Below are positions 1 through 54,776 of a stretch of DNA of 54,776 nucleotides, piece by piece. Source of the DNA: an uncultured Gammaproteobacteria bacterium. Its GTDB lineage: Bacteria; Patescibacteriota; Patescibacteriia; Patescibacteriales; UBA12465. The stretch covers positions 1-54,776 of the forward strand of contig CAYZMF010000001.1 in NCBI GenBank assembly GCA_964479455.1. The letters run 5' to 3'. The notes under the pieces are model-generated. The model did no database searches. It was not told the origin of the DNA and worked only from the letters and a program-made list of their open reading frames with translations. Numbering within the stretch: the stretch's first letter is position 1; each line of letters begins with the position of its first letter. The translations under genes and the position numbers were made by a program.

Positions 1-198
1 ATTTTAATCAAAACTTATAATTATATTCTATTAGGCTTCTTTCTTTGTTTTTTTAGCTTCCTTCTTCCTTGGTATCTTATCTCTCTGATGGCCGTCTCTC
101 TTTTATTATTAAAAAATGAGACCTACAAAAGACCAGCCTTGCTAATTTTCTATAGCTCTACGGCTTATGGTATTATGCAGTATATACTACTGAGATAA
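1..198 (+). CDS. C-terminal fragment of a hydrophobic membrane protein (5' end outside the window)
   Basis: Frame 1 is open from the window edge to TAA at 196-198. Translation ILIKTYNYILLGFFLCFFSFLLPWYLISLMAVSLLLL... is TM-like. It is convergent with ychF. Confidence 0.4.
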   Translation: MLIKTYNYILLGFFLCFFSFLLPWYLISLMAVSLLLLKNETYKRPALLIFYSSTAYGIMQYILLR

Positions 199-1254
199 CT
201 ATTTATTTACTAAAAAATTACAAATATCACCATCTAAGACAATGTAATCCTTACCTTCGGTTCTCATCAGACCTAATTCTTTAGCCTTACTCTCACCGCT
301 GGCCTCAATGAATTTTTGCCAATTTATTACTTCGGCTCTAATGAAGTTTTTGATAAAATCAGTGTGAATCACCCCGGCTGCGAGCGGAGCTTTAGAACCC
401 TTTTTAATGGTCCAAGCCCGGGTTTCTTTGGGCCCAGTGGTAAAAAAGGTGCTGAGATTTAAAATATCGTAGGATTTTTTGATTAATTTATCTAAACCGC
501 TTTCAATTAGGCCCAATTCTTTTAGATATTCTTTTTGCTCGTTTTGATCTAAAAGCATTATTTCTTCCTCAAGTTTTACATTAATTTCTAAATAATCTTC
601 CTTAATATCTGCCTTTTTATTGCCTTCATCACTATTTAAAAGATAAATAATCGGCTTTATACTTAAAAGCTGTAAGGATTTAACAAAAGGGAACTCGGCG
701 TCAGTAAAAGCTTCGCCTCTAAGAGCTTTTTCCTGGGATAAAGTATTATATATTCGTTGTAAGACGTTTAATTCTTTTACTATCTCCTTATCATTACTTT
801 TAGCCTCTCTTTTAGTTTTTTCTAATCTTTTTTCTATAGTAGCTAAGTCAGCCAAAATTAACTCTAAGTCAATAATTGACTTATCTTGCTGGGGATCAAT
901 TCTGCCATTGACATGAATGACATTTTTATCCTTAAAAACCCTGACTACCTGACAAATAGCGTCGCATTGTCTTATATTAGCTAAAAACTTATTGCCCAAA
1001 CCCTCTCCTTGATGGGCGCCTTTAACTAAACCAGCAATATCAACAAATTCAATAGTAGTTTCAATGATTTTTTCAGACTTAGATATGTTAGCAATCTTAA
1101 TTAAGCGCTCATCTGGCACTTTCACTACCCCTACATTAGGATCAATTGTGCAAAAAGGGTAATTAGCTGCTTCAACTTGCTTTTTTGTGAGGAGCTTAAA
1201 TAATGAAGATTTGCCAACATTAGGCAGACCAACAATTCCAATTGATAATGACAT
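199..1254 (-). CDS. ychF: Ribosome-binding ATPase YchF (Obg-family GTPase)
   Basis: N-terminal P-loop [11 protein letters not shown], a YchF-type coiled-coil insert and a C-terminal TGS-like tail ([16 protein letters not shown]). Confidence 0.9.
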
Positions 1255-1310
1255 ATATTTTAAATTATAATCTAATTCAAGCAGAAAAAAAGAAATATAG
1301 CAAGGAATTA

Positions 1311-1338
1311 AAAAAGGGCCCAGTTAGGGCCACTTTTT
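1311..1338. terminator. Bidirectional intrinsic-terminator-like hairpin upstream of ychF
   Basis: AAAAAG-GGCCC-agtta-GGGCC-ACTTTTT: a 5-bp GC stem flanked by an A-run and a T-run, so it reads as hairpin plus U-tract on either strand. Confidence 0.45.
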
Positions 1339-1728
1339 ATATAATATATATTTAAGTATTTTTGACCCTTATCTGGACCCTTGCCTTTGTGGCAAAAGCC
1401 TAGGCTGACTCTTAAGCTATTCTCTTTACCAATTAATGCTATTTTTTTATTTAGAAATAATTATTTAATTAAACATCTTTTTTAGTGTTAATCAAATTAA
1501 TATTGCTAATTTCATTTTTTTAATTTAAATAATAGCCGGAAAGATTTATTCTTTTTTTTATCAATGTCAGCTTTTGATAATTTTTATTAATTAGTAAAAA
1601 GAACTTACCAATACCTTAATTATAGCACTAACTTTACACAGGGTCAAGGATGTGGCTTACTTTTTATCTAGCTTTAAAGAAGTTTATTTTTTTTAGCTAA
1701 ATTTAGGTAAAAATATTAATTTTTAATA

Positions 1729-1758
1729 ACTTAAGTCTAGAATAGTCTGGACTTAAGT
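1729..1758. repeat. 12-bp-stem hairpin, first copy of a repeated palindromic motif
   Basis: ACTTAAGTCTAG-aatagt-CTGGACTTAAGT. It shares the core TAAGTC[C/T]AG-N6-CTGGACTTA with the hairpin at 1821-1846. Confidence 0.5.
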
Positions 1759-1765
1759 ATGCTTT

Positions 1766-1794
1766 TTATACACAGAATACACAAGTTATCCACA
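1766..1794 (+). promoter_or_regulatory. Cluster of three tandem DnaA-box-like 9-mers
   Basis: TTATACACA (1766-1774) matches TTATNCACA. GAATACACA (1775-1783) has 2 mismatches. TTATCCACA (1786-1794) is a perfect consensus. All are direct and spaced 9-11 bp apart. Confidence 0.4.
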
Positions 1795-1811
1795 AGGTTT
1801 CAGCTTATTTC

Positions 1812-1846
1812 TTAAAAAACATAAGTCCAGATTTCTCTGGACTTAT
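1812..1846 (-). terminator. Rho-independent terminator downstream of tRNA-Cys
   Basis: Perfect 10-bp stem ATAAGTCCAG/CTGGACTTAT with a 6-nt loop. On the minus strand it is followed by GTTTTTTAAG. Confidence 0.65.
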
Positions 1847-1850
1847 CTTG

Positions 1851-1924
1851 AGGCTCGAGCGGGATTCGAACCCGCGAATGACGGTTTTGCAAACCGCAGC
1901 GTTAGACCGCTTCGCCATCGAGCC
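1851..1924 (-). tRNA. tRNA-Cys (anticodon GCA)
   Basis: Reverse complement GGCTCGATGGCGAAGCGGTCTAACGCTGCGGTTTGCAAAACCGTCATTCGCGGGTTCGAATCCCGCTCGAGCCT folds as a cloverleaf. Anticodon loop is TTGCAAA and the T-loop is GGTTCGAATCC. Confidence 0.9.
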
Positions 1925-1968
1925 GTCTGTATATTCTATTTTATTTAGCTAAAAAAAGCAAGGACTGT

Positions 1969-2976
1969 TTATAATTTTAAATTAGGCTCAACTTTTACCT
2001 TACTATATGCCTGAAAAGCCTTATCTTTCTTTTTTTGATGGAGATAATAGGCGGAACTAGCAATCATAGCGGCATTATCAGTGCTATATTCTAAATCAGG
2101 GGCATAAAACTTTGTCTCAAGATTTTCTTTTAATCTTTGTCTAAGAAAGGAGTTAGCTGCCACACCGCCGGCTAGTAGGAATGATTTTACCTTATACTCT
2201 TCAATTGCTTTTTGGCTTTTTTTAACTAATATATCAATGATTGCCGCCTGGTAAGAATAGCAGTATTGATTAATTTTAAGCTTCCAGTCCGAGTCTTTTT
2301 TTAACTTATAATAAAGGGAAGTTTTTAAACCAGAAAAAGAGAAATTTAGATCTTTTGAGTGAAGCATGGGACGAGGAAAAACAATATCTTGGTTTTTGCC
2401 TTTTTTGGCCAACTTTTCAATTATTGGCCCACCGGGATAAGCTAAGTCTAGCATTTGAGCTCCCTTGTCATAAGCTTCACCAGCGGCATCATCAAGCGTT
2501 TCTCCGATTATCTTAAATTGATGGTGCTCAGTCATATAGACTAAGATGGTATGACCACCAGAGACAATCAAGCTAATTAAGGGAAATTTAATTTCTTCCT
2601 TGTTAAGAAAATTAGCGTAGATATGCCCACTTAGATGATTAATGGGAATTAGTGGCTTATTCCAAGCTAGGGACAGAGCTTTGGCAGTTTCTAGGCCGGC
2701 TAAGAGAGAGCTAAGTAAACCCGGCCCGTAAGTAACCGCGATTGCGTCAATCTCCTCCTTCTTTATTTTTGCCTTTAAAATGGCCGTTTTAATTGTGGGC
2801 AGAATTTGGATTAAATGTTCTCTAGCGGCTACTTCTGGAACCACTCCGCCATATTCTTGATGAATTTCTATTTGAGAGGAAATTACATTACTTAAAACTT
2901 TTACCTTAGCACGGCTAGCTAGGACTATAGAGGCAGCACTGTCATCACAACTTGTTTCAATTCCTAATATTATCAT
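1969..2976 (-). CDS. tsaD: tRNA N6-adenosine threonylcarbamoyltransferase TsaD
   Basis: ILGIETSCDDSAASIV N-terminus, the HLSGHIYA metal-binding motif and an ASKHA fold throughout. Confidence 0.9.
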   Translation of the reverse strand: MIILGIETSCDDSAASIVLASRAKVKVLSNVISSQIEIHQEYGGVVPEVAAREHLIQILPTIKTAILKAKIKKEEIDAIAVTYGPGLLSSLLAGLETAKALSLAWNKPLIPINHLSGHIYANFLNKEEIKFPLISLIVSGGHTILVYMTEHHQFKIIGETLDDAAGEAYDKGAQMLDLAYPGGPIIEKLAKKGKNQDIVFPRPMLHSKDLNFSFSGLKTSLYYKLKKDSDWKLKINQYCYSYQAAIIDILVKKSQKAIEEYKVKSFLLAGGVAANSFLRQRLKENLETKFYAPDLEYSTDNAAMIASSAYYLHQKKKDKAFQAYSKVKVEPNLKL

Positions 2977-3017
2977 AATAATCTATTATTTGTTTATAGT
3001 AGTATATTATTCGTTAA

Positions 3018-3046
3018 TTGACAAATTTCAGATTTAGACTTACAAT
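3018..3046 (+). promoter_or_regulatory. Sigma-70-type promoter for tRNA-Glu
   Basis: TTGACA (3018-3023), a 17-nt spacer and TACAAT (3041-3046), 20 nt upstream of the tRNA 5' end. Confidence 0.6.
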
Positions 3047-3065
3047 AGCTTTTGTAAGTATAATT

Positions 3066-3137
3066 GGTCCCTTCGTCTAGTGGTTAGGACACCAGGTTTT
3101 CATCCTGGTAACAGGGGTTCGATTCCCCTAGGGACTG
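3066..3137 (+). tRNA. tRNA-Glu (anticodon UUC)
   Basis: GGTCCCTTCGTCTAGTGGTTAGGACACCAGGTTTTCATCCTGGTAACAGGGGTTCGATTCCCCTAGGGACTG. Anticodon loop is TTTTCAT. CCA is not encoded. Confidence 0.9.
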
Positions 3138-3144
3138 CAAATTT

Positions 3145-3176
3145 AAAAGGACATGTTTTATATATGTCCTTTTAAT
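3145..3176. terminator. Bidirectional terminator between tRNA-Glu and the convergent 3192-3728 gene
   Basis: AAAAGGACAT-loop-ATGTCCTTTT with an A-tract on one side and a T-tract on the other. Confidence 0.65.
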
Positions 3177-3191
3177 TAATCTATTAAAGAT

Positions 3192-3728
3192 TTATTTCTT
3201 TGCTTCAGCAAACTCTTTTTGCCGGTCATTTAACCAATTATCCCAAGTAGCTAGATATTGAGGAAAACTCAATTTATTTTTTACAATATAATTCAGCCAT
3301 TCTTCAGCATTTTGAATGTCATTTTTCAGAGCGTTCCTAAAACCTTTAGTATCAGCGAAGCCAAATTTTTCCTTTAATTCAGCTTGAGCTTCTTCTTTAG
3401 TGCGGTGTTCCATTTTTTCTAAAGAGCCATCATTCTTTAAGGTTTCATAAAGTTTGATATCTTTTTGACGGTCGCTTAACCAGGAATCCCAGGTGGATGT
3501 GTACTGAGGAAAATTTTCTTTGTTTTCGACAATATAATTCAGCCATTCTTCAGCTAATTCAACTTTGCCTTGTTGTAAGGCTAACTGAAAGTCTAAAGTT
3601 TTTCTCAATCCGAATTTTTCAATTAATTCTTGTTGAGCTTCTTCTTTTGTGCGGTGTTCCATTTTTCCCTCTGGTTTTTGTTGATTTATAAAAGAATTTT
3701 CATTTGATTTATTTCCAAATAATCTCAT
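3192..3728 (-). CDS. Hypothetical protein built from two tandem copies of a 73-83-aa module
   Basis: aa 23-105 and aa 106-178 both start MEHRTKEEAQ.EL.EKFG and both contain AEEWLNYIV.NK..FPQY..TWD.WL.DRQK. No family was recognised. Confidence 0.75.
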   Translation of the reverse strand: MRLFGNKSNENSFINQQKPEGKMEHRTKEEAQQELIEKFGLRKTLDFQLALQQGKVELAEEWLNYIVENKENFPQYTSTWDSWLSDRQKDIKLYETLKNDGSLEKMEHRTKEEAQAELKEKFGFADTKGFRNALKNDIQNAEEWLNYIVKNKLSFPQYLATWDNWLNDRQKEFAEAKK

Positions 3729-3763
3729 ATTTTATAATTTAGTTTGTTTATTGAGCTATATTG

Positions 3764-4315
3764 TCATTTTATCATAAAGTGATTCGAAGGGGAAGCCATG
3801 ATTTTATAAAAAAATATAGAACTGTTTTTAAAATTAATTTGTTTATAGGCCTTCGTCTGGGGCAGGCTAAAGGTATTACTAACTAAGATAAGCTTGTTTA
3901 GTTTTTTAATAATTGGCTCAAGGGTTTGCATGCTTTTGGGGTTAAGGAAGCAGTAAATTAAATCAGCTTGGCTTAAATCGTAATTAAAGATGTCGGCCTT
4001 CTTAATTATTAACTTATTTTTTAAAAAAAGATTTTTGATTTTAGCCAGAGTATAGGGGATTAAGTTATATTCTAAGCCAATACAAACCAGCTCTGGCTTT
4101 TTCTTTTTTAGTTTTCTTAAGAATTTAGCTTCACCGCAACCGAGTTCATAAACATTTTTTAGACCTTCTAATTGTAAAATTTCTTCAAGTGCGCTTTTAA
4201 TTTTTTTATTTGAACTGCTAATAAAAGGGGCATTATTTAAAAAAACTACTTCATAGAATGTAGAAAAAAGATAAATTGAAATAATTAGAATAAATATGGC
4301 TAGGGTGATTAACAT
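3764..4315 (-). CDS. Class I SAM-dependent methyltransferase with an N-terminal TM anchor
   Basis: Motif I VYELGCGEAKF and an acidic motif II region, after a hydrophobic N-terminus (LITLAIFILIISIYLF). Confidence 0.7.
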   Translation of the reverse strand: MLITLAIFILIISIYLFSTFYEVVFLNNAPFISSSNKKIKSALEEILQLEGLKNVYELGCGEAKFLRKLKKKKPELVCIGLEYNLIPYTLAKIKNLFLKNKLIIKKADIFNYDLSQADLIYCFLNPKSMQTLEPIIKKLNKLILVSNTFSLPQTKAYKQINFKNSSIFFYKIMASPSNHFMIK

Positions 4316-4350
4316 ATAATTGAAATAATTTTAAAAATAGAGTAAAATGA

Positions 4351-5154
4351 ATGAATATGAAAAGAAAAAAATTAGGGGTAGCTTTAGGAGGAGGCGCCTT
4401 TCGTGGCTTTGCCCATATCGGCGTACTCAATGCCTTAAAAGAGGCGGACATTGAAATTGATATGCTTAGCGGCTCATCCATTGGCTCCTTATTCGCCGCC
4501 CATTATTCTTTATACCAAAATCTTGATAATCTGACAACTGATTTAATGCATTGGCAAGATAATTCCTTAATTAAATTTGTCAACCAAAATTTAAAAGGGG
4601 GCTTGATTAGTAATAAAAAAAGTATTGATTATTTACAAGGAATTATTGGTAATTATAATTTTTCACAAACAAAAATACCACTTAGAATAGTAGCGACTGA
4701 TTTGCTTAATGGGAATATGAAGCTATTTAAAAGAGGTAAAATTTTACCAGCCATTCAGGCTAGTTGCTCTATTCCGGTTATATTTCAAGCCCTAAAGAAC
4801 AAGAATGAAATTTTAGTCGATGGCGCTCTTAGTAGTCCCTTACCAATTAGCATTTTAAAGAAAGAAAAAGTTGATATTGTCCTGGCCATTAACCTGTATC
4901 ACCGGAATGAATTTATTGATAAAAAACTAAATTATCTCAATAGTGCTTTTCGAGCTAATCGAATTTTAATTCATAATCTGGCTAAAAAACAAGCTAAATT
5001 GGCTGATTTAGTCATCAACCCGGATTTATCTGATTTGGTTAATAAGGCTGGTTTAAAATATGTTTTTAGCAAGGATATGGCTAGCCAGGCAATTGACATC
5101 TCCTATAACTTGACGAAGAAGAGTATCAATAAAATTAGAAAATTAATTAAATGA
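4351..5154 (+). CDS. Patatin-like phospholipase
   Basis: Oxyanion GGGAFRG, nucleophile elbow GSSIGS and catalytic Asp in VDGALSS. Confidence 0.85.
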   Translation: MNMKRKKLGVALGGGAFRGFAHIGVLNALKEADIEIDMLSGSSIGSLFAAHYSLYQNLDNLTTDLMHWQDNSLIKFVNQNLKGGLISNKKSIDYLQGIIGNYNFSQTKIPLRIVATDLLNGNMKLFKRGKILPAIQASCSIPVIFQALKNKNEILVDGALSSPLPISILKKEKVDIVLAINLYHRNEFIDKKLNYLNSAFRANRILIHNLAKKQAKLADLVINPDLSDLVNKAGLKYVFSKDMASQAIDISYNLTKKSINKIRKLIK

Positions 5155-6191
5155 AATACCGTTTTTACAATACTTCATATAAAGCTTGGGATGCGATGAT
5201 GGCGGAGTTATTCTTAGCCAAAAAGTCTATTTACATCGAGATGTATATTTTTTCCGATGACACTAAAAAGACTCATGATTTTGTAGGTGTTTTAGAAAGA
5301 AAGGCTAAGCAGGGTTTGCAAGTTATAGTGATAGTTGATTTCTATGGTAGCCGTTTATTGAGCTCTACTACTACCTCAAGACTAAAAACAGCTGGGGTAG
5401 AATTTTTCTTTTATAACTATTGGCCACGATCTAACCATCGAAAAGTTTTAATTATCGACGAAGAGACGGCTTTTTTAGGAGGAGTAAATATTAAAGATAA
5501 TATTCGCAATTGGCATGATTTGCAGATTAAGTTAAAAGGTAAAATTGTCAAGCCCATTATAAAATCCTTTGCCCGTGCTTATTTTAAGTCGGGAGGAAAA
5601 GATAAAAGAATTATTGACTACCATAAGAGAAAATTTAGCTATAAATTGAAATCAAATATTATTGATAACTGGTCTCAAACTTTTCAAAAAAATCAGATAA
5701 ATTTTTATTATAAAAAAAAGATTAATGAGGCTAAGAACCTAATCCAAATTGTTACTCCATATTTCTTGCCCCCCCGCTGGCTTATTAATCGTTTTATCAA
5801 AGCGATAAATAGGGGGGTAAGGATTGAAATTATAATTCCTAAAAAGACTGATGTGGCTTTATTAAATAAAATAAATTTTTTAAATGCTTGTCGTTTAAGT
5901 GCCCTAGGTTTACATATCTTTTTTACTAAACAAATGAACCATGCTAAAATAATGTTAATAGATAATCAGGAGGGAGTGGTCGGTTCGCAAAACCTAGATA
6001 TTTTATCTTTATATAATTTTAATGCCGAAATTGGTGTTTTTTTTACCCAGAAGGAAGCAGTTAAGTCTTTGCAAAAGGTAATAACTGACTGGAAACAAGA
6101 GGTGGATTATTTAGATATTAAAAAAATAAAGCTTTCTTTTAAAAATAAGCTTCTAAATTTTATATTTCGCCTTTTTTATCCTATATTTTAA
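5151..6191 (+). CDS. Phospholipase D / cardiolipin-synthase-like protein with two HKD motifs
   Basis: HRKVLIIDEETAFLGGVNI and HAKIMLIDNQEGVVGSQNLD. The start overlaps the patatin stop (ATGA). Confidence 0.85.
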   Translation: MKYRFYNTSYKAWDAMMAELFLAKKSIYIEMYIFSDDTKKTHDFVGVLERKAKQGLQVIVIVDFYGSRLLSSTTTSRLKTAGVEFFFYNYWPRSNHRKVLIIDEETAFLGGVNIKDNIRNWHDLQIKLKGKIVKPIIKSFARAYFKSGGKDKRIIDYHKRKFSYKLKSNIIDNWSQTFQKNQINFYYKKKINEAKNLIQIVTPYFLPPRWLINRFIKAINRGVRIEIIIPKKTDVALLNKINFLNACRLSALGLHIFFTKQMNHAKIMLIDNQEGVVGSQNLDILSLYNFNAEIGVFFTQKEAVKSLQKVITDWKQEVDYLDIKKIKLSFKNKLLNFIFRLFYPIF

Positions 6192-6194
6192 TTT

Positions 6195-8645
6195 ATGATT
6201 AATTTTATAAAAATCAGAGGGGCAAAAACTCACAATCTAAAGAATATTGATTTAGATTTGCCTAAAAACAAGTTAATTGTTATTACAGGCCTGTCAGGCT
6301 CGGGCAAATCATCTTTAGCTTTTGATACTATATATGCTGAGGGGCAAAGATTATATGTTGAGTCATTATCAGCTTATGCTCGTCAATTTGTTGGTTTAAT
6401 GGATAAGCCCCCAGTTGACAAGATTGAAGGCTTATCTCCAGCTATCGCTATTGACCAAAGAACAGTTGGCAATAATCCTAGATCAACAGTTGGAACAATT
6501 ACTGAAATTTACGACTATTTGCGCTTATTATTCGCCCGGGCTGGAGTCCCTTATTGTCATTTATGTGGCAAGAAAATGCTGAGACAATTAAAAGATAAAG
6601 AAGATAAAAAGAAAAATAATTATCATTATTATTGCAAATCTTGTGATAACTCTTTAGAAAAATTGGAGCCCAAATATTTTTCTTTTAATTCTAGTTATGG
6701 AGCCTGTTTACATTGTGCTGGACTTGGTTATGACCTTAGCATTGATATTGAGCTGTTATGGAATAAAAATTTAAGTATATTAGAGGGAGCGATAAGACCA
6801 CTTATGAAATTAAATATAGGGGGGCAAAAATTAATATTAGATGAATTAGCCAAGCTCGCCAAGCGAAATAATTTTCAAATAAATAAAAAGATTAAGGACT
6901 TAAGCAAGGAGGCAGTTGGATTAATTATAAATGGCGATAAAAAATGGCCAGGCTTATCTGAAGTTTTACTAGCTAAGCATAGAGAAACTAAGTCCCCTTA
7001 TGTGAAGCAAGAATTAGAAAAGTACTTAGCTCAGATTGATTGCCAACTTTGTTTAGGAAAAAAATTACAAAAAAAATATTTAAGTGTTAAGTTTGAAGGT
7101 AGAAATATTAGTGAAATTTGTGATTTAACTATTAATGACCTAGAGAGTGATTTAAAAAATATTTTAAAAATTGATTTTCCTAATAAGAATATAGCCCAGG
7201 CAATTTTAGAGGAAATTATTGGTAATTTATCTTTTTTAAAAATGGTGGGTTTAAATTATTTAAGCTTAAATAGAGGGGCCTCTAGTTTATCAGGTGGTGA
7301 AGCACAGAGAATTAGATTGGCCTCACAAGTAGGGTCAAGGCTGAGTGGCGTTATTTATGTTTTAGATGAACCCTCAATTGGTCTGCATAGTTGTGATAAT
7401 AAAAGACTAATTCAATTGCTTAAGAATCTAAGGGATAACGACAATACGGTAATTGTAGTTGAACATGACGAGGAAATGATAAAGGCGGCTGATCATTTAG
7501 TTGATATTGGACCAAGGGCGGGTGAAAAGGGAGGCTCTTTAATGTATAGTGGTCACTATTCAGGCATTTTAAAAAACAAGAAATCAATTACAGCCGCTTA
7601 TTTAAATGGCAATTTAAAAATTAAGACAAAATTAAAATATCGTTTAGGCAATAAAAAGAAAATAAGCATCATTGGAGCAAGCGAAAATAATTTGAAAAAT
7701 ATTAATGTTGATATTCCTTTGGCAAGACTGGTGGCAGTCACTGGAGTATCTGGATCAGGTAAATCTACTTTAGTTAATGATATTTTAAGCAAAGCACTGA
7801 GTGCCAAGTTTTATAGAGCTAAAGCTAAGCCGGGAAAATATAAAAAGATTTTAGGGATTGAAAATATAAACAAAGTAATTAGCATTGATCAATCGCCAAT
7901 TGGTAAAACACCTCGCTCCAACCCAGCCACTTACACTGGATTATTTACTTATATTAGAGATATTTTTTCACAATTACCAGAAGCTAAGGCTAAAAATTTC
8001 AGTCCTGGTCATTTTTCTTTTAATGTTGAAGGAGGGCGCTGTGAAGAATGTGGGGGCGACGGGATGATAAAAGTAGAGATGCAATTTTTAACAGATGTAT
8101 ATTTGACCTGTGAGCTTTGCCAAGGAAGGCGGTTTAAGAAAAAAATATTAAATATTAAATATAAGGAAAAAAATATTTATGATGTTTTAGATATGACAGT
8201 TGAAGAAGCCTTATTATTTTTCAAGGAAGAGAGAGTGATTATAAAAAAATTAAAAACATTAGAGGAGGTAGGACTTTCTTATATCAAATTAGGCCAGGCT
8301 GCCAATACTTTCTCTGGAGGAGAGGCACAAAGAATAAAACTGGCTACCGAATTGTCCAGAAAATCAACCGGTAAAACTCTCTACATATTAGATGAGCCGA
8401 GTACCGGCTTGCATATTGATGATATCAGTCGCTTGCTAAAAGTTTTAAATTTACTAGTTGACCAAGGCAATACCGTCTTAATGGTAGAGCATAATTTAGA
8501 CTTAATTAAATCAGCTGATTATGTTTTAGACCTGGGACCTGAAGGTGGAGAACAGGGTGGGTTTGTAGTCGCTAGTGGTAGCCCGAAAGAAATAGCTAAA
8601 TCTAAAAAAAGCCATACTGGTCAATTTCTTAAGAAATATTTTTAA
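6195..8645 (+). CDS. uvrA: UvrA-family ABC ATPase, short form lacking the UvrB-binding domain (class II-like)
   Basis: Two Walker A motifs ([18 protein letters not shown]), two LSGGE signatures and Zn modules CxxC..CxxC. Only about 40 aa lie between CHLCGKKM and [11 protein letters not shown]. Confidence 0.9.
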
Positions 8646-9406
8646 GAATTTAGGGTTTTTAGGATGCTGGAGTGAGTCAGCTTATTAGAGGCGATAATAT
8701 TTTCACTATTTATTTTCCATTTTTTATTGTTAAAATCACTTACCTTTCCGTCGGCCTCAGCTACCAATAAAGCACCAGCAGCTACATCCCAAGCATTGGC
8801 ACCTGGAATGGTGATTGATTCTATTCGCCCACAAGCAACATAAGCTAATTCAACAGCAGCACTGCCTAATTGACGACAATCAAGACTATTTAATTTTTGC
8901 TTTTGATAATATTTAACGGCTCGCTTGACATATTTTTCATCGCGAGCATGACAAAATGTATGAATTACATTTCCTGCTTTATTATTTGAGACCTTTATTT
9001 TCTTATTATTTAAATAAGCGCCTCTAGCTAGCTCGGCAATAAACAGCTCATCATTTAAAGGAATATAGATTAGTCCTAAAATTACCTCTTTCTTATAAGC
9101 GAGGGCTATAGAAATTGACCAAAGGGGATTATGAATAGAAAAATTAGTGGTCCCATCTAAAGGATCAATTATCCATAGATAATCTGATTGATTAGTTGAT
9201 TTACCCGACTCTTCCGCTAAAAATTGGTGCTCAGGGAAGTTTTTTCTAATCGTTTTGATAATTAATTTTTCAGATTTTAAATCAGCCTTAGTAACAATTT
9301 CATTTCTGGCTTTAAATACTACCTTAGCTCTATCAAAATTCTTATAGTCTTTAATTAAAGACTGTCCAGCTAATTTTATAGCAGTGGTGGCAACTTTTTT
9401 TAACAT
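8642..9406 (-). CDS. Inositol monophosphatase family protein (SuhB/CysQ-like)
   Basis: Motifs [12 protein letters not shown] and WDVAAG. Its stop overlaps the uvrA stop by 4 nt. Confidence 0.85.
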
Positions 9407-9885
9407 AGTTTTAATTCTATTTTTTTAGTTGAAGTATCAAAGATAGCAAAGCTACTTATTTGCAAGCTGTCGTTTAAGGCACCTGGGTTAGTAATGATGA
9501 TTTTGTTTTTAATTTTCATATCAGGCCGGTGGCTGTGTCCGTAAAATATATAATCAACTTTTTTATTAGATGCTAAAATATCTTTTATATAAAAAGGCTC
9601 GTGGCAAAGAGAAAAATTAAGCTCATTGATTTTAAAAAAACCAAACTTTTTAAAAAAAACTAAATTAGCATATTTTTTTACTTCATATTCTGGGTATAAA
9701 TCAGCATTACCATAGACTATATAAATAATATCTTTAAAGTTTTCAGCTAGATATTTCAATGTTTCTTTGTTGCCCAAATCGCCAGCACAAATTAGTTTTT
9801 TAATTTTTTCTTCCTTGAGGAGATTTAATACTTTTTTTAGATTATAAATATTATCATGAACATCAGCGATGATGGCAATTTTCAT
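9400..9885 (-). CDS. Metallophosphoesterase (YfcE/MJ0936 family)
   Basis: MKIAIIADVHDN, GDLG, GNAD and GHSH motifs in the canonical order. Confidence 0.8.
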   Translation of the reverse strand: MKIAIIADVHDNIYNLKKVLNLLKEEKIKKLICAGDLGNKETLKYLAENFKDIIYIVYGNADLYPEYEVKKYANLVFFKKFGFFKINELNFSLCHEPFYIKDILASNKKVDYIFYGHSHRPDMKIKNKIIITNPGALNDSLQISSFAIFDTSTKKIELKLC

Positions 9886-10454
9886 AGAGATCTAATTTTA
9901 AGATCATAATTAACTTGCTCAATTTTTCGCAAATGGTTGCAAGCCTGGTCATATTTATTTCTCAAAGATCCGGTCAAATTAAATTGGTTTAAGTGAGAAA
10001 TTATTTCTAAAACATCCTCATAGGCCTTTTCAATTATTTTAGATTCTTTTTTAGCGGCTGCATTAACACAAAAGCGGGCAATTTCTCCACATAAATCAGA
10101 TAAGCCCCCTAAATAACTAGCATAGTTAATCTTTATTTTATCAATTCTATTTATTTTTTTACCACCCAGCCATTGTGCAAATAGACATGCTTCAGTAAAC
10201 TCCTCTAGAGCTGCCCGATAACTACCCTCCTGCTCTAAGCGCCCAAGGCCTAGCTCTTCTTGCTTTTTTATAATAATACCTTTAAGTAAGTTAATGTTTT
10301 TTTGAGCGTCAATAATCTGTCCGCGCTGCAAAGAAAAAATAATTTTTTTAGATTGATGTAATATATCATTACTAAAGACAATTATTTTAATTCTTTCTCT
10401 TTCGTTTAATTGATAATCTTTCTTTAGTTTATTAATAAAAATTTTATTTATCAT
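9882..10454 (-). CDS. Translin-family protein
   Basis: The C-terminal ...YLGGLSDLCGEIARF...NLTGSLRNKYDQACNHLRKIEQVNYDLKIRSL parallels the translin tail (YL.G..D..GEL.R ... SLRKRYD..KYDVKKVEEVVYDLSIRG). Confidence 0.75.
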   Translation of the reverse strand: MINKIFINKLKKDYQLNERERIKIIVFSNDILHQSKKIIFSLQRGQIIDAQKNINLLKGIIIKKQEELGLGRLEQEGSYRAALEEFTEACLFAQWLGGKKINRIDKIKINYASYLGGLSDLCGEIARFCVNAAAKKESKIIEKAYEDVLEIISHLNQFNLTGSLRNKYDQACNHLRKIEQVNYDLKIRSL

Positions 10455-10459
10455 TTTAT

Positions 10460-13400
10460 TTATTTTAAAACTCTAAAAACTTCCTCTAGTGAGGTATAGC
10501 CCTGACTGGCTTTAACTAAGCCATCTTGAAGCATATTTAGCATTCCGTTTTTGATCGCTAATTCCTCAATCTCTGCTTCAATTACTTGCTCAGATTGAAT
10601 TAACTTTTTAATTTCTGAATTAAGCTCCATTACTTCATAAATACCCAATCTGCCCTTATAGCCGATTTGATTACACGCTTTACAACCCCTTCCTTTATAG
10701 AAAGTTATTTTTTTATCTAAACCATAAAGCTCCTTATTCTTAATGCTATTAATTATAGTTTCAACTTGAGCTTCTTCTTCTGTATTCAATTTAATTTCTT
10801 CTTTACAATGGGGACATATTTTTCTAACCAAGCGCTGACCGATGGAGCATTCAATGGAACCAGCTAAAAGTTGTTTAGAAATATTTAAACCAATTAGACG
10901 ATTAATTGCCCCAGCTGCACTGTTGGCGTGTAAGGTGGATAGAACTAAGTGGCCGGTCATCGCTGCTTCAATAGCAGTTTGGGCAGTTTCGCTATCTCGA
11001 ATTTCACCAATCATCATTATATTTGGATTTTGCCTTAAAAGTGAGCGCATGGCAGCGGCAAAAGTATAGCCCTTATTATTGTCAACTTGAGTTTGAATTA
11101 CTCCTGATAAATTGTATTCAATTGGATCTTCAATTGTAATTATCTTAGTATTTGGGGTATTTAGCTTATTAAGCAAGCCATATAAGGTAGTAGTTTTACC
11201 AGAACCAGTTGGCCCGGTGGCGATGATAATTCCTTTTGTTTTAGCGATAGCTGTATCAATTGTTTCCTTAGCTTTAGACATAATGCCTAATTCTTCTAAA
11301 CTTAGATTAATGGTTGATTGATTAAGCAGTCTAATAACCACCGTTTCACCTCGTCCTCCGGCAATAATAGATAAACGACAATCAATATTTTGGTCTGGTA
11401 GTTGAATGCTAAAACGACCATCTAAAGTAGCTCTTTTAACATTTGTGGCAAAGCCGGCTAATATTTTTAATTCAGCAATTAAAGAAAGATAAAGACTTTT
11501 TGGTAAATTTAAAATATCGTGCATTGTTCCATCAATTCTAAATCGAACATGCACTTCTTTTTCACTGGGTTCTATATGAATATCACCAGCCTTACTAGTA
11601 ACTGACAAAGCTAAAACAATTTCAATAATTTTACTTGAAGAGCTTTTATCGATCCCTTTGTTGATTTCAGAAAGATTGCTACTAAGTTTTTGAGCTTCAT
11701 CTAGACCTGTTTGACTTATTTTTATACCACGACCAATTGTTTCAGAAATTACATTATCATATAATTCGTTTACATAATCAAAATTACCAATTACCCGATA
11801 AACCTCTTCTAAGGAGGTGATGCCCTCTAAACACTTTAAAACACCATCCTGAAGCATGGTTATCATGCCATTTTCAATTGCTTGTTTGAGAATCTTAAAG
11901 GCGGGCGCCTTATCAACGGTTAATTGCTTTATTTCATCATTTAGAGTAAAAATCTCATAAATTCCTAGGCGTCCTTTATAGCCTAATCCATTACATTTTT
12001 CGCAACCGTTTCCAGCCTGATAAATAGTTGGCAGTTCGCTGGGAATATCAAGACCAGCTTTAGGCGAAATTACGCCCAATATTTTTTTAACTTGTTCCTT
12101 TTCTGTTTCATTTAAATTATGAACTTTCTTACAATCAGGACATAATTTTCTAATCAAGCGTTGACCGACTACAGCATTAATAGAGGGAACTAAAAAATAT
12201 GGCTTTACGCCAATATCAATTAATCGAGGAATAACGCCTGCTGCGTCATTGGTATGTAAAGTAGAGAGAACGAGGTGACCAGTTAAAGAAGCTTGTACAG
12301 ATATTTCGGCTGTTTCCAAATCTCTGATTTCACCAACCATAATGATGTTAGGATCTTGTCTTAAAATGGAACGCAGTCCCTTACTAAAAGAATAGCCTTT
12401 AGAGGTGTTTACCTGACTTTGATTAATGCCGGGTAATTGATATTCAATTGGATCCTCTAAAGTAATTATCTTTGTGCCTGGTTTATTTAATTTCTTTAAA
12501 ACCGAATATAGGGTGGTGGTTTTACCAGAGCCAGTTGGTCCAGTGGTTAAAATTAAGCCATTAGGCTTACTTATTTCCTGATTTAATTTATTAAATGCCT
12601 GAGGTCTTAGACCAAGACTTTCAAATTCAAGAGAAATAGTACTTGAGTCTAAGAGTCTCATAACCACGCTTTCGCCGTAGGCAGTCGGTAGAAAAGAGGA
12701 GCGAACATCAATCTTGCCATTTTTTAGAAAAATTGTATAACGACCATCTTGAGGTTTGTTTTCTATATTAATTTTGACCCCAGCTAGCATTTTCATGCGG
12801 GAAATTATTTTTCTCCATTGTTTTTTATCTATTTTAGTAGCCTCTTGAAGAACGCCATCAACTCGAAAGCGAACGGCTACATTTTTTTCTTCAGATTCAA
12901 TATGAATATCACTTGCTTTAATTTTAATAGCTGTTGCTAAAAGCAGGGTAACAATTTGAGAAATATTAACCTTGTTGATAATATCTTCTAATTTTTTAAA
13001 GTCGTTTATCTCCTTTTTAAACTTTTCTAAATCCTCTTCCTTTACCTCTACTCCCCCACTGAGGATTTTAATTTTTGGCACTGATTTATATATTTCAAAA
13101 GCATATTCTAAACTATTGTCAGAAATTAAATATAATTTTCCCTGACAGAAGTGTTTTTCAGTTAATTCATTTAATTTTTCTTTTATTTCCGAACTAGGCT
13201 TTGTACAGGCCAGTCTAATATGAGTACCATTGTAAAAGAAGCAAACTGTTTTTAACTCTCTGCTCTCTTTTTCATCAATTAAGGAGATTGCTTCGGGGCT
13301 AATTGGAAAGCCGACTAAATTGATATAAGAAAAGCCATCTCTTGAGGCTTTTTGCTTAGTAAACTTTTCTATCTCTTTTATCTCTATCTCTTGTTGTTTT

Positions 13401-13480
13401 CTTTTTAACTTAGTGCTCGGATCATTATCGTCTTCAAAGCTAGGGTTAATAAGATCATCAATTGTATTTACCTTTGACAT
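10460..13480 (-). CDS. pilB: Tandem-duplicated type II/IV secretion (type IV pilus assembly) ATPase of PilB/GspE type
   Basis: Two complete modules in one ORF. Each has Walker A GPTGSGKTTTLY, Walker B (IMVGEIRD / MMIGEIRD), His box TGHLVLSTLH and a tetra-Cys motif (CPDCK..CEKCNGLGYKGR / CPHCK..CKACNQIGYKGR). A GSPII_E-type N-domain precedes the first module. Confidence 0.9.
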   Translation of the reverse strand: MSKVNTIDDLINPSFEDDNDPSTKLKRKQQEIEIKEIEKFTKQKASRDGFSYINLVGFPISPEAISLIDEKESRELKTVCFFYNGTHIRLACTKPSSEIKEKLNELTEKHFCQGKLYLISDNSLEYAFEIYKSVPKIKILSGGVEVKEEDLEKFKKEINDFKKLEDIINKVNISQIVTLLLATAIKIKASDIHIESEEKNVAVRFRVDGVLQEATKIDKKQWRKIISRMKMLAGVKINIENKPQDGRYTIFLKNGKIDVRSSFLPTAYGESVVMRLLDSSTISLEFESLGLRPQAFNKLNQEISKPNGLILTTGPTGSGKTTTLYSVLKKLNKPGTKIITLEDPIEYQLPGINQSQVNTSKGYSFSKGLRSILRQDPNIIMVGEIRDLETAEISVQASLTGHLVLSTLHTNDAAGVIPRLIDIGVKPYFLVPSINAVVGQRLIRKLCPDCKKVHNLNETEKEQVKKILGVISPKAGLDIPSELPTIYQAGNGCEKCNGLGYKGRLGIYEIFTLNDEIKQLTVDKAPAFKILKQAIENGMITMLQDGVLKCLEGITSLEEVYRVIGNFDYVNELYDNVISETIGRGIKISQTGLDEAQKLSSNLSEINKGIDKSSSSKIIEIVLALSVTSKAGDIHIEPSEKEVHVRFRIDGTMHDILNLPKSLYLSLIAELKILAGFATNVKRATLDGRFSIQLPDQNIDCRLSIIAGGRGETVVIRLLNQSTINLSLEELGIMSKAKETIDTAIAKTKGIIIATGPTGSGKTTTLYGLLNKLNTPNTKIITIEDPIEYNLSGVIQTQVDNNKGYTFAAAMRSLLRQNPNIMMIGEIRDSETAQTAIEAAMTGHLVLSTLHANSAAGAINRLIGLNISKQLLAGSIECSIGQRLVRKICPHCKEEIKLNTEEEAQVETIINSIKNKELYGLDKKITFYKGRGCKACNQIGYKGRLGIYEVMELNSEIKKLIQSEQVIEAEIEELAIKNGMLNMLQDGLVKASQGYTSLEEVFRVLK

Positions 13481-13485
13481 ATTTA

Positions 13486-14454
13486 TTATTTTTTAGAAAA
13501 AACCCTTTCTAGCTTACTAGAACCTTTGGCAGTTTTAATCTTTAAAAATAATTTAGTCCAGGTGGCAGTTTGAAAAACACTCAGCAAGGAGGCCGCCAAC
13601 GCCATACTTGAAATAGATAGGAGCAGGCCTAAGGCGATTAAAAAGGCAGAGCTGATGTCTGCCCCTAAAATGATCATTGGCCCAAAAAGTATGGAGATAA
13701 AAATTAACACAAAAAAACCAATTAGAAAATTAATCACAAACAGGATAAAGGCCATTTCAAAACTAACTAGCCAGTTTTTTTTAAAGACGCGCCAGCCCTC
13801 TTCAATTGCTTCTAAGGCCTTTTTATCATCATTGACTACACTAACCATGGCATATTTCATAATAAAAGAAATCAGTAAAGCGATTGGAATAAATATTAGA
13901 AAAAGAAAGATGTAGATAATAATACTAAAATAACTATTAGTTATGTAGATAAACAGTAGAGGCAGGCTTAGCAAGGTAAATATTAAGGTAAGCAATATTT
14001 TACTACTTAAATTAACCCACAATAAAGACCAGAACCACTTCTTTCCTTTTTGAAAACTATTACTAATACTATAGTTTATGATTCTTCTCTTGCTATTATG
14101 AATTCTAATAATTTGACTAATTAAAGATGACTGAGAAACTACAGCAATATAAAGGATTATAATAGAAATAGCCAGTGCCAGCAGGAGTAAAGATATTATT
14201 GTCCAAAATAAAGCAATATTTTGAATAAAAATTTCCAGCAAACCAGACCAAAAGGCACTGGTAAAAAAACTAGCCAAAATAACTAGCCAAGTATTAATAG
14301 TAATCAGACCGTCACTTTTTTCAATAAAAGTGGCAATTACTTGATATTCACCACCTAAATAAAGAAAAACCGAGAATAAACCAAAAAACCATAAATATTT
14401 ATAACTTTTAGTTAATTGCCATGATTCTTTTAAAAATTTACGATAAGAAAACAT
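13486..14454 (-). CDS. Polytopic membrane protein, unknown function
   Basis: 322 aa with roughly 6-8 hydrophobic spans. It lies directly upstream of, and is co-oriented with, the tandem ATPase gene. Confidence 0.7.
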   Translation of the reverse strand: MFSYRKFLKESWQLTKSYKYLWFFGLFSVFLYLGGEYQVIATFIEKSDGLITINTWLVILASFFTSAFWSGLLEIFIQNIALFWTIISLLLLALAISIIILYIAVVSQSSLISQIIRIHNSKRRIINYSISNSFQKGKKWFWSLLWVNLSSKILLTLIFTLLSLPLLFIYITNSYFSIIIYIFLFLIFIPIALLISFIMKYAMVSVVNDDKKALEAIEEGWRVFKKNWLVSFEMAFILFVINFLIGFFVLIFISILFGPMIILGADISSAFLIALGLLLSISSMALAASLLSVFQTATWTKLFLKIKTAKGSSKLERVFSKK

Positions 14455-14520
14455 ATTATTTAATTGAAATATTAATTTAAGTCTGATATGATTATAGCAT
14501 ATTTATTCTAATATACCAAT

Positions 14521-15741
14521 ATGTCTAAAGTAATTGTGAATGAGAAAATTATCGATGAAATACTCAGTCGGAGTGTGGCAGAAATATTACCATCAAAGGA
14601 AAAATTAAAAAAACTCCTTTTATCTGGCAAAAGACTTAGATTTTATATTGGCACCGACCCGACTGGCACCTCACTACATTTAGGGCATGCGACCAACTAT
14701 TTAGTTTTAGAGCGTTTACGAAAATTAGGTCATCAGGCGATATTTTTAATAGGAGATTTTACCGCTACAATTGGCGATCCCACTGATAAAAGGGCAATGC
14801 GTCAGTCTTTAAGCCGAAAAGAGATAGTTAGTAATGTTAAAACCTGGTTAAAGCAAATTGCCCCAATTGTTGACCTGAAAGACAAGAAAAATCCCGTTTC
14901 AATTGTTTATAATTATGATTGGTTGGCCAAGCTTAGTTTTGAGGAGGTGATAAGTATTTCCTCTCATTTCACTGTTCAGCAAATGCTAGAAAGAGATATG
15001 TTTCAAAAAAGAATGAAAGAATCTAAACCAATTTATGTTCATGAGTTTTTTTATCCATTAATGCAGGGCTATGACAGTGTTCATTTAGAGGTTGATATGG
15101 AATTGTGTGGTAATGATCAAAAATTTAATGCCTTGGCGGGCAGAACTTTACTTAGAAAAATAAAGAACAAAGAAAAGTTTCTCTTTATAACCACTTTACT
15201 TGAAAATCCAATTACTAAGGAGAAAATGATGTCAAAAAGTTTAGGAACGGGGGTATTTTTAGATGAAAGTCCAGAAAATATGTTTGGTCAAATTATGGCT
15301 CAAGCCGATGAAAATATTAAACAGCTTTTCATCGATTGCACCCTTTTGTCATTGGATTATATTAAAAAAATGTTAGAAAAAATCAATAATCCTAAAGACT
15401 TAAAAATGATTTTAGCTAAAGAAATCGTTGCTCTTTATCACGGAGAAGAAATGGCTAATAAGGCGGAGCAGTATTTTATTAAAACGGTTAGCAAAAAAGA
15501 AATTCCTGACAGTATAGAGCTAGTTGGTTTAAAATATCAAAAGATTTCTTTAGTGGAAAGTTTGTTGGCCTTAGAATTAGTTTCTAGTAAAGGAGAGGCG
15601 AGGAGGCTGATTAGCCAGGGAGCAGTTAAGGTGGGCAGAAGAGATAGCTTAGAGAAAATAACTGACATAAATCAGGAAATACTGCCGAGTCCAGGTTTAA
15701 TTATTCAAAAAGGCAAGAGAGTTTTTAAGGAAATTAAATAA
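14521..15741 (+). CDS. tyrS: Tyrosine--tRNA ligase
   Basis: HIGH-type HLGH, KMSKS-type MMSKSLG and a C-terminal S4-like domain (GEARRLISQGAVKV). Confidence 0.9.
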   Translation: MSKVIVNEKIIDEILSRSVAEILPSKEKLKKLLLSGKRLRFYIGTDPTGTSLHLGHATNYLVLERLRKLGHQAIFLIGDFTATIGDPTDKRAMRQSLSRKEIVSNVKTWLKQIAPIVDLKDKKNPVSIVYNYDWLAKLSFEEVISISSHFTVQQMLERDMFQKRMKESKPIYVHEFFYPLMQGYDSVHLEVDMELCGNDQKFNALAGRTLLRKIKNKEKFLFITTLLENPITKEKMMSKSLGTGVFLDESPENMFGQIMAQADENIKQLFIDCTLLSLDYIKKMLEKINNPKDLKMILAKEIVALYHGEEMANKAEQYFIKTVSKKEIPDSIELVGLKYQKISLVESLLALELVSSKGEARRLISQGAVKVGRRDSLEKITDINQEILPSPGLIIQKGKRVFKEIK

Positions 15742-15744
15742 AAT

Positions 15745-17391
15745 ATGTCTTATTTACAAAACATAAAAAAAGAATTAACTAATTTTCTAGGACTAGAAAT
15801 TAGCAATTTCAACCTGACTCCAAATATTGAGTTAGGTCACTTGAGTCTCACTATGTTTAAAGTTGAGCCTAAAGTATTAATGGAAAAGAAAGATTTAATT
15901 TTAAATGATAAAAAGTGGAAACAGATAGTTGAAAAAATAAATATTGTCGGCCCTTATTTAAATATATATTTTAAAACGAATATTTTTAATACTAAAGTTT
16001 TATCTTTCCAAGAAAATTTTGGAGTTTACCCTAAGAACGAAAAAGCGATAATGATTGAATTTGCTAATTTAAATACTCACAAAGAAGTGCATGTTGGTCA
16101 TCTTAGGAATATTGTTTATGGTGATAGTGTGACTAAGTTGTTAGATAATGCTGGCTTTGAGGTAGTACCGGTTTCTTTTGTAAATGATTTTGGAATTAAT
16201 ACGGCTAAAACTATTTGGTTATGGAAAAAAGATGCCTATTTTCAAGATAGTCAAGAATATAAATTAGGAGAATGCTACGGCCAGGCAGTCAAGCAAATAG
16301 AGGAAAATGAAGCAATCAAAGAAGAGGTCTCTCTAATCATGCAAGATATTGAAAAAAGGCAAGGAGAGAATTTTAAAACCTGGGAGAAGACCCGTCAACT
16401 AAGTCTTGATTATTTTGATAAAATTTATCAGGATTTAGATATTTTTTTCCAACATACATTCTATGAAAGTGAACTTTTAGATGAAGGCTTAAGACTTGTC
16501 CAGGATTTATTAGATAAGAAAATATTTAGCTTTAGTGATAAGGCAGTTATTGCCGATTTAACTAAATATGATTTAGGAGTAATGCCAATTATTCGCTCTG
16601 ATAAAACAGCTCTTTATCCAGTGGCTGATTTAGCCTTAGCAGTTTTAAAATCAAAATTACATAATTTAAGTGAGTCAATTTATGTTATCGATGTTAGACA
16701 AAGTCTTCACTTTAAGCAGTTATTTAAAATATTAGAATTATGGGGATTTAAAGAAAAAATGCGTCACCTATCTTATGATTTTGTAAAATTAAAATCAGGC
16801 ATGATGTCTTCTAGGAGCGGTAATATAATTACCTATCAAGACGCTTATCAGCAAGTGTTTGATTTAGCTGAAAAGATTAGCCAGGAAAAACAAAGTGATT
16901 GGTCAGCAGAGCAGATTAAGGCAGTTTCTCGGGTTATTGCCCTTAATACCTTAAAATTTGAAATGATTAAGGTTTCTAGTGAAAGAATAATAGTTTTTGA
17001 CCCTAAAGAATTTTTAAGATTTGATGGTTATACGGCTGTCTATTTACTATACACATATGCTCGTATCAACAGTTTATTGCAAAAAAGCAAGACTAGCGAT
17101 GGATTTAAGGAAATGGTTAATTTAAATCTAATTAAGGAACAAGACTTGATTCTAAAGATCGCTATTTACCCAGACAGAGTTAAACAGGCTGCTCAGGAAT
17201 ACAACCCCGCTATTTTAGCTAGGTACTTATATGAACTTTGTGCTAAATTTAATGATTACTATCAATCCGTAAATATTTTAAAATCTGAAACACATATTCA
17301 GAAAGAAAGAATTATTTTAATTAGAGCGATAAAAAAAATAATTGAAAAATGTTTTAGTTTATTAGGACTAAAAACTGTTGATAAAATGTAA
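15745..17391 (+). CDS. argS: Arginine--tRNA ligase
   Basis: HVGHLRN, MSSRSGN and a C-terminal DALR anticodon-binding region. Confidence 0.9.
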   Translation: MSYLQNIKKELTNFLGLEISNFNLTPNIELGHLSLTMFKVEPKVLMEKKDLILNDKKWKQIVEKINIVGPYLNIYFKTNIFNTKVLSFQENFGVYPKNEKAIMIEFANLNTHKEVHVGHLRNIVYGDSVTKLLDNAGFEVVPVSFVNDFGINTAKTIWLWKKDAYFQDSQEYKLGECYGQAVKQIEENEAIKEEVSLIMQDIEKRQGENFKTWEKTRQLSLDYFDKIYQDLDIFFQHTFYESELLDEGLRLVQDLLDKKIFSFSDKAVIADLTKYDLGVMPIIRSDKTALYPVADLALAVLKSKLHNLSESIYVIDVRQSLHFKQLFKILELWGFKEKMRHLSYDFVKLKSGMMSSRSGNIITYQDAYQQVFDLAEKISQEKQSDWSAEQIKAVSRVIALNTLKFEMIKVSSERIIVFDPKEFLRFDGYTAVYLLYTYARINSLLQKSKTSDGFKEMVNLNLIKEQDLILKIAIYPDRVKQAAQEYNPAILARYLYELCAKFNDYYQSVNILKSETHIQKERIILIRAIKKIIEKCFSLLGLKTVDKM

Positions 17392-17395
17392 ATTT

Positions 17396-18751
17396 ATGAA
17401 TAATTTAATGGAACAAATTGTAGCTTTAGCTAAAAGGAGAGGATTTGTTTTTCCTAGTGGAGAAATTTACGGGGGCTTTGCTAACTCATATAGCTTTGGA
17501 CACTACGGAACACTTCTTAAGAAAAATATTTTAAATTTATGGTGGGAGATGTTTGTTAGACAAAGAGAGGACATCTATGCTATTGATGGCCCGATTATTC
17601 TACCACCTCAAACTTGGCAGGCAAGTGGTCATTTAGAGGGATTTAATGATGCCTTAATTGATTGCAAGGCCTGTCAAAAAAGATTTAGGGCTGATCATTT
17701 GGTTTTTGATAAAACTAAAAAAGATTTAGAGGGCAAGCTAGAGGCTTTGAATAAGGCCTTTGTTGATAATGACATAAGCTGTCCAAATTGTGCTAAAAAT
17801 TCTTGGACAAAGGTTAGGGCAATCAACTTAATGTTTCAAACCAAAGTCAATGGAGTAAATGAGCCAGTCTATTTAAGACCAGAAACAGCCGCCGCCATTT
17901 TTTTGGAATTCAAAAATATTGTTGATACAATGCGACCAAAATTGCCATTTGGCATTGCTCAAATTGGCAAAGCCTTTCGTAATGAAATAGTAGCTGGTAA
18001 TTTTATCTTTCGAGTTCGTGAATTTGAACAGATGGAAATAGAGTACTTTTTTGATCCAGCTAGTCAGTGGACGGACATTTTTGAAGACTGCTTAAAAGAC
18101 CAGGAAAATTTTGCCTATAAACTGGGAATTAAAAAGGAAGATCTAAAAAGATTAGAACATCCTAAAGAAAAGTTAGCTCACTATTCTCAAAAGACAGTTG
18201 ACCTAGAATTTAAATATCCATTTGGCTTTAAAGAGCTGTTTGGTTTATCACATCGTAGTGATTTTGACTTAAAGGCACACGCTAAATTTTCTCAAGAAAA
18301 AATTAGCTACTTTGATACTAATACTCAAAAACATATAGTGCCTCATGTCATTGAGCCCAGTTTTGGACTAGAGAGGTCCTTTTTAGCCACCTTAATTTCA
18401 GCCTACAATCAGGAAGAGGCAAGGATAGTTTTAAAATTACCACATTATTTAGCTCCTGTAAAAATAGCTGTTTTTCCTCTTCTAAAGAACAAGAAGGACT
18501 TGGTGGAAAAGGCTAAAATTATTTTTAATAAATTAAAATTAGAATTTGATTGCGAATTTGATGACAATGGTAATATCGGAAAACGATATCGGCGGCAGGA
18601 TGAAATAGGGACGCCTTTCTGTCTCACGATTGATTTTGATACTTTAGAAAATAACACAGTGACTGTCAGAAGTAGAGATGATATGAAACAAACAAGAATG
18701 AACGAAAATGATTTGATAGATTTTTTTAAAAAATCTATTGCTATAAGATAA
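17396..18751 (+). CDS. glyQS: Glycine--tRNA ligase (dimeric GlyQS type)
   Basis: MNNLMEQIVALAKRRGFVFPSGEIYGG..., class II motifs and a C-terminal anticodon-binding domain. The ATG at 17396 is preferred over 17378, which overlaps argS. Confidence 0.88.
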   Translation: MNNLMEQIVALAKRRGFVFPSGEIYGGFANSYSFGHYGTLLKKNILNLWWEMFVRQREDIYAIDGPIILPPQTWQASGHLEGFNDALIDCKACQKRFRADHLVFDKTKKDLEGKLEALNKAFVDNDISCPNCAKNSWTKVRAINLMFQTKVNGVNEPVYLRPETAAAIFLEFKNIVDTMRPKLPFGIAQIGKAFRNEIVAGNFIFRVREFEQMEIEYFFDPASQWTDIFEDCLKDQENFAYKLGIKKEDLKRLEHPKEKLAHYSQKTVDLEFKYPFGFKELFGLSHRSDFDLKAHAKFSQEKISYFDTNTQKHIVPHVIEPSFGLERSFLATLISAYNQEEARIVLKLPHYLAPVKIAVFPLLKNKKDLVEKAKIIFNKLKLEFDCEFDDNGNIGKRYRRQDEIGTPFCLTIDFDTLENNTVTVRSRDDMKQTRMNENDLIDFFKKSIAIR

Positions 18752-18807
18752 AAAAAATAGTAAAATAAAATTAGTTATAAAAAACAATTTGAAAGGAGGT
18801 GAGTTAT

Positions 18808-18912
18808 ATGGTTAAAAAAATAACAAAAAAACCAGTCAAAAAGGTGGTGAAAAAAGTCGCTAAGAAAAAACCAGTTAAGGCCGTAAAGAAAGTCCTTAAG
18901 AAAAAGAAATAG
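18808..18912 (+). CDS. 34-aa lysine-rich small protein (histone H1-like / polycationic), absent from the ORF track
   Basis: ATG is preceded by AGGAGGTG (18794-18801) at 6-nt spacing. Translation is MVKKITKKPVKKVVKKVAKKKPVKAVKKVLKKKK*. It sits in an otherwise empty 250-bp intergenic region. Confidence 0.55.
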   Translation: MVKKITKKPVKKVVKKVAKKKPVKAVKKVLKKKK

Positions 18913-19002
18913 TTTTTATTTACAAATACAACAAAGACCGTTTTATTTTTTTAGCGGTTTTTGTTTAAGTAAAATTTAAGTGATAAGTGGGATAATGATT
19001 TT

Positions 19003-19845
19003 ATGTGGAAAAAAATTATTATCATCATTTTTGTTTTGTATAATCTATTTTACTTATTAGATTTTTCAGTTGAAAAAAAACTGGCGCGGTTGATTTTTTT
19101 AGATGTTGGTCAGGGAGATAGCGCCTTGTTGATTTCTCCTGGCGGTAAAACTGTCTTAATTGATGGTGGTCCAAGCGCGATAATTAATCAGAAAATTAGT
19201 GATTACTTAGACCCAAGAGTAAAAAATATTAACTGGATGATTCTTTCTCATAATCACCGAGATCATTATTACGGCTTAATTACTCTTAGTGATTATTATC
19301 AAGTGGATAATTATATAGGCCATTTAAATTCAGATCTTAAAATAGTTAGCGATTGGTTAAAGGATTTAGAAATAAAAGGAACGACAATTTGGCCAATTGA
19401 AAAAAATATAGTTCAATATAATTTAGAAGAGAATTGCTATTTTCAAGTTTTAGCGCCACCAATATTTTTTTTAAAAGATGATGTTTCAAAAAATAATTTG
19501 TCGATAGCTGTGAAAATAAATTGCTGGCAAATTAATGCTTTGTTAATTGGTGATGCTGAGAAAGAATCAGAGCTTTTATTCTTAGAATATGCCCCCGAAG
19601 ATTTTTTAAAAGCCACTATTTTTAAAGTCAATCACCACGGATCGAAAACTAGTAACCAAGCTGTTTTTTTAAAAGCAGTTGCTCCTAGTTATGCGGTAAT
19701 TTGTGTTGGCAAAGACAATGCTTACAAACTTCCACATAAGGAGGTTTTAAATAATTTAAAAGATTTAAATGTTATAGCCTATCGGACCGATCGGGATGGT
19801 GATATTGAATTTTTAGCTAATAAAAGAGAATTATTAATAAAATAG
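19003..19845 (+). CDS. ComEC-type metallo-beta-lactamase-fold hydrolase (stand-alone C-terminal ComEC domain) with an N-terminal TM anchor
   Basis: FLDVGQGDSALLI, HNHRDHYYG (HxHxDH) and a later HHGS. There is no multi-TM competence channel domain. Confidence 0.8.
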   Translation: MWKKIIIIIFVLYNLFYLLDFSVEKKLARLIFLDVGQGDSALLISPGGKTVLIDGGPSAIINQKISDYLDPRVKNINWMILSHNHRDHYYGLITLSDYYQVDNYIGHLNSDLKIVSDWLKDLEIKGTTIWPIEKNIVQYNLEENCYFQVLAPPIFFLKDDVSKNNLSIAVKINCWQINALLIGDAEKESELLFLEYAPEDFLKATIFKVNHHGSKTSNQAVFLKAVAPSYAVICVGKDNAYKLPHKEVLNNLKDLNVIAYRTDRDGDIEFLANKRELLIK

Positions 19846-19848
19846 AGT

Positions 19849-19869
19849 TGTGGACAAGTCTGTGGATAA
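19849..19869 (-). promoter_or_regulatory. Pair of DnaA-box-like 9-mers
   Basis: TGTGGACAA (19849-19857, 1 mismatch) and TGTGGATAA (19861-19869, the perfect reverse complement of TTATCCACA). They sit just upstream of a -35 element. Confidence 0.35.
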
Positions 19870-19874
19870 ACCTA

Positions 19875-19903
19875 TTGACAAACTAAAATTAGTGTGATAT
19901 TCT
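19875..19903 (+). promoter_or_regulatory. Candidate sigma-70 promoter in a convergent-gene intergenic region
   Basis: TTGACA (19875-19880), a 17-nt spacer and TATTCT. An alternative reading is TGtGATATT as an extended -10. Confidence 0.45.
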
Positions 19904-19907
19904 TATC

Positions 19908-20049
19908 AGTTAACAATTAAGGCCACTTAAAACGGGTCAGGCACGACAAGCATGGAGATTTTCTTTCTAGGGTTTTTGGGGCTTATTTGGTGAGCTCGAA
20001 AATTCCTAGGAGAGATTTTCTTGCCTACCCGTTTTAGTTGGTCTTTTTT
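19908..20049 (+). ncRNA. Candidate structured small RNA (a long imperfect hairpin of about 120 nt plus a U-tract); identity unknown
   Basis: GGCCACTTAAAACGGGT (19921-) pairs with ACCCGTTTTAGTTGGTC (-20043). Inner helices are AGGCA/TGCCT, TTTCTAGG/CCTAGGAG, TTTTT/GAAAA and GGGCTT/GAGCTC. It ends in T6 (20044-20049). Confidence 0.4.
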
Positions 20050-21829
20050 ATATCTCTATATTTTCCTCTAGTTCTTTATTCTCAATAAACTCCTTGTCTA
20101 TTTTTGACTCTTCTTCAGCACCTACTAAGCAGACTTCTTGCCAAGGAACATAATATGAATTAAATCTTTTTTCAACAATCTCTCCATCTTGATGTTTTAC
20201 AATATAATCAAAATATGTATTAGCACCGTTTCGGGCTTTTTCAGTACATTTTTTTTCTCCTGGAGCTAAATCTTCACTAACTATCAATTTAGTAGCTGGT
20301 GGCGGCGTAATATTATAGATTACTGGATCACTAATAGATATTTCCCGACCATCGCTTGTTCCCCAGAAGTCAAAATATAAATCATTCCCAATAATTCTAG
20401 ATTGAATCATAATATGACTTTCTGTATTATTGATAAATTTTAGATCTGGCCAAGGATTGTAAATAGAGGCATCAGTCCCAGCTGGTTCGTAGTAGCTAAC
20501 TCGATATGAATGGTTTTGTCGTGCGGTAATAGTTAAGCCAGTATTTAAGGCCGCTCTAAATAAAGTAGTTGAGACTTGGCACAGTCCGCCGCCATATTCA
20601 GGAATAGTTTGGCCATTTTTAATTACCAATTCAGGTAAGTAGCCGCCTTCCTTAGTAATTGGTCCTAAGTTTTCTAAAACTGAAAATTCTTCACCGGGGG
20701 CAATTATTAAACCGTGATATGTATCAGCTCCAATCCTTATATTATGGACGCGATTACTGGGTGAGCCAGCGAAGTTGGAGTGCCCAGAGCCAATTATTTC
20801 TACTATCTCAGCGGCCAGTCCCTCTATATCATCACCCATTGTTTCTTTAATAATTATTTCAATATCTTCTTTTTGTTCTAAAATAGTTTCTTTTATTGAC
20901 TCGGCACTTTCTTCAAGTATTAATTCTTGGCCATTTTTACCCGCTTGCCAATTTAAAATTCGCTTATCTTCCACTTGAAAGCTAGGCAAGATTGCCTCTT
21001 GATTAATTAACGGAGCTAATTCATTTTTTAAAAATTCTATTATTTTTTCTTTGTCGAGATTAAGACTTTTTTGTGAAATAGTAAACCAAGTAATGATCTG
21101 ATTTTTATCAAGAGGCCAGGTCTTTTTCTTGTATTTTAAGGTGAATTGCTTATCCTTTAAAATACTTAATATTTGGTCTTGGTATATAAGTAGGTCTTCT
21201 TTTTTTATATTTGGCTCTATTTGACTAGTAATTAGTTCTAAGTCAGAAACATCTAAAGTTTTTAAAGACTGTTCAAAGGCTTTTAAATTTTTCTCTTTTT
21301 CAATCTTTAGACCTATTTCTTCTGGAGCAATTTTAAGCTTGTCGTTATCAAAATAGAAATAGGCATTTTTAGCGGGCTTTTCTATTTCAGGAAATAAATC
21401 AAGCAAGGACTGCCACCACCTCTCCTGATGAAGGCGATACTTAGCTAATAAAGGTTTTTTTTCTTTAATAAAAAAAGAATTAACACGCTTACTTAGCTTA
21501 GGCTCGTAGCGATCTAAGAAAAGAGAGATATTTTCATCTATATCTATATAATATATTTCATAGGCTAGTTCTGAGTCAAAAGCGACAACTCTGCTAGCTA
21601 ATGTTTTTTTTGTACTATTAAAATAATAAACAAGACCATCATTATTTATTTTTTTTATCCTATCTTTAATGATTTCTTGGGCCTGATTAATTGGCAACTT
21701 AGCTAGCTTTAAAGAAGCGAAATGAGCTTTATTGTTGGTAGTGCCAAAATTTATAGTAAAAAGACGTATAATTATTAAAACAACGAAAACCGAAAGACTG
21801 ATGATAATGATTTTTGAGTTTTTTCTCAT
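20048..21829 (-). CDS. VanW-family protein with an N-terminal TM anchor
   Basis: The C-terminal VanW core reads GGGLCQVSTTLFRAALNTGL..ARQNHSYRVSYY. The N-terminus is hydrophobic (IIIISLSVFVVLIIIRLF). Confidence 0.85.
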   Translation of the reverse strand: MRKNSKIIIISLSVFVVLIIIRLFTINFGTTNNKAHFASLKLAKLPINQAQEIIKDRIKKINNDGLVYYFNSTKKTLASRVVAFDSELAYEIYYIDIDENISLFLDRYEPKLSKRVNSFFIKEKKPLLAKYRLHQERWWQSLLDLFPEIEKPAKNAYFYFDNDKLKIAPEEIGLKIEKEKNLKAFEQSLKTLDVSDLELITSQIEPNIKKEDLLIYQDQILSILKDKQFTLKYKKKTWPLDKNQIITWFTISQKSLNLDKEKIIEFLKNELAPLINQEAILPSFQVEDKRILNWQAGKNGQELILEESAESIKETILEQKEDIEIIIKETMGDDIEGLAAEIVEIIGSGHSNFAGSPSNRVHNIRIGADTYHGLIIAPGEEFSVLENLGPITKEGGYLPELVIKNGQTIPEYGGGLCQVSTTLFRAALNTGLTITARQNHSYRVSYYEPAGTDASIYNPWPDLKFINNTESHIMIQSRIIGNDLYFDFWGTSDGREISISDPVIYNITPPPATKLIVSEDLAPGEKKCTEKARNGANTYFDYIVKHQDGEIVEKRFNSYYVPWQEVCLVGAEEESKIDKEFIENKELEENIEI

Positions 21830-22011
21830 GGATTCAAAATTTCATTTAAAATGTCTTTAGCCCGGTTTTTATTGAGACTAAAGTAAAGAATCTCGCCAAC
21901 TTTTATATTATTATCTAAGAAATATTTAGGCAAGCTAATTTCCTTATTTTTATTATCTATAAAGAGTATCTCCTTATCTTCAATTTTTTTAACTATCAAT
22001 TTAATTTCCAT
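21826..22011 (-). CDS. Small hypothetical protein (possibly DUF3006-like)
   Basis: 61 aa, overlapping the vanW-like start by 4 nt and co-oriented between hsp20 and vanW. The pattern IVKKIEDKEILFID...ISLPKYFL...KVGEILYF is suggestive only. Confidence 0.5.
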   Translation of the reverse strand: MEIKLIVKKIEDKEILFIDNKNKEISLPKYFLDNNIKVGEILYFSLNKNRAKDILNEILNP

Positions 22012-22015
22012 TTTT

Positions 22016-22399
22016 TTAATCTTTAACTTTTATTTCAATTGGCTTATTCTTCACCTTTTCTAGACTAACTGTTAAAATTCCGTTTTCTAAACTAGCTTCA
22101 ACTTTTTTACTATCAACCTCAGATGGCAAGATAATTGAACGAGAAAAAGGACCAAAGTAACATTCCTTATATAAGTATTGTTCTGCTTTAATGCTTTTAT
22201 TAGCTTCTCTTTTCCCCCTAATAGTCAACAGGTCGTGATGCAGGGAGATTTGTAGATTTTCTGGATTAACACCAGCAATAGTTGACTGGATGTATATATT
22301 CTTATCTGTTTGATAAACATCAATTGCTAATTGACCCTCGCTTTCCTCGCCCTCATTTAACCAAGGATCAGCTTGACCATTTAAATTTTGAGTTTGCAT
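22016..22399 (-). CDS. Hsp20/alpha-crystallin small heat-shock protein
   Basis: Alpha-crystallin domain with LAIDVYQTDKNIYIQSTIAGV...FSRSIILPSEVD...ASLENGILTVSLEK. Confidence 0.9.
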   Translation of the reverse strand: MQTQNLNGQADPWLNEGEESEGQLAIDVYQTDKNIYIQSTIAGVNPENLQISLHHDLLTIRGKREANKSIKAEQYLYKECYFGPFSRSIILPSEVDSKKVEASLENGILTVSLEKVKNKPIEIKVKD

Positions 22400-22412
22400 A
22401 TATAAAAATTAG

Positions 22413-22486
22413 TGGGCTCGGCCCGATTCGAACGGGCGACCTTTACGATGTCAACGTAACACTCTAACCAGCTGAGCTACGAGCCC
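22413..22486 (-). tRNA. tRNA-Val (anticodon GAC)
   Basis: Reverse complement GGGCTCGTAGCTCAGCTGGTTAGAGTGTTACGTTGACATCGTAAAGGTCGCCCGTTCGAATCGGGCCGAGCCCA. Anticodon loop is TTGACAT. Confidence 0.9.
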
Positions 22487-22496
22487 TAATACTTCA

Positions 22497-22525
22497 ATTA
22501 TACAATTATTATGAGTTTTTATCAA
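22497..22525 (-). promoter_or_regulatory. Sigma-70 promoter for tRNA-Val
   Basis: On the minus strand: TTGATA, a 17-nt spacer and TATAAT, ending about 10 nt before the tRNA 5' end. Confidence 0.6.
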
Positions 22526-22549
22526 CTAGCTTTACTTATTTTTTAGCAG

Positions 22550-22623
22550 TGCGCCTAGATGGACTTGAACCATCGACCTCCGCTTTATAAGAGCGGCGCT
22601 CTAACCTCCTGAGCTATAGGCAC
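22550..22623 (-). tRNA. tRNA-Ile with a UAU anticodon (AUA decoder)
   Basis: Reverse complement GTGCCTATAGCTCAGGAGGTTAGAGCGCCGCTCTTATAAAGCGGAGGTCGATGGTTCAAGTCCATCTAGGCGCA. Anticodon stem is CCGCT/AGCGG and the loop is CTTATAA. The body closely resembles bacterial tRNA-Ile(GAU). Confidence 0.85.
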
Positions 22624-22647
22624 TTTAAATATTTATTATTATATACC

Positions 22648-23796
22648 CTATACATCAGTTTTAGCAAGTTCTAAAATAATCGGTTTAATAATGCTATCTT
22701 TAATTTTATTTAGGTCTAAATGATTAAGTGGACCAAAGGCTCTTTTTTTGTTTCCTTCAAGCTCTAACCAGGGGGCAATTTTTAAAACATTAATATTTTT
22801 AATACTTTGTAGAATTAAATTTGCCTTTTTGTCAGAACTTGTTTGATAGGCGAGCAAGAACATAAACTTATCGGATAAATTTAAGATTAGTTCGTCTATA
22901 ATTTCAAATAGATGTTTTTCGCTAGCTTGACTCTCTTTAAAATCCTCAACACTTAAATATGACCAAGCCACCTTATTTTCTACCTTTAAATTATTAAGTA
23001 ATTTACCCCATAATTTTAGAGCTTGAAAAGAACGGGAGCGATATAAATGATTAACAATTTCTTCCCGACGACCATTAGCATCAATTAATTTTGAGGTATT
23101 CATTAAAGTTCTAGGACTTAAGGTGCTAGCTTTAAAATTATTACTATCAGCAATTATCCCAGCCAGCAAACAGGTTGCTATATCTTCATTTATTAAAGGT
23201 ATTTGTAGATTTTTAAATATATAATAAACTAACTCGGCGCTAGAGATGACATTTAGATCAATATAATTGATCTGACCAAATTCTTCATTATCTGGGTGTC
23301 TATCAATATTGATGATAGGAGTTTTATAGAAAAATTCTATATTATTGTCATATGTTCTACCTAAAGATTCTAAATCTGGGGTATCGAGAACAATGATTAG
23401 GTCGTGCTTAAAGCCTCCAGGGGCACTACTGACATCTTTTTTGTCAAACCAGCCATTTTCTGGTGAGATAATAAAATTTAATTTATTATTTTCTAAGGTA
23501 TATTTAATTTGATTAACCTTAGCCTCGCTTATATTAAGAGAGATAACAAATTGCCTTAAATTCTTAAGTTCGTCTTCTATTTTGCTAAAAGCTGGCAGAA
23601 AAGACCAAGGTTGTTTATAGTCTCCTACCTTTTTTAAGTCACAAACAATTCTGCTTTCTTTTTTTAGTTTATTTAACAATAAATACAAAGCCAGACCGGC
23701 TGGTATTGCTCCGCTAAGATAGTTATTAGGCAAAACAATTAGTGGTTTTTTAGATTTTTCAATTTGTTTGATAATTTGTTTTTCTAGGTTAAGCAT
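22648..23796 (-). CDS. DHH-family phosphoesterase-like protein (NrnA-like) with partly degenerate catalytic motifs
   Basis: Motif II LIIVLDTPD, motif III as IDRHPDN (DRH rather than DHH) and motif IV GIIADSNNF. The N-terminal DxD motif and the C-terminal GGGH are not evident. Confidence 0.75.
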   Translation of the reverse strand: MLNLEKQIIKQIEKSKKPLIVLPNNYLSGAIPAGLALYLLLNKLKKESRIVCDLKKVGDYKQPWSFLPAFSKIEDELKNLRQFVISLNISEAKVNQIKYTLENNKLNFIISPENGWFDKKDVSSAPGGFKHDLIIVLDTPDLESLGRTYDNNIEFFYKTPIINIDRHPDNEEFGQINYIDLNVISSAELVYYIFKNLQIPLINEDIATCLLAGIIADSNNFKASTLSPRTLMNTSKLIDANGRREEIVNHLYRSRSFQALKLWGKLLNNLKVENKVAWSYLSVEDFKESQASEKHLFEIIDELILNLSDKFMFLLAYQTSSDKKANLILQSIKNINVLKIAPWLELEGNKKRAFGPLNHLDLNKIKDSIIKPIILELAKTDV

Positions 23797-23884
23797 TTAT
23801 TTTATTCTTTAACTATTTAATATAGAGTTAATTTTAATTATAGTCAAGAAGTTGTTCAAAAAAGATGCTTAACCGAGATAGGTC

Positions 23885-23912
23885 TTGACAAATATTAAAA
23901 TTATGATATAAA
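23885..23912 (+). promoter_or_regulatory. Promoter of the 23956 gene
   Basis: TTGACA (23885-23890), a 16-nt spacer and an extended -10 TGaTATAAA (23904-23912). Confidence 0.55.
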
Positions 23913-23955
23913 TATAGGTTCTTAACTAAATTCTTTAACAACAAAAATAAAAATT

Positions 23956-24345
23956 ATGAAAAAAAATTTTTTGATTTTTGTATTTCTTTTTTTTGTAACT
24001 TCTTTATTTAGTCAGCAAATTGAAGCTGACTTGTATTCTTTCCTGGGATCACATGATTCAATCAAATTCGAAGTCTTAACATTTAAAAAAAGTGTTAAAA
24101 CACAAAGAGTCTTAAAGATTATGAGAAATTTAGAAGTTCGGCCAGCGACGGCTGCTGAACTTTTAAAGTATTATGAAGGAAGCGGCAGTTCACCTGTAGT
24201 AAGTCCACGGGCTTACTATATAAAAAAGTTTTGGATCGGTAATATAAAAGTAGTTCCTGTCATTTATAAAGGGAACTACTATCTTGATTCATTTAGAGGA
24301 AAAAAATGGCCTACGGGCACAAAGTTCGTGGGAATAAAAGAATGA
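23956..24345 (+). CDS. Small secreted hypothetical protein
   Basis: Signal-peptide-like MKKNFLIFVFLFFVTSLFSQQ. It has its own promoter and terminator. No family was recognised. Confidence 0.75.
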   Translation: MKKNFLIFVFLFFVTSLFSQQIEADLYSFLGSHDSIKFEVLTFKKSVKTQRVLKIMRNLEVRPATAAELLKYYEGSGSSPVVSPRAYYIKKFWIGNIKVVPVIYKGNYYLDSFRGKKWPTGTKFVGIKE

Positions 24346-24352
24346 TAAGATA

Positions 24353-24377
24353 AACCTGGCAAATGTCAGGTTTTTTT
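24353..24377 (+). terminator. Rho-independent terminator
   Basis: AACCTG-gcaaatgt-CAGGTT followed by T7. Confidence 0.75.
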
Positions 24378-24413
24378 ATTGACTAGCCCTTATAATTCTG
24401 ATAAATTTGAGTT

Positions 24414-27074
24414 ATGTTAAACAAGATGGACAAGGTATATGACCCAAAAAAGTTTGCGGATAAAATATATCAAGACTGGCAAGACTTGGGATTTTTTAAT
24501 CCTGATAAACTAAAGCTCAATAAAGATGCACCAAGCTATACGATTACCTTGCCACCGCCAAACATCACCGACAAGCTCCACTTAGGCCATAGCGTTATGA
24601 TTGCGATTGAGGACTTGTTAATTCGCTATCATCGTCAAAAGGGCTTTAGAGCTTTATGGGTACCAGGGACTGACCACGCAGCCATTGCTACTCAAAATGT
24701 GGTAGAAAAAAACTTGTTAAAGGAGAAAGGTTTAACTAAGCATGATCTTGGACGGGAAAAGTTTCTAGACTTAGTAAATGATTATGTTAAAGAAACTCAA
24801 GCAGTTATTTTAGAGCAAATGAAAAAAATGGGAGCTTCTTTGGATTGGTCTCGGCTTGCCTTTACTTTAGACGAAAAGCGTCAGCAAGCAGTTAAACAGA
24901 TGTTTGTTGATATGTATCAAGAAGGCTTGATCTATAAAGGAGAGAGAATTGTTAATTGGTGCCCTCGTTGTCAGTCTACCTTAGCTGATGATGAAATTGA
25001 ATATAAAGAACAAACAGCCAAGCTCTATACTTTTTACTATAGCAAAGAGATTCCCATTCCCATTTCGACTACACGACCAGAAACGAAATTAGGTGATACG
25101 GCGATTGCGGTTAGAGCTAAGGATAAGCGTTATGAAAAATTTCTTGGCCAAACACTTGAATTAAATTTTTTAGGAATTCCTTTGAAGTTAAAAATCATTG
25201 ATAGCCATGTAGTAGACTCGGACTTTGGTTCGGGTGCCCTAGGAATTACACCAGCTCATTCTATGATTGACTGGCAAATAGCTCAAGACAATGATTTGGA
25301 GATTATAAAAGTAATCAGTGAAGAGGCAAAGATAAGAGAAGGTTTAGCTGAGTTTAGTGGCTTAACTACACTAGAGGCACGAGAAAAAATAGTAGCCCGC
25401 TTGAAAGAGAAGGGGCTTTTGGTTAAAGAAGAGGAATTCACTAATAATATATCAACTTGCTATCGTTGTTCAAATACAATAGAGCCACTTTTGTCTAAAC
25501 AATGGTTTGTGGCAGTTGACAAAAAGGTGGCTCGTTTGGATGGCAAAAGTTTAAAAGAGCTTGCTAAAGAGGCGGTAGAGAAAAAGCAAGTTGAATTTAT
25601 TCCTGAGCGATTTAATGACACTTATTTCAATTGGATGAATAATTTGCATGATTGGTGTATTTCTAGACAAATTTGGTTTGGTCATAGCATTCCTGCTTGG
25701 TATCGGGGAGAAGAAATGAAAGTAGCTCTAGATAAGCCAAAAGGAGAAGGCTGGAAACAAGATTTTGATACCTTAGATACCTGGTTTTCCTCAAGTATGT
25801 GGACTTTTTCAACTCTGGGCTGGCCTAATAAAAGTTCTGATTTATTAAAATTTCATCCGACTGATGTTTTAAATACTGGTTATGAAATTTTAAGTCTCTG
25901 GGTTTCACGAATGATTATGATGTCTTTATTTGCTTTACAGGAGATTCCTTTTAAGCAAGTATATTTACATGGCTTAATATTAGATCAAGAGGGCAAGAAA
26001 ATGTCTAAATCAAAAGGCAATGGAATTGACCCCTTGGATTTAATCGATAAATATGGAGCTGATGCTATAAGGTTGGCTCTATTATCAGGCTCTACACCAG
26101 GCAATGATAGTCGCTATAATGAGGAAAAGATAGTAGCAAAAAGAAACTTTATTAATAAACTATGGAATATTTCTCGTTATATCATTGGTCAAATTGACCC
26201 GCAGCAATCAATTTTATTAAAAGAAAGTGGCTATAAAAAAATTAATTTTAAAATTAAGAGTCAAGCTGATTACTGGATTATTGATAGATTGCTTACTTTA
26301 AATGAAAAACTGGAGAAAAGGATGGATAAGTATGAATTTTCTTTAGCGATTGAAGACTTAACAGCTTTTATTTGGAATGACCTAGCTGATTGGTATTTAG
26401 AAATAGCGAAGATAGAGGGGGACAAGAAGGATGTTTTAAATTATATTTTATTAAATATATTGCGCTTGATCCATCCCTTTATCCCTTTTGCCAGTGAAAG
26501 CATTTGGCAATCTTTGATGCCTGATTATTTAATAGTTGAAAAATATCCAGACAAGATAGAGAGACAAGTCCTAAAAGACCTGCTTGATGATTATAAGAAG
26601 AATAATAGAGTCTCTGATTTTTCTCTAGTTCAAAAAATAGTTGTGGCAATTAGAGACGCGAGAAGTGTACATAAACTTTCCCCTGCTCAGAAAATTAAAG
26701 CCTTTATCTATAGTCCAAAAAATAAAGAATTTTTAGAAGATAATTTAGCTTTAATTAAAGGCCTAAAAACTAATCTTTCAGATTTAGAACTATTGGATAA
26801 TAAGAAAGATATAAAGGAGGCTATTTTTATTAGCGTTTTAGATTGTGAAATATATATTTTAATCGATATTGACAAGTCTCAAGAATTAATTCGTTTAAAA
26901 AAAGAGAAGGAAAAATTTATAAAAATAATTGATAGTTTGAGTAGTAAATTGGCACAAAAGAGTTTTATTGAAAAAGCGCCTGTTAAGATTGTGAATCGCG
27001 AGAAAGAAAAATTAGCTAATTGGCAGTTGGAATTATCTAAAATTAATGATAAAATAAAGGAATATGACTCTTAA
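24414..27074 (+). CDS. valS: Valine--tRNA ligase
   Basis: PPPNITDKLHLGH (HIGH), KMSKSKGN, a CP1 editing domain and a C-terminal coiled coil. Confidence 0.9.
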   Translation: MLNKMDKVYDPKKFADKIYQDWQDLGFFNPDKLKLNKDAPSYTITLPPPNITDKLHLGHSVMIAIEDLLIRYHRQKGFRALWVPGTDHAAIATQNVVEKNLLKEKGLTKHDLGREKFLDLVNDYVKETQAVILEQMKKMGASLDWSRLAFTLDEKRQQAVKQMFVDMYQEGLIYKGERIVNWCPRCQSTLADDEIEYKEQTAKLYTFYYSKEIPIPISTTRPETKLGDTAIAVRAKDKRYEKFLGQTLELNFLGIPLKLKIIDSHVVDSDFGSGALGITPAHSMIDWQIAQDNDLEIIKVISEEAKIREGLAEFSGLTTLEAREKIVARLKEKGLLVKEEEFTNNISTCYRCSNTIEPLLSKQWFVAVDKKVARLDGKSLKELAKEAVEKKQVEFIPERFNDTYFNWMNNLHDWCISRQIWFGHSIPAWYRGEEMKVALDKPKGEGWKQDFDTLDTWFSSSMWTFSTLGWPNKSSDLLKFHPTDVLNTGYEILSLWVSRMIMMSLFALQEIPFKQVYLHGLILDQEGKKMSKSKGNGIDPLDLIDKYGADAIRLALLSGSTPGNDSRYNEEKIVAKRNFINKLWNISRYIIGQIDPQQSILLKESGYKKINFKIKSQADYWIIDRLLTLNEKLEKRMDKYEFSLAIEDLTAFIWNDLADWYLEIAKIEGDKKDVLNYILLNILRLIHPFIPFASESIWQSLMPDYLIVEKYPDKIERQVLKDLLDDYKKNNRVSDFSLVQKIVVAIRDARSVHKLSPAQKIKAFIYSPKNKEFLEDNLALIKGLKTNLSDLELLDNKKDIKEAIFISVLDCEIYILIDIDKSQELIRLKKEKEKFIKIIDSLSSKLAQKSFIEKAPVKIVNREKEKLANWQLELSKINDKIKEYDS

Positions 27075-27450
27075 AAATTATTTAATTAGCATGGGGGTAG
27101 TTACTCTGATTTGTTGGTCTGTTTTTGTTTTTATAATAAATAGCATTAACCCTTTTACTACTAATAATTTAGGTTTTATTTTATTCTACTTATCCCTATT
27201 TTTCGCCTTATCTGGTACTGTTTTATTAATTGGATTTTTGTTAAGATTTATAATTTTTAGACAAAAATTAGCCTTTCATTTAGTTAAAGTAGCCTTCCGT
27301 CAATCTTTTTTGCTAGCTCTATTTTTATGTAGCTTATTATTTCTTTTTTCTCAAGCCTTGATTAACTGGTTAAATTTACTTTTACTTCTAACTGTTTTTG
27401 TAATTTTAGAAATCTTTTTTTCTAGCTTTAAAATTAGGAATAGTAATTAA
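27064..27450 (+). CDS. Small membrane protein, unknown function
   Basis: 128 aa with about four hydrophobic spans. It overlaps the valS end by 11 nt. Confidence 0.65.
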   Translation: MTLKNYLISMGVVTLICWSVFVFIINSINPFTTNNLGFILFYLSLFFALSGTVLLIGFLLRFIIFRQKLAFHLVKVAFRQSFLLALFLCSLLFLFSQALINWLNLLLLLTVFVILEIFFSSFKIRNSN

Positions 27451-27458
27451 TTTTTTAT

Positions 27459-28478
27459 ATGAAGGAAAAACTAGAATATATTAAAAAATCTTTTTTAGCG
27501 GCAATTGATTCAATTCAGGATGAAAAAACTTTAAGAGATTTAGAGTTAAAATATTTATCTCGTAAAGGGCAGCTAAGTCTATTTTTACGCGACTTAAAAA
27601 ATCTTGATATTCAACTTAGACAAGAATTAGGCTCTCTAGCAAATAATTTAAAGCAGGATTTAACTAAGATTTATCTAGCTAAAAAAAATCAGTTTATTAA
27701 AAAGCAGGAAAGTGTAGCAGACCCAACACTGCCTGGCAAACAATATGACTTAGGTCATCTTCATCCGATTACAATCTTAAGAAATGAAATAGAAGAGTTT
27801 TTTAATAACTTGGGCTTTATGACTCTAGATGGACCTGAACTGGAGAGCGACTACTATAATTTTGAAGCCCTAAATGTACCGGCGCATCATCCCGCTCGAG
27901 ATATGCAAGACACTTTTTATATCAAACAAGAAAATAGTGGGAGTTTAGATTTATTAATGAGAACCCAGACTTCTAATACTCAAGTCAGAGCAATGTTAAA
28001 GCAGGGAGCACCGCTTAGGGCGATTGTTCCTGGCCGTTGTTTTCGTTGTGAGTCAACTGATGCCAGGCATGAACATACTTTTTATCAGCTGGAAGGAATG
28101 ATGATTGATAAGAATATTAATTTAGCTAATTTAAAATTTATATTAGAAGAGTTTGGCAAATTTCTTTATGGAGAAGATACTGAAATAAGGATGAGGCCTA
28201 AATACTTCCCTTTTGTTGAGCCAGGTTTAAATGGAGAATTTAGTTGTTTTTTGTGTGCTGGCAAGGGTTGCCGTCTTTGTAAATATAGCGGCTGGCTGGA
28301 AGTTTTAGGTTGTGGCATGATTCACCCTAATGTCTTAAAAGCCGGGGGGATTAATCCAGATAAATATAGTGGCTTTGCCTTTGGCTTTGGTTTAGATCGT
28401 CTTGTGATGCTTAAATATGGAATTGATGATATTAGATTATTCCATAGCAATGATTTAAAATTTTTAAAACAATTTTAA
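27459..28478 (+). CDS. pheS: Phenylalanine--tRNA ligase alpha subunit
   Basis: Class II motifs (HPARDMQDTFY, GRCFRCE, GFAFGFGLDRL). Confidence 0.9.
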   Translation: MKEKLEYIKKSFLAAIDSIQDEKTLRDLELKYLSRKGQLSLFLRDLKNLDIQLRQELGSLANNLKQDLTKIYLAKKNQFIKKQESVADPTLPGKQYDLGHLHPITILRNEIEEFFNNLGFMTLDGPELESDYYNFEALNVPAHHPARDMQDTFYIKQENSGSLDLLMRTQTSNTQVRAMLKQGAPLRAIVPGRCFRCESTDARHEHTFYQLEGMMIDKNINLANLKFILEEFGKFLYGEDTEIRMRPKYFPFVEPGLNGEFSCFLCAGKGCRLCKYSGWLEVLGCGMIHPNVLKAGGINPDKYSGFAFGFGLDRLVMLKYGIDDIRLFHSNDLKFLKQF

Positions 28479-28480
28479 TT

Positions 28481-30901
28481 ATGAATATTTCTTATAACTG
28501 GCTTAATGATTTTATCAAATTGCCTAAAAATATTAAAATAGAGGCTATTGCTAAAAAGCTAAGCCTAAAAACAGTTGAGGTGGAGGGCTTTAAATCCCTA
28601 GCTAGTCGCTTTGACCATATTATTGTTGCTGAAGTCTTAGCAGTCTCCAAGCATGAAAAAGCTAATCGTTTAAATATTGTTAAAGTCGATACTGGGCAAG
28701 AAGATCTAGATATTGTTTGTGGAGCCGATAATGTAGAAATTGGCCAAAAAGTAGCCTTAGCTTTACCCGGGGCAGTTTTAGCTAAGGAATTAGCGATAAA
28801 AGAGGTAGAGATAAGGGGGTTTAAGTCAAAGGGAATGATTTGTGCTTCTGATGAACTAGGACTAGGAGATGAGCACGATGGCATATTAGTTCTTGATAAA
28901 AAAGCAAAAAAAGGTCAAGCATTTTCCCAGTACTTAGCTTTAGATGATTATATCTTAGAGATAGATAATAAGTCCTTATCTAATAGGGGTGATCTATGGG
29001 GTCATTACGGGATTGCGCGCGAGTTAGGTGCAATTTTTTCGATTAAATTAAAACCTTATGATCAGTTCATTGATAAATTAAAGCCAAGCATTGAAGAGGC
29101 AATTAAGGTAAATATCGCTGAAAAAGAGCTGTGCCCTCGCTATTGTTCTTTAATAATTGATAATCTTGAAATTAAAGAGTCGCCTGAGTGGTTAAAAAAT
29201 CGCCTACTGGCAGTTGGCTTTAAGCCAATTAATAATGTTGTTGATATTACTAATTATATAATGCTAGAACTAGGTCAACCAATGCACGCCTTTGACGCTG
29301 ACAAAATATCAGATATTAATGTAGTTTTAGCTAAGGAAGGAGATGAGGTGGAGCTACTTGACGGAGATATAAAAGAATTAACAAATAAGGATTTAGTGAT
29401 TAAATCTCAAGATAAAATAGTGGCAGTGGCTGGAGTAATGGGGGCAAAAGATAGTAGTGTTACTTTTGATACAAGAAAAATTGTTTTAGAATCAGCTAAT
29501 TTTCAGGCAGTCTCTGTCAGACAAACAGCGAGCCGTTTAAACAAGAGGACCGAGTCATCAATTAGATTTGAAAAAAGCTTAGATCCTAAGCTAAGCATTT
29601 TAGCTATAAAAAGAGCGGCTAGTTTAATTAAAAAAATATGCCCTAAAGCTAGTATTTCTAGCAAAATTGTTGACCTTAATAATTTTAAAGACTTAAATAT
29701 AGATATTTCTTTTTCATTAGAAGAATTAAATACTTTTTTAGGGGTGGTAATTAAGAAAGAGGAGCTTGAAAATATATTGAATAATTTAGGTTTTGAGATT
29801 GAGGCGAGCGATGAATTAGAATTTATGGCGAGAGTGCCCAGTTGGCGAGCAATTAAAGATATTAGCATAAAAGAAGATATTTTTGAAGAAATTATTAGAA
29901 TTTATGGCTATGAGAATATTGAAGCTAAATCGCCAGTAGTTAACTTAGAAAGACTTAAAGCCAGTGAAGATTTAGTCTTAATCAAGAAGATTGTGAATTA
30001 TTTAAGTAGCATCCCTGGGATGCATGAGGTCTATAACTACGCTTTTGTTAGTGAAAAACAATTGAGTAAAATGAATATTGATGCTAATTCTTACTTAGGT
30101 CTTTTAAATCCTTTATCTGAAAACCACAATCTTTTAAGACAGAGTCTAGTGCCAAATATTGTTCTTAATGTTTTAAACAATCAGTTCAATTATAATAATT
30201 TTTCATTATTTGAGCTAGGACGCGTATTTCTACCAATTAGCGGTAATTTTGACAAAAATAATGATTTAGAGAAACTACCCTGTCAGAGCAAAAATCTAGC
30301 CATTCTTTTAGCCAGCGATGAGAAAGAATCAGAATTGGTATTAAAGGGATATTTAGAGGCGCTTTTTAAAAAATTATTTCATAGAGAAGTACAAATAAAT
30401 TACAAAACGACAGAGAATGTTCCTAATTATTTACAGCCAGAGACTTATGTCCATATTTTTGTCAATGATATAAATTTAGGCTTTATTAGCAGTTTAAATT
30501 CAAAAACAAGCAGTGCTTTAAATTTAAAGCTAAAAATTGCTGTTTTAGAAATTAACATTAATCAATTATTGAATTTATTTAGCAAAACGGGAAGCAAGAA
30601 ATATCAAAAAGGCATAAAATTCCCTAAGCTAGAAAGGGATTTAGCTTTTGTGGTTAATAAGAAAATAATGTATAATGAGTTATATAAAGATATGCTTGAA
30701 TTTAATGACTTGATTACGAAAGTAGAGCTCTTTGATGTCTATGCTGGCGACAAATTAGGCAATGAATTAAAAAGCCTTGCCTTTCACTTTGAGTATCAAT
30801 CAGCTGACAGAACTTTAACTAGTACAGAGGTTGATAAGATTCAAAAAGATTTAATTAAGTTTATGTTAGATAAGCATCAAGCTCGTTTAAGAGATTTTTA
30901 A
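28481..30901 (+). CDS. pheT: Phenylalanine--tRNA ligase beta subunit
   Basis: N-terminal tRNA-binding OB domain (MNISYNWLNDFI...), B3/4 and B5 regions and a C-terminal FDX-ACB-like domain. Confidence 0.9.
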   Translation: MNISYNWLNDFIKLPKNIKIEAIAKKLSLKTVEVEGFKSLASRFDHIIVAEVLAVSKHEKANRLNIVKVDTGQEDLDIVCGADNVEIGQKVALALPGAVLAKELAIKEVEIRGFKSKGMICASDELGLGDEHDGILVLDKKAKKGQAFSQYLALDDYILEIDNKSLSNRGDLWGHYGIARELGAIFSIKLKPYDQFIDKLKPSIEEAIKVNIAEKELCPRYCSLIIDNLEIKESPEWLKNRLLAVGFKPINNVVDITNYIMLELGQPMHAFDADKISDINVVLAKEGDEVELLDGDIKELTNKDLVIKSQDKIVAVAGVMGAKDSSVTFDTRKIVLESANFQAVSVRQTASRLNKRTESSIRFEKSLDPKLSILAIKRAASLIKKICPKASISSKIVDLNNFKDLNIDISFSLEELNTFLGVVIKKEELENILNNLGFEIEASDELEFMARVPSWRAIKDISIKEDIFEEIIRIYGYENIEAKSPVVNLERLKASEDLVLIKKIVNYLSSIPGMHEVYNYAFVSEKQLSKMNIDANSYLGLLNPLSENHNLLRQSLVPNIVLNVLNNQFNYNNFSLFELGRVFLPISGNFDKNNDLEKLPCQSKNLAILLASDEKESELVLKGYLEALFKKLFHREVQINYKTTENVPNYLQPETYVHIFVNDINLGFISSLNSKTSSALNLKLKIAVLEININQLLNLFSKTGSKKYQKGIKFPKLERDLAFVVNKKIMYNELYKDMLEFNDLITKVELFDVYAGDKLGNELKSLAFHFEYQSADRTLTSTEVDKIQKDLIKFMLDKHQARLRDF

Positions 30902-30913
30902 TTTAATAAAAAT

Positions 30914-31258
30914 ATGTTTGAAACATCACGCGACATTTTAAATTTAGTTTTATCTATTTCTATTGCCAGTTTGGCTTTTTTTCTCTGTCTAGGTTTATAT
31001 TATATAATCAGCGTCTTTAAAAAAGGCTTGGGCTTAGTGAAAAAAGGAGAAGACATAATTTCAAAATTTGAAATGCTTTTAGATTTGGTTAAGAATAAGG
31101 TTACTAGCAGTGCCTCCTATATCTTTACCTTAGGGGAGTTGGTAAAAAAAGTATCAAGCTTAATGAGAGAGAGGAGGAGAGATCGTTATGAAGAAGATAA
31201 AGAGGAGGAAGAATATGAAGTTAAGAAAAGACCAAAGAGGAGGAAAAAGGCAAAATAA
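30914..31258 (+). CDS. Hypothetical single-pass membrane protein with a highly charged tail
   Basis: TM segment LVLSISIASLAFFLCLGLYYIISVF, then ...RERRRDRYEEDKEEEEYEVKKRPKRRKKAK. Confidence 0.6.
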   Translation: MFETSRDILNLVLSISIASLAFFLCLGLYYIISVFKKGLGLVKKGEDIISKFEMLLDLVKNKVTSSASYIFTLGELVKKVSSLMRERRRDRYEEDKEEEEYEVKKRPKRRKKAK

Positions 31259-33454
31259 TTAATCACAATTTTTATCACTACATTCCTTTTTGCCTTGCTG
31301 ATTAATGATCATTAGTTTATTACAATTAGGGCATTTTTCATCAACTGGCTTGCCCCGATAGATGTTTTTACATTCTGGATAATTATTACAAGCGTAGAAA
31401 GCTCCGCGCCTGCTCATCTTTTTTACAATCTCTCCTTTATTACATAAAGGACATTTTATTTTTTGGCCATCATCATCTAGGTTTAAAATATTTTTACATT
31501 TTGGATAGGCACTACAACCGAGAAATAGGCCGAAGCGACCTCTTTTTAAAATCATCTCTGATTGGCATTTATCACATTTTTTGCCCTGGTACTTAGTTTT
31601 TAGTTTTTCTAATTCTTCATCGCTTTCCTTTGATTTATTCTGGCTTATTTTTTCTGTATATTTGCACTGAGGATAATTTTCACAAGCTAAAAATTTACCG
31701 TAGCGACCTAGCTTGATAAAAAGAGCAGAGCCACAATCAGGACATTTTTTGTCGCTTGTTTCCTTGGGCAATAAATCTTCTTTACTTAATTCCTTGTCTT
31801 TCTTTTTTAAATTGTCAGCGAAGGGCTGATAAAAATCTTCAATTACCGGTAGCCAGTTAATCTTTCCTTGAGCAATTTTATCTAAATCATTTTCTAGCTC
31901 GGCAGTGAAATTATAATCAACAATATTAGCAAAATGTTGAGTTAAAACATCATTAACTACTAAGGAGATATCAGTTGGATAGAGTCTTTTACTCTCATCT
32001 CGCAAAACATAGCCACGATCAATGATGGTAGAAATAGTCGGGGCATAAGTTGAGGGACGACCAATGCCATATTTTTCCATAAGCTTAACTAAGCTAGCAT
32101 CGCTATAGCGAGCCGGGGGCTTAGTGAAGTGTTGATTAGAAGTGATTTTCTCAAGTAAAATTTTATCTTTTATACTCCAATTAGGCAAGACTTGTTCTTG
32201 AGTTTTTTCCGGATAAATCTTTAAATAAGCATCAAAGGTAATTATTTGACCACTAGCCCGGAGATTATAGCTATTTTTTTTATATATAGCCTCAAAATCA
32301 AGGCTACTAGATTTTAATTTAGCACTAGCCATTAAACTAGCCAAAGCTCTTTGCCAAATTAATTGATAAAGTTTAAAAATACGGGGTTCAAGCTTGTCTT
32401 TTAATAAGCCCGGTTCAGTTTTTACATTAGTGGGACGAATTGCTTCATGAGCCTCTTGAGCATTTTTACTTTTATTAAGCATTTTCCTATTTCTTTCTCC
32501 TTGATAGTCTTTGCTTAAATTATCCTCAAGCCAGGCATAGGCGCTAGAGACAAATGATTTAGCTAGGGAAATAGAATCCGTTCTCATGTAGGTGATATAG
32601 CCCTGTTCATAGAGTTTTTGGGCGACTGCCATGGTTTGCTTAGCGCTAAAACCTAAAAAACGATTAGCTGTTTGTTGGAGGGAGGAGGTAGTAAAGGGGT
32701 TAGGTGGATTTTTACTTATTTCTTTAAAGACAATGTCTTTGATTACTATATTTGCCTGTTTAATCTCTTTTTCGGCTCTCTTGGCTGTTTTTTCAGAAAG
32801 ATTATAGCTGCCAATACTTTTATTATTGATCTTATTTAATTGGGCCTGACAGCTTTCTTGCTTTTTTTTTAAATCAGCTACTAGCGTCCAATATTCTTTT
32901 TTATTAAAATTATTAATTTCTCTTTCTTTTTCAACTACTAATCTTAGGGCAACACTTTGCACCCGACCAGCTGACAAGCCTTTGGCAACTTTTTTATATA
33001 AAAAAGGAGAAAGTTTGTAGCCCACTAATCTATCTAAAATGCGCCTGGCCTGTTGGGCGTCAACTAGTTTTTGATTTATTTTTTTTGGTTGCTCTAAAGC
33101 CTGTTTAATCGCCTCCTTAGTTATTTCATGAAAAGTAATTCGGCAAATATCTGAGTCCTTTAGATTCAGAATATGAGCCAAGTGCCAGGCGATAGCCTCA
33201 CCTTCACGATCTTCATCAGTTGCCAGAATGATTTTACTAGCTCGCTTGGCCTTTTCTTTTAGCTCTCTTACCTTAGTTTTAGCCTTATCAGCGATTACAT
33301 AAGTTATAGCAAAATTATTATCTACTTCAATGCCCAGACCTTTTTGCGGTAAATCCCTAATGTGGCCAAAAGATGAAGTGACATGGTAAGACTTATCAAG
33401 AAATTTTGAAATTGTTTTTGCCTTAGTAGGCGACTCAACGATAATTAATGTCAT
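31259..33454 (-). CDS. topA: DNA topoisomerase I with four C-terminal C4 zinc ribbons
   Basis: TOPRIM domain MTLIIVESPTKAKTISKFL...ATDEDREGEAIAW, active-site region YITYMRTDS and repeated CPxC..C..C fingers. The start is set at MTLIIVESP (33454) to avoid overlap with dprA. Confidence 0.9.
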   Translation of the reverse strand: MTLIIVESPTKAKTISKFLDKSYHVTSSFGHIRDLPQKGLGIEVDNNFAITYVIADKAKTKVRELKEKAKRASKIILATDEDREGEAIAWHLAHILNLKDSDICRITFHEITKEAIKQALEQPKKINQKLVDAQQARRILDRLVGYKLSPFLYKKVAKGLSAGRVQSVALRLVVEKEREINNFNKKEYWTLVADLKKKQESCQAQLNKINNKSIGSYNLSEKTAKRAEKEIKQANIVIKDIVFKEISKNPPNPFTTSSLQQTANRFLGFSAKQTMAVAQKLYEQGYITYMRTDSISLAKSFVSSAYAWLEDNLSKDYQGERNRKMLNKSKNAQEAHEAIRPTNVKTEPGLLKDKLEPRIFKLYQLIWQRALASLMASAKLKSSSLDFEAIYKKNSYNLRASGQIITFDAYLKIYPEKTQEQVLPNWSIKDKILLEKITSNQHFTKPPARYSDASLVKLMEKYGIGRPSTYAPTISTIIDRGYVLRDESKRLYPTDISLVVNDVLTQHFANIVDYNFTAELENDLDKIAQGKINWLPVIEDFYQPFADNLKKKDKELSKEDLLPKETSDKKCPDCGSALFIKLGRYGKFLACENYPQCKYTEKISQNKSKESDEELEKLKTKYQGKKCDKCQSEMILKRGRFGLFLGCSAYPKCKNILNLDDDGQKIKCPLCNKGEIVKKMSRRGAFYACNNYPECKNIYRGKPVDEKCPNCNKLMIINQQGKKECSDKNCD

Positions 33455-33479
33455 ATTTTTATATCCTAAGTTTACTATT

Positions 33480-34367
33480 TTAAAAGTTGCTGTCAAGCAA
33501 TAGCTCTTTAATATCTTCTTGTTTGGTGATAACAATTGCTCCGTTTTTTATCAATTCATTACTACCCTCATGTTTTTCTGATAAAATATTTCCTGGGACA
33601 GCCCCGACATTACGCCCAAAGTCTAAAGCTAAATTAGCGGTAATTAAGGCCCCTGATTTGATTTTAGCTTCAATTATTAAAGTGCTGTTGCTAATTCCTG
33701 CAATTATCTGGTTTCTCAAGGGAAAATGATATTTTAAAGGTTTTTGCGAGGGCAGGAATTGAGAAACTAAACAGCCCCGATTATTGATTATTTCTTTAGC
33801 TAAAGAAATATTTTCTTTTGGGTAAAGCTGGTTGTGACCGGAACCTAAAATAGCACAGGTGTGTAAATCATTTTCTAAGGCGGCTTTATGAACCAGACTA
33901 TCAATTCCTAGAGCTAGACCACTAACCAAACTATAGTTAGTACTTAATTTTCCTAAGAGATAATCTACTATTTTTTGAGCACTTAAACTACAATTTCTTG
34001 AGCCGACTATACTAAAATATCGTTTAGGCAATGAGTGAAAAGAGCCTTGATAAAAAAGGACTAGGGGGTAATTTTTAGTTTCTTTAAGTAAAGGGGGGAA
34101 GAGAGGGTCTTGATAGCTGAGTAGTTTTATTTGATTACTGCTTATTGTTTTTTCAAGTTTTATTAAAATATTTTTTTCTTTGATGTACATTATTCTATCA
34201 ATATATTTTTCAGGAATTTTAAGTCGGTTGAAGTGGTTTCTTTTAGCTGAAAGAATATTTTGCCAGGAAGTAAAGACATTTTTTAAATAAAATAGTAGTT
34301 GATGATTTAAGGGTAGTATGTTAGAGAGGGTGGCTAAAGCTAAATCTTCAGTCTTGACTTTATTCAT
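33480..34367 (-). CDS. dprA: DNA processing protein DprA (Smf)
   Basis: Rossmann-like core IVGSRNCS...SGLALGIDSLVHKAAL...GSGHNQLYPKEN. Confidence 0.85.
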   Translation of the reverse strand: MNKVKTEDLALATLSNILPLNHQLLFYLKNVFTSWQNILSAKRNHFNRLKIPEKYIDRIMYIKEKNILIKLEKTISSNQIKLLSYQDPLFPPLLKETKNYPLVLFYQGSFHSLPKRYFSIVGSRNCSLSAQKIVDYLLGKLSTNYSLVSGLALGIDSLVHKAALENDLHTCAILGSGHNQLYPKENISLAKEIINNRGCLVSQFLPSQKPLKYHFPLRNQIIAGISNSTLIIEAKIKSGALITANLALDFGRNVGAVPGNILSEKHEGSNELIKNGAIVITKQEDIKELLLDSNF

Positions 34368-34397
34368 AGTTATGATAAGCTAGAAAATCAATTAGAG

Positions 34398-34503
34398 ACC
34401 CTGGTTCTCGCTTATATCTTGTGATATATTAGTGTTTTATAACTTTCCTCCTGGTTATAATCAATTAATTATTAATCAGATATAAGTGGGTATCAGGTTT
34501 TTT
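34398..34503. other. Long nested hairpin plus T6 in the pth-dprA intergenic region
   Basis: The 21-nt arms 34398-34418 and 34479-34499 pair at 19 of 21 positions (3 are G-U). The inner hairpin TTATAAC-TTTCCTCCTG-GTTATAA (34437-34460) exposes CCTCC on the plus strand and AGGAGG on the minus strand. T6 lies at 34498-34503. Confidence 0.4.
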
Positions 34504-34553
34504 AATAAGAAAATCTTGCCTAAAAATAATCAAATTGCCCCTCTAAAATTTGA

Positions 34554-35108
34554 CTATTTTAGACAAGATTCTTTTATCAAATTCTGATTATTTAACAATT
34601 GAGATAATTCTTCCTGGCTAAAATTTTGCATCACAAATTTGTCTGCTGGGATAATAGTTTTTAAAGAAGGGGTTTTAATTCCTAGTCTAAGGCGCTTAAA
34701 ATTTTTAGTGGCAGTTCTTTGAATAATCGAGGCAACTCCTTTGTGGCCGCCACTACTTTTATCAACACTCAGCTTATGGGCACCTAAGTTAATATCTAAA
34801 TCATCGTGAATAACGGTCAGGACATCACTTAAATCACTGTTTTTTTTTGTAAAAAAATGTAATTTTTTAGGGATTAACTGGTAGTATGACAGGGCCAAGA
34901 TGACACTTTCTCCAGACAGATTCATATAAGTTAAGGGCTTGAGAAAAAGATTTGTGCCCTGTTTGCAAATTAAGGCTTTAAATTTTTTTTCTTTTTGCCA
35001 AGTTTCATCTTTTAAAATTTCATCAACTAATAACCAGGCAGCGTTATGCCGGCTTTTGTGATACTTGTCGCCAGGGTTGCCTAGAGCAACTATTATTTTA
35101 CTAATCAT
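34554..35108 (-). CDS. pth: Peptidyl-tRNA hydrolase
   Basis: MISKIIVALGNPGDKYHKSRHNAAW... matches the Pth N-terminal signature. An internal Met was chosen as the start. Confidence 0.85.
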   Translation of the reverse strand: MISKIIVALGNPGDKYHKSRHNAAWLLVDEILKDETWQKEKKFKALICKQGTNLFLKPLTYMNLSGESVILALSYYQLIPKKLHFFTKKNSDLSDVLTVIHDDLDINLGAHKLSVDKSSGGHKGVASIIQRTATKNFKRLRLGIKTPSLKTIIPADKFVMQNFSQEELSQLLNNQNLIKESCLK

Positions 35109-35151
35109 ATTATACAAGTTAGTTGATAACAAAAACTAATCTTAATTATCA

Positions 35152-36540
35152 CTATTTTTGAAACTTCCCGTGCACTCTTTTATTGTGCTCCACATACATA
35201 GTAATTGGCGTGCCTAAAAAATCAAATTGTTCTCTTAAGCGATTTTCAATAAATCTAAGATAAGAAAAGTGGAGATTATCATTAATACCAATTCTAACTG
35301 AAAAAACGGGGGGATTATTTTCCACTTGTTTTATTTCGTAAATATGGGGCGCTTTTAATCCTTTTCCTTTGGCGGGTAAATGAATTTTAACAACTCGCAT
35401 TAGAAATTTTTTTAATTGGGTTTCACTAATTAGAGTTTTTCTGCCTTGGTAAATTAAATTAGCAATTTTTAAAACATCATTAACCCCTTTCTTATTTTTA
35501 GCAGAGATAAAGCAAATTGGTGCCCATAAGGCAAAGGGGAAATTTTGATAAATATGTTTTGTCCATTTTTTACGATCCCTTTCTTCAATCAAGTCCCATT
35601 TATTAGCAATAATAATTAGACTTTTTTTTCTTTTAATTACCTCTTCAAACATTTTGGAATCCTGATGACTTAGGGGAGCGCTAAGATCAATCATTAAGAG
35701 AGCGATATCCGCCTGATTAAGACTTTGTAAAGATTTCATAATCCCTAACTTTTCTAGTCCTTTACTTTTATGTCCCTGCCTAGAAATACCAGCCGTATCA
35801 ATTAAGGTGTAGTTGTTATCTTCATATTTTAAGTAGCAATTTTGTGGCTCTCTGGTGGTGTGAGCCTTCTTACTAACTATCACCCTTTCATAGCCAAGCA
35901 AGGCATTAAGAAGCGAGGATTTACCAACATTAGGCCTACCAACAATACATAACTTAGCATTTTCTTCTTTTATTTGTCGTTTAGCAAGTTCTTTATTCTT
36001 CGGTAAGCATTCGCTTATATAGTCTAATAAGTCGCCAGTACCAACGCCGGTTTGAGCTGATAATAGAAAATGAGTATCAATATTTAATTTATAAAATTGA
36101 GCACTATCTAGTCTTTCTTTTTTCCCATCGACTTTGTTAATTAATAAAATGGTTTTTTCTTTTAGTTTTTTATCCTTAAAGAAGGCCTTAACTAATTCCT
36201 TATCTCCAGGCATTAAACCAACTTTTCCGTCAACTAAAAAAAGGATAAGACTGGCTTTTTTAAGATAATCAATGGCTTGCTTTTGAGCTTTGATGTCTAT
36301 GTCTTCTTGATCTTCTTTTTTTAAGCTTTTTAAATATTGAGCCTTAATTAGCCCAGCGGTATCAACTAATTGAAAATTACAATAATTCCAGGAGACTTCT
36401 CCTAGATTGCTATCACGAGTGGTCCCTTCAATGTCAGAGATAAGGGCCTGTTTTTTTTCAGTTAAGCGATTAAACAAGGTTGATTTACCGACATTAACCC
36501 GACCACAAATTGCCACAATTGGTAAATTTTTATTATTCAT
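35152..36540 (-). CDS. der: Ribosome-biogenesis GTPase Der (EngA)
   Basis: Two G domains (GRVNVGKSTLFN and [12 protein letters not shown]) plus a C-terminal KH-like domain. Confidence 0.9.
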   Translation of the reverse strand: MNNKNLPIVAICGRVNVGKSTLFNRLTEKKQALISDIEGTTRDSNLGEVSWNYCNFQLVDTAGLIKAQYLKSLKKEDQEDIDIKAQKQAIDYLKKASLILFLVDGKVGLMPGDKELVKAFFKDKKLKEKTILLINKVDGKKERLDSAQFYKLNIDTHFLLSAQTGVGTGDLLDYISECLPKNKELAKRQIKEENAKLCIVGRPNVGKSSLLNALLGYERVIVSKKAHTTREPQNCYLKYEDNNYTLIDTAGISRQGHKSKGLEKLGIMKSLQSLNQADIALLMIDLSAPLSHQDSKMFEEVIKRKKSLIIIANKWDLIEERDRKKWTKHIYQNFPFALWAPICFISAKNKKGVNDVLKIANLIYQGRKTLISETQLKKFLMRVVKIHLPAKGKGLKAPHIYEIKQVENNPPVFSVRIGINDNLHFSYLRFIENRLREQFDFLGTPITMYVEHNKRVHGKFQK

Positions 36541-36547
36541 TTTAATT

Positions 36548-37969
36548 TTAATTAGTTCCTAGGAGTAGCAAAAAATCGGATTGTCTTTCACCTTCTTCGT
36601 AGTTGCTTATCCAACTTGGAGCATCAAAGGCCATTTCAGCATTGACGAGTGTTAGTAGTTTTTCAAGCTCATCATTAAAACGACCAAAACTTAAATCATA
36701 AACTTTGTTAGTTTCATAATCTCTACGCTTAGCATTACTGACCTCTATTATTTCAAAGCCAGCTCTTTCTAAAGTAGCAGCTGTATTAGCGGCTAGACCA
36801 GTTGTCCAACTACCATTGACAACACTAATTTTTACCCGATTTTCTATTATACTTTCCTCTAATTCTTTTACCACCGAACCCTCTTCTTCTTTAAATATAT
36901 TTTTAATAAGCATTTGCATCTCTAAAAAGTTGCCACTTTTGGGAATAAGGATGAAGGCATTTTGTTCACCCCGTGAGGCCCTAAGATAATTATTAGGACC
37001 ATCATCAAAGACAAAGTTAGTAATCTTGTCCTTATCAATATCCTTAAGCATATTCCAGGCCTTTATTAACTCCCAAGCATTTAGATTTGTATTAATGCCT
37101 TTATCTAGTTCTTTAATAATATTAGAAATTTTATTAGGTTTGAGGAGAAGTTCTTGCTGAAGTAGATTTTGTTTAAGCGCCTCTAAGACCAGTTGTTGTC
37201 TCCTAGCTCGAGCAAAATCATTGCCCTCAATGCCACTCGCGTGCCTGCTCCTTACAAACTTTAAAGCTAAGCTTCCATCCATTTCTTTCTCGCCATTTTC
37301 AATATAGAGATGCTCAAAGCGGGCATAATAATCAGGGTTATCCTCTTGTCCTAAAATTGGATACTTGTAATCGCTGAGCGTATTTTCAACATTTACCGTA
37401 ATACCTCCCAATAAATCGATGATGTTAATAAAAGCATTAAAATCAACTCTTATATAATAATTAATATCTAAGTTAAATGTTTTAGATAAATTTGAGGCAG
37501 TAAAAGCAGCCCCTTCTCCTTTTTTTCGACTTTCTCCAATTGCATTGAGGGAATTTATTTTTCGCCAACTACTTAAACCCTCAATTGGCACTGTTAAATC
37601 TCTAGGAAAAGAAATTAAAGATACCTCCTGGGTTGATGGCTTAAAGCTAGCCAGCATGATTGTATCAGCTAAATTAGGACCATCATGACCGACTCCACCG
37701 GTACCAAGCAGGAGGATGTTAACCCTGTCTTCCTTCTCTCCTAGTAAGGGCCTCTCTAAGCTTTCACTGAGATATTTAATTTTTCCTAAAAAGGTGTGCT
37801 CTTGTAGCCAAGTATTGGCCTGTGGGCTTGACATTATAACTTTAGCAGAGAATACTAAAAAAACCACCACAAGAAAACTGGCTATAAAGCGAAATTTTTT
37901 TTTAGTTTTTCTAAGTTCTGGGCTAGTGTCTTCATCTTCTTCTCGCATTTTTGCTTTAAAATCAATCAT
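36548..37969 (-). CDS. LytR-CpsA-Psr (LCP) family cell-envelope protein with a C-terminal LytR_C domain
   Basis: A TM anchor, then ILLLGTGGVGHDGPNLADTIMLASF...INYYIRVDFNAF and a C-terminal VSVVNGSWTTGLA. Confidence 0.85.
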   Translation of the reverse strand: MIDFKAKMREEDEDTSPELRKTKKKFRFIASFLVVVFLVFSAKVIMSSPQANTWLQEHTFLGKIKYLSESLERPLLGEKEDRVNILLLGTGGVGHDGPNLADTIMLASFKPSTQEVSLISFPRDLTVPIEGLSSWRKINSLNAIGESRKKGEGAAFTASNLSKTFNLDINYYIRVDFNAFINIIDLLGGITVNVENTLSDYKYPILGQEDNPDYYARFEHLYIENGEKEMDGSLALKFVRSRHASGIEGNDFARARRQQLVLEALKQNLLQQELLLKPNKISNIIKELDKGINTNLNAWELIKAWNMLKDIDKDKITNFVFDDGPNNYLRASRGEQNAFILIPKSGNFLEMQMLIKNIFKEEEGSVVKELEESIIENRVKISVVNGSWTTGLAANTAATLERAGFEIIEVSNAKRRDYETNKVYDLSFGRFNDELEKLLTLVNAEMAFDAPSWISNYEEGERQSDFLLLLGTN

Positions 37970-38029
37970 ATAAATAAATGAGATCTCAATTATTCATTAT
38001 AACTTATTTCTTGATTAAATCATATTAAG

Positions 38030-38100
38030 TCGGGGTGCCGGGAATTGAACCCGGGCTACATGCACCCCATGCATGCGTACTACCGTTATACTACACCCCG
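38030..38100 (-). tRNA. tRNA-Pro (anticodon GGG)
   Basis: Reverse complement CGGGGTGTAGTATAACGGTAGTACGCATGCATGGGGTGCATGTAGCCCGGGTTCAATTCCCGGCACCCCGA. It has a C1:G72 pair, anticodon loop ATGGGGT and G37. Confidence 0.8.
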
Positions 38101-38313
38101 CTTTTCATTTAAAACTGCTTCAATTTCTTGGTCACTTAAATCCTTAGTTGATTGAAATTTTTCCCTAATTTCTTTAATCGTTAACCCTTGGCCGTATTTT
38201 TTAATCAATTCCTCTGGAGTCATTAAACGATTGGTAGCCTTTTCCGAAAAAGGCTTTTTTTCAGGGATTAATTTTTCAAGTTTTTTTCTAAATGCATTTT
38301 GTAGATTTTCCAT
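38086..38313 (-). CDS. Possible small charged protein; the last 15 nt overlap the tRNA-Pro 5' end
   Basis: 75-aa ORF with plausible helical, charged composition. It has no SD and no recognised family. Confidence 0.35.
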   Translation of the reverse strand: MENLQNAFRKKLEKLIPEKKPFSEKATNRLMTPEELIKKYGQGLTIKEIREKFQSTKDLSDQEIEAVLNEKRGVV

Positions 38314-38416
38314 ATAATTTTTTTATATTATAAGTTTAAGCTACTTATGAAGCTTTGTCAAAATTGCTAATTTTATTTAATTATTATATAGTTAAGGAAT
38401 ACTAAACTATTATTAT

Positions 38417-39406
38417 ATGATAAAAGATAAAATTATTTTTTCTGGCATCCAGCCAAGTGGAGAGCTCCATATTGGTCATTTTATAGGGGCTATTGATCTC
38501 TGGCTTGATTTGCAAAGGAATAACAATTGCTATTTCTCAATAGTTGATTATCACGCTATTACTGTTGATCAAAATCCAGCTGAGTTGAGAAAAAGAATTT
38601 TTGAAATTACTAAATTATATTTAGCCTTAGGTATCAATCCAGATAAATCAGTTATTTTTCAGCAATCACAAGTAGCAGCTCATACGGAATTAGCCTGGAT
38701 TTTAAATTGCCAAGCCACTTATATGTCAGATTTAAGGAAGATGACCCAATTTAAGGACAAAGGAGGCGATAGGCAGGAGGCAGTTTCAGTCGGCTTATTC
38801 AATTATCCAGTTTTAATGGCGGCTGATATTTTGCTTTATGATACTCAAATAGTGCCAGTTGGAGAAGACCAAAAACAACATGTTGAATTAGCTCGAGACA
38901 TTGCTAAAAGATTCAATCATAAATTTGGTCAAATATTTACTATCCCTGAGGCTCTAGTTAAGGAAGAGGGATCGAGAGTAATGAGTTTAAGTGACCCTCT
39001 AAAAAAAATGAGCAAAAGTGAAAAAAATGCTGATAGCTATATCGCCTTATTAGACAGCCCAGAACTGGCTAGAAAAAAAATTATGAAGGCAGTTACTGAT
39101 TCTGGCAGTGGAGTGTATTATATTCCTCATGAAAAACCAGCAATTTCTAACTTACTTTCAATTTATGCCTTTTTGGGTAATCGAGAGATAAAAAGGCTAG
39201 AAAAGGACTATCTAAATAGTGGTTACGGAAATTTTAAGAAAGATTTAGCTGAAGTGGTGCTTAGTTTTCTGAGTAAATTTCAAGAAAAATATAATCAAAT
39301 TAAAGATGATGATGTTTATGCCATTTTAAAAAATGGTCAAGAAAAAGCCGAGCAAAAGGCTAATTTAAAGCTAGAGACAGTAAAAAAGGGAATTGGAATT
39401 GCTTAG
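38417..39406 (+). CDS. trpS: Tryptophan--tRNA ligase
   Basis: GIQPSGELHIGHF (HIGH) and KMSKSEKN (KMSKS). Confidence 0.9.
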   Translation: MIKDKIIFSGIQPSGELHIGHFIGAIDLWLDLQRNNNCYFSIVDYHAITVDQNPAELRKRIFEITKLYLALGINPDKSVIFQQSQVAAHTELAWILNCQATYMSDLRKMTQFKDKGGDRQEAVSVGLFNYPVLMAADILLYDTQIVPVGEDQKQHVELARDIAKRFNHKFGQIFTIPEALVKEEGSRVMSLSDPLKKMSKSEKNADSYIALLDSPELARKKIMKAVTDSGSGVYYIPHEKPAISNLLSIYAFLGNREIKRLEKDYLNSGYGNFKKDLAEVVLSFLSKFQEKYNQIKDDDVYAILKNGQEKAEQKANLKLETVKKGIGIA

Positions 39407-39471
39407 TATTTATGGTTTAATAATTACCATAAATGACATTAATATGGTAATGGCATTACTTAATTAAACAA

Positions 39472-39505
39472 AACAAACACCGAATAATGGTGTTTGTTGC
39501 TTTTT
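39472..39505. terminator. Bidirectional terminator between trpS and the 16S gene
   Basis: Perfect 10-bp stem AACAAACACC/GGTGTTTGTT with loop gaataat, followed by GCTTTTT on the plus strand. The minus-strand side is also T-rich. Confidence 0.75.
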
Positions 39506-39540
39506 GTGAAAATATTTCAAGTCTAATTGGCATCAATTCG
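39506..39540 (-). promoter_or_regulatory. 3' half of the pre-16S processing stem (partner at 41997-42032)
   Basis: CTAATTGGCATCAATTCG (39523-39540) is the exact reverse complement of CGAATTGATGCCAATTAG (41997-42014). The adjacent GTGAAAATATTTC / AAAATTATTTTCAC extends the helix. Confidence 0.6.
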
Positions 39541-39729
39541 TTCACTGTATAAAACAGTGTCGACTTGTGATCTTAATTAAAAAACCACATATCTCCCTAG
39601 AAAGGAGGTGATCCATCCACAGCTTCCGCTACGGATGCCTTGTTACGACTTAGTCCCTGTCATCGGTCTTACCTTATTCCCGTAAAAACGAGCTTTCGGG
39701 CACTACCAACTTCCTTGACTTGACGGGCG

Positions 39730-40572
39730 ATTATCTTCTTATAAACTTAAGAATTGATGTTCCCACTCAGCGAGCGGATTTCCCGCACTGAGCGAGCTCT
39801 AATGCATTTTCTGTTTTAAATGATATAATTTATTTAAACCAGACGATGTTAAGTGTTTTTTTAGGTTAATATCTTCCATTATTTGACAAAATATGTCAAA
39901 ATCTCTTTTTTACTAACAAATTTAACTGGATTTTCTTTAAAGAAGGGCATTACAACATCGTTTAAATGATTTCAATTTGAAACATCATAACGATAACAGT
40001 TTTTATGATTTACTCGATTATCTTTTTGTAGATAAACATTTCCACAGGCAAAATATTTTTCAAGCTGGTAAAGGATAATTTTATCCCCTTCCTGTAGCTT
40101 TACACAAAATTTTGGCTCTATTCTAACTCTTTGTTATCATAAACATAAATAGTAAAACTGCCTTCTCCGTCTATTAACCCAATTATATAATTTACATTAA
40201 ACATAAACATTAAAGTGATTCCTTCCTCTAATTAATAATTAAAGTACTATGAATCAGCTGACTTCTAATATAGTGTTAGTTTAATTATATCATTAATAAA
40301 ATTATTAATGAAGTCACTGATATTAGATCTCCCGGGGTTAATTAAATTTCCTTTCCCAACATCCTGAAACGATTTTTTTTGAATCTTCCCTAGGCTCACC
40401 ACCCAATCAAAGGTCGATTCTTCGTTCTATATCATCAGGCTATTGTTTGTTTTGAGATCCTCTGCTAATTTTCTCACGAAAATTAACTATCTTTCAACTA
40501 CGCTCCTTTATAGACAAAAAGGAGGAACGGATTTTAACCGTTTGGAAAAGTAATCTGCCCGGCGCAGATATT
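39730..40572 (-). mobile_element. Intron-like intervening sequence within the 16S gene (between the E. coli C1399 and C1400 equivalents)
   Basis: The flanks read ...CTTGTACTCAC | AATATCTGCGCCGGGCAGAT ... GAAGATAAT | CGCCCGTCAAGTC.... It has GC-rich terminal hairpins and an AT-rich centre carrying the LAGLIDADG remnant. Confidence 0.8.
39799..40210 (-). pseudogene. Degenerate single-motif LAGLIDADG homing endonuclease
   Basis: MFMFNVNYIIGLIDGEGSFTIYVYDNK.. is followed by a frameshift. The next segment is RIEPKFCVKLQEGDKIILYQLEKYFACGNVYLQKDNRVNHKNCYRYDVSN, then an in-frame TGA. NHLNDVVMPFFKENPVKFVS follows, then a second frameshift, then KKRDFDIFCQIMEDINLKKHLTSSGLNKLYHLKQKMH*. An SD, GAGGAAGGA, lies upstream. 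Confidence 0.75.
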
Positions 40573-40872
40573 GTGAGTACAAGACCCGAGAACGTATTCA
40601 CCGTGGCATAGCTGATCCACGATTACTAGCGATTCCAACTTCATGAGGTCGAGTTGCAGACCTCAATCCGAACTGAGAGAAATTTTCTGGGATTTGCTCC
40701 ACCTTACGGCTTGGCGTCCCTTTGTATTTCCCATTGTAGCACGTGTGTTGCCCAAGGTGTAAGAACCATGCTGATTTGACGTCATCCCACCTTCCTCCCA
40801 TTTAAAACGGGCAGTCTCCTATGACATATAAAACATAGGATCAGGGTTGCGCTCGTTTCCCGACTTAACGGT

Positions 40873-40909
<37 letters not shown>

Positions 40910-40989
40910 TCTGTCTAGCACCCTCGAAGGCGGATCTGTTTCCAGACCTTGCAGCTAGATGTCAAGCCTTGGTGAGGTTCTTCGCTTAT

Positions 40990-41034
<45 letters not shown>

Positions 41035-41879
41035 TATTCCTTTGAGTTTTAAGCTTGCGCTCGTACTCCCCAGGCGGGATACTTAACGGGTTACCTTAAA
41101 TTAACAACACTGGCAGGGTCGATACTGCCAATGTTTAGTATCCATCGTTTACAGCGTGGACTACTAGGGTATCTAATCCTATTTGCTCCCCACGCTTTCG
41201 TCCCTGAGTGTCAGAACTGTCCTAGCAAACTGCCTTCGCATTTGGTGTTCCTGCTGATATTAATGGATTTAACCCCTACACCAGCAATTCCGTTTGCCTC
41301 TTCCAGTCTCTAGTTTATCCATCTCTCCCGCTGCCCCAAGGTTAAGCCTTGGAATTTAACAGGAGATGCGATAAACAACCTACGGACGCTTTACGCCCAA
41401 TAAATCCGGATAACGCTCGGGGCCCTCGTATTACCGCTGCTGCTGGCACGAGGTTAGCAGCCCCTTATTCATCAGGTACCGTCATTGTTTCTTCCCTGAT
41501 AAAAGCACTTTACACCCCGAAGGGCTTCTTCATGCACGCGGCGTCGCTCCTTCAGACTTTCGTCCATTGAGGAAGATTCTCGACTGCAGCCTCCCGTAGG
41601 AGTCTGGGCAGTGTCTCAGTCCCAGTGAGGCGGATCATGCTCTCGCACCCGCTACCCGTCATAGCCTTGGTGAGCTTTTACCTCACCAACAAGCTGATAG
41701 GACATAGGCCCCTCCCAAGGCGCCGGAGCTTTAATAAATAGGCTTATGCTTATTTATACCATCGAGTATTATCCCACCTTTCGGTGGATTATCCTCGTCC
41801 TTGGGGTAGGTTACCAATGTGTTACTCTCCCGTTTGCCATGCCAATATTGCTATTAGCATTCGACTTGCATGCCTTAGA

Positions 41880-41919
<40 letters not shown>

Positions 41920-41996
41920 TTGTAAAAAAGTTTTTAATCAGGTGGCTCCTGAATATTTTAATCTGTTTAATTAAAAACAGATAATGTTTTGTTTTC

Positions 41997-42032
41997 CGAA
42001 TTGATGCCAATTAGCATCAAAATTATTTTCAC
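41997..42032 (-). promoter_or_regulatory. 5' half of the pre-16S processing stem (partner at 39506-39540)
   Basis: See the partner feature. There are 18 consecutive complementary nt plus an extension, bracketing the whole 16S gene as in RNase III processing helices. Confidence 0.6.
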
Positions 42033-42132
42033 GAATTATTCAGTTGTTAAGGGACAAAAAGCGATAGTAAAAAACAAAGATATTTAATATCTTGTTTATA
42101 TCAAAACTTATCCACTTTTATAATTACCTTTA

Positions 42133-42161
42133 TAATATACCATCCTAAAAAACTTGTCAAG
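42133..42161 (-). promoter_or_regulatory. Candidate 16S rRNA promoter
   Basis: On the minus strand: TTGACA (42161-42156), a 17-nt spacer and TATTAT (42138-42133). A TGgTATATT alternative extended -10 is also present. Confidence 0.55.
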
Positions 42162-42183
42162 ACTGATAAATTAGTCTATTATA
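42155..42183 (+). promoter_or_regulatory. Candidate promoter of the 42212/42434 operon, with its -35 overlapping the 16S -35
   Basis: TTGTCA (42155-42160), a 17-nt spacer and TATTAT (42178-42183). The palindrome CTTGTCAAG supplies both -35 elements. Confidence 0.5.
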
Positions 42184-42211
42184 TTAAGTATAATAATTTA
42201 GTTTTTAGTTT

Positions 42212-42418
42212 ATGCCAGAAGGAGATAAGGATCAAGTTTCAAAGCTGCAGGAAGATTTTTTACGGTCAATAAAAAAAATAGATCAGATTTATAATAATAC
42301 TTTTCTTTCTTTAGAAAAACTTCATCAACAAAAAATGAAGTTAATTGAGGATTATAAACAAAAAGCTCAAGAGGAAGAAATTAAAAAAATAAGGGAGGAT
42401 ATTAAAAAAGAAGGATAG
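42212..42418 (+). CDS. Small coiled-coil hypothetical protein
   Basis: 68 aa, E/K/Q-rich with heptad-like character. It lies 15 nt upstream of the giant ORF on the same strand. Confidence 0.5.
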   Translation: MPEGDKDQVSKLQEDFLRSIKKIDQIYNNTFLSLEKLHQQKMKLIEDYKQKAQEEEIKKIREDIKKEG

Positions 42419-42433
42419 ATTAATTTAAAAAAT

Positions 42434-45400
42434 ATGGCAAAAGAAAATTTTAAAACTGGCGAAACAAATAAAGAATTAAAATCATCTCCAGAAACAGGCC
42501 CAGAAATACCAACTACTCCAGAAGGGGCGAAGGAAGAAATTATAAAAAAAGCAAAGGAAAGTATTAAAAAAATTGACAATGAAGTGGGTAATCAAGAAGG
42601 CTTAGAAGAAGAAGCTAGTGGAGGGGAACTGATTCCTGGAGCAGGGGAAATTGACAACAGAAGAGAAGAAGTTAAAGAAAGTGGTAAAGAGGAGATTAAA
42701 AAAGTTGTTAATCCTAAAGAAGTAGGTACCACGAATAAAGAAGCTGAAAAATATATTAGAGCAGAGCAGTTAGTGAGAGAAATGGAAAAATTAAATAAAT
42801 CTCCTAGGGTAATTTCTTTAGATCATGGTATAGAATATGAATTAGATGGTCAGATGGAGAAAGAAGAGTTAGAAGAAATGGTAAAAAACGGGGAAATATC
42901 GACTGATGAATTAGCTAAAATAAAAGATCAAGTTGTAATAGAAAATAAAAATAAACAAGAAGAAAAAGAAAGAATTCAGAGAGAATCTCTAGAGAATATA
43001 TTAAAAATTTTTAATCAATTAAAGTTACAACAGGGACAGGAATTGGTGATTAGGGGTGAAAAATATCAAATTATTGAATTAGATAAAGAGAAGGGATTTG
43101 TTAATATAGGAAAACTTAAAAAAGATGGTAGTTGTTATGAAATTTTTTATAACCCCAAAGATTATAAAAAATTGGCTACTGATTTAAATTATAAAGAAGA
43201 AGATAAAGATTCGCCTTCTCCTATAAAAGAAAATTTTCAGGAAAATGAAACCGAAAAAATACAGTCTGCAAACTCTCTTGGTGAACTGTACAAGATTATT
43301 AAAGAAATTGGAGGCATTCAAGGTTCGTCAGAGTTTTATTCAGTAGATGAAATTTGGGAACGGGTGCGTGCGTATGTAAACAATCAAGCAGAGGAAGAGA
43401 TTATTACCAGAAACGGTAGACTTCGAGATAAGGTAAGGGAGCTTAAATACGCTAGAGAGCAAAGTTTAAAATCTAGCCAGGCAGACAAAGCTAGCAGGAA
43501 AAAGGTCTCTGAGGCTGAGGGGATTAATGATACAAAAAAAGAAGTAAAGGAGGTCAGCGAAGTAGAGTTTAAAAAAGTTGCTAACTCCTATATCAACTTA
43601 TCTTTGGAGGAGTTAAATACTAAATGGAATGAAACTAAGAAACTGTTAGATGAAGCCGAGAAGAATAAAGATGAAGCAGCTTATAACGAAAACTATAAAG
43701 TAATTAAGGAGATTGAGAAAGTTAAAGGAGGAGCTATAGAGCAGGCAGAAAATAAAATATCTGAGCCCGAGAAAGTTGAAAAAAATGAAGAACCAGAAAG
43801 CCAGGAGTTAGAAAAAGAAAAACCTAATGAGAAGAGAGAGATTAAGTTTAGTGAGGAGGTATTAAAAGGAATTAAAGAGTTAGGTTTGAAGTCGGAAGAT
43901 TTAGAAAAGATGGAGGCCTTTGGAAAGCTCAGTGAAGGGGGGCAAATACTGGCTTTAAAAAACTATGATCAAATACTGGTTGATGAAGCAGTTAAAGGGA
44001 CTCCTGAAAAAGTCGCACAGATTAAGGAAGCGAGGAAAAAAAGATATCAAGAGAAGATGGGTCAGAAAAAAGGCGCTTTTATGGCTGGTCTTAGAAATTT
44101 TTTTGGAAGCGGTAAAAGAGAAAAGAAGGCTTTCAAAGAATCATATGAAGACTTAAAAAACAAGGAAGATGAAAGTAATAAGAAAATGGCTTTAGAGGCA
44201 GCGGTTAATTGGGTCTCCAATTTTGATGTCCCAGCTAAGTTAGAAAATGGTAAAGTTAAATTAGAATTTGTTGATGGTTCTGAGTTTGATAAAGAAACAC
44301 AAGCCATAATTGAAGAGTTAAATGAGGAGGCAAATAATTTTGCCCGAATGCCTCAGTATATGTCTAATATTAGTGCCAGGAGAAGTGATAAGAAAAAATA
44401 TGAAAAGGCTCAATTAAAGGTGGAAAATAAGAAGAAGGAACTAGAAGCGTCATTGCTGGATAAAAAGAGTGAGGGGGAAATAATTAATATTTTAAATAGT
44501 TTAGAAAATAAAATTTCTAATTTACAAAATAATTTGACTGACAAAGAGAGAGAGGAGTTTGAAAAATCTGATTCTAAATTTTTTAAGTTTCTAAAGTCTA
44601 GCAAAACCGAGAAAGTTTCATATTTAGTTGGTGGTTATTTAAGTAGAGGGGCGATTAGAAGTAAATTAAGTAGTGATAGTACTAGTGAATTAGCCGGTCT
44701 TGGTGGTAGCACTGCGGTGGGCCTAGCTTCTTATGGAACTCTAGGAGTCGCTGCAGCTATAGGAGGAATAAGAGGCTGGCAAAGAGAAAAGAAAAAGATT
44801 AGAGAAGAGGATAAAAAAATAGCTAAGCAAGAATATCAGGAAACGGTGGAAATGAAAAATAGAAAAGAAGCTTTAGTTGAATTGAAAAAAGTGACACCTG
44901 AATTTCTAAAAATATTTGGAGAGAATGAAGATAAAAAAAAGGGTGAAACTTGGGAAACTTATCAAGATAGAAAAACTAAAGAATGGTTAAAGGCTGATCC
45001 TGAAAAAGCTAAAATATACATAGCTAAGAAAGGAGAATTCGATCAGGCTAATCTCGAATTTTTAAAAACTCAAAAGAAAAAGTTTTTAGAATTCAAAACA
45101 GAAGCCAACTTTATTTACGCCGAGTCAGCTAGTGCTAAGATTGATAATTTAGTGAATGATATTTATGCCTTGCAAGATCAAGAGAGTCTAAGCACTGAGG
45201 ATAAAGAAAGGTTAATTAAAAAAACAGAGATGTTAAAAACTAGACTTGAATACACGCAAGCTAAGATTGGTGACGGTCTGCTGGCTCTGGGTTTGAGTCA
45301 AAATCGCTTAACGAGCAGTACCCGATTATTTAATACGATTGCTCAGGCTAGCTTGCTAATTGAAACAGTTGATTATGAAGATAAAAAATTACCAAAAAAA

Positions 45401-47098
45401 GCTGGTGATATCATTGGTGATGAATATAGGAATGATGATGGAACAATCAACTTTAAAGCATGGGCTGAGGCAGCTTCAGGAGAAGACTTGGCTCTTTATA
45501 GGCAAACTAAAATTAAAAACTTTTTAGACAGACAAGATGATAAGGTCAGCAGTGAAAGAGCTAAGCAGAAAGCTAAAAAAGCCGCTATTGGGGCAGTTAG
45601 TGGAGCAGCTTTTGCCTTTGTTGGTATGAAAGCTTTTGATCATTTAGGTGACACAGAGATGGGTCAAGCGCTAAAAGAGAAAATCGGGAATGCTATTAGT
45701 CATGGGATTGATCAGGGAAAGGATGCAGTAGAGGCAATTAAAGATTTATTTGATAGCTCGGAAGGCTTAGCTGAAGCAATGCCAAGTATTGACGAAGTAG
45801 ATGCCATCAATGGAGCTGCTATTGCTGAAACTATAGATGGCGCTATTAATGTACCGCCAGAAGCACCTCTTTTACCGTCTTTTGAAGACTTAAAAGAAAC
45901 CGGTGCCTTGTCTAATAATATTTCTAATGAGGGTTTTGCTGAAGGAAAAACAGATTCTATTTGGCATTCAGCTAGAGAGATATTTACTAATAATGCTGAG
46001 GCCCTTGGTTATGAAGGAGATATGTCTAATGCTGGAGAGTTAAGAGGGTGGGCTGACAAGATGGTGGCTGGAGCAATAAACAGGATGGACGATGTAAAAG
46101 ATTTAGTTCATGAGGGGAATGTAATAGAATTAAATCAAAATGAAGCTGGTGAATATATTATCGAACTTCATCAGGCAGAAGGTCTTGAGCCAGGCTATCT
46201 TCCCGATGAAGCTGAACTAAGTGAAAGACCTAGAATGGAAGATATTCCTGAAAAAATTCCTAGAAAAGAAATAAATGAGATACCGCACACATATAATCTT
46301 CCAAACAAGGAAGCCCCTGATGCTGATATTACTTTAGATGACTTAAAGAATGTCGCTGAGGAACCAGTTGTTGATGGTGAGTCTAGTCCTGATCAGCAAG
46401 AGCTATCAAATATTGTTGATAATATTGACGAAGAAGGAGGCGAGCGATCTGGTATAGAAGAATCTCTTGATAGAGCTAGAGAAGCTATTGATCAAGAGGG
46501 TGGGGATGAGGTGCCAGCAGTAGAGGATGTCTCTGAAGAAGGAGGTGAACAAGTTAGCGAAGATAAAACAGAGACAGGTGGATTGACTATTGAAGATGTA
46601 AATGAGGCAGTTGAATCACAAGAAAAAATATATAGCCAACAAACAATTGATAAAGTGCTAGATATTATTGCCAATAAGGATAATCCGACGTCTCAGGACA
46701 AGATATTATTAGAATATATCAAACAAAACAATGTGTCAAAAACTGAAAATTTAACAAATTTGTTAAGTAAAAATGTCTTTTTATTAGAAACTGGCAATCC
46801 TATTTCTCAAGAGTTATTAAGTTTTAGTGAGATTAGGAATGCTACCGGAACAGAAAAAATAGACCTATTTTACGATTTATTAAGAGACAAGATGGGCAAT
46901 GGAGGCTCTGAGCAATTTGAGGCATTAGAAATGCTTAAAGAAAAAGGAGCAATAAAGATTGTTGAGGCGACTGATTTAAGTAATGATAAAATTGCCTTTA
47001 CTCTAGGCGAAAAAAAGTTTAACTATGATTTTTCTAGACAAGGTTTACAAGATTTAAGTAGTTTACTTAAAAAATTAAGTCAAGTTAAAGGCTTATAA
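42434..47098 (+). CDS. Giant (1554-aa) orphan protein with a charged coiled-coil N-half, two Gly/Ala-rich hydrophobic segments and an acidic C-terminal region
   Basis: A single uninterrupted ORF with E/K-rich low complexity over the first 700 aa or so. Putative TM segments are STAVGLASYGTLGVAAAIGGIRGW and AAIGAVSGAAFAFVGMKAF. An acidic DEEGGE tract lies near the C-terminus. No family was recognised. Confidence 0.85.
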   Translation: MAKENFKTGETNKELKSSPETGPEIPTTPEGAKEEIIKKAKESIKKIDNEVGNQEGLEEEASGGELIPGAGEIDNRREEVKESGKEEIKKVVNPKEVGTTNKEAEKYIRAEQLVREMEKLNKSPRVISLDHGIEYELDGQMEKEELEEMVKNGEISTDELAKIKDQVVIENKNKQEEKERIQRESLENILKIFNQLKLQQGQELVIRGEKYQIIELDKEKGFVNIGKLKKDGSCYEIFYNPKDYKKLATDLNYKEEDKDSPSPIKENFQENETEKIQSANSLGELYKIIKEIGGIQGSSEFYSVDEIWERVRAYVNNQAEEEIITRNGRLRDKVRELKYAREQSLKSSQADKASRKKVSEAEGINDTKKEVKEVSEVEFKKVANSYINLSLEELNTKWNETKKLLDEAEKNKDEAAYNENYKVIKEIEKVKGGAIEQAENKISEPEKVEKNEEPESQELEKEKPNEKREIKFSEEVLKGIKELGLKSEDLEKMEAFGKLSEGGQILALKNYDQILVDEAVKGTPEKVAQIKEARKKRYQEKMGQKKGAFMAGLRNFFGSGKREKKAFKESYEDLKNKEDESNKKMALEAAVNWVSNFDVPAKLENGKVKLEFVDGSEFDKETQAIIEELNEEANNFARMPQYMSNISARRSDKKKYEKAQLKVENKKKELEASLLDKKSEGEIINILNSLENKISNLQNNLTDKEREEFEKSDSKFFKFLKSSKTEKVSYLVGGYLSRGAIRSKLSSDSTSELAGLGGSTAVGLASYGTLGVAAAIGGIRGWQREKKKIREEDKKIAKQEYQETVEMKNRKEALVELKKVTPEFLKIFGENEDKKKGETWETYQDRKTKEWLKADPEKAKIYIAKKGEFDQANLEFLKTQKKKFLEFKTEANFIYAESASAKIDNLVNDIYALQDQESLSTEDKERLIKKTEMLKTRLEYTQAKIGDGLLALGLSQNRLTSSTRLFNTIAQASLLIETVDYEDKKLPKKAGDIIGDEYRNDDGTINFKAWAEAASGEDLALYRQTKIKNFLDRQDDKVSSERAKQKAKKAAIGAVSGAAFAFVGMKAFDHLGDTEMGQALKEKIGNAISHGIDQGKDAVEAIKDLFDSSEGLAEAMPSIDEVDAINGAAIAETIDGAINVPPEAPLLPSFEDLKETGALSNNISNEGFAEGKTDSIWHSAREIFTNNAEALGYEGDMSNAGELRGWADKMVAGAINRMDDVKDLVHEGNVIELNQNEAGEYIIELHQAEGLEPGYLPDEAELSERPRMEDIPEKIPRKEINEIPHTYNLPNKEAPDADITLDDLKNVAEEPVVDGESSPDQQELSNIVDNIDEEGGERSGIEESLDRAREAIDQEGGDEVPAVEDVSEEGGEQVSEDKTETGGLTIEDVNEAVESQEKIYSQQTIDKVLDIIANKDNPTSQDKILLEYIKQNNVSKTENLTNLLSKNVFLLETGNPISQELLSFSEIRNATGTEKIDLFYDLLRDKMGNGGSEQFEALEMLKEKGAIKIVEATDLSNDKIAFTLGEKKFNYDFSRQGLQDLSSLLKKLSQVKGL

Positions 47099-47256
47099 GC
47101 TAAGCAGTTCTCTCGCCATACTCACTAATTATGTGATTTATATATTAATGTTTTAATATGGTTTTTGCATTAAGGTTTTCTGGCTTGACATTAATTAAAA
47201 TATTAACTAATCTAATATGAAATAGTTCATTAAAATAACCTAAAAAATTATATATC

Positions 47257-48114
47257 ATGAAAAAAATAGTAGTAGTTGTTTTTTTGTTTTTTATTGCCCT
47301 TACAGCTGTAGGACAAGTAATTGTTGAAAATTCCCATAACTTCCCTGTGGAAGTTATTGTGGGAAAAAAAAGTTTTATCTTGCCAGGCAGTGGGCGAGCT
47401 AGCACCACCCTATTTTCTCCCAATAGGGAGAATACATATAAGGTGAGCTGGTACGATGGCTTAAGCAAGAAAAGTAGATTATTCACTGAAAATGTGAAAA
47501 ATGTCTTAGTAATAGATGTGAACCGAGGGCCAATTACTAAGGAGGTAAAAATTTCTTCTATAGCTGAGACTCGCCAAACTCTTAGCCAAGGGAAAAGCGA
47601 ATTAAGAGTGATTAAGAATGCCTCTGATCGGAGGTTCCAAGTTATTTCTAAAAGTTATGGCTTGGAAGGACTTTCCTTGGCTCCAGAGCAGGAGTCAGAC
47701 AGTGTTCTAATTCCCCAAGGCTTAATTGCCTTGACACTCCTTGTTGACTTGGATGCTGATTCAATCAGCACCGGCCGCCGTTATATGCAACAGGTTTTTA
47801 CGCAAATTGTTACTCAGGATCAAGAAATTATCCGGGTGACCGACAATCATCTACATGTGGCCTTCGCTGGGCGTGAAAAAGTTCGTTTTGTTTTTCATAA
47901 TAAAACTGGCCATGATGTTGTCGGCGTTGGAGGTAGTGTATTAGGGCAAGTTATTGCCAGTGGCAAACTATCAAGGAGGACACTTGAAGCTAATGACGGC
48001 TTCATGAATGCCACCTGGCAATTCATAGACAATAAAGGCGTTCTAAGGCAGGCCATGTCAATTTATGTGCTTGCCGAGAAACGAATGCGCGTAGAAATAA
48101 GGCGCATTGAATAA
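47257..48114 (+). CDS. Secreted hypothetical protein with atypical (GC-richer) composition
   Basis: Signal peptide MKKIVVVVFLFFIALTAVGQ. The mature part is Arg/Gly/Val-rich and Lys/Ile/Asn-poor compared with its neighbours. It has its own terminator. Confidence 0.8.
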   Translation: MKKIVVVVFLFFIALTAVGQVIVENSHNFPVEVIVGKKSFILPGSGRASTTLFSPNRENTYKVSWYDGLSKKSRLFTENVKNVLVIDVNRGPITKEVKISSIAETRQTLSQGKSELRVIKNASDRRFQVISKSYGLEGLSLAPEQESDSVLIPQGLIALTLLVDLDADSISTGRRYMQQVFTQIVTQDQEIIRVTDNHLHVAFAGREKVRFVFHNKTGHDVVGVGGSVLGQVIASGKLSRRTLEANDGFMNATWQFIDNKGVLRQAMSIYVLAEKRMRVEIRRIE

Positions 48115-48119
48115 TATTT

Positions 48120-48154
48120 ACCCGTTTTCCTTGTAAAAAGGAAGCGGGTTTTTT
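48120..48154 (+). terminator. Rho-independent terminator
   Basis: ACCCGTTTTCCTT-gtaaa-AAGGAAGCGGGT followed by a T-tract. Confidence 0.75.
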
Positions 48155-48156
48155 AA

Positions 48157-48185
48157 TTGACTAAGCCCTTTGGCTTTGCTAAACT
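48157..48185 (+). promoter_or_regulatory. Promoter of the MBL-hydrolase/ndk/gyrA gene string
   Basis: TTGACT (48157-48162), a 17-nt spacer and TAAACT (48180-48185). Confidence 0.5.
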
Positions 48186-48222
48186 TAAAGCATTGGAAAG
48201 ACTTTTTTATTTACAAAAACAT

Positions 48223-48876
48223 ATGATTATTACTTGGCAGGGGCATTCCTGCTTTAAAATTCAAGATAAAATAGCCAGTGATGGGATTACAGTAGTAACT
48301 GATCCTTTTGATAAAAGCTTAGGTTTAAAGTTAGCTAATTTTGAAGCGGACATAGTAACTGTTTCCCATGATCATGCTGATCACAATAATGTCTCTTCTT
48401 TAAGAGGAACTCCTTATATAATAAATCAAGCGGGTGAATATGATGTCAAGGGAGTTTTAGTTGAAGGAGCGGATTCATACCATGACAAAAACAAAGGAGC
48501 TGATAGAGGAATGAATATAATCTATCGTTTAGTGGTAGATGATATTAGTATTGTTCATTTGGGCGATTTAGGCCATATTTTAGATGATAAGCACTTGGAA
48601 AAATTAAATGGGGTTGATATACTTTTAATTCCGGTGGGAGGAAAATATACTATTGATTACAAAGAGGCGGTTAATGTTGTTTCTCAAATTGAGCCAAGAA
48701 TTGTTATTCCCATGCATTATAAGATGAAAGAAGGTGGCCTTAAAGACATTGATGAAGTTGACAAGTTTATTAAAGAGTTAGGAATTAGTCCTATTTATGA
48801 AGATAAATTAAAGATAAGTAAAAAAAATCTTCCTACAGAGGATAGAGAGTTGCTTATTTTAAAGTATAATAATTAA
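48223..48876 (+). CDS. Metal-dependent hydrolase with a metallo-beta-lactamase fold (UPF0173-like)
   Basis: MIITWQGHSCFKIQ... and SHDHADH. The ATG at 48223 is preferred over the track start at 48157, which coincides with the -35 box. Confidence 0.8.
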   Translation: MIITWQGHSCFKIQDKIASDGITVVTDPFDKSLGLKLANFEADIVTVSHDHADHNNVSSLRGTPYIINQAGEYDVKGVLVEGADSYHDKNKGADRGMNIIYRLVVDDISIVHLGDLGHILDDKHLEKLNGVDILLIPVGGKYTIDYKEAVNVVSQIEPRIVIPMHYKMKEGGLKDIDEVDKFIKELGISPIYEDKLKISKKNLPTEDRELLILKYNN

Positions 48877-48884
48877 TAAATAAT

Positions 48885-49487
48885 ATGAATCATCCTAAAA
48901 AAGAAAAGACATTAGTAATTTTAAAACCTGATGCTATTCAAAGAAGTTTAATTGGTGAATTAATTAAAAGATTTGAGCAAACTGGTCTTAAATTAGTTGC
49001 TTTAAAAATGCTTCAAGCCAGTGAAGATTTGTGTTGGAAGCATTATAATAAAGATGAAAAATGGTTTTTAAGTAAAGGAGAATTATTAATAAAAAACAGA
49101 AAAGACAAAGGCATGCCTATTGAAAAAAAAGCGATTGAGTATGGGCAAGATATTATTGGCAGTTTAGTAAAATTTATAACCGCCTCCCCTGTGATCGCGA
49201 TGGTTTTTACTGGTAATCAAGCAATTGGAATTGTTAAAAAATTAGTTGGAGGAACCGAACCTTTAACTTCAGATGTTGGTACGATTAGAGGTGATTTTAC
49301 TCTAGATTCATATGAATTATCTAATTATGATCAAAGAGCGGTTAGGAACTTAGTTCATTGCTCAGATGAAGCCTCAGAAGCAGTTAGAGAAATTAATTTA
49401 TGGTTTAGGCCAGAAGAAATTTTTTCTTATAAACTTGTGGCTGAACATATTTTGTATGATGTCGATTTAGACGGAATAAAGGAATAA
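48885..49487 (+). CDS. ndk: Nucleoside diphosphate kinase (long form with an internal insertion)
   Basis: EKTLVILKPDAIQRSLIGELIKRFEQTGLKLVALKM and catalytic His in NLVHCSD. It is 200 aa long because of extra residues after the first third. Confidence 0.8.
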   Translation: MNHPKKEKTLVILKPDAIQRSLIGELIKRFEQTGLKLVALKMLQASEDLCWKHYNKDEKWFLSKGELLIKNRKDKGMPIEKKAIEYGQDIIGSLVKFITASPVIAMVFTGNQAIGIVKKLVGGTEPLTSDVGTIRGDFTLDSYELSNYDQRAVRNLVHCSDEASEAVREINLWFRPEEIFSYKLVAEHILYDVDLDGIKE

Positions 49488-49490
49488 TTT

Positions 49491-49817
49491 ATGTTTAAGA
49501 ATAAGAGCAAAGAGGAAAAAAAATATTTAATTTTCACGCTGGGGGTTATTTGTTTTACTTTTCTTTTTCTTTTTTTATGGGCAATTAATTTAAGACAAAT
49601 AATTTTTCCAGTTGTAGCCACTGATCAAGTAAGTCAGGATAATAAATATTGGCAAAATTTAAGAGTTAATGTTTTAGGTGATATTGAAGAGTTTAGTAAT
49701 GAGTGGAATGATTTACAGGCAAGTAATCAAACTAGCCAGGGAGAAGCTGTTTTAAACAATTTAAAATCTAAAATAGAAGAGAAAAATACCTGCTTATTAG
49801 GAGAGGATTGTGAATAA
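49491..49817 (+). CDS. Single-pass membrane hypothetical protein
   Basis: TM segment YLIFTLGVICFTFLFLFLWAI followed by a polar tail. Confidence 0.6.
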   Translation: MFKNKSKEEKKYLIFTLGVICFTFLFLFLWAINLRQIIFPVVATDQVSQDNKYWQNLRVNVLGDIEEFSNEWNDLQASNQTSQGEAVLNNLKSKIEEKNTCLLGEDCE

Positions 49818-49827
49818 TAAATAATTT

Positions 49828-52320
49828 ATGTCAAAGAAAAAAGAAGAGATAATACCAAGAGCCTTAAAAGATGGCGAAGAAAGAACTGAATATGGAATTG
49901 TTAAGGAGGAGGCGATTGTTGAAGAAATGAGTCGCTCATATTTAGATTATGCGATGAGTGTTATTGTCTCCCGAGCCTTACCTGATGTCAGAGATGGTCT
50001 AAAGCCAGTTCATCGACGAATACTATATGCAATGTGGAGTATTGGACTCCGCTTTAATGCTAAATTTAGAAAATCAGCGACTGTAGTTGGTGAGGTCTTG
50101 GGTAAGTATCATCCTCATGGCGACAGTGCTGTTTATGACTCTTTAGTTCGCTTAGCTCAAGATTTTTCTATGCGCTATCCTTTAGTTCGAGGTCAAGGAA
50201 ACTTTGGCTCAATGGATGGCGACCCAGCAGCAGCGATGCGTTATACTGAAGCTAAGTTAGCAACGATATCTGAGGAATTGCTTTTAGATATTGAAAAGGA
50301 AACAGTTGATTTTAGACCTAATTTTGATGATTCACAAAAAGAACCAATAGTCTTTCCAGCCAAACTTCCCAACTTATTGTTAAATGGAACTATGGGAATA
50401 GCAGTGGGCATGGCGACTAATATTCCTCCCCATAATTTAAATGAATTAATCTTAGCCATTGAGCATTTAATTGATAAGCCTGAGGCTAGTGTTGAGGATT
50501 TATTTGAATTTGTTAAAGGTCCAGACTTTCCAACCGGAGGGATTATTTATGATAAAAAAGATATTTTAAATGCTTACGCAACTGGCAAGGGCGGAATAGT
50601 TTTAAGAGGGGTGGCTAATATTGAAGAAAAGGGTTCAGCTTTTCAAATTATTATCTCTGAACTTCCCTATCAGGTCAACAAGGCGGATTTTGTTGCTAAA
50701 ATTGCTGATTTAGTTAAGGATAAAAAATTAGAAGGAATTAGGGGACTTCGCGATGAATCAGATCGCGACGGAGTCAGGGTCGTTATTGAGTTGAAAAAAG
50801 ACACTTATCCAAAGAAAATTTTGAATGCTTTGTATAAAAACACCTCCCTACAAACTACCTTTCATGTTAATATGTTAGCTTTAATTGATGGCCTCCAGCC
50901 TAGGGTGTTAACTCTAAAAATGATTCTAGAAGAATATATTAAGCATCGCCAAGAAGTAATTAGGAGGAGGACTCAATTTGATTTGCAAAAAGCCAAAGAT
51001 AGAGCCCATATTTTAGAGGGTCTAATGATTGCTTTAAAAAATATCGATGAAGTCATTAAAACGATTAAAGCTTCTGCTAATAAAGAAGTAGCTAAACTTA
51101 ATTTAATTAAAAGATTTAAATTATCTGACCGACAAGCAACCGCTATTTTAGAGATGAGACTACAGAATTTAGCTAATTTAGAAAGACGAAGGATTGAAGA
51201 TGAATTGAAAGAAAAAATGATTTTAATCGGTCAGTTAGAGGCTATTTTGCAATCAGAAAAGAAGATTAGATCAATTATTAAAAAAGAATTAAAAGAAGTA
51301 AATGAAAAGTTTGGTGATTCTAGAAAAACTAAAATAGTTGCTCATGGTGTAAAAGAATTTAATATAGAAGATTTGGTACCCAATGAAGAAATGGTTTTAA
51401 TGATGACCCGAGACGGCTATATCAAAAGAATTGAGCCTGATACCTTTAAAGTTCAAGCTAGAGGCGGTAAGGGAGTAATTGGTTTAAATACTAAAGAAGA
51501 GGATGCCGTTGAATTTATGTTTACTACTTTTACACATAGTGATTTACTATTTTTTACCACCAAGGGGAGGGTCTTTAAGATAAAGGCCTATGAAATACCA
51601 CAGAGTTCACGGATTGCCAAAGGCACTCCAATTGTTAATTTTCTACAATTGTTAAGTGGCGAGCAAATTACTTCAATACTACCGCTAGACAAGATATGTG
51701 ATAGCAAACATCTATTTTTTGCTACTGAGTTGGGCTTGGTTAAGAAAGTTGAGTTATCCGCTTTTGACAATGTCAGAAGAAGTGGATTAATGGCTATTAA
51801 GATAAAAGATAATGATAGCTTGATTTGGACCAAGCCTACTTCTGGGAATGATGAGATACTTTTAGTTACCTCTCAAGGACAGGCAATTCGTTTTAAAGAA
51901 GAAAATGTCAGACAAATGGGTCGCAGTGCTTCAGGTGTCTACGGGGTTAGACTTAAGAAGGGTGATAAGGTCGTGGGAATGGGAGTAGCAAAAAATACAA
52001 AATCTAATTATCAGATTTTAACTATTATGGCCAATGGTTATGGCAAACGAACTAAATTTAGTTTATATAAAACACAGGGTCGTGGTGGCAGTGGCATTAA
52101 AGCAGCCAAGATAAGTGATAAGACTGGAAGCCTGACTAATGCTTTCTTGATAAACGCCGACTTAATGGAAAAAAGAGATCTTATTATTATATCTGACAAA
52201 GGCCAGGTCATTCGCCTTCCCTTTAAATCAATTAATGTTTTAAATCGAGACACTCAAGGAGTTAGAATTATGCGCTTTAAAGATAAAGATGATAAGGTGG
52301 CTAGTGTTACTTGGGTTTAA
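49828..52320 (+). CDS. gyrA: DNA gyrase subunit A
   Basis: [29 protein letters not shown], active-site AAMRYTE and a C-terminal beta-pinwheel repeat region. Confidence 0.92.
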
Positions 52321-52381
52321 TAACTCCAAAATTCATAGAAAAATGGAAATAGCGAGTCTAAAGATACATTAATATAAAAAT

Positions 52382-53494
52382 ATGGATACTTATCTATTAT
52401 TTCTTTCCCTGTTATTACTCATCGGTTTAATTGTGGTGATAAGTCTTTTGCTTAACAGAAAAAAAAGTGGTCATGATGAAAAAATGCTAGATAGATTAAG
52501 TCAACAATCGGAGAAGTTAGCTCAATTATATACGCAAAATACAGAGCTCAGGCAAGAGCTAGATAAGAAATTAAGTGAAACACATTTAGCTAATCAGGGT
52601 CAATTTAAGCAAACAACTGATGTTATTCAAAATATAAACAAACAATCAGCTAAATTAATTACTGAGGTGACGGAAAAATTAGCGAAACTAGATGAAACTA
52701 ATAAGCAGGTGATTAACTTTTCCTCTCAATTACAAAGTTTGCAGGATATTTTAAAAAATCCTAAGCAAAGAGGGGTCTTAGGGGAATATTATTTAGAAGA
52801 AACTTTAAAAAATGTATTGCCACCTAAATCATTTCAGATGCAGTATTCACTAGGTAAGGATGATAAAACGGATAAGGAGTTAATTGTTGATGCAGTTGTT
52901 TTTGTGAAGGATAAAATTATTCCAGTTGATGCTAAATTCTCCTTAGAAAATTATGAAAGGTTATTAAATTGTCATGACAAAGAAGCTAGGAAAAAACTAG
53001 AGAGCCAATTTAAGCAAGATTTAAAAAATAGAATAGACGAGACGGCTAAATATGTCTTACCAGAAAAAGGAACAATGGATTTTGCTTTTATGTTTATCCC
53101 TTCTGAGGCAATTTATTATGACCTTTTAGTTAATTCGATTGGGAGCGCTAAAGTTAGTACTCGTAATTTAGTAGAATATGCCTTTCGTGATAAGAAGGTT
53201 ATTATTGTCTCGCCAACTAGCTTTTTAGCTTATCTCCAAACAGTTTTGCAGGGCTTAAAGGCAATGCAAATTGAAGAAAAGGCCAAAGAGATTAAGCTTA
53301 ATATTGAAAAATTAGGCAAGCATCTCTTAAGCTACGATGACTTTTTAAGAAAACTGGGCATTAGTTTGAAAACTAGTGTTAATCATTATAATAATGCTTA
53401 TTTAGAATTTAAAAAAATTGATAAAGATGTTGTTAAAATTACTGGAGCTGAGGTAAAAATCGAGCCTTTAAAAATTGATCCACCGCTAACTTAA
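52382..53494 (+). CDS. rmuC: DNA recombination protein RmuC
   Basis: An N-terminal TM segment, a long coiled coil and a C-terminal RmuC nuclease-like core (VDAKFSLENY...FAFMFIPSEAIY). Confidence 0.85.
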   Translation: MDTYLLFLSLLLLIGLIVVISLLLNRKKSGHDEKMLDRLSQQSEKLAQLYTQNTELRQELDKKLSETHLANQGQFKQTTDVIQNINKQSAKLITEVTEKLAKLDETNKQVINFSSQLQSLQDILKNPKQRGVLGEYYLEETLKNVLPPKSFQMQYSLGKDDKTDKELIVDAVVFVKDKIIPVDAKFSLENYERLLNCHDKEARKKLESQFKQDLKNRIDETAKYVLPEKGTMDFAFMFIPSEAIYYDLLVNSIGSAKVSTRNLVEYAFRDKKVIIVSPTSFLAYLQTVLQGLKAMQIEEKAKEIKLNIEKLGKHLLSYDDFLRKLGISLKTSVNHYNNAYLEFKKIDKDVVKITGAEVKIEPLKIDPPLT

Positions 53495-53495
53495 T

Positions 53496-54446
53496 ATGTT
53501 AAATCTTAATCAACAGGAATTTTCTTTAGCAATTATTAAAACAATTGTTTTTTTTGATATTTTTGACTACCCCCTAACAGCCTATGAAATCTATAATTAT
53601 TTAGCTTTTAAGACAAAATTTAAGGAAGTTATTGATATTTTGCCCCTTTTAATTGAAATTGGAATTATTGAAGAAAAAGATGGCTTTTATTATCTCAATA
53701 GCAAAGAAGATCATTATTATTCTCGCCTAAATAGATACCACTTAACTAATCGAAAATTGAAAATTGCTAAACGGGTAGCTAAGTGGTTTAGTTATCTACC
53801 TTTTGTAAAATTAGTGGCTTTAAGTAATTTAATCGGTCGACATAATATGCGAGAGGAAGGTGATATCGATATATTTATTATTGCTGGCAAAAAGCGTTTA
53901 TGGCTGGCTCGTTTTTTTTGTGCCGGTTTAATGAAATTGTTAAATAAAAGACCGACTGAGAAAAACAAGAAGGATAAAATCTGTTTAAGTTTTTATGTTG
54001 ACACCAATCATTTAGATCTCAGCGCTTTAAGCTTAGAGGGCGGAGAAGATTGGTATTTTTATTATTGGCTAGCCGGTCTTTACCCTTTATATGACGAAGG
54101 TTCATATTATTTGCGCTTGATGCAAAATAATCAGTGGTTAAAAAATTATTTACCTAATATTGATTTTTTAATCAGCAATCAAAGCTATAGCCCAGCTTTG
54201 AGATTTCGCTCTAAAGCCCCTTTTATTTTTAAAGGAATTAGTCAGCTCCTTAATATATTAGAAACGAAGGCAGAAAAATTTCAATTAAAGATTATGCCTC
54301 AGGCCTTAAAGGAGCAGGCCAATCAAGGCTCTCAAGTAGTTATTAAAGAAGGCATCATAAAACTGTATCTAAGTGATAGGCGCCAGGAGTTTAAAAGAGT
54401 ATTTGACCAAAAATTATATCAAGTTTTAAAAAAATGGCCAGAATAA
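53496..54446 (+). CDS. Hypothetical protein, possibly with a nucleotidyltransferase fold
   Basis: A GDIDIFIIAG segment after LSNLIGRHNMREE resembles the G-S...D.D minimal NTase motif. The functional call is weak. Confidence 0.6.
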   Translation: MLNLNQQEFSLAIIKTIVFFDIFDYPLTAYEIYNYLAFKTKFKEVIDILPLLIEIGIIEEKDGFYYLNSKEDHYYSRLNRYHLTNRKLKIAKRVAKWFSYLPFVKLVALSNLIGRHNMREEGDIDIFIIAGKKRLWLARFFCAGLMKLLNKRPTEKNKKDKICLSFYVDTNHLDLSALSLEGGEDWYFYYWLAGLYPLYDEGSYYLRLMQNNQWLKNYLPNIDFLISNQSYSPALRFRSKAPFIFKGISQLLNILETKAEKFQLKIMPQALKEQANQGSQVVIKEGIIKLYLSDRRQEFKRVFDQKLYQVLKKWPE

Positions 54447-54776
54447 ATAAAATATTATTAGCTTCATTCGTTTTCTTTTTGCCTTGGCAGATTAAGTATA
54501 TTTTAAAGCCCAGCCCTTTAAATTACTGGGAGATAGCTATATTTATACCTATTATTCTTGCTTTCTTTTTAGTAATTATTAACTTTTTTAAAATCATTGA
54601 ATCCTTAAAAAAGCTAAACAAATTAATCGCAATATCTTTAATTAGTCTTGACTTGCTGCTTTTTATCTCTATATTTCTGTCCCCTAATTTGCTCCTATCT
54701 GTTTACAGGTATTTTATATTTTTATTAGCCATTCTTTTATTTTTATTATTAATTAATATAAAAGATAAGTTATACT
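54434..54776 (+). CDS. Polytopic membrane protein, N-terminal fragment (runs off the window); possibly O-antigen-ligase-like
   Basis: The ATG at 54434 overlaps the preceding stop. The frame is open to the window end: MARINKILLASFVFFLPWQIKYILKPSPLNYWEIAIFIPIILAFFLVII.... Confidence 0.5.
   Translation, partial: MARINKILLASFVFFLPWQIKYILKPSPLNYWEIAIFIPIILAFFLVIINFFKIIESLKKLNKLIAISLISLDLLLFISIFLSPNLLLSVYRYFIFLLAILLFLLLINIKDKLY

Follow-up and report, generated by a model that had tools for sequence, protein, structure and literature searches.

The locus described here raises the question of what kind of element interrupts a 16S rRNA gene at the decoding centre, and of how such an element might be removed from the transcript. 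Within the window—by which we mean the whole stretch of 54,776 nt that was analysed—an intervening sequence of 843 nt (39730-40572; this feature and all those given below are on the minus strand) directly follows the equivalent of 16S C1399 and directly precedes that of C1400: exon 1 ends in ...CTTGTACTCAC, the insert begins with AATATCTGCG... and ends in ...GAAGATAAT, and exon 2 opens with CGCCCGTCAAG. Exon 1 (40573-41922, 1350 nt, E. coli equivalents approximately 1-1399) was matched by the Rfam SSU_rRNA_bacteria model with 1337 bits (40543-41925), and exon 2 (39599-39729, 131 nt, E. coli equivalents approximately 1400-1542, comprising helices 44-45 and the anti-Shine-Dalgarno), when the 3' piece was searched alone, with 87 bits (39601-39735, model positions 1384-1533). 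Upon in-silico splicing the two exons yield 1481 nt, of which positions 3-1481 align with an uninterrupted metagenomic 16S gene (L163) at 92.2% identity, an end-to-end alignment of the spliced gene; the G+C content is 30.6% in the insert versus 50.0% in the exons. An earlier note on this DNA had claimed an insert of 843 nt at that position and a 16S rRNA of normal length upon joining the pieces, both of which claims are upheld by the SSU matches, the reading of the junctions, and the collinearity with uninterrupted genes. The comparison with relatives that it had proposed revealed that the empty junction GGTCTTGTACTCAC/CGCCCGTCA is carried by at least 120 metagenome contigs, and that the insert occurs at the identical junction in many independent assemblies (L001, L002, L005, L018, L023, L024, L030, and L031, among others). 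The insert is real, and is of a kind already described in the Candidate Phyla Radiation (CPR) and in giant sulfur bacteria.

Data from the literature indicate that inserts at about position 1400 of the CPR 16S gene, designated 16IS9, are group II-like and encode LAGLIDADG_1 proteins (Tsurumaki et al., 2024; PMC11270868). The present insert resembles them in host clade, gene, and site region, and likewise combines a single-domain LAGLIDADG_1 ORF and the lack of a reverse transcriptase with an RNA that Rfam models reveal as group II-like. It belongs to the CPR habit of carrying protein-encoding rRNA inserts, as had been proposed from the sequence. The accompanying statement that site and class were still in need of characterisation was accurate only in part: the class at 1400 had already been named, whereas the fold, the boundaries, and the mechanism are absent from that survey (PMC11270868), which pools all the inserts as "position 1400". 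Here, in contrast, the site is exactly 1399/1400, the reading frame has decayed, and the insertions of sister lineages are situated at 1396, 1398, and 1402/1403. What we add to the CPR survey are exact boundaries, a fold backed by covariation, and a pairing of EBS1 with IBS1 by which the 5' splice site can be assigned to a position ahead of a GUGYG-like motif.

We propose that the whole insert (39730-40572) represents a group II intron whose ribozyme is of IIC type (class C-like) and whose domain 4 houses a single-motif LAGLIDADG homing-endonuclease gene rather than one for a reverse transcriptase, and we assign to this reading a probability of about 0.87. The evidence that carries it is comparative. 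In an alignment of 17 homologous introns at the same site the RNAalifold consensus comprised the six domains D1-D6, with compensatory changes in 75 of 116 pairs; and the named structure whose helices are cited below contains 118 pairs, 75 with compensatory changes, 96.7% of its cells being paired, whereas slid controls gave 37-47%. For the same structure covariation scored 0.445, as compared with at most 0.097 in the controls, and none of 500 shuffles attained 0.445. The earlier note had considered the mechanism of excision unclear, an assessment that does not hold in view of a covariation-backed fold that identifies the RNA as a group II (IIC-type) ribozyme.

Domain 1 (40332-40562; helices 3-14) is closed by the basal stem CCGGG (40558-40562)/CCCGG (40332-40336), in which four of the five pairs exhibit compensatory changes, the variants in relatives being CACAG/CUGUG, CAUGG/CCAUG, and AUCGG/CCGAU. 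Domain 2 (40260-40331; helix 15) is followed by the conserved J2/3 element AGAAGUCAGCUGAU and then by domain 3 (40217-40255; helices 16-17). This region contains the match to the Rfam model group-II-D1D4-1 (RF01998; 40219-40292, 33.1 bits, E = 6e-4), which falls just short of the gathering cutoff of 35 and is also found in the homologues. The stem of domain 4 (39797-40215; helix 18) pairs 40210-40215 with 39797-39802 and holds the ORF in its loop. Domain 5 (39762-39796; helix 19) shows the triad CGC, including a G·U wobble, together with a two-nucleotide UC bulge and a GAAA-containing loop, this last being either GAAAU or a G·U-closed AAA and thus one base off the canonical tetraloop. Helix 19 is 100% paired, with nine invariant pairs and five with compensatory changes: its CUCG/UGGG base is invariant, with the G·U, and the compensatory pairs are located in the lower helix. 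In group II introns D5 is a hairpin of some 34 nt whose catalytic triad is AGC, or CGC in class C; our assignment of the triad and of the D2-D3 sequence to IIC leans partly on their likeness to the Oceanobacillus iheyensis intron. The D5/D6 model RF00029 had no match in the window at E values up to 10, and scored 21.4 bits in one homologue (L031).

Two other pairings had been suggested from the sequence. Of the GC-rich hairpins noted near the two ends of the insert, both sequences are present, and the 3' one is domain 5; the 5' one (ATCTGC..GCAGAT), for its part, exhibits no compensatory change and has four of its six pairs broken in 3-7 of the 17 sequences, its CCGGG loop forming instead one strand of the covarying D1 basal stem. 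The proposed pairing of the termini with each other (AAUAUC/GAUAAU) likewise failed on the 17-sequence alignment, since it has a single compensatory cell—a value within the shuffle range—and four of five pairs broken in 2-7 of the 17 sequences, and the nucleotides involved would be withdrawn from the basal part of D6, which covaries. Both candidates were rejected.

At the 5' end, the equivalent of the group II GUGYG motif is CUGCG (40563-40567), which sequence starts at intron nucleotide 6, that is, 5 nt inside the insert, so that the canonical configuration of a GUGYG directly at the splice site is not present in this intron; the first two nucleotides of the motif are variable, and only the GCG is invariant (alignment columns G18, C19, and G20). 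Between the splice site and the motif lies a 5' terminal linker, AAUAU (40568-40572), recognisable in the 17-intron alignment and in the relatives, where the linkers are A/U-rich and 5-39 nt long. Such a linker before a GUGYG-like motif is a known trait of LAGLIDADG IIC introns (PMC13190283), and Li et al. (2011), as that work is reported in PMC4424553, described introns that splice 1-33 nt ahead of GUGYG and have lost their branch site. We located EBS1 in the loop that caps one of the D1 stems (GUGAG, 40395-40399), complementary to IBS1 (CUCAC, 40573-40577), with which five bases exon 1 ends. By this pairing of GUGAG with CUCAC the 5' splice site is set right behind C1399, despite the position of the motif 5 nt downstream. 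Furthermore, EBS1 and IBS1 covary across six lineages or sites, the loop changing with the exon sequence at the insertion site: to the CUCAC/GUGAG of this intron (IBS1/EBS1) correspond CACAC/GUGUG in L046, ACACA/UGUGU in L037, L039, L041, and L044, ACUCA/UGAGU in L052, GUACA/UGUAC in the Thiotrichaceae introns L042 and L048, and ACCGC(C)/GGCGGU in the 1402/1403 lineage. As a separate observation, the RNAalifold consensus joined the exon CGC at 1400-1402 to the GCG of the intron, which pairing we omitted from the model because both sides are invariant.

At the other end, domain 6 (39733-39758; helix 20) carries an AA bulge on its 5' strand and has compensatory changes in seven of eight pairs; its 3' strand is paired throughout, and accordingly no bulged branch-point adenosine, which group II introns carry 7-8 nt from the 3' splice site, was found on that strand in the covarying fold of the 17 introns. 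The 3' tail AAU (39730-39732) completes the intron (...GAUAAU/C), whose terminal AU, present in nearly all the relatives, agrees with the AY rule; the last intron base is U, and the first base of exon 2 is C, in almost all lineages, a constancy that bears on the EBS3/IBS3 and gamma-gamma' contacts. The 5' linker together with a D6 that lacks a bulged branch adenosine suggest hydrolytic splicing, and the first step would probably be a hydrolysis and not the formation of a lariat, by analogy with what has been proposed for other branch-less, linker-bearing rRNA LAGLIDADG group II introns; the published cases indicate, nevertheless, that the loss of canonical D6 features need not mean hydrolysis (PMC13190283). 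As judged from sequence, the ribozyme would splice the pre-16S RNA so as to restore the canonical decoding centre, and exon ligation would generate the junction ...GUACUCAC-CGCCCGUCA.

The earlier note had also recognised a LAGLIDADG remnant in the insert, correctly so: a degenerate single-motif LAGLIDADG_1 homing-endonuclease gene lies inside D4 (39799-40210; Pfam PF00961, E = 4e-15). In comparison with L005 the reading frame contains a net loss of 19 nt at approximately 40136-40152, an in-frame TGA at 39972-39974, and a loss of 1 nt at 39912; with two frameshifts and one TGA the ORF is, on its sequence, a pseudogene. Reading the TGA by genetic code 4 or 25 was considered and rejected, because the long ORFs of the window read normally in code 11 and because this ORF has two frameshifts. 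Intact homologues of the endonuclease, of 141-143 aa and at best 75% identical, are abundant in Patescibacteria, and the ORF of the Thiomargarita nelsonii intron L048 (Thiotrichaceae) is 35.6% identical (E = 5e-21). Against the same L005, identity amounts to 94.8% and 100% in the ribozyme parts, whereas the ORF is 84.3% identical and contains indels; the ribozyme is thus better conserved than the ORF, which points to selection on the RNA. Copies of the intron that have no ORF measure 487 nt (L040), 511 nt (L038), and 404 nt (L021). We envisage that the endonuclease would have propagated the element as DNA, through homing into the unoccupied site GGTCTTGTACTCAC/CGCCCGTCA, and that with its endonuclease dead the present copy may now be an immobile, splicing-only resident, in which selection on 16S function would keep the ribozyme.

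An alternative would be that the insert is removed with no exon ligation, or is merely cleaved, the mature 16S rRNA then consisting of the fragments from approximately 1 to 1399 and from 1400 to the end, held together by the structure of the ribosome, as with the intervening sequences processed by RNase III. Bacteria with fragmented rRNAs are indeed known (PMC11270868), and a D6 devoid of a branch adenosine next to a non-canonical 5' end would fit such an arrangement; but D5, the J2/3-D3 region, the EBS1-IBS1 pairing, and the 3' AU against C1400 are all conserved with covariation, the terminal stem that an excision of the RNase III type would use has no comparative support, and the break would be situated in the decoding centre, so that we consider this possibility improbable. 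Very improbable is a non-functional 16S copy in which the intron has lost its splicing ability and is decaying: the pseudogenised endonuclease might point in that direction, but the exons score as a full and collinear 16S rRNA, the flanking processing stem is intact, the ribozyme is better conserved than the ORF, and the covarying helices stay paired in this intron.

That the insert might be a group I intron, or a ribozyme of a new class, could be argued from the LAGLIDADG genes that are typical of group I introns and from the circumstance that no Rfam intron model reached its gathering score on the insert. The Rfam models for group I, group II, and SSU rRNA that the earlier note had proposed to run gave, along with the strong SSU matches, no group I match at E values up to 10, and with group II the single sub-cutoff match cited above. 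In addition, the last exon base is C where a group I intron would be preceded by U, the last intron base is U where it would be G, and the covariation-backed fold has the six-domain architecture of group II, which findings leave that explanation with scarcely any probability. Of the contention that the boundaries fit neither intron class, then, the group I half stands—the boundary nucleotides are wrong and matches are missing—and the group II half falls before the IIC fold, the AU end, and the CUGCG. The thought that the junctions could be an assembly chimera arises from the many homologous contigs of just some 0.9-1 kb that break in the 16S exons; against it stand the same junction architecture in more than 15 independent assemblies as well as in long contigs, and the collinearity of the exons with genes that lack the intron, so that its probability is practically negligible.

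Among known systems, the group II intron proposed here comes close to the rns-1396 family of the Thiotrichaceae (Salman et al., 2012, as cited in PMC13190283 and PMC4424553), an IIC family characterised by a 5' linker, by an endonuclease encoded in DIV, and by the loss of EBS2 (Liu et al., 2026; PMC13190283). Both share the IIC backbone, a single-motif endonuclease in D4, homologous endonucleases, the linker before the GUGYG-like motif, a non-canonical D6, and similar group-II-D1D4-1 scores, the T. nelsonii intron with its 31.6 bits scoring no better than the 33.1 of the window; the Thiotrichaceae family differs in its site 3 nt upstream (after A1396), in its EBS1 (UGUAC as opposed to GUGAG), and in its hosts, which are Gammaproteobacteria and not CPR. 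Whereas Liu et al. (PMC13190283) described the bacterial family as confined to the Thiotrichaceae and to a single site, the present data extend bacterial LAGLIDADG group II introns to the Patescibacteria, where they are widespread. The fungal mitochondrial introns of Li et al. (2011), to the extent that PMC4424553 reports them, also reside in rRNA genes, mostly carry a LAGLIDADG ORF, splice upstream of GUGYG as set by IBS1-EBS1, and have lost the branch motif; they are, however, mitochondrial with a IIB1 backbone, and probably acquired these traits independently. With the canonical IIC intron O.i.I1 of O. iheyensis the present intron shares the D2-J2/3-D3 sequence AGAAGUCAGC.GA..CAUAGUA...GAAGG, the CGC-triad D5, and a compact D1, a likeness that we base on the group-II-D1D4-1 alignment and on the O. 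iheyensis sequence. Canonical IIC introns, in contrast, encode a reverse transcriptase or no ORF, are inserted after terminator hairpins, begin with GUGYG at the very splice site, and retain a bulged branch adenosine. Matches to a 21-nt D2/D3 pattern in Firmicutes and Bacteroidetes were considered as reverse transcriptase-encoding comparators, but occurred with neither a reverse transcriptase ORF nor a 16S context and look like chance; with some 17 matches to be expected by chance (18 specified bases, 596 Gb), they were left out.

We raise tentatively, and regard as rather doubtful, the idea that the linker-bearing IIC introns of the CPR and the Thiotrichaceae constitute one site-hopping radiation in which the 5' linker is the remnant of a captured class C target. 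Such introns would have hopped among neighbouring positions of the decoding centre, at least four in number (1396, 1398, 1399, and 1402/1403), re-tuning EBS1 together with the endonuclease. The linker would then represent what is left of a natural class C target, which comprises a hairpin and a short spacer resembling IBS1, and the mobile DNA unit would include, besides the intron, part of the 5' exon in which it formerly resided. In several lineages (L046, L012, L039, L058, and L059) the linker does consist of a hairpin and then 5-7 A-rich nucleotides directly before the GCG. Neither proposal is stated in the literature cited here on these introns; if true, the latter would explain the repeated origin of linkers in endonuclease-mobilised group II introns.

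These results leave unchanged what is known about the workings of elements of this kind. For the window itself, they lead to the annotation of an intact 16S gene interrupted by what would be a splicing-only group II intron. Annotation tools that halt at the insert lose 131 nt from the 3' end of the 16S gene, and the region of the universal 1392R/1406 primers is split by the insert.

The 16S rRNA gene on the minus strand is split, as the earlier note had proposed, by an insert of 843 nt (39730-40572; G+C 30.6%) between the equivalents of E. coli C1399 and C1400, the two exons (40573-41922 and 39599-39729) totalling 1481 nt with a G+C content of 50.0%. The Rfam SSU model matched 40543-41925 (-) with 1337 bits, which match gave out at ...CUUGUACUCA; and 39601-39735, when searched alone, matched the final 150 model positions with 87 bits (CGCCCGUCA...), that 3' piece covering helices 44-45 and the anti-Shine-Dalgarno end. 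The junctions read ...CTTGTACTCAC/AATATCTGCGCCGGGCAGAT...GAAGATAAT/CGCCCGTCAAG, and since the bases flanking each of them differ, the boundary of the insert cannot slide. The SSU matches, the collinearity of the spliced 16S with L163, a metagenomic 16S that has no interruption (92.2% over positions 3-1481), and the recurrence of the junctions bear out the split, and the site was found empty, as GGTCTTGTACTCAC/CGCCCGTCA, in at least 120 metagenome contigs. An assembly chimera of 16S and insert was ruled out because the same architecture occurs in many independent assemblies; the contigs that code for the closest endonucleases likewise have this insert, at the identical 16S junction, and their ORFs are intact.

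Over partial alignments, the exons share 93-97% identity with those of Patescibacteria loci that hold this intron, among them a Ca. Falkowbacteria MAG (L040). The gene lies between the arms of a 32-nt inverted repeat (39509-39540 with 41997-42028; 81% complementary), most likely the pre-16S processing stem. Next downstream comes a class I Trp/Tyr tRNA synthetase gene in convergent orientation, those surroundings comprising 38417-39406 (+) and 38030-38100 (-); and the rRNA genes are not linked, since neither a 23S nor a 5S gene was found after the 16S or at any other place in the 54.8 kb of the window. The window also holds five tRNA genes, at other places.

To ascertain the nature of the insert, we ran a permissive Rfam scan of 39500-40700, which check with intron models, suggested by the earlier note, returned a sole intron-type match: group-II-D1D4-1 at 40219-40292, with 33.1 bits (E 6e-4), just under the cutoff of 35 bits. 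That match covers nearly all the conserved unpaired nucleotides (AGAAGUCAGC.GA..CAUAGUA...GAAGG), and the same model is matched by homologous loci and, with 31.6 bits, by the 16S intron of Thiomargarita nelsonii. A scan for the D2/D3 pattern, with one genome per species, gave 54 loci, about 40 of them 16S-borne relatives, mostly of Patescibacteria; the remainder look like chance matches and were set aside.

When 17 distinct introns of the 1399 site were aligned, with the ORF removed and 10 nt of either exon retained, RNAalifold produced a six-domain fold in which 75 of 116 pairs were compensatory. In that structure 96.7% of the cells were paired, versus 37-47% with the partners slid by 1-3 columns; 75 pairs had changed on both sides, versus 19-29; and the covariation score was 0.445, versus at most 0.097, which observed values were reached in none of 500 shuffles. 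On the minus strand the fold comprises D1 (40332-40562), D2 (40260-40331), D3 (40217-40255), the D4 stem (40210-40215 with 39797-39802, enclosing the ORF), D5 (39762-39796), D6 (39733-39758), and a 3' tail AAU (39730-39732). The insert is thus a group II intron, and the earlier verdict that it fitted neither intron class does not hold.

The GC-rich hairpin noticed near the 3' end is real and corresponds to D5. In the alignment neither its base, CUCG/UGGG (with a G·U), nor its upper helix varies, while five pairs of the lower helix are compensatory (CUCAG/CUGAG, UCGCG/CGCGA, CCGUA/UACGG, CCGGA/UCCGG, CGUAG/CUACG); the 3' strand bears a 2-nt bulge, and the triad is CGC, not AGC, which replacement is a signature of class C. 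By contrast, the 5' hairpin ATCTGC..GCAGAT found no support in the 17 introns: its loop, CCGGG, pairs with CCCGG (40332-40336) to make the basal stem of D1, which covaries (CACAG/CUGUG, CAUGG/CCAUG, AUCGG/CCGAU). The suggested pairing of the insert termini likewise lacked support, being in competition with the covarying base of D6. In D6 seven of the eight pairs are compensatory and the 3' strand is paired without a break; since the sole bulge (AA) sits on the 5' strand, the domain has no canonical branch adenosine.

As to the boundaries, the objection that they break group II rules fails at the 3' end, where AAU fits the AY rule, and stands at the 5' end, where the equivalent of GUGYG, CUGCG, lies 5 nt inside (intron nt 6-10; GCG invariant, the two preceding bases variable), after the five A/U-rich bases AAUAU. 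RNAalifold also paired the invariant GCG (nt 8-10, 40563-40565) with CGC of exon 2 (39727-39729, positions 1400-1402), both sides of which pairing are invariant across the 1399 lineage.

One of the D1 stems ends in a loop that carries EBS1, GUGAG (40395-40399), the complement of the exon's five final bases, CUCAC. Sister introns of the IIC type, also with linkers, are found at no fewer than three other positions, all inside a 7-nt stretch of the 16S decoding-centre strand, and in every related lineage, at site 1399 as well as elsewhere, the EBS1 loop complements the end of that lineage's 5' exon: GUGUG to CACAC at site 1399 (L046); at site 1398, UGUGU to ACACA (L037, L039, L041, L044) and UGAGU to ACUCA (L052); UGUAC to GUACA at site 1396 in Thiotrichaceae (L042, L048); and GGCGGU to ACCGC(C) at site 1402/1403 (L008, L011-L013, L019, L021, L026-L028, L036, L047, L050, L058, L059). 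Because EBS1 both matches the exon end and varies in step with it, the ribozyme is made for cleavage between exon and linker, and splicing would give back the canonical 16S sequence. At 40576, the equivalent of E. coli A1396 and within the 1392-1406 universal primer site, the host 16S carries a U in place of A; that U pairs with the A of EBS1, but is not due to the intron, since at least 120 intron-less metagenomic 16S genes have it too.

The AT-rich core does encode the LAGLIDADG remnant that had been reported (LAGLIDADG_1; PF00961, E 4e-15), readable solely by joining three frames. Compared with its nearest intact relative (L005, encoding P0001, of 143 aa; 75% identity), the ORF has lost a net 19 nt at about 40136-40152 and a further 1 nt within an A-run at 39912, and CGA has become TGA at 39972-39974 (all on the minus strand). 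Recoding of the stop was rejected, because code 11 works normally for the rest of the window, so that the ORF is a pseudogene. A search of a protein collection found 490 homologues, nearly all of 141-145 aa, those bearing names being annotated as LAGLIDADG endonucleases of Patescibacteria. Many of the contigs coding for such proteins (P0001-P0120; loci L003-L005) measure only 0.9-1.0 kb and stop within the 16S exons; assembly breaks off at these conserved rRNA flanks, so that counts of such introns in MAGs are probably too low.

Beyond the demonstrated architecture, catalytic domain, exon-binding pairing, ORF decay, and empty sites, we infer that the intron would splice itself out of the pre-16S RNA, or do so with help from the host. 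Hydrolysis would probably be the first step, since that combination, a 5' linker and a lost branch motif, has been published as the mark of such introns (Li et al., 2011, as summarised in PMC4424553; PMC13190283), the formation of a lariat or circle being a possible alternative. The element may have spread through LAGLIDADG-mediated homing into the empty site and would now be immobile in this genome. Selection on the intron RNA is visible: the ribozyme is 94.8% (5' part) and 100% (3' part) identical to that of L005, and the ORF 84.3%, plus indels.

The insert belongs to an already known kind of intron, and the association of protein-encoding 16S inserts with the CPR was well founded. Tsurumaki et al. 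2024 (PMC11270868) described 53 group II-like CPR rRNA inserts, only at 16S position 1400 (16IS9), of which 39 code for LAGLIDADG proteins (at that position chiefly of the LAGLIDADG_1 family) and none for a reverse transcriptase; the sole endonuclease assayed there, I-ShaI, belongs to a group I-like insert of the 23S. Liu et al. 2026 (PMC13190283) defined the bacterial IIC "rns-1396" family, reported solely from Thiotrichaceae, whose introns carry a 5' terminal linker, lack EBS2, and have a single-motif endonuclease in DIV. The present intron RNA has hallmarks in common with the Thiotrichaceae intron, and the endonucleases are homologous. What we add is an explicit fold with boundaries for the CPR introns, the covariation of EBS1 with the site, and the recognition that "position 1400", under which the CPR survey lumps sites 1396, 1398, 1399, and 1402/1403, is at least four adjacent sites.

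Among the relatives the linker measures 5-39 nt, with a hairpin in some; it reaches 20-39 nt in several lineages (L046, intron nt 1-39; L012, L008, L027, L026, L039, L044, L058, L059), the long linkers having a hairpin and then 5-7 A-rich bases directly 5' of the GCG motif, an arrangement similar to what ordinary class C introns have as their target, a hairpin plus IBS1. In L036 (Ca. Woykebacteria), of the 1402 lineage, a 23S_rRNA_IVP gene (PF05635, E 6e-29), about 100-475 nt downstream of the D2/D3 motif, replaces the LAGLIDADG gene in D4. Copies of 404-511 nt without an ORF (L040, 487 nt, in which the final endonuclease codons are retained; L038, 511 nt; L021, 404 nt) appear to be natural minimal ribozymes, which would suit splicing assays well. 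The D1 periphery evidently tolerates insertions; an extra hairpin occurs just past the basal stems in L038, L043, and L045, the insertion in L045 being of roughly 170 nt.
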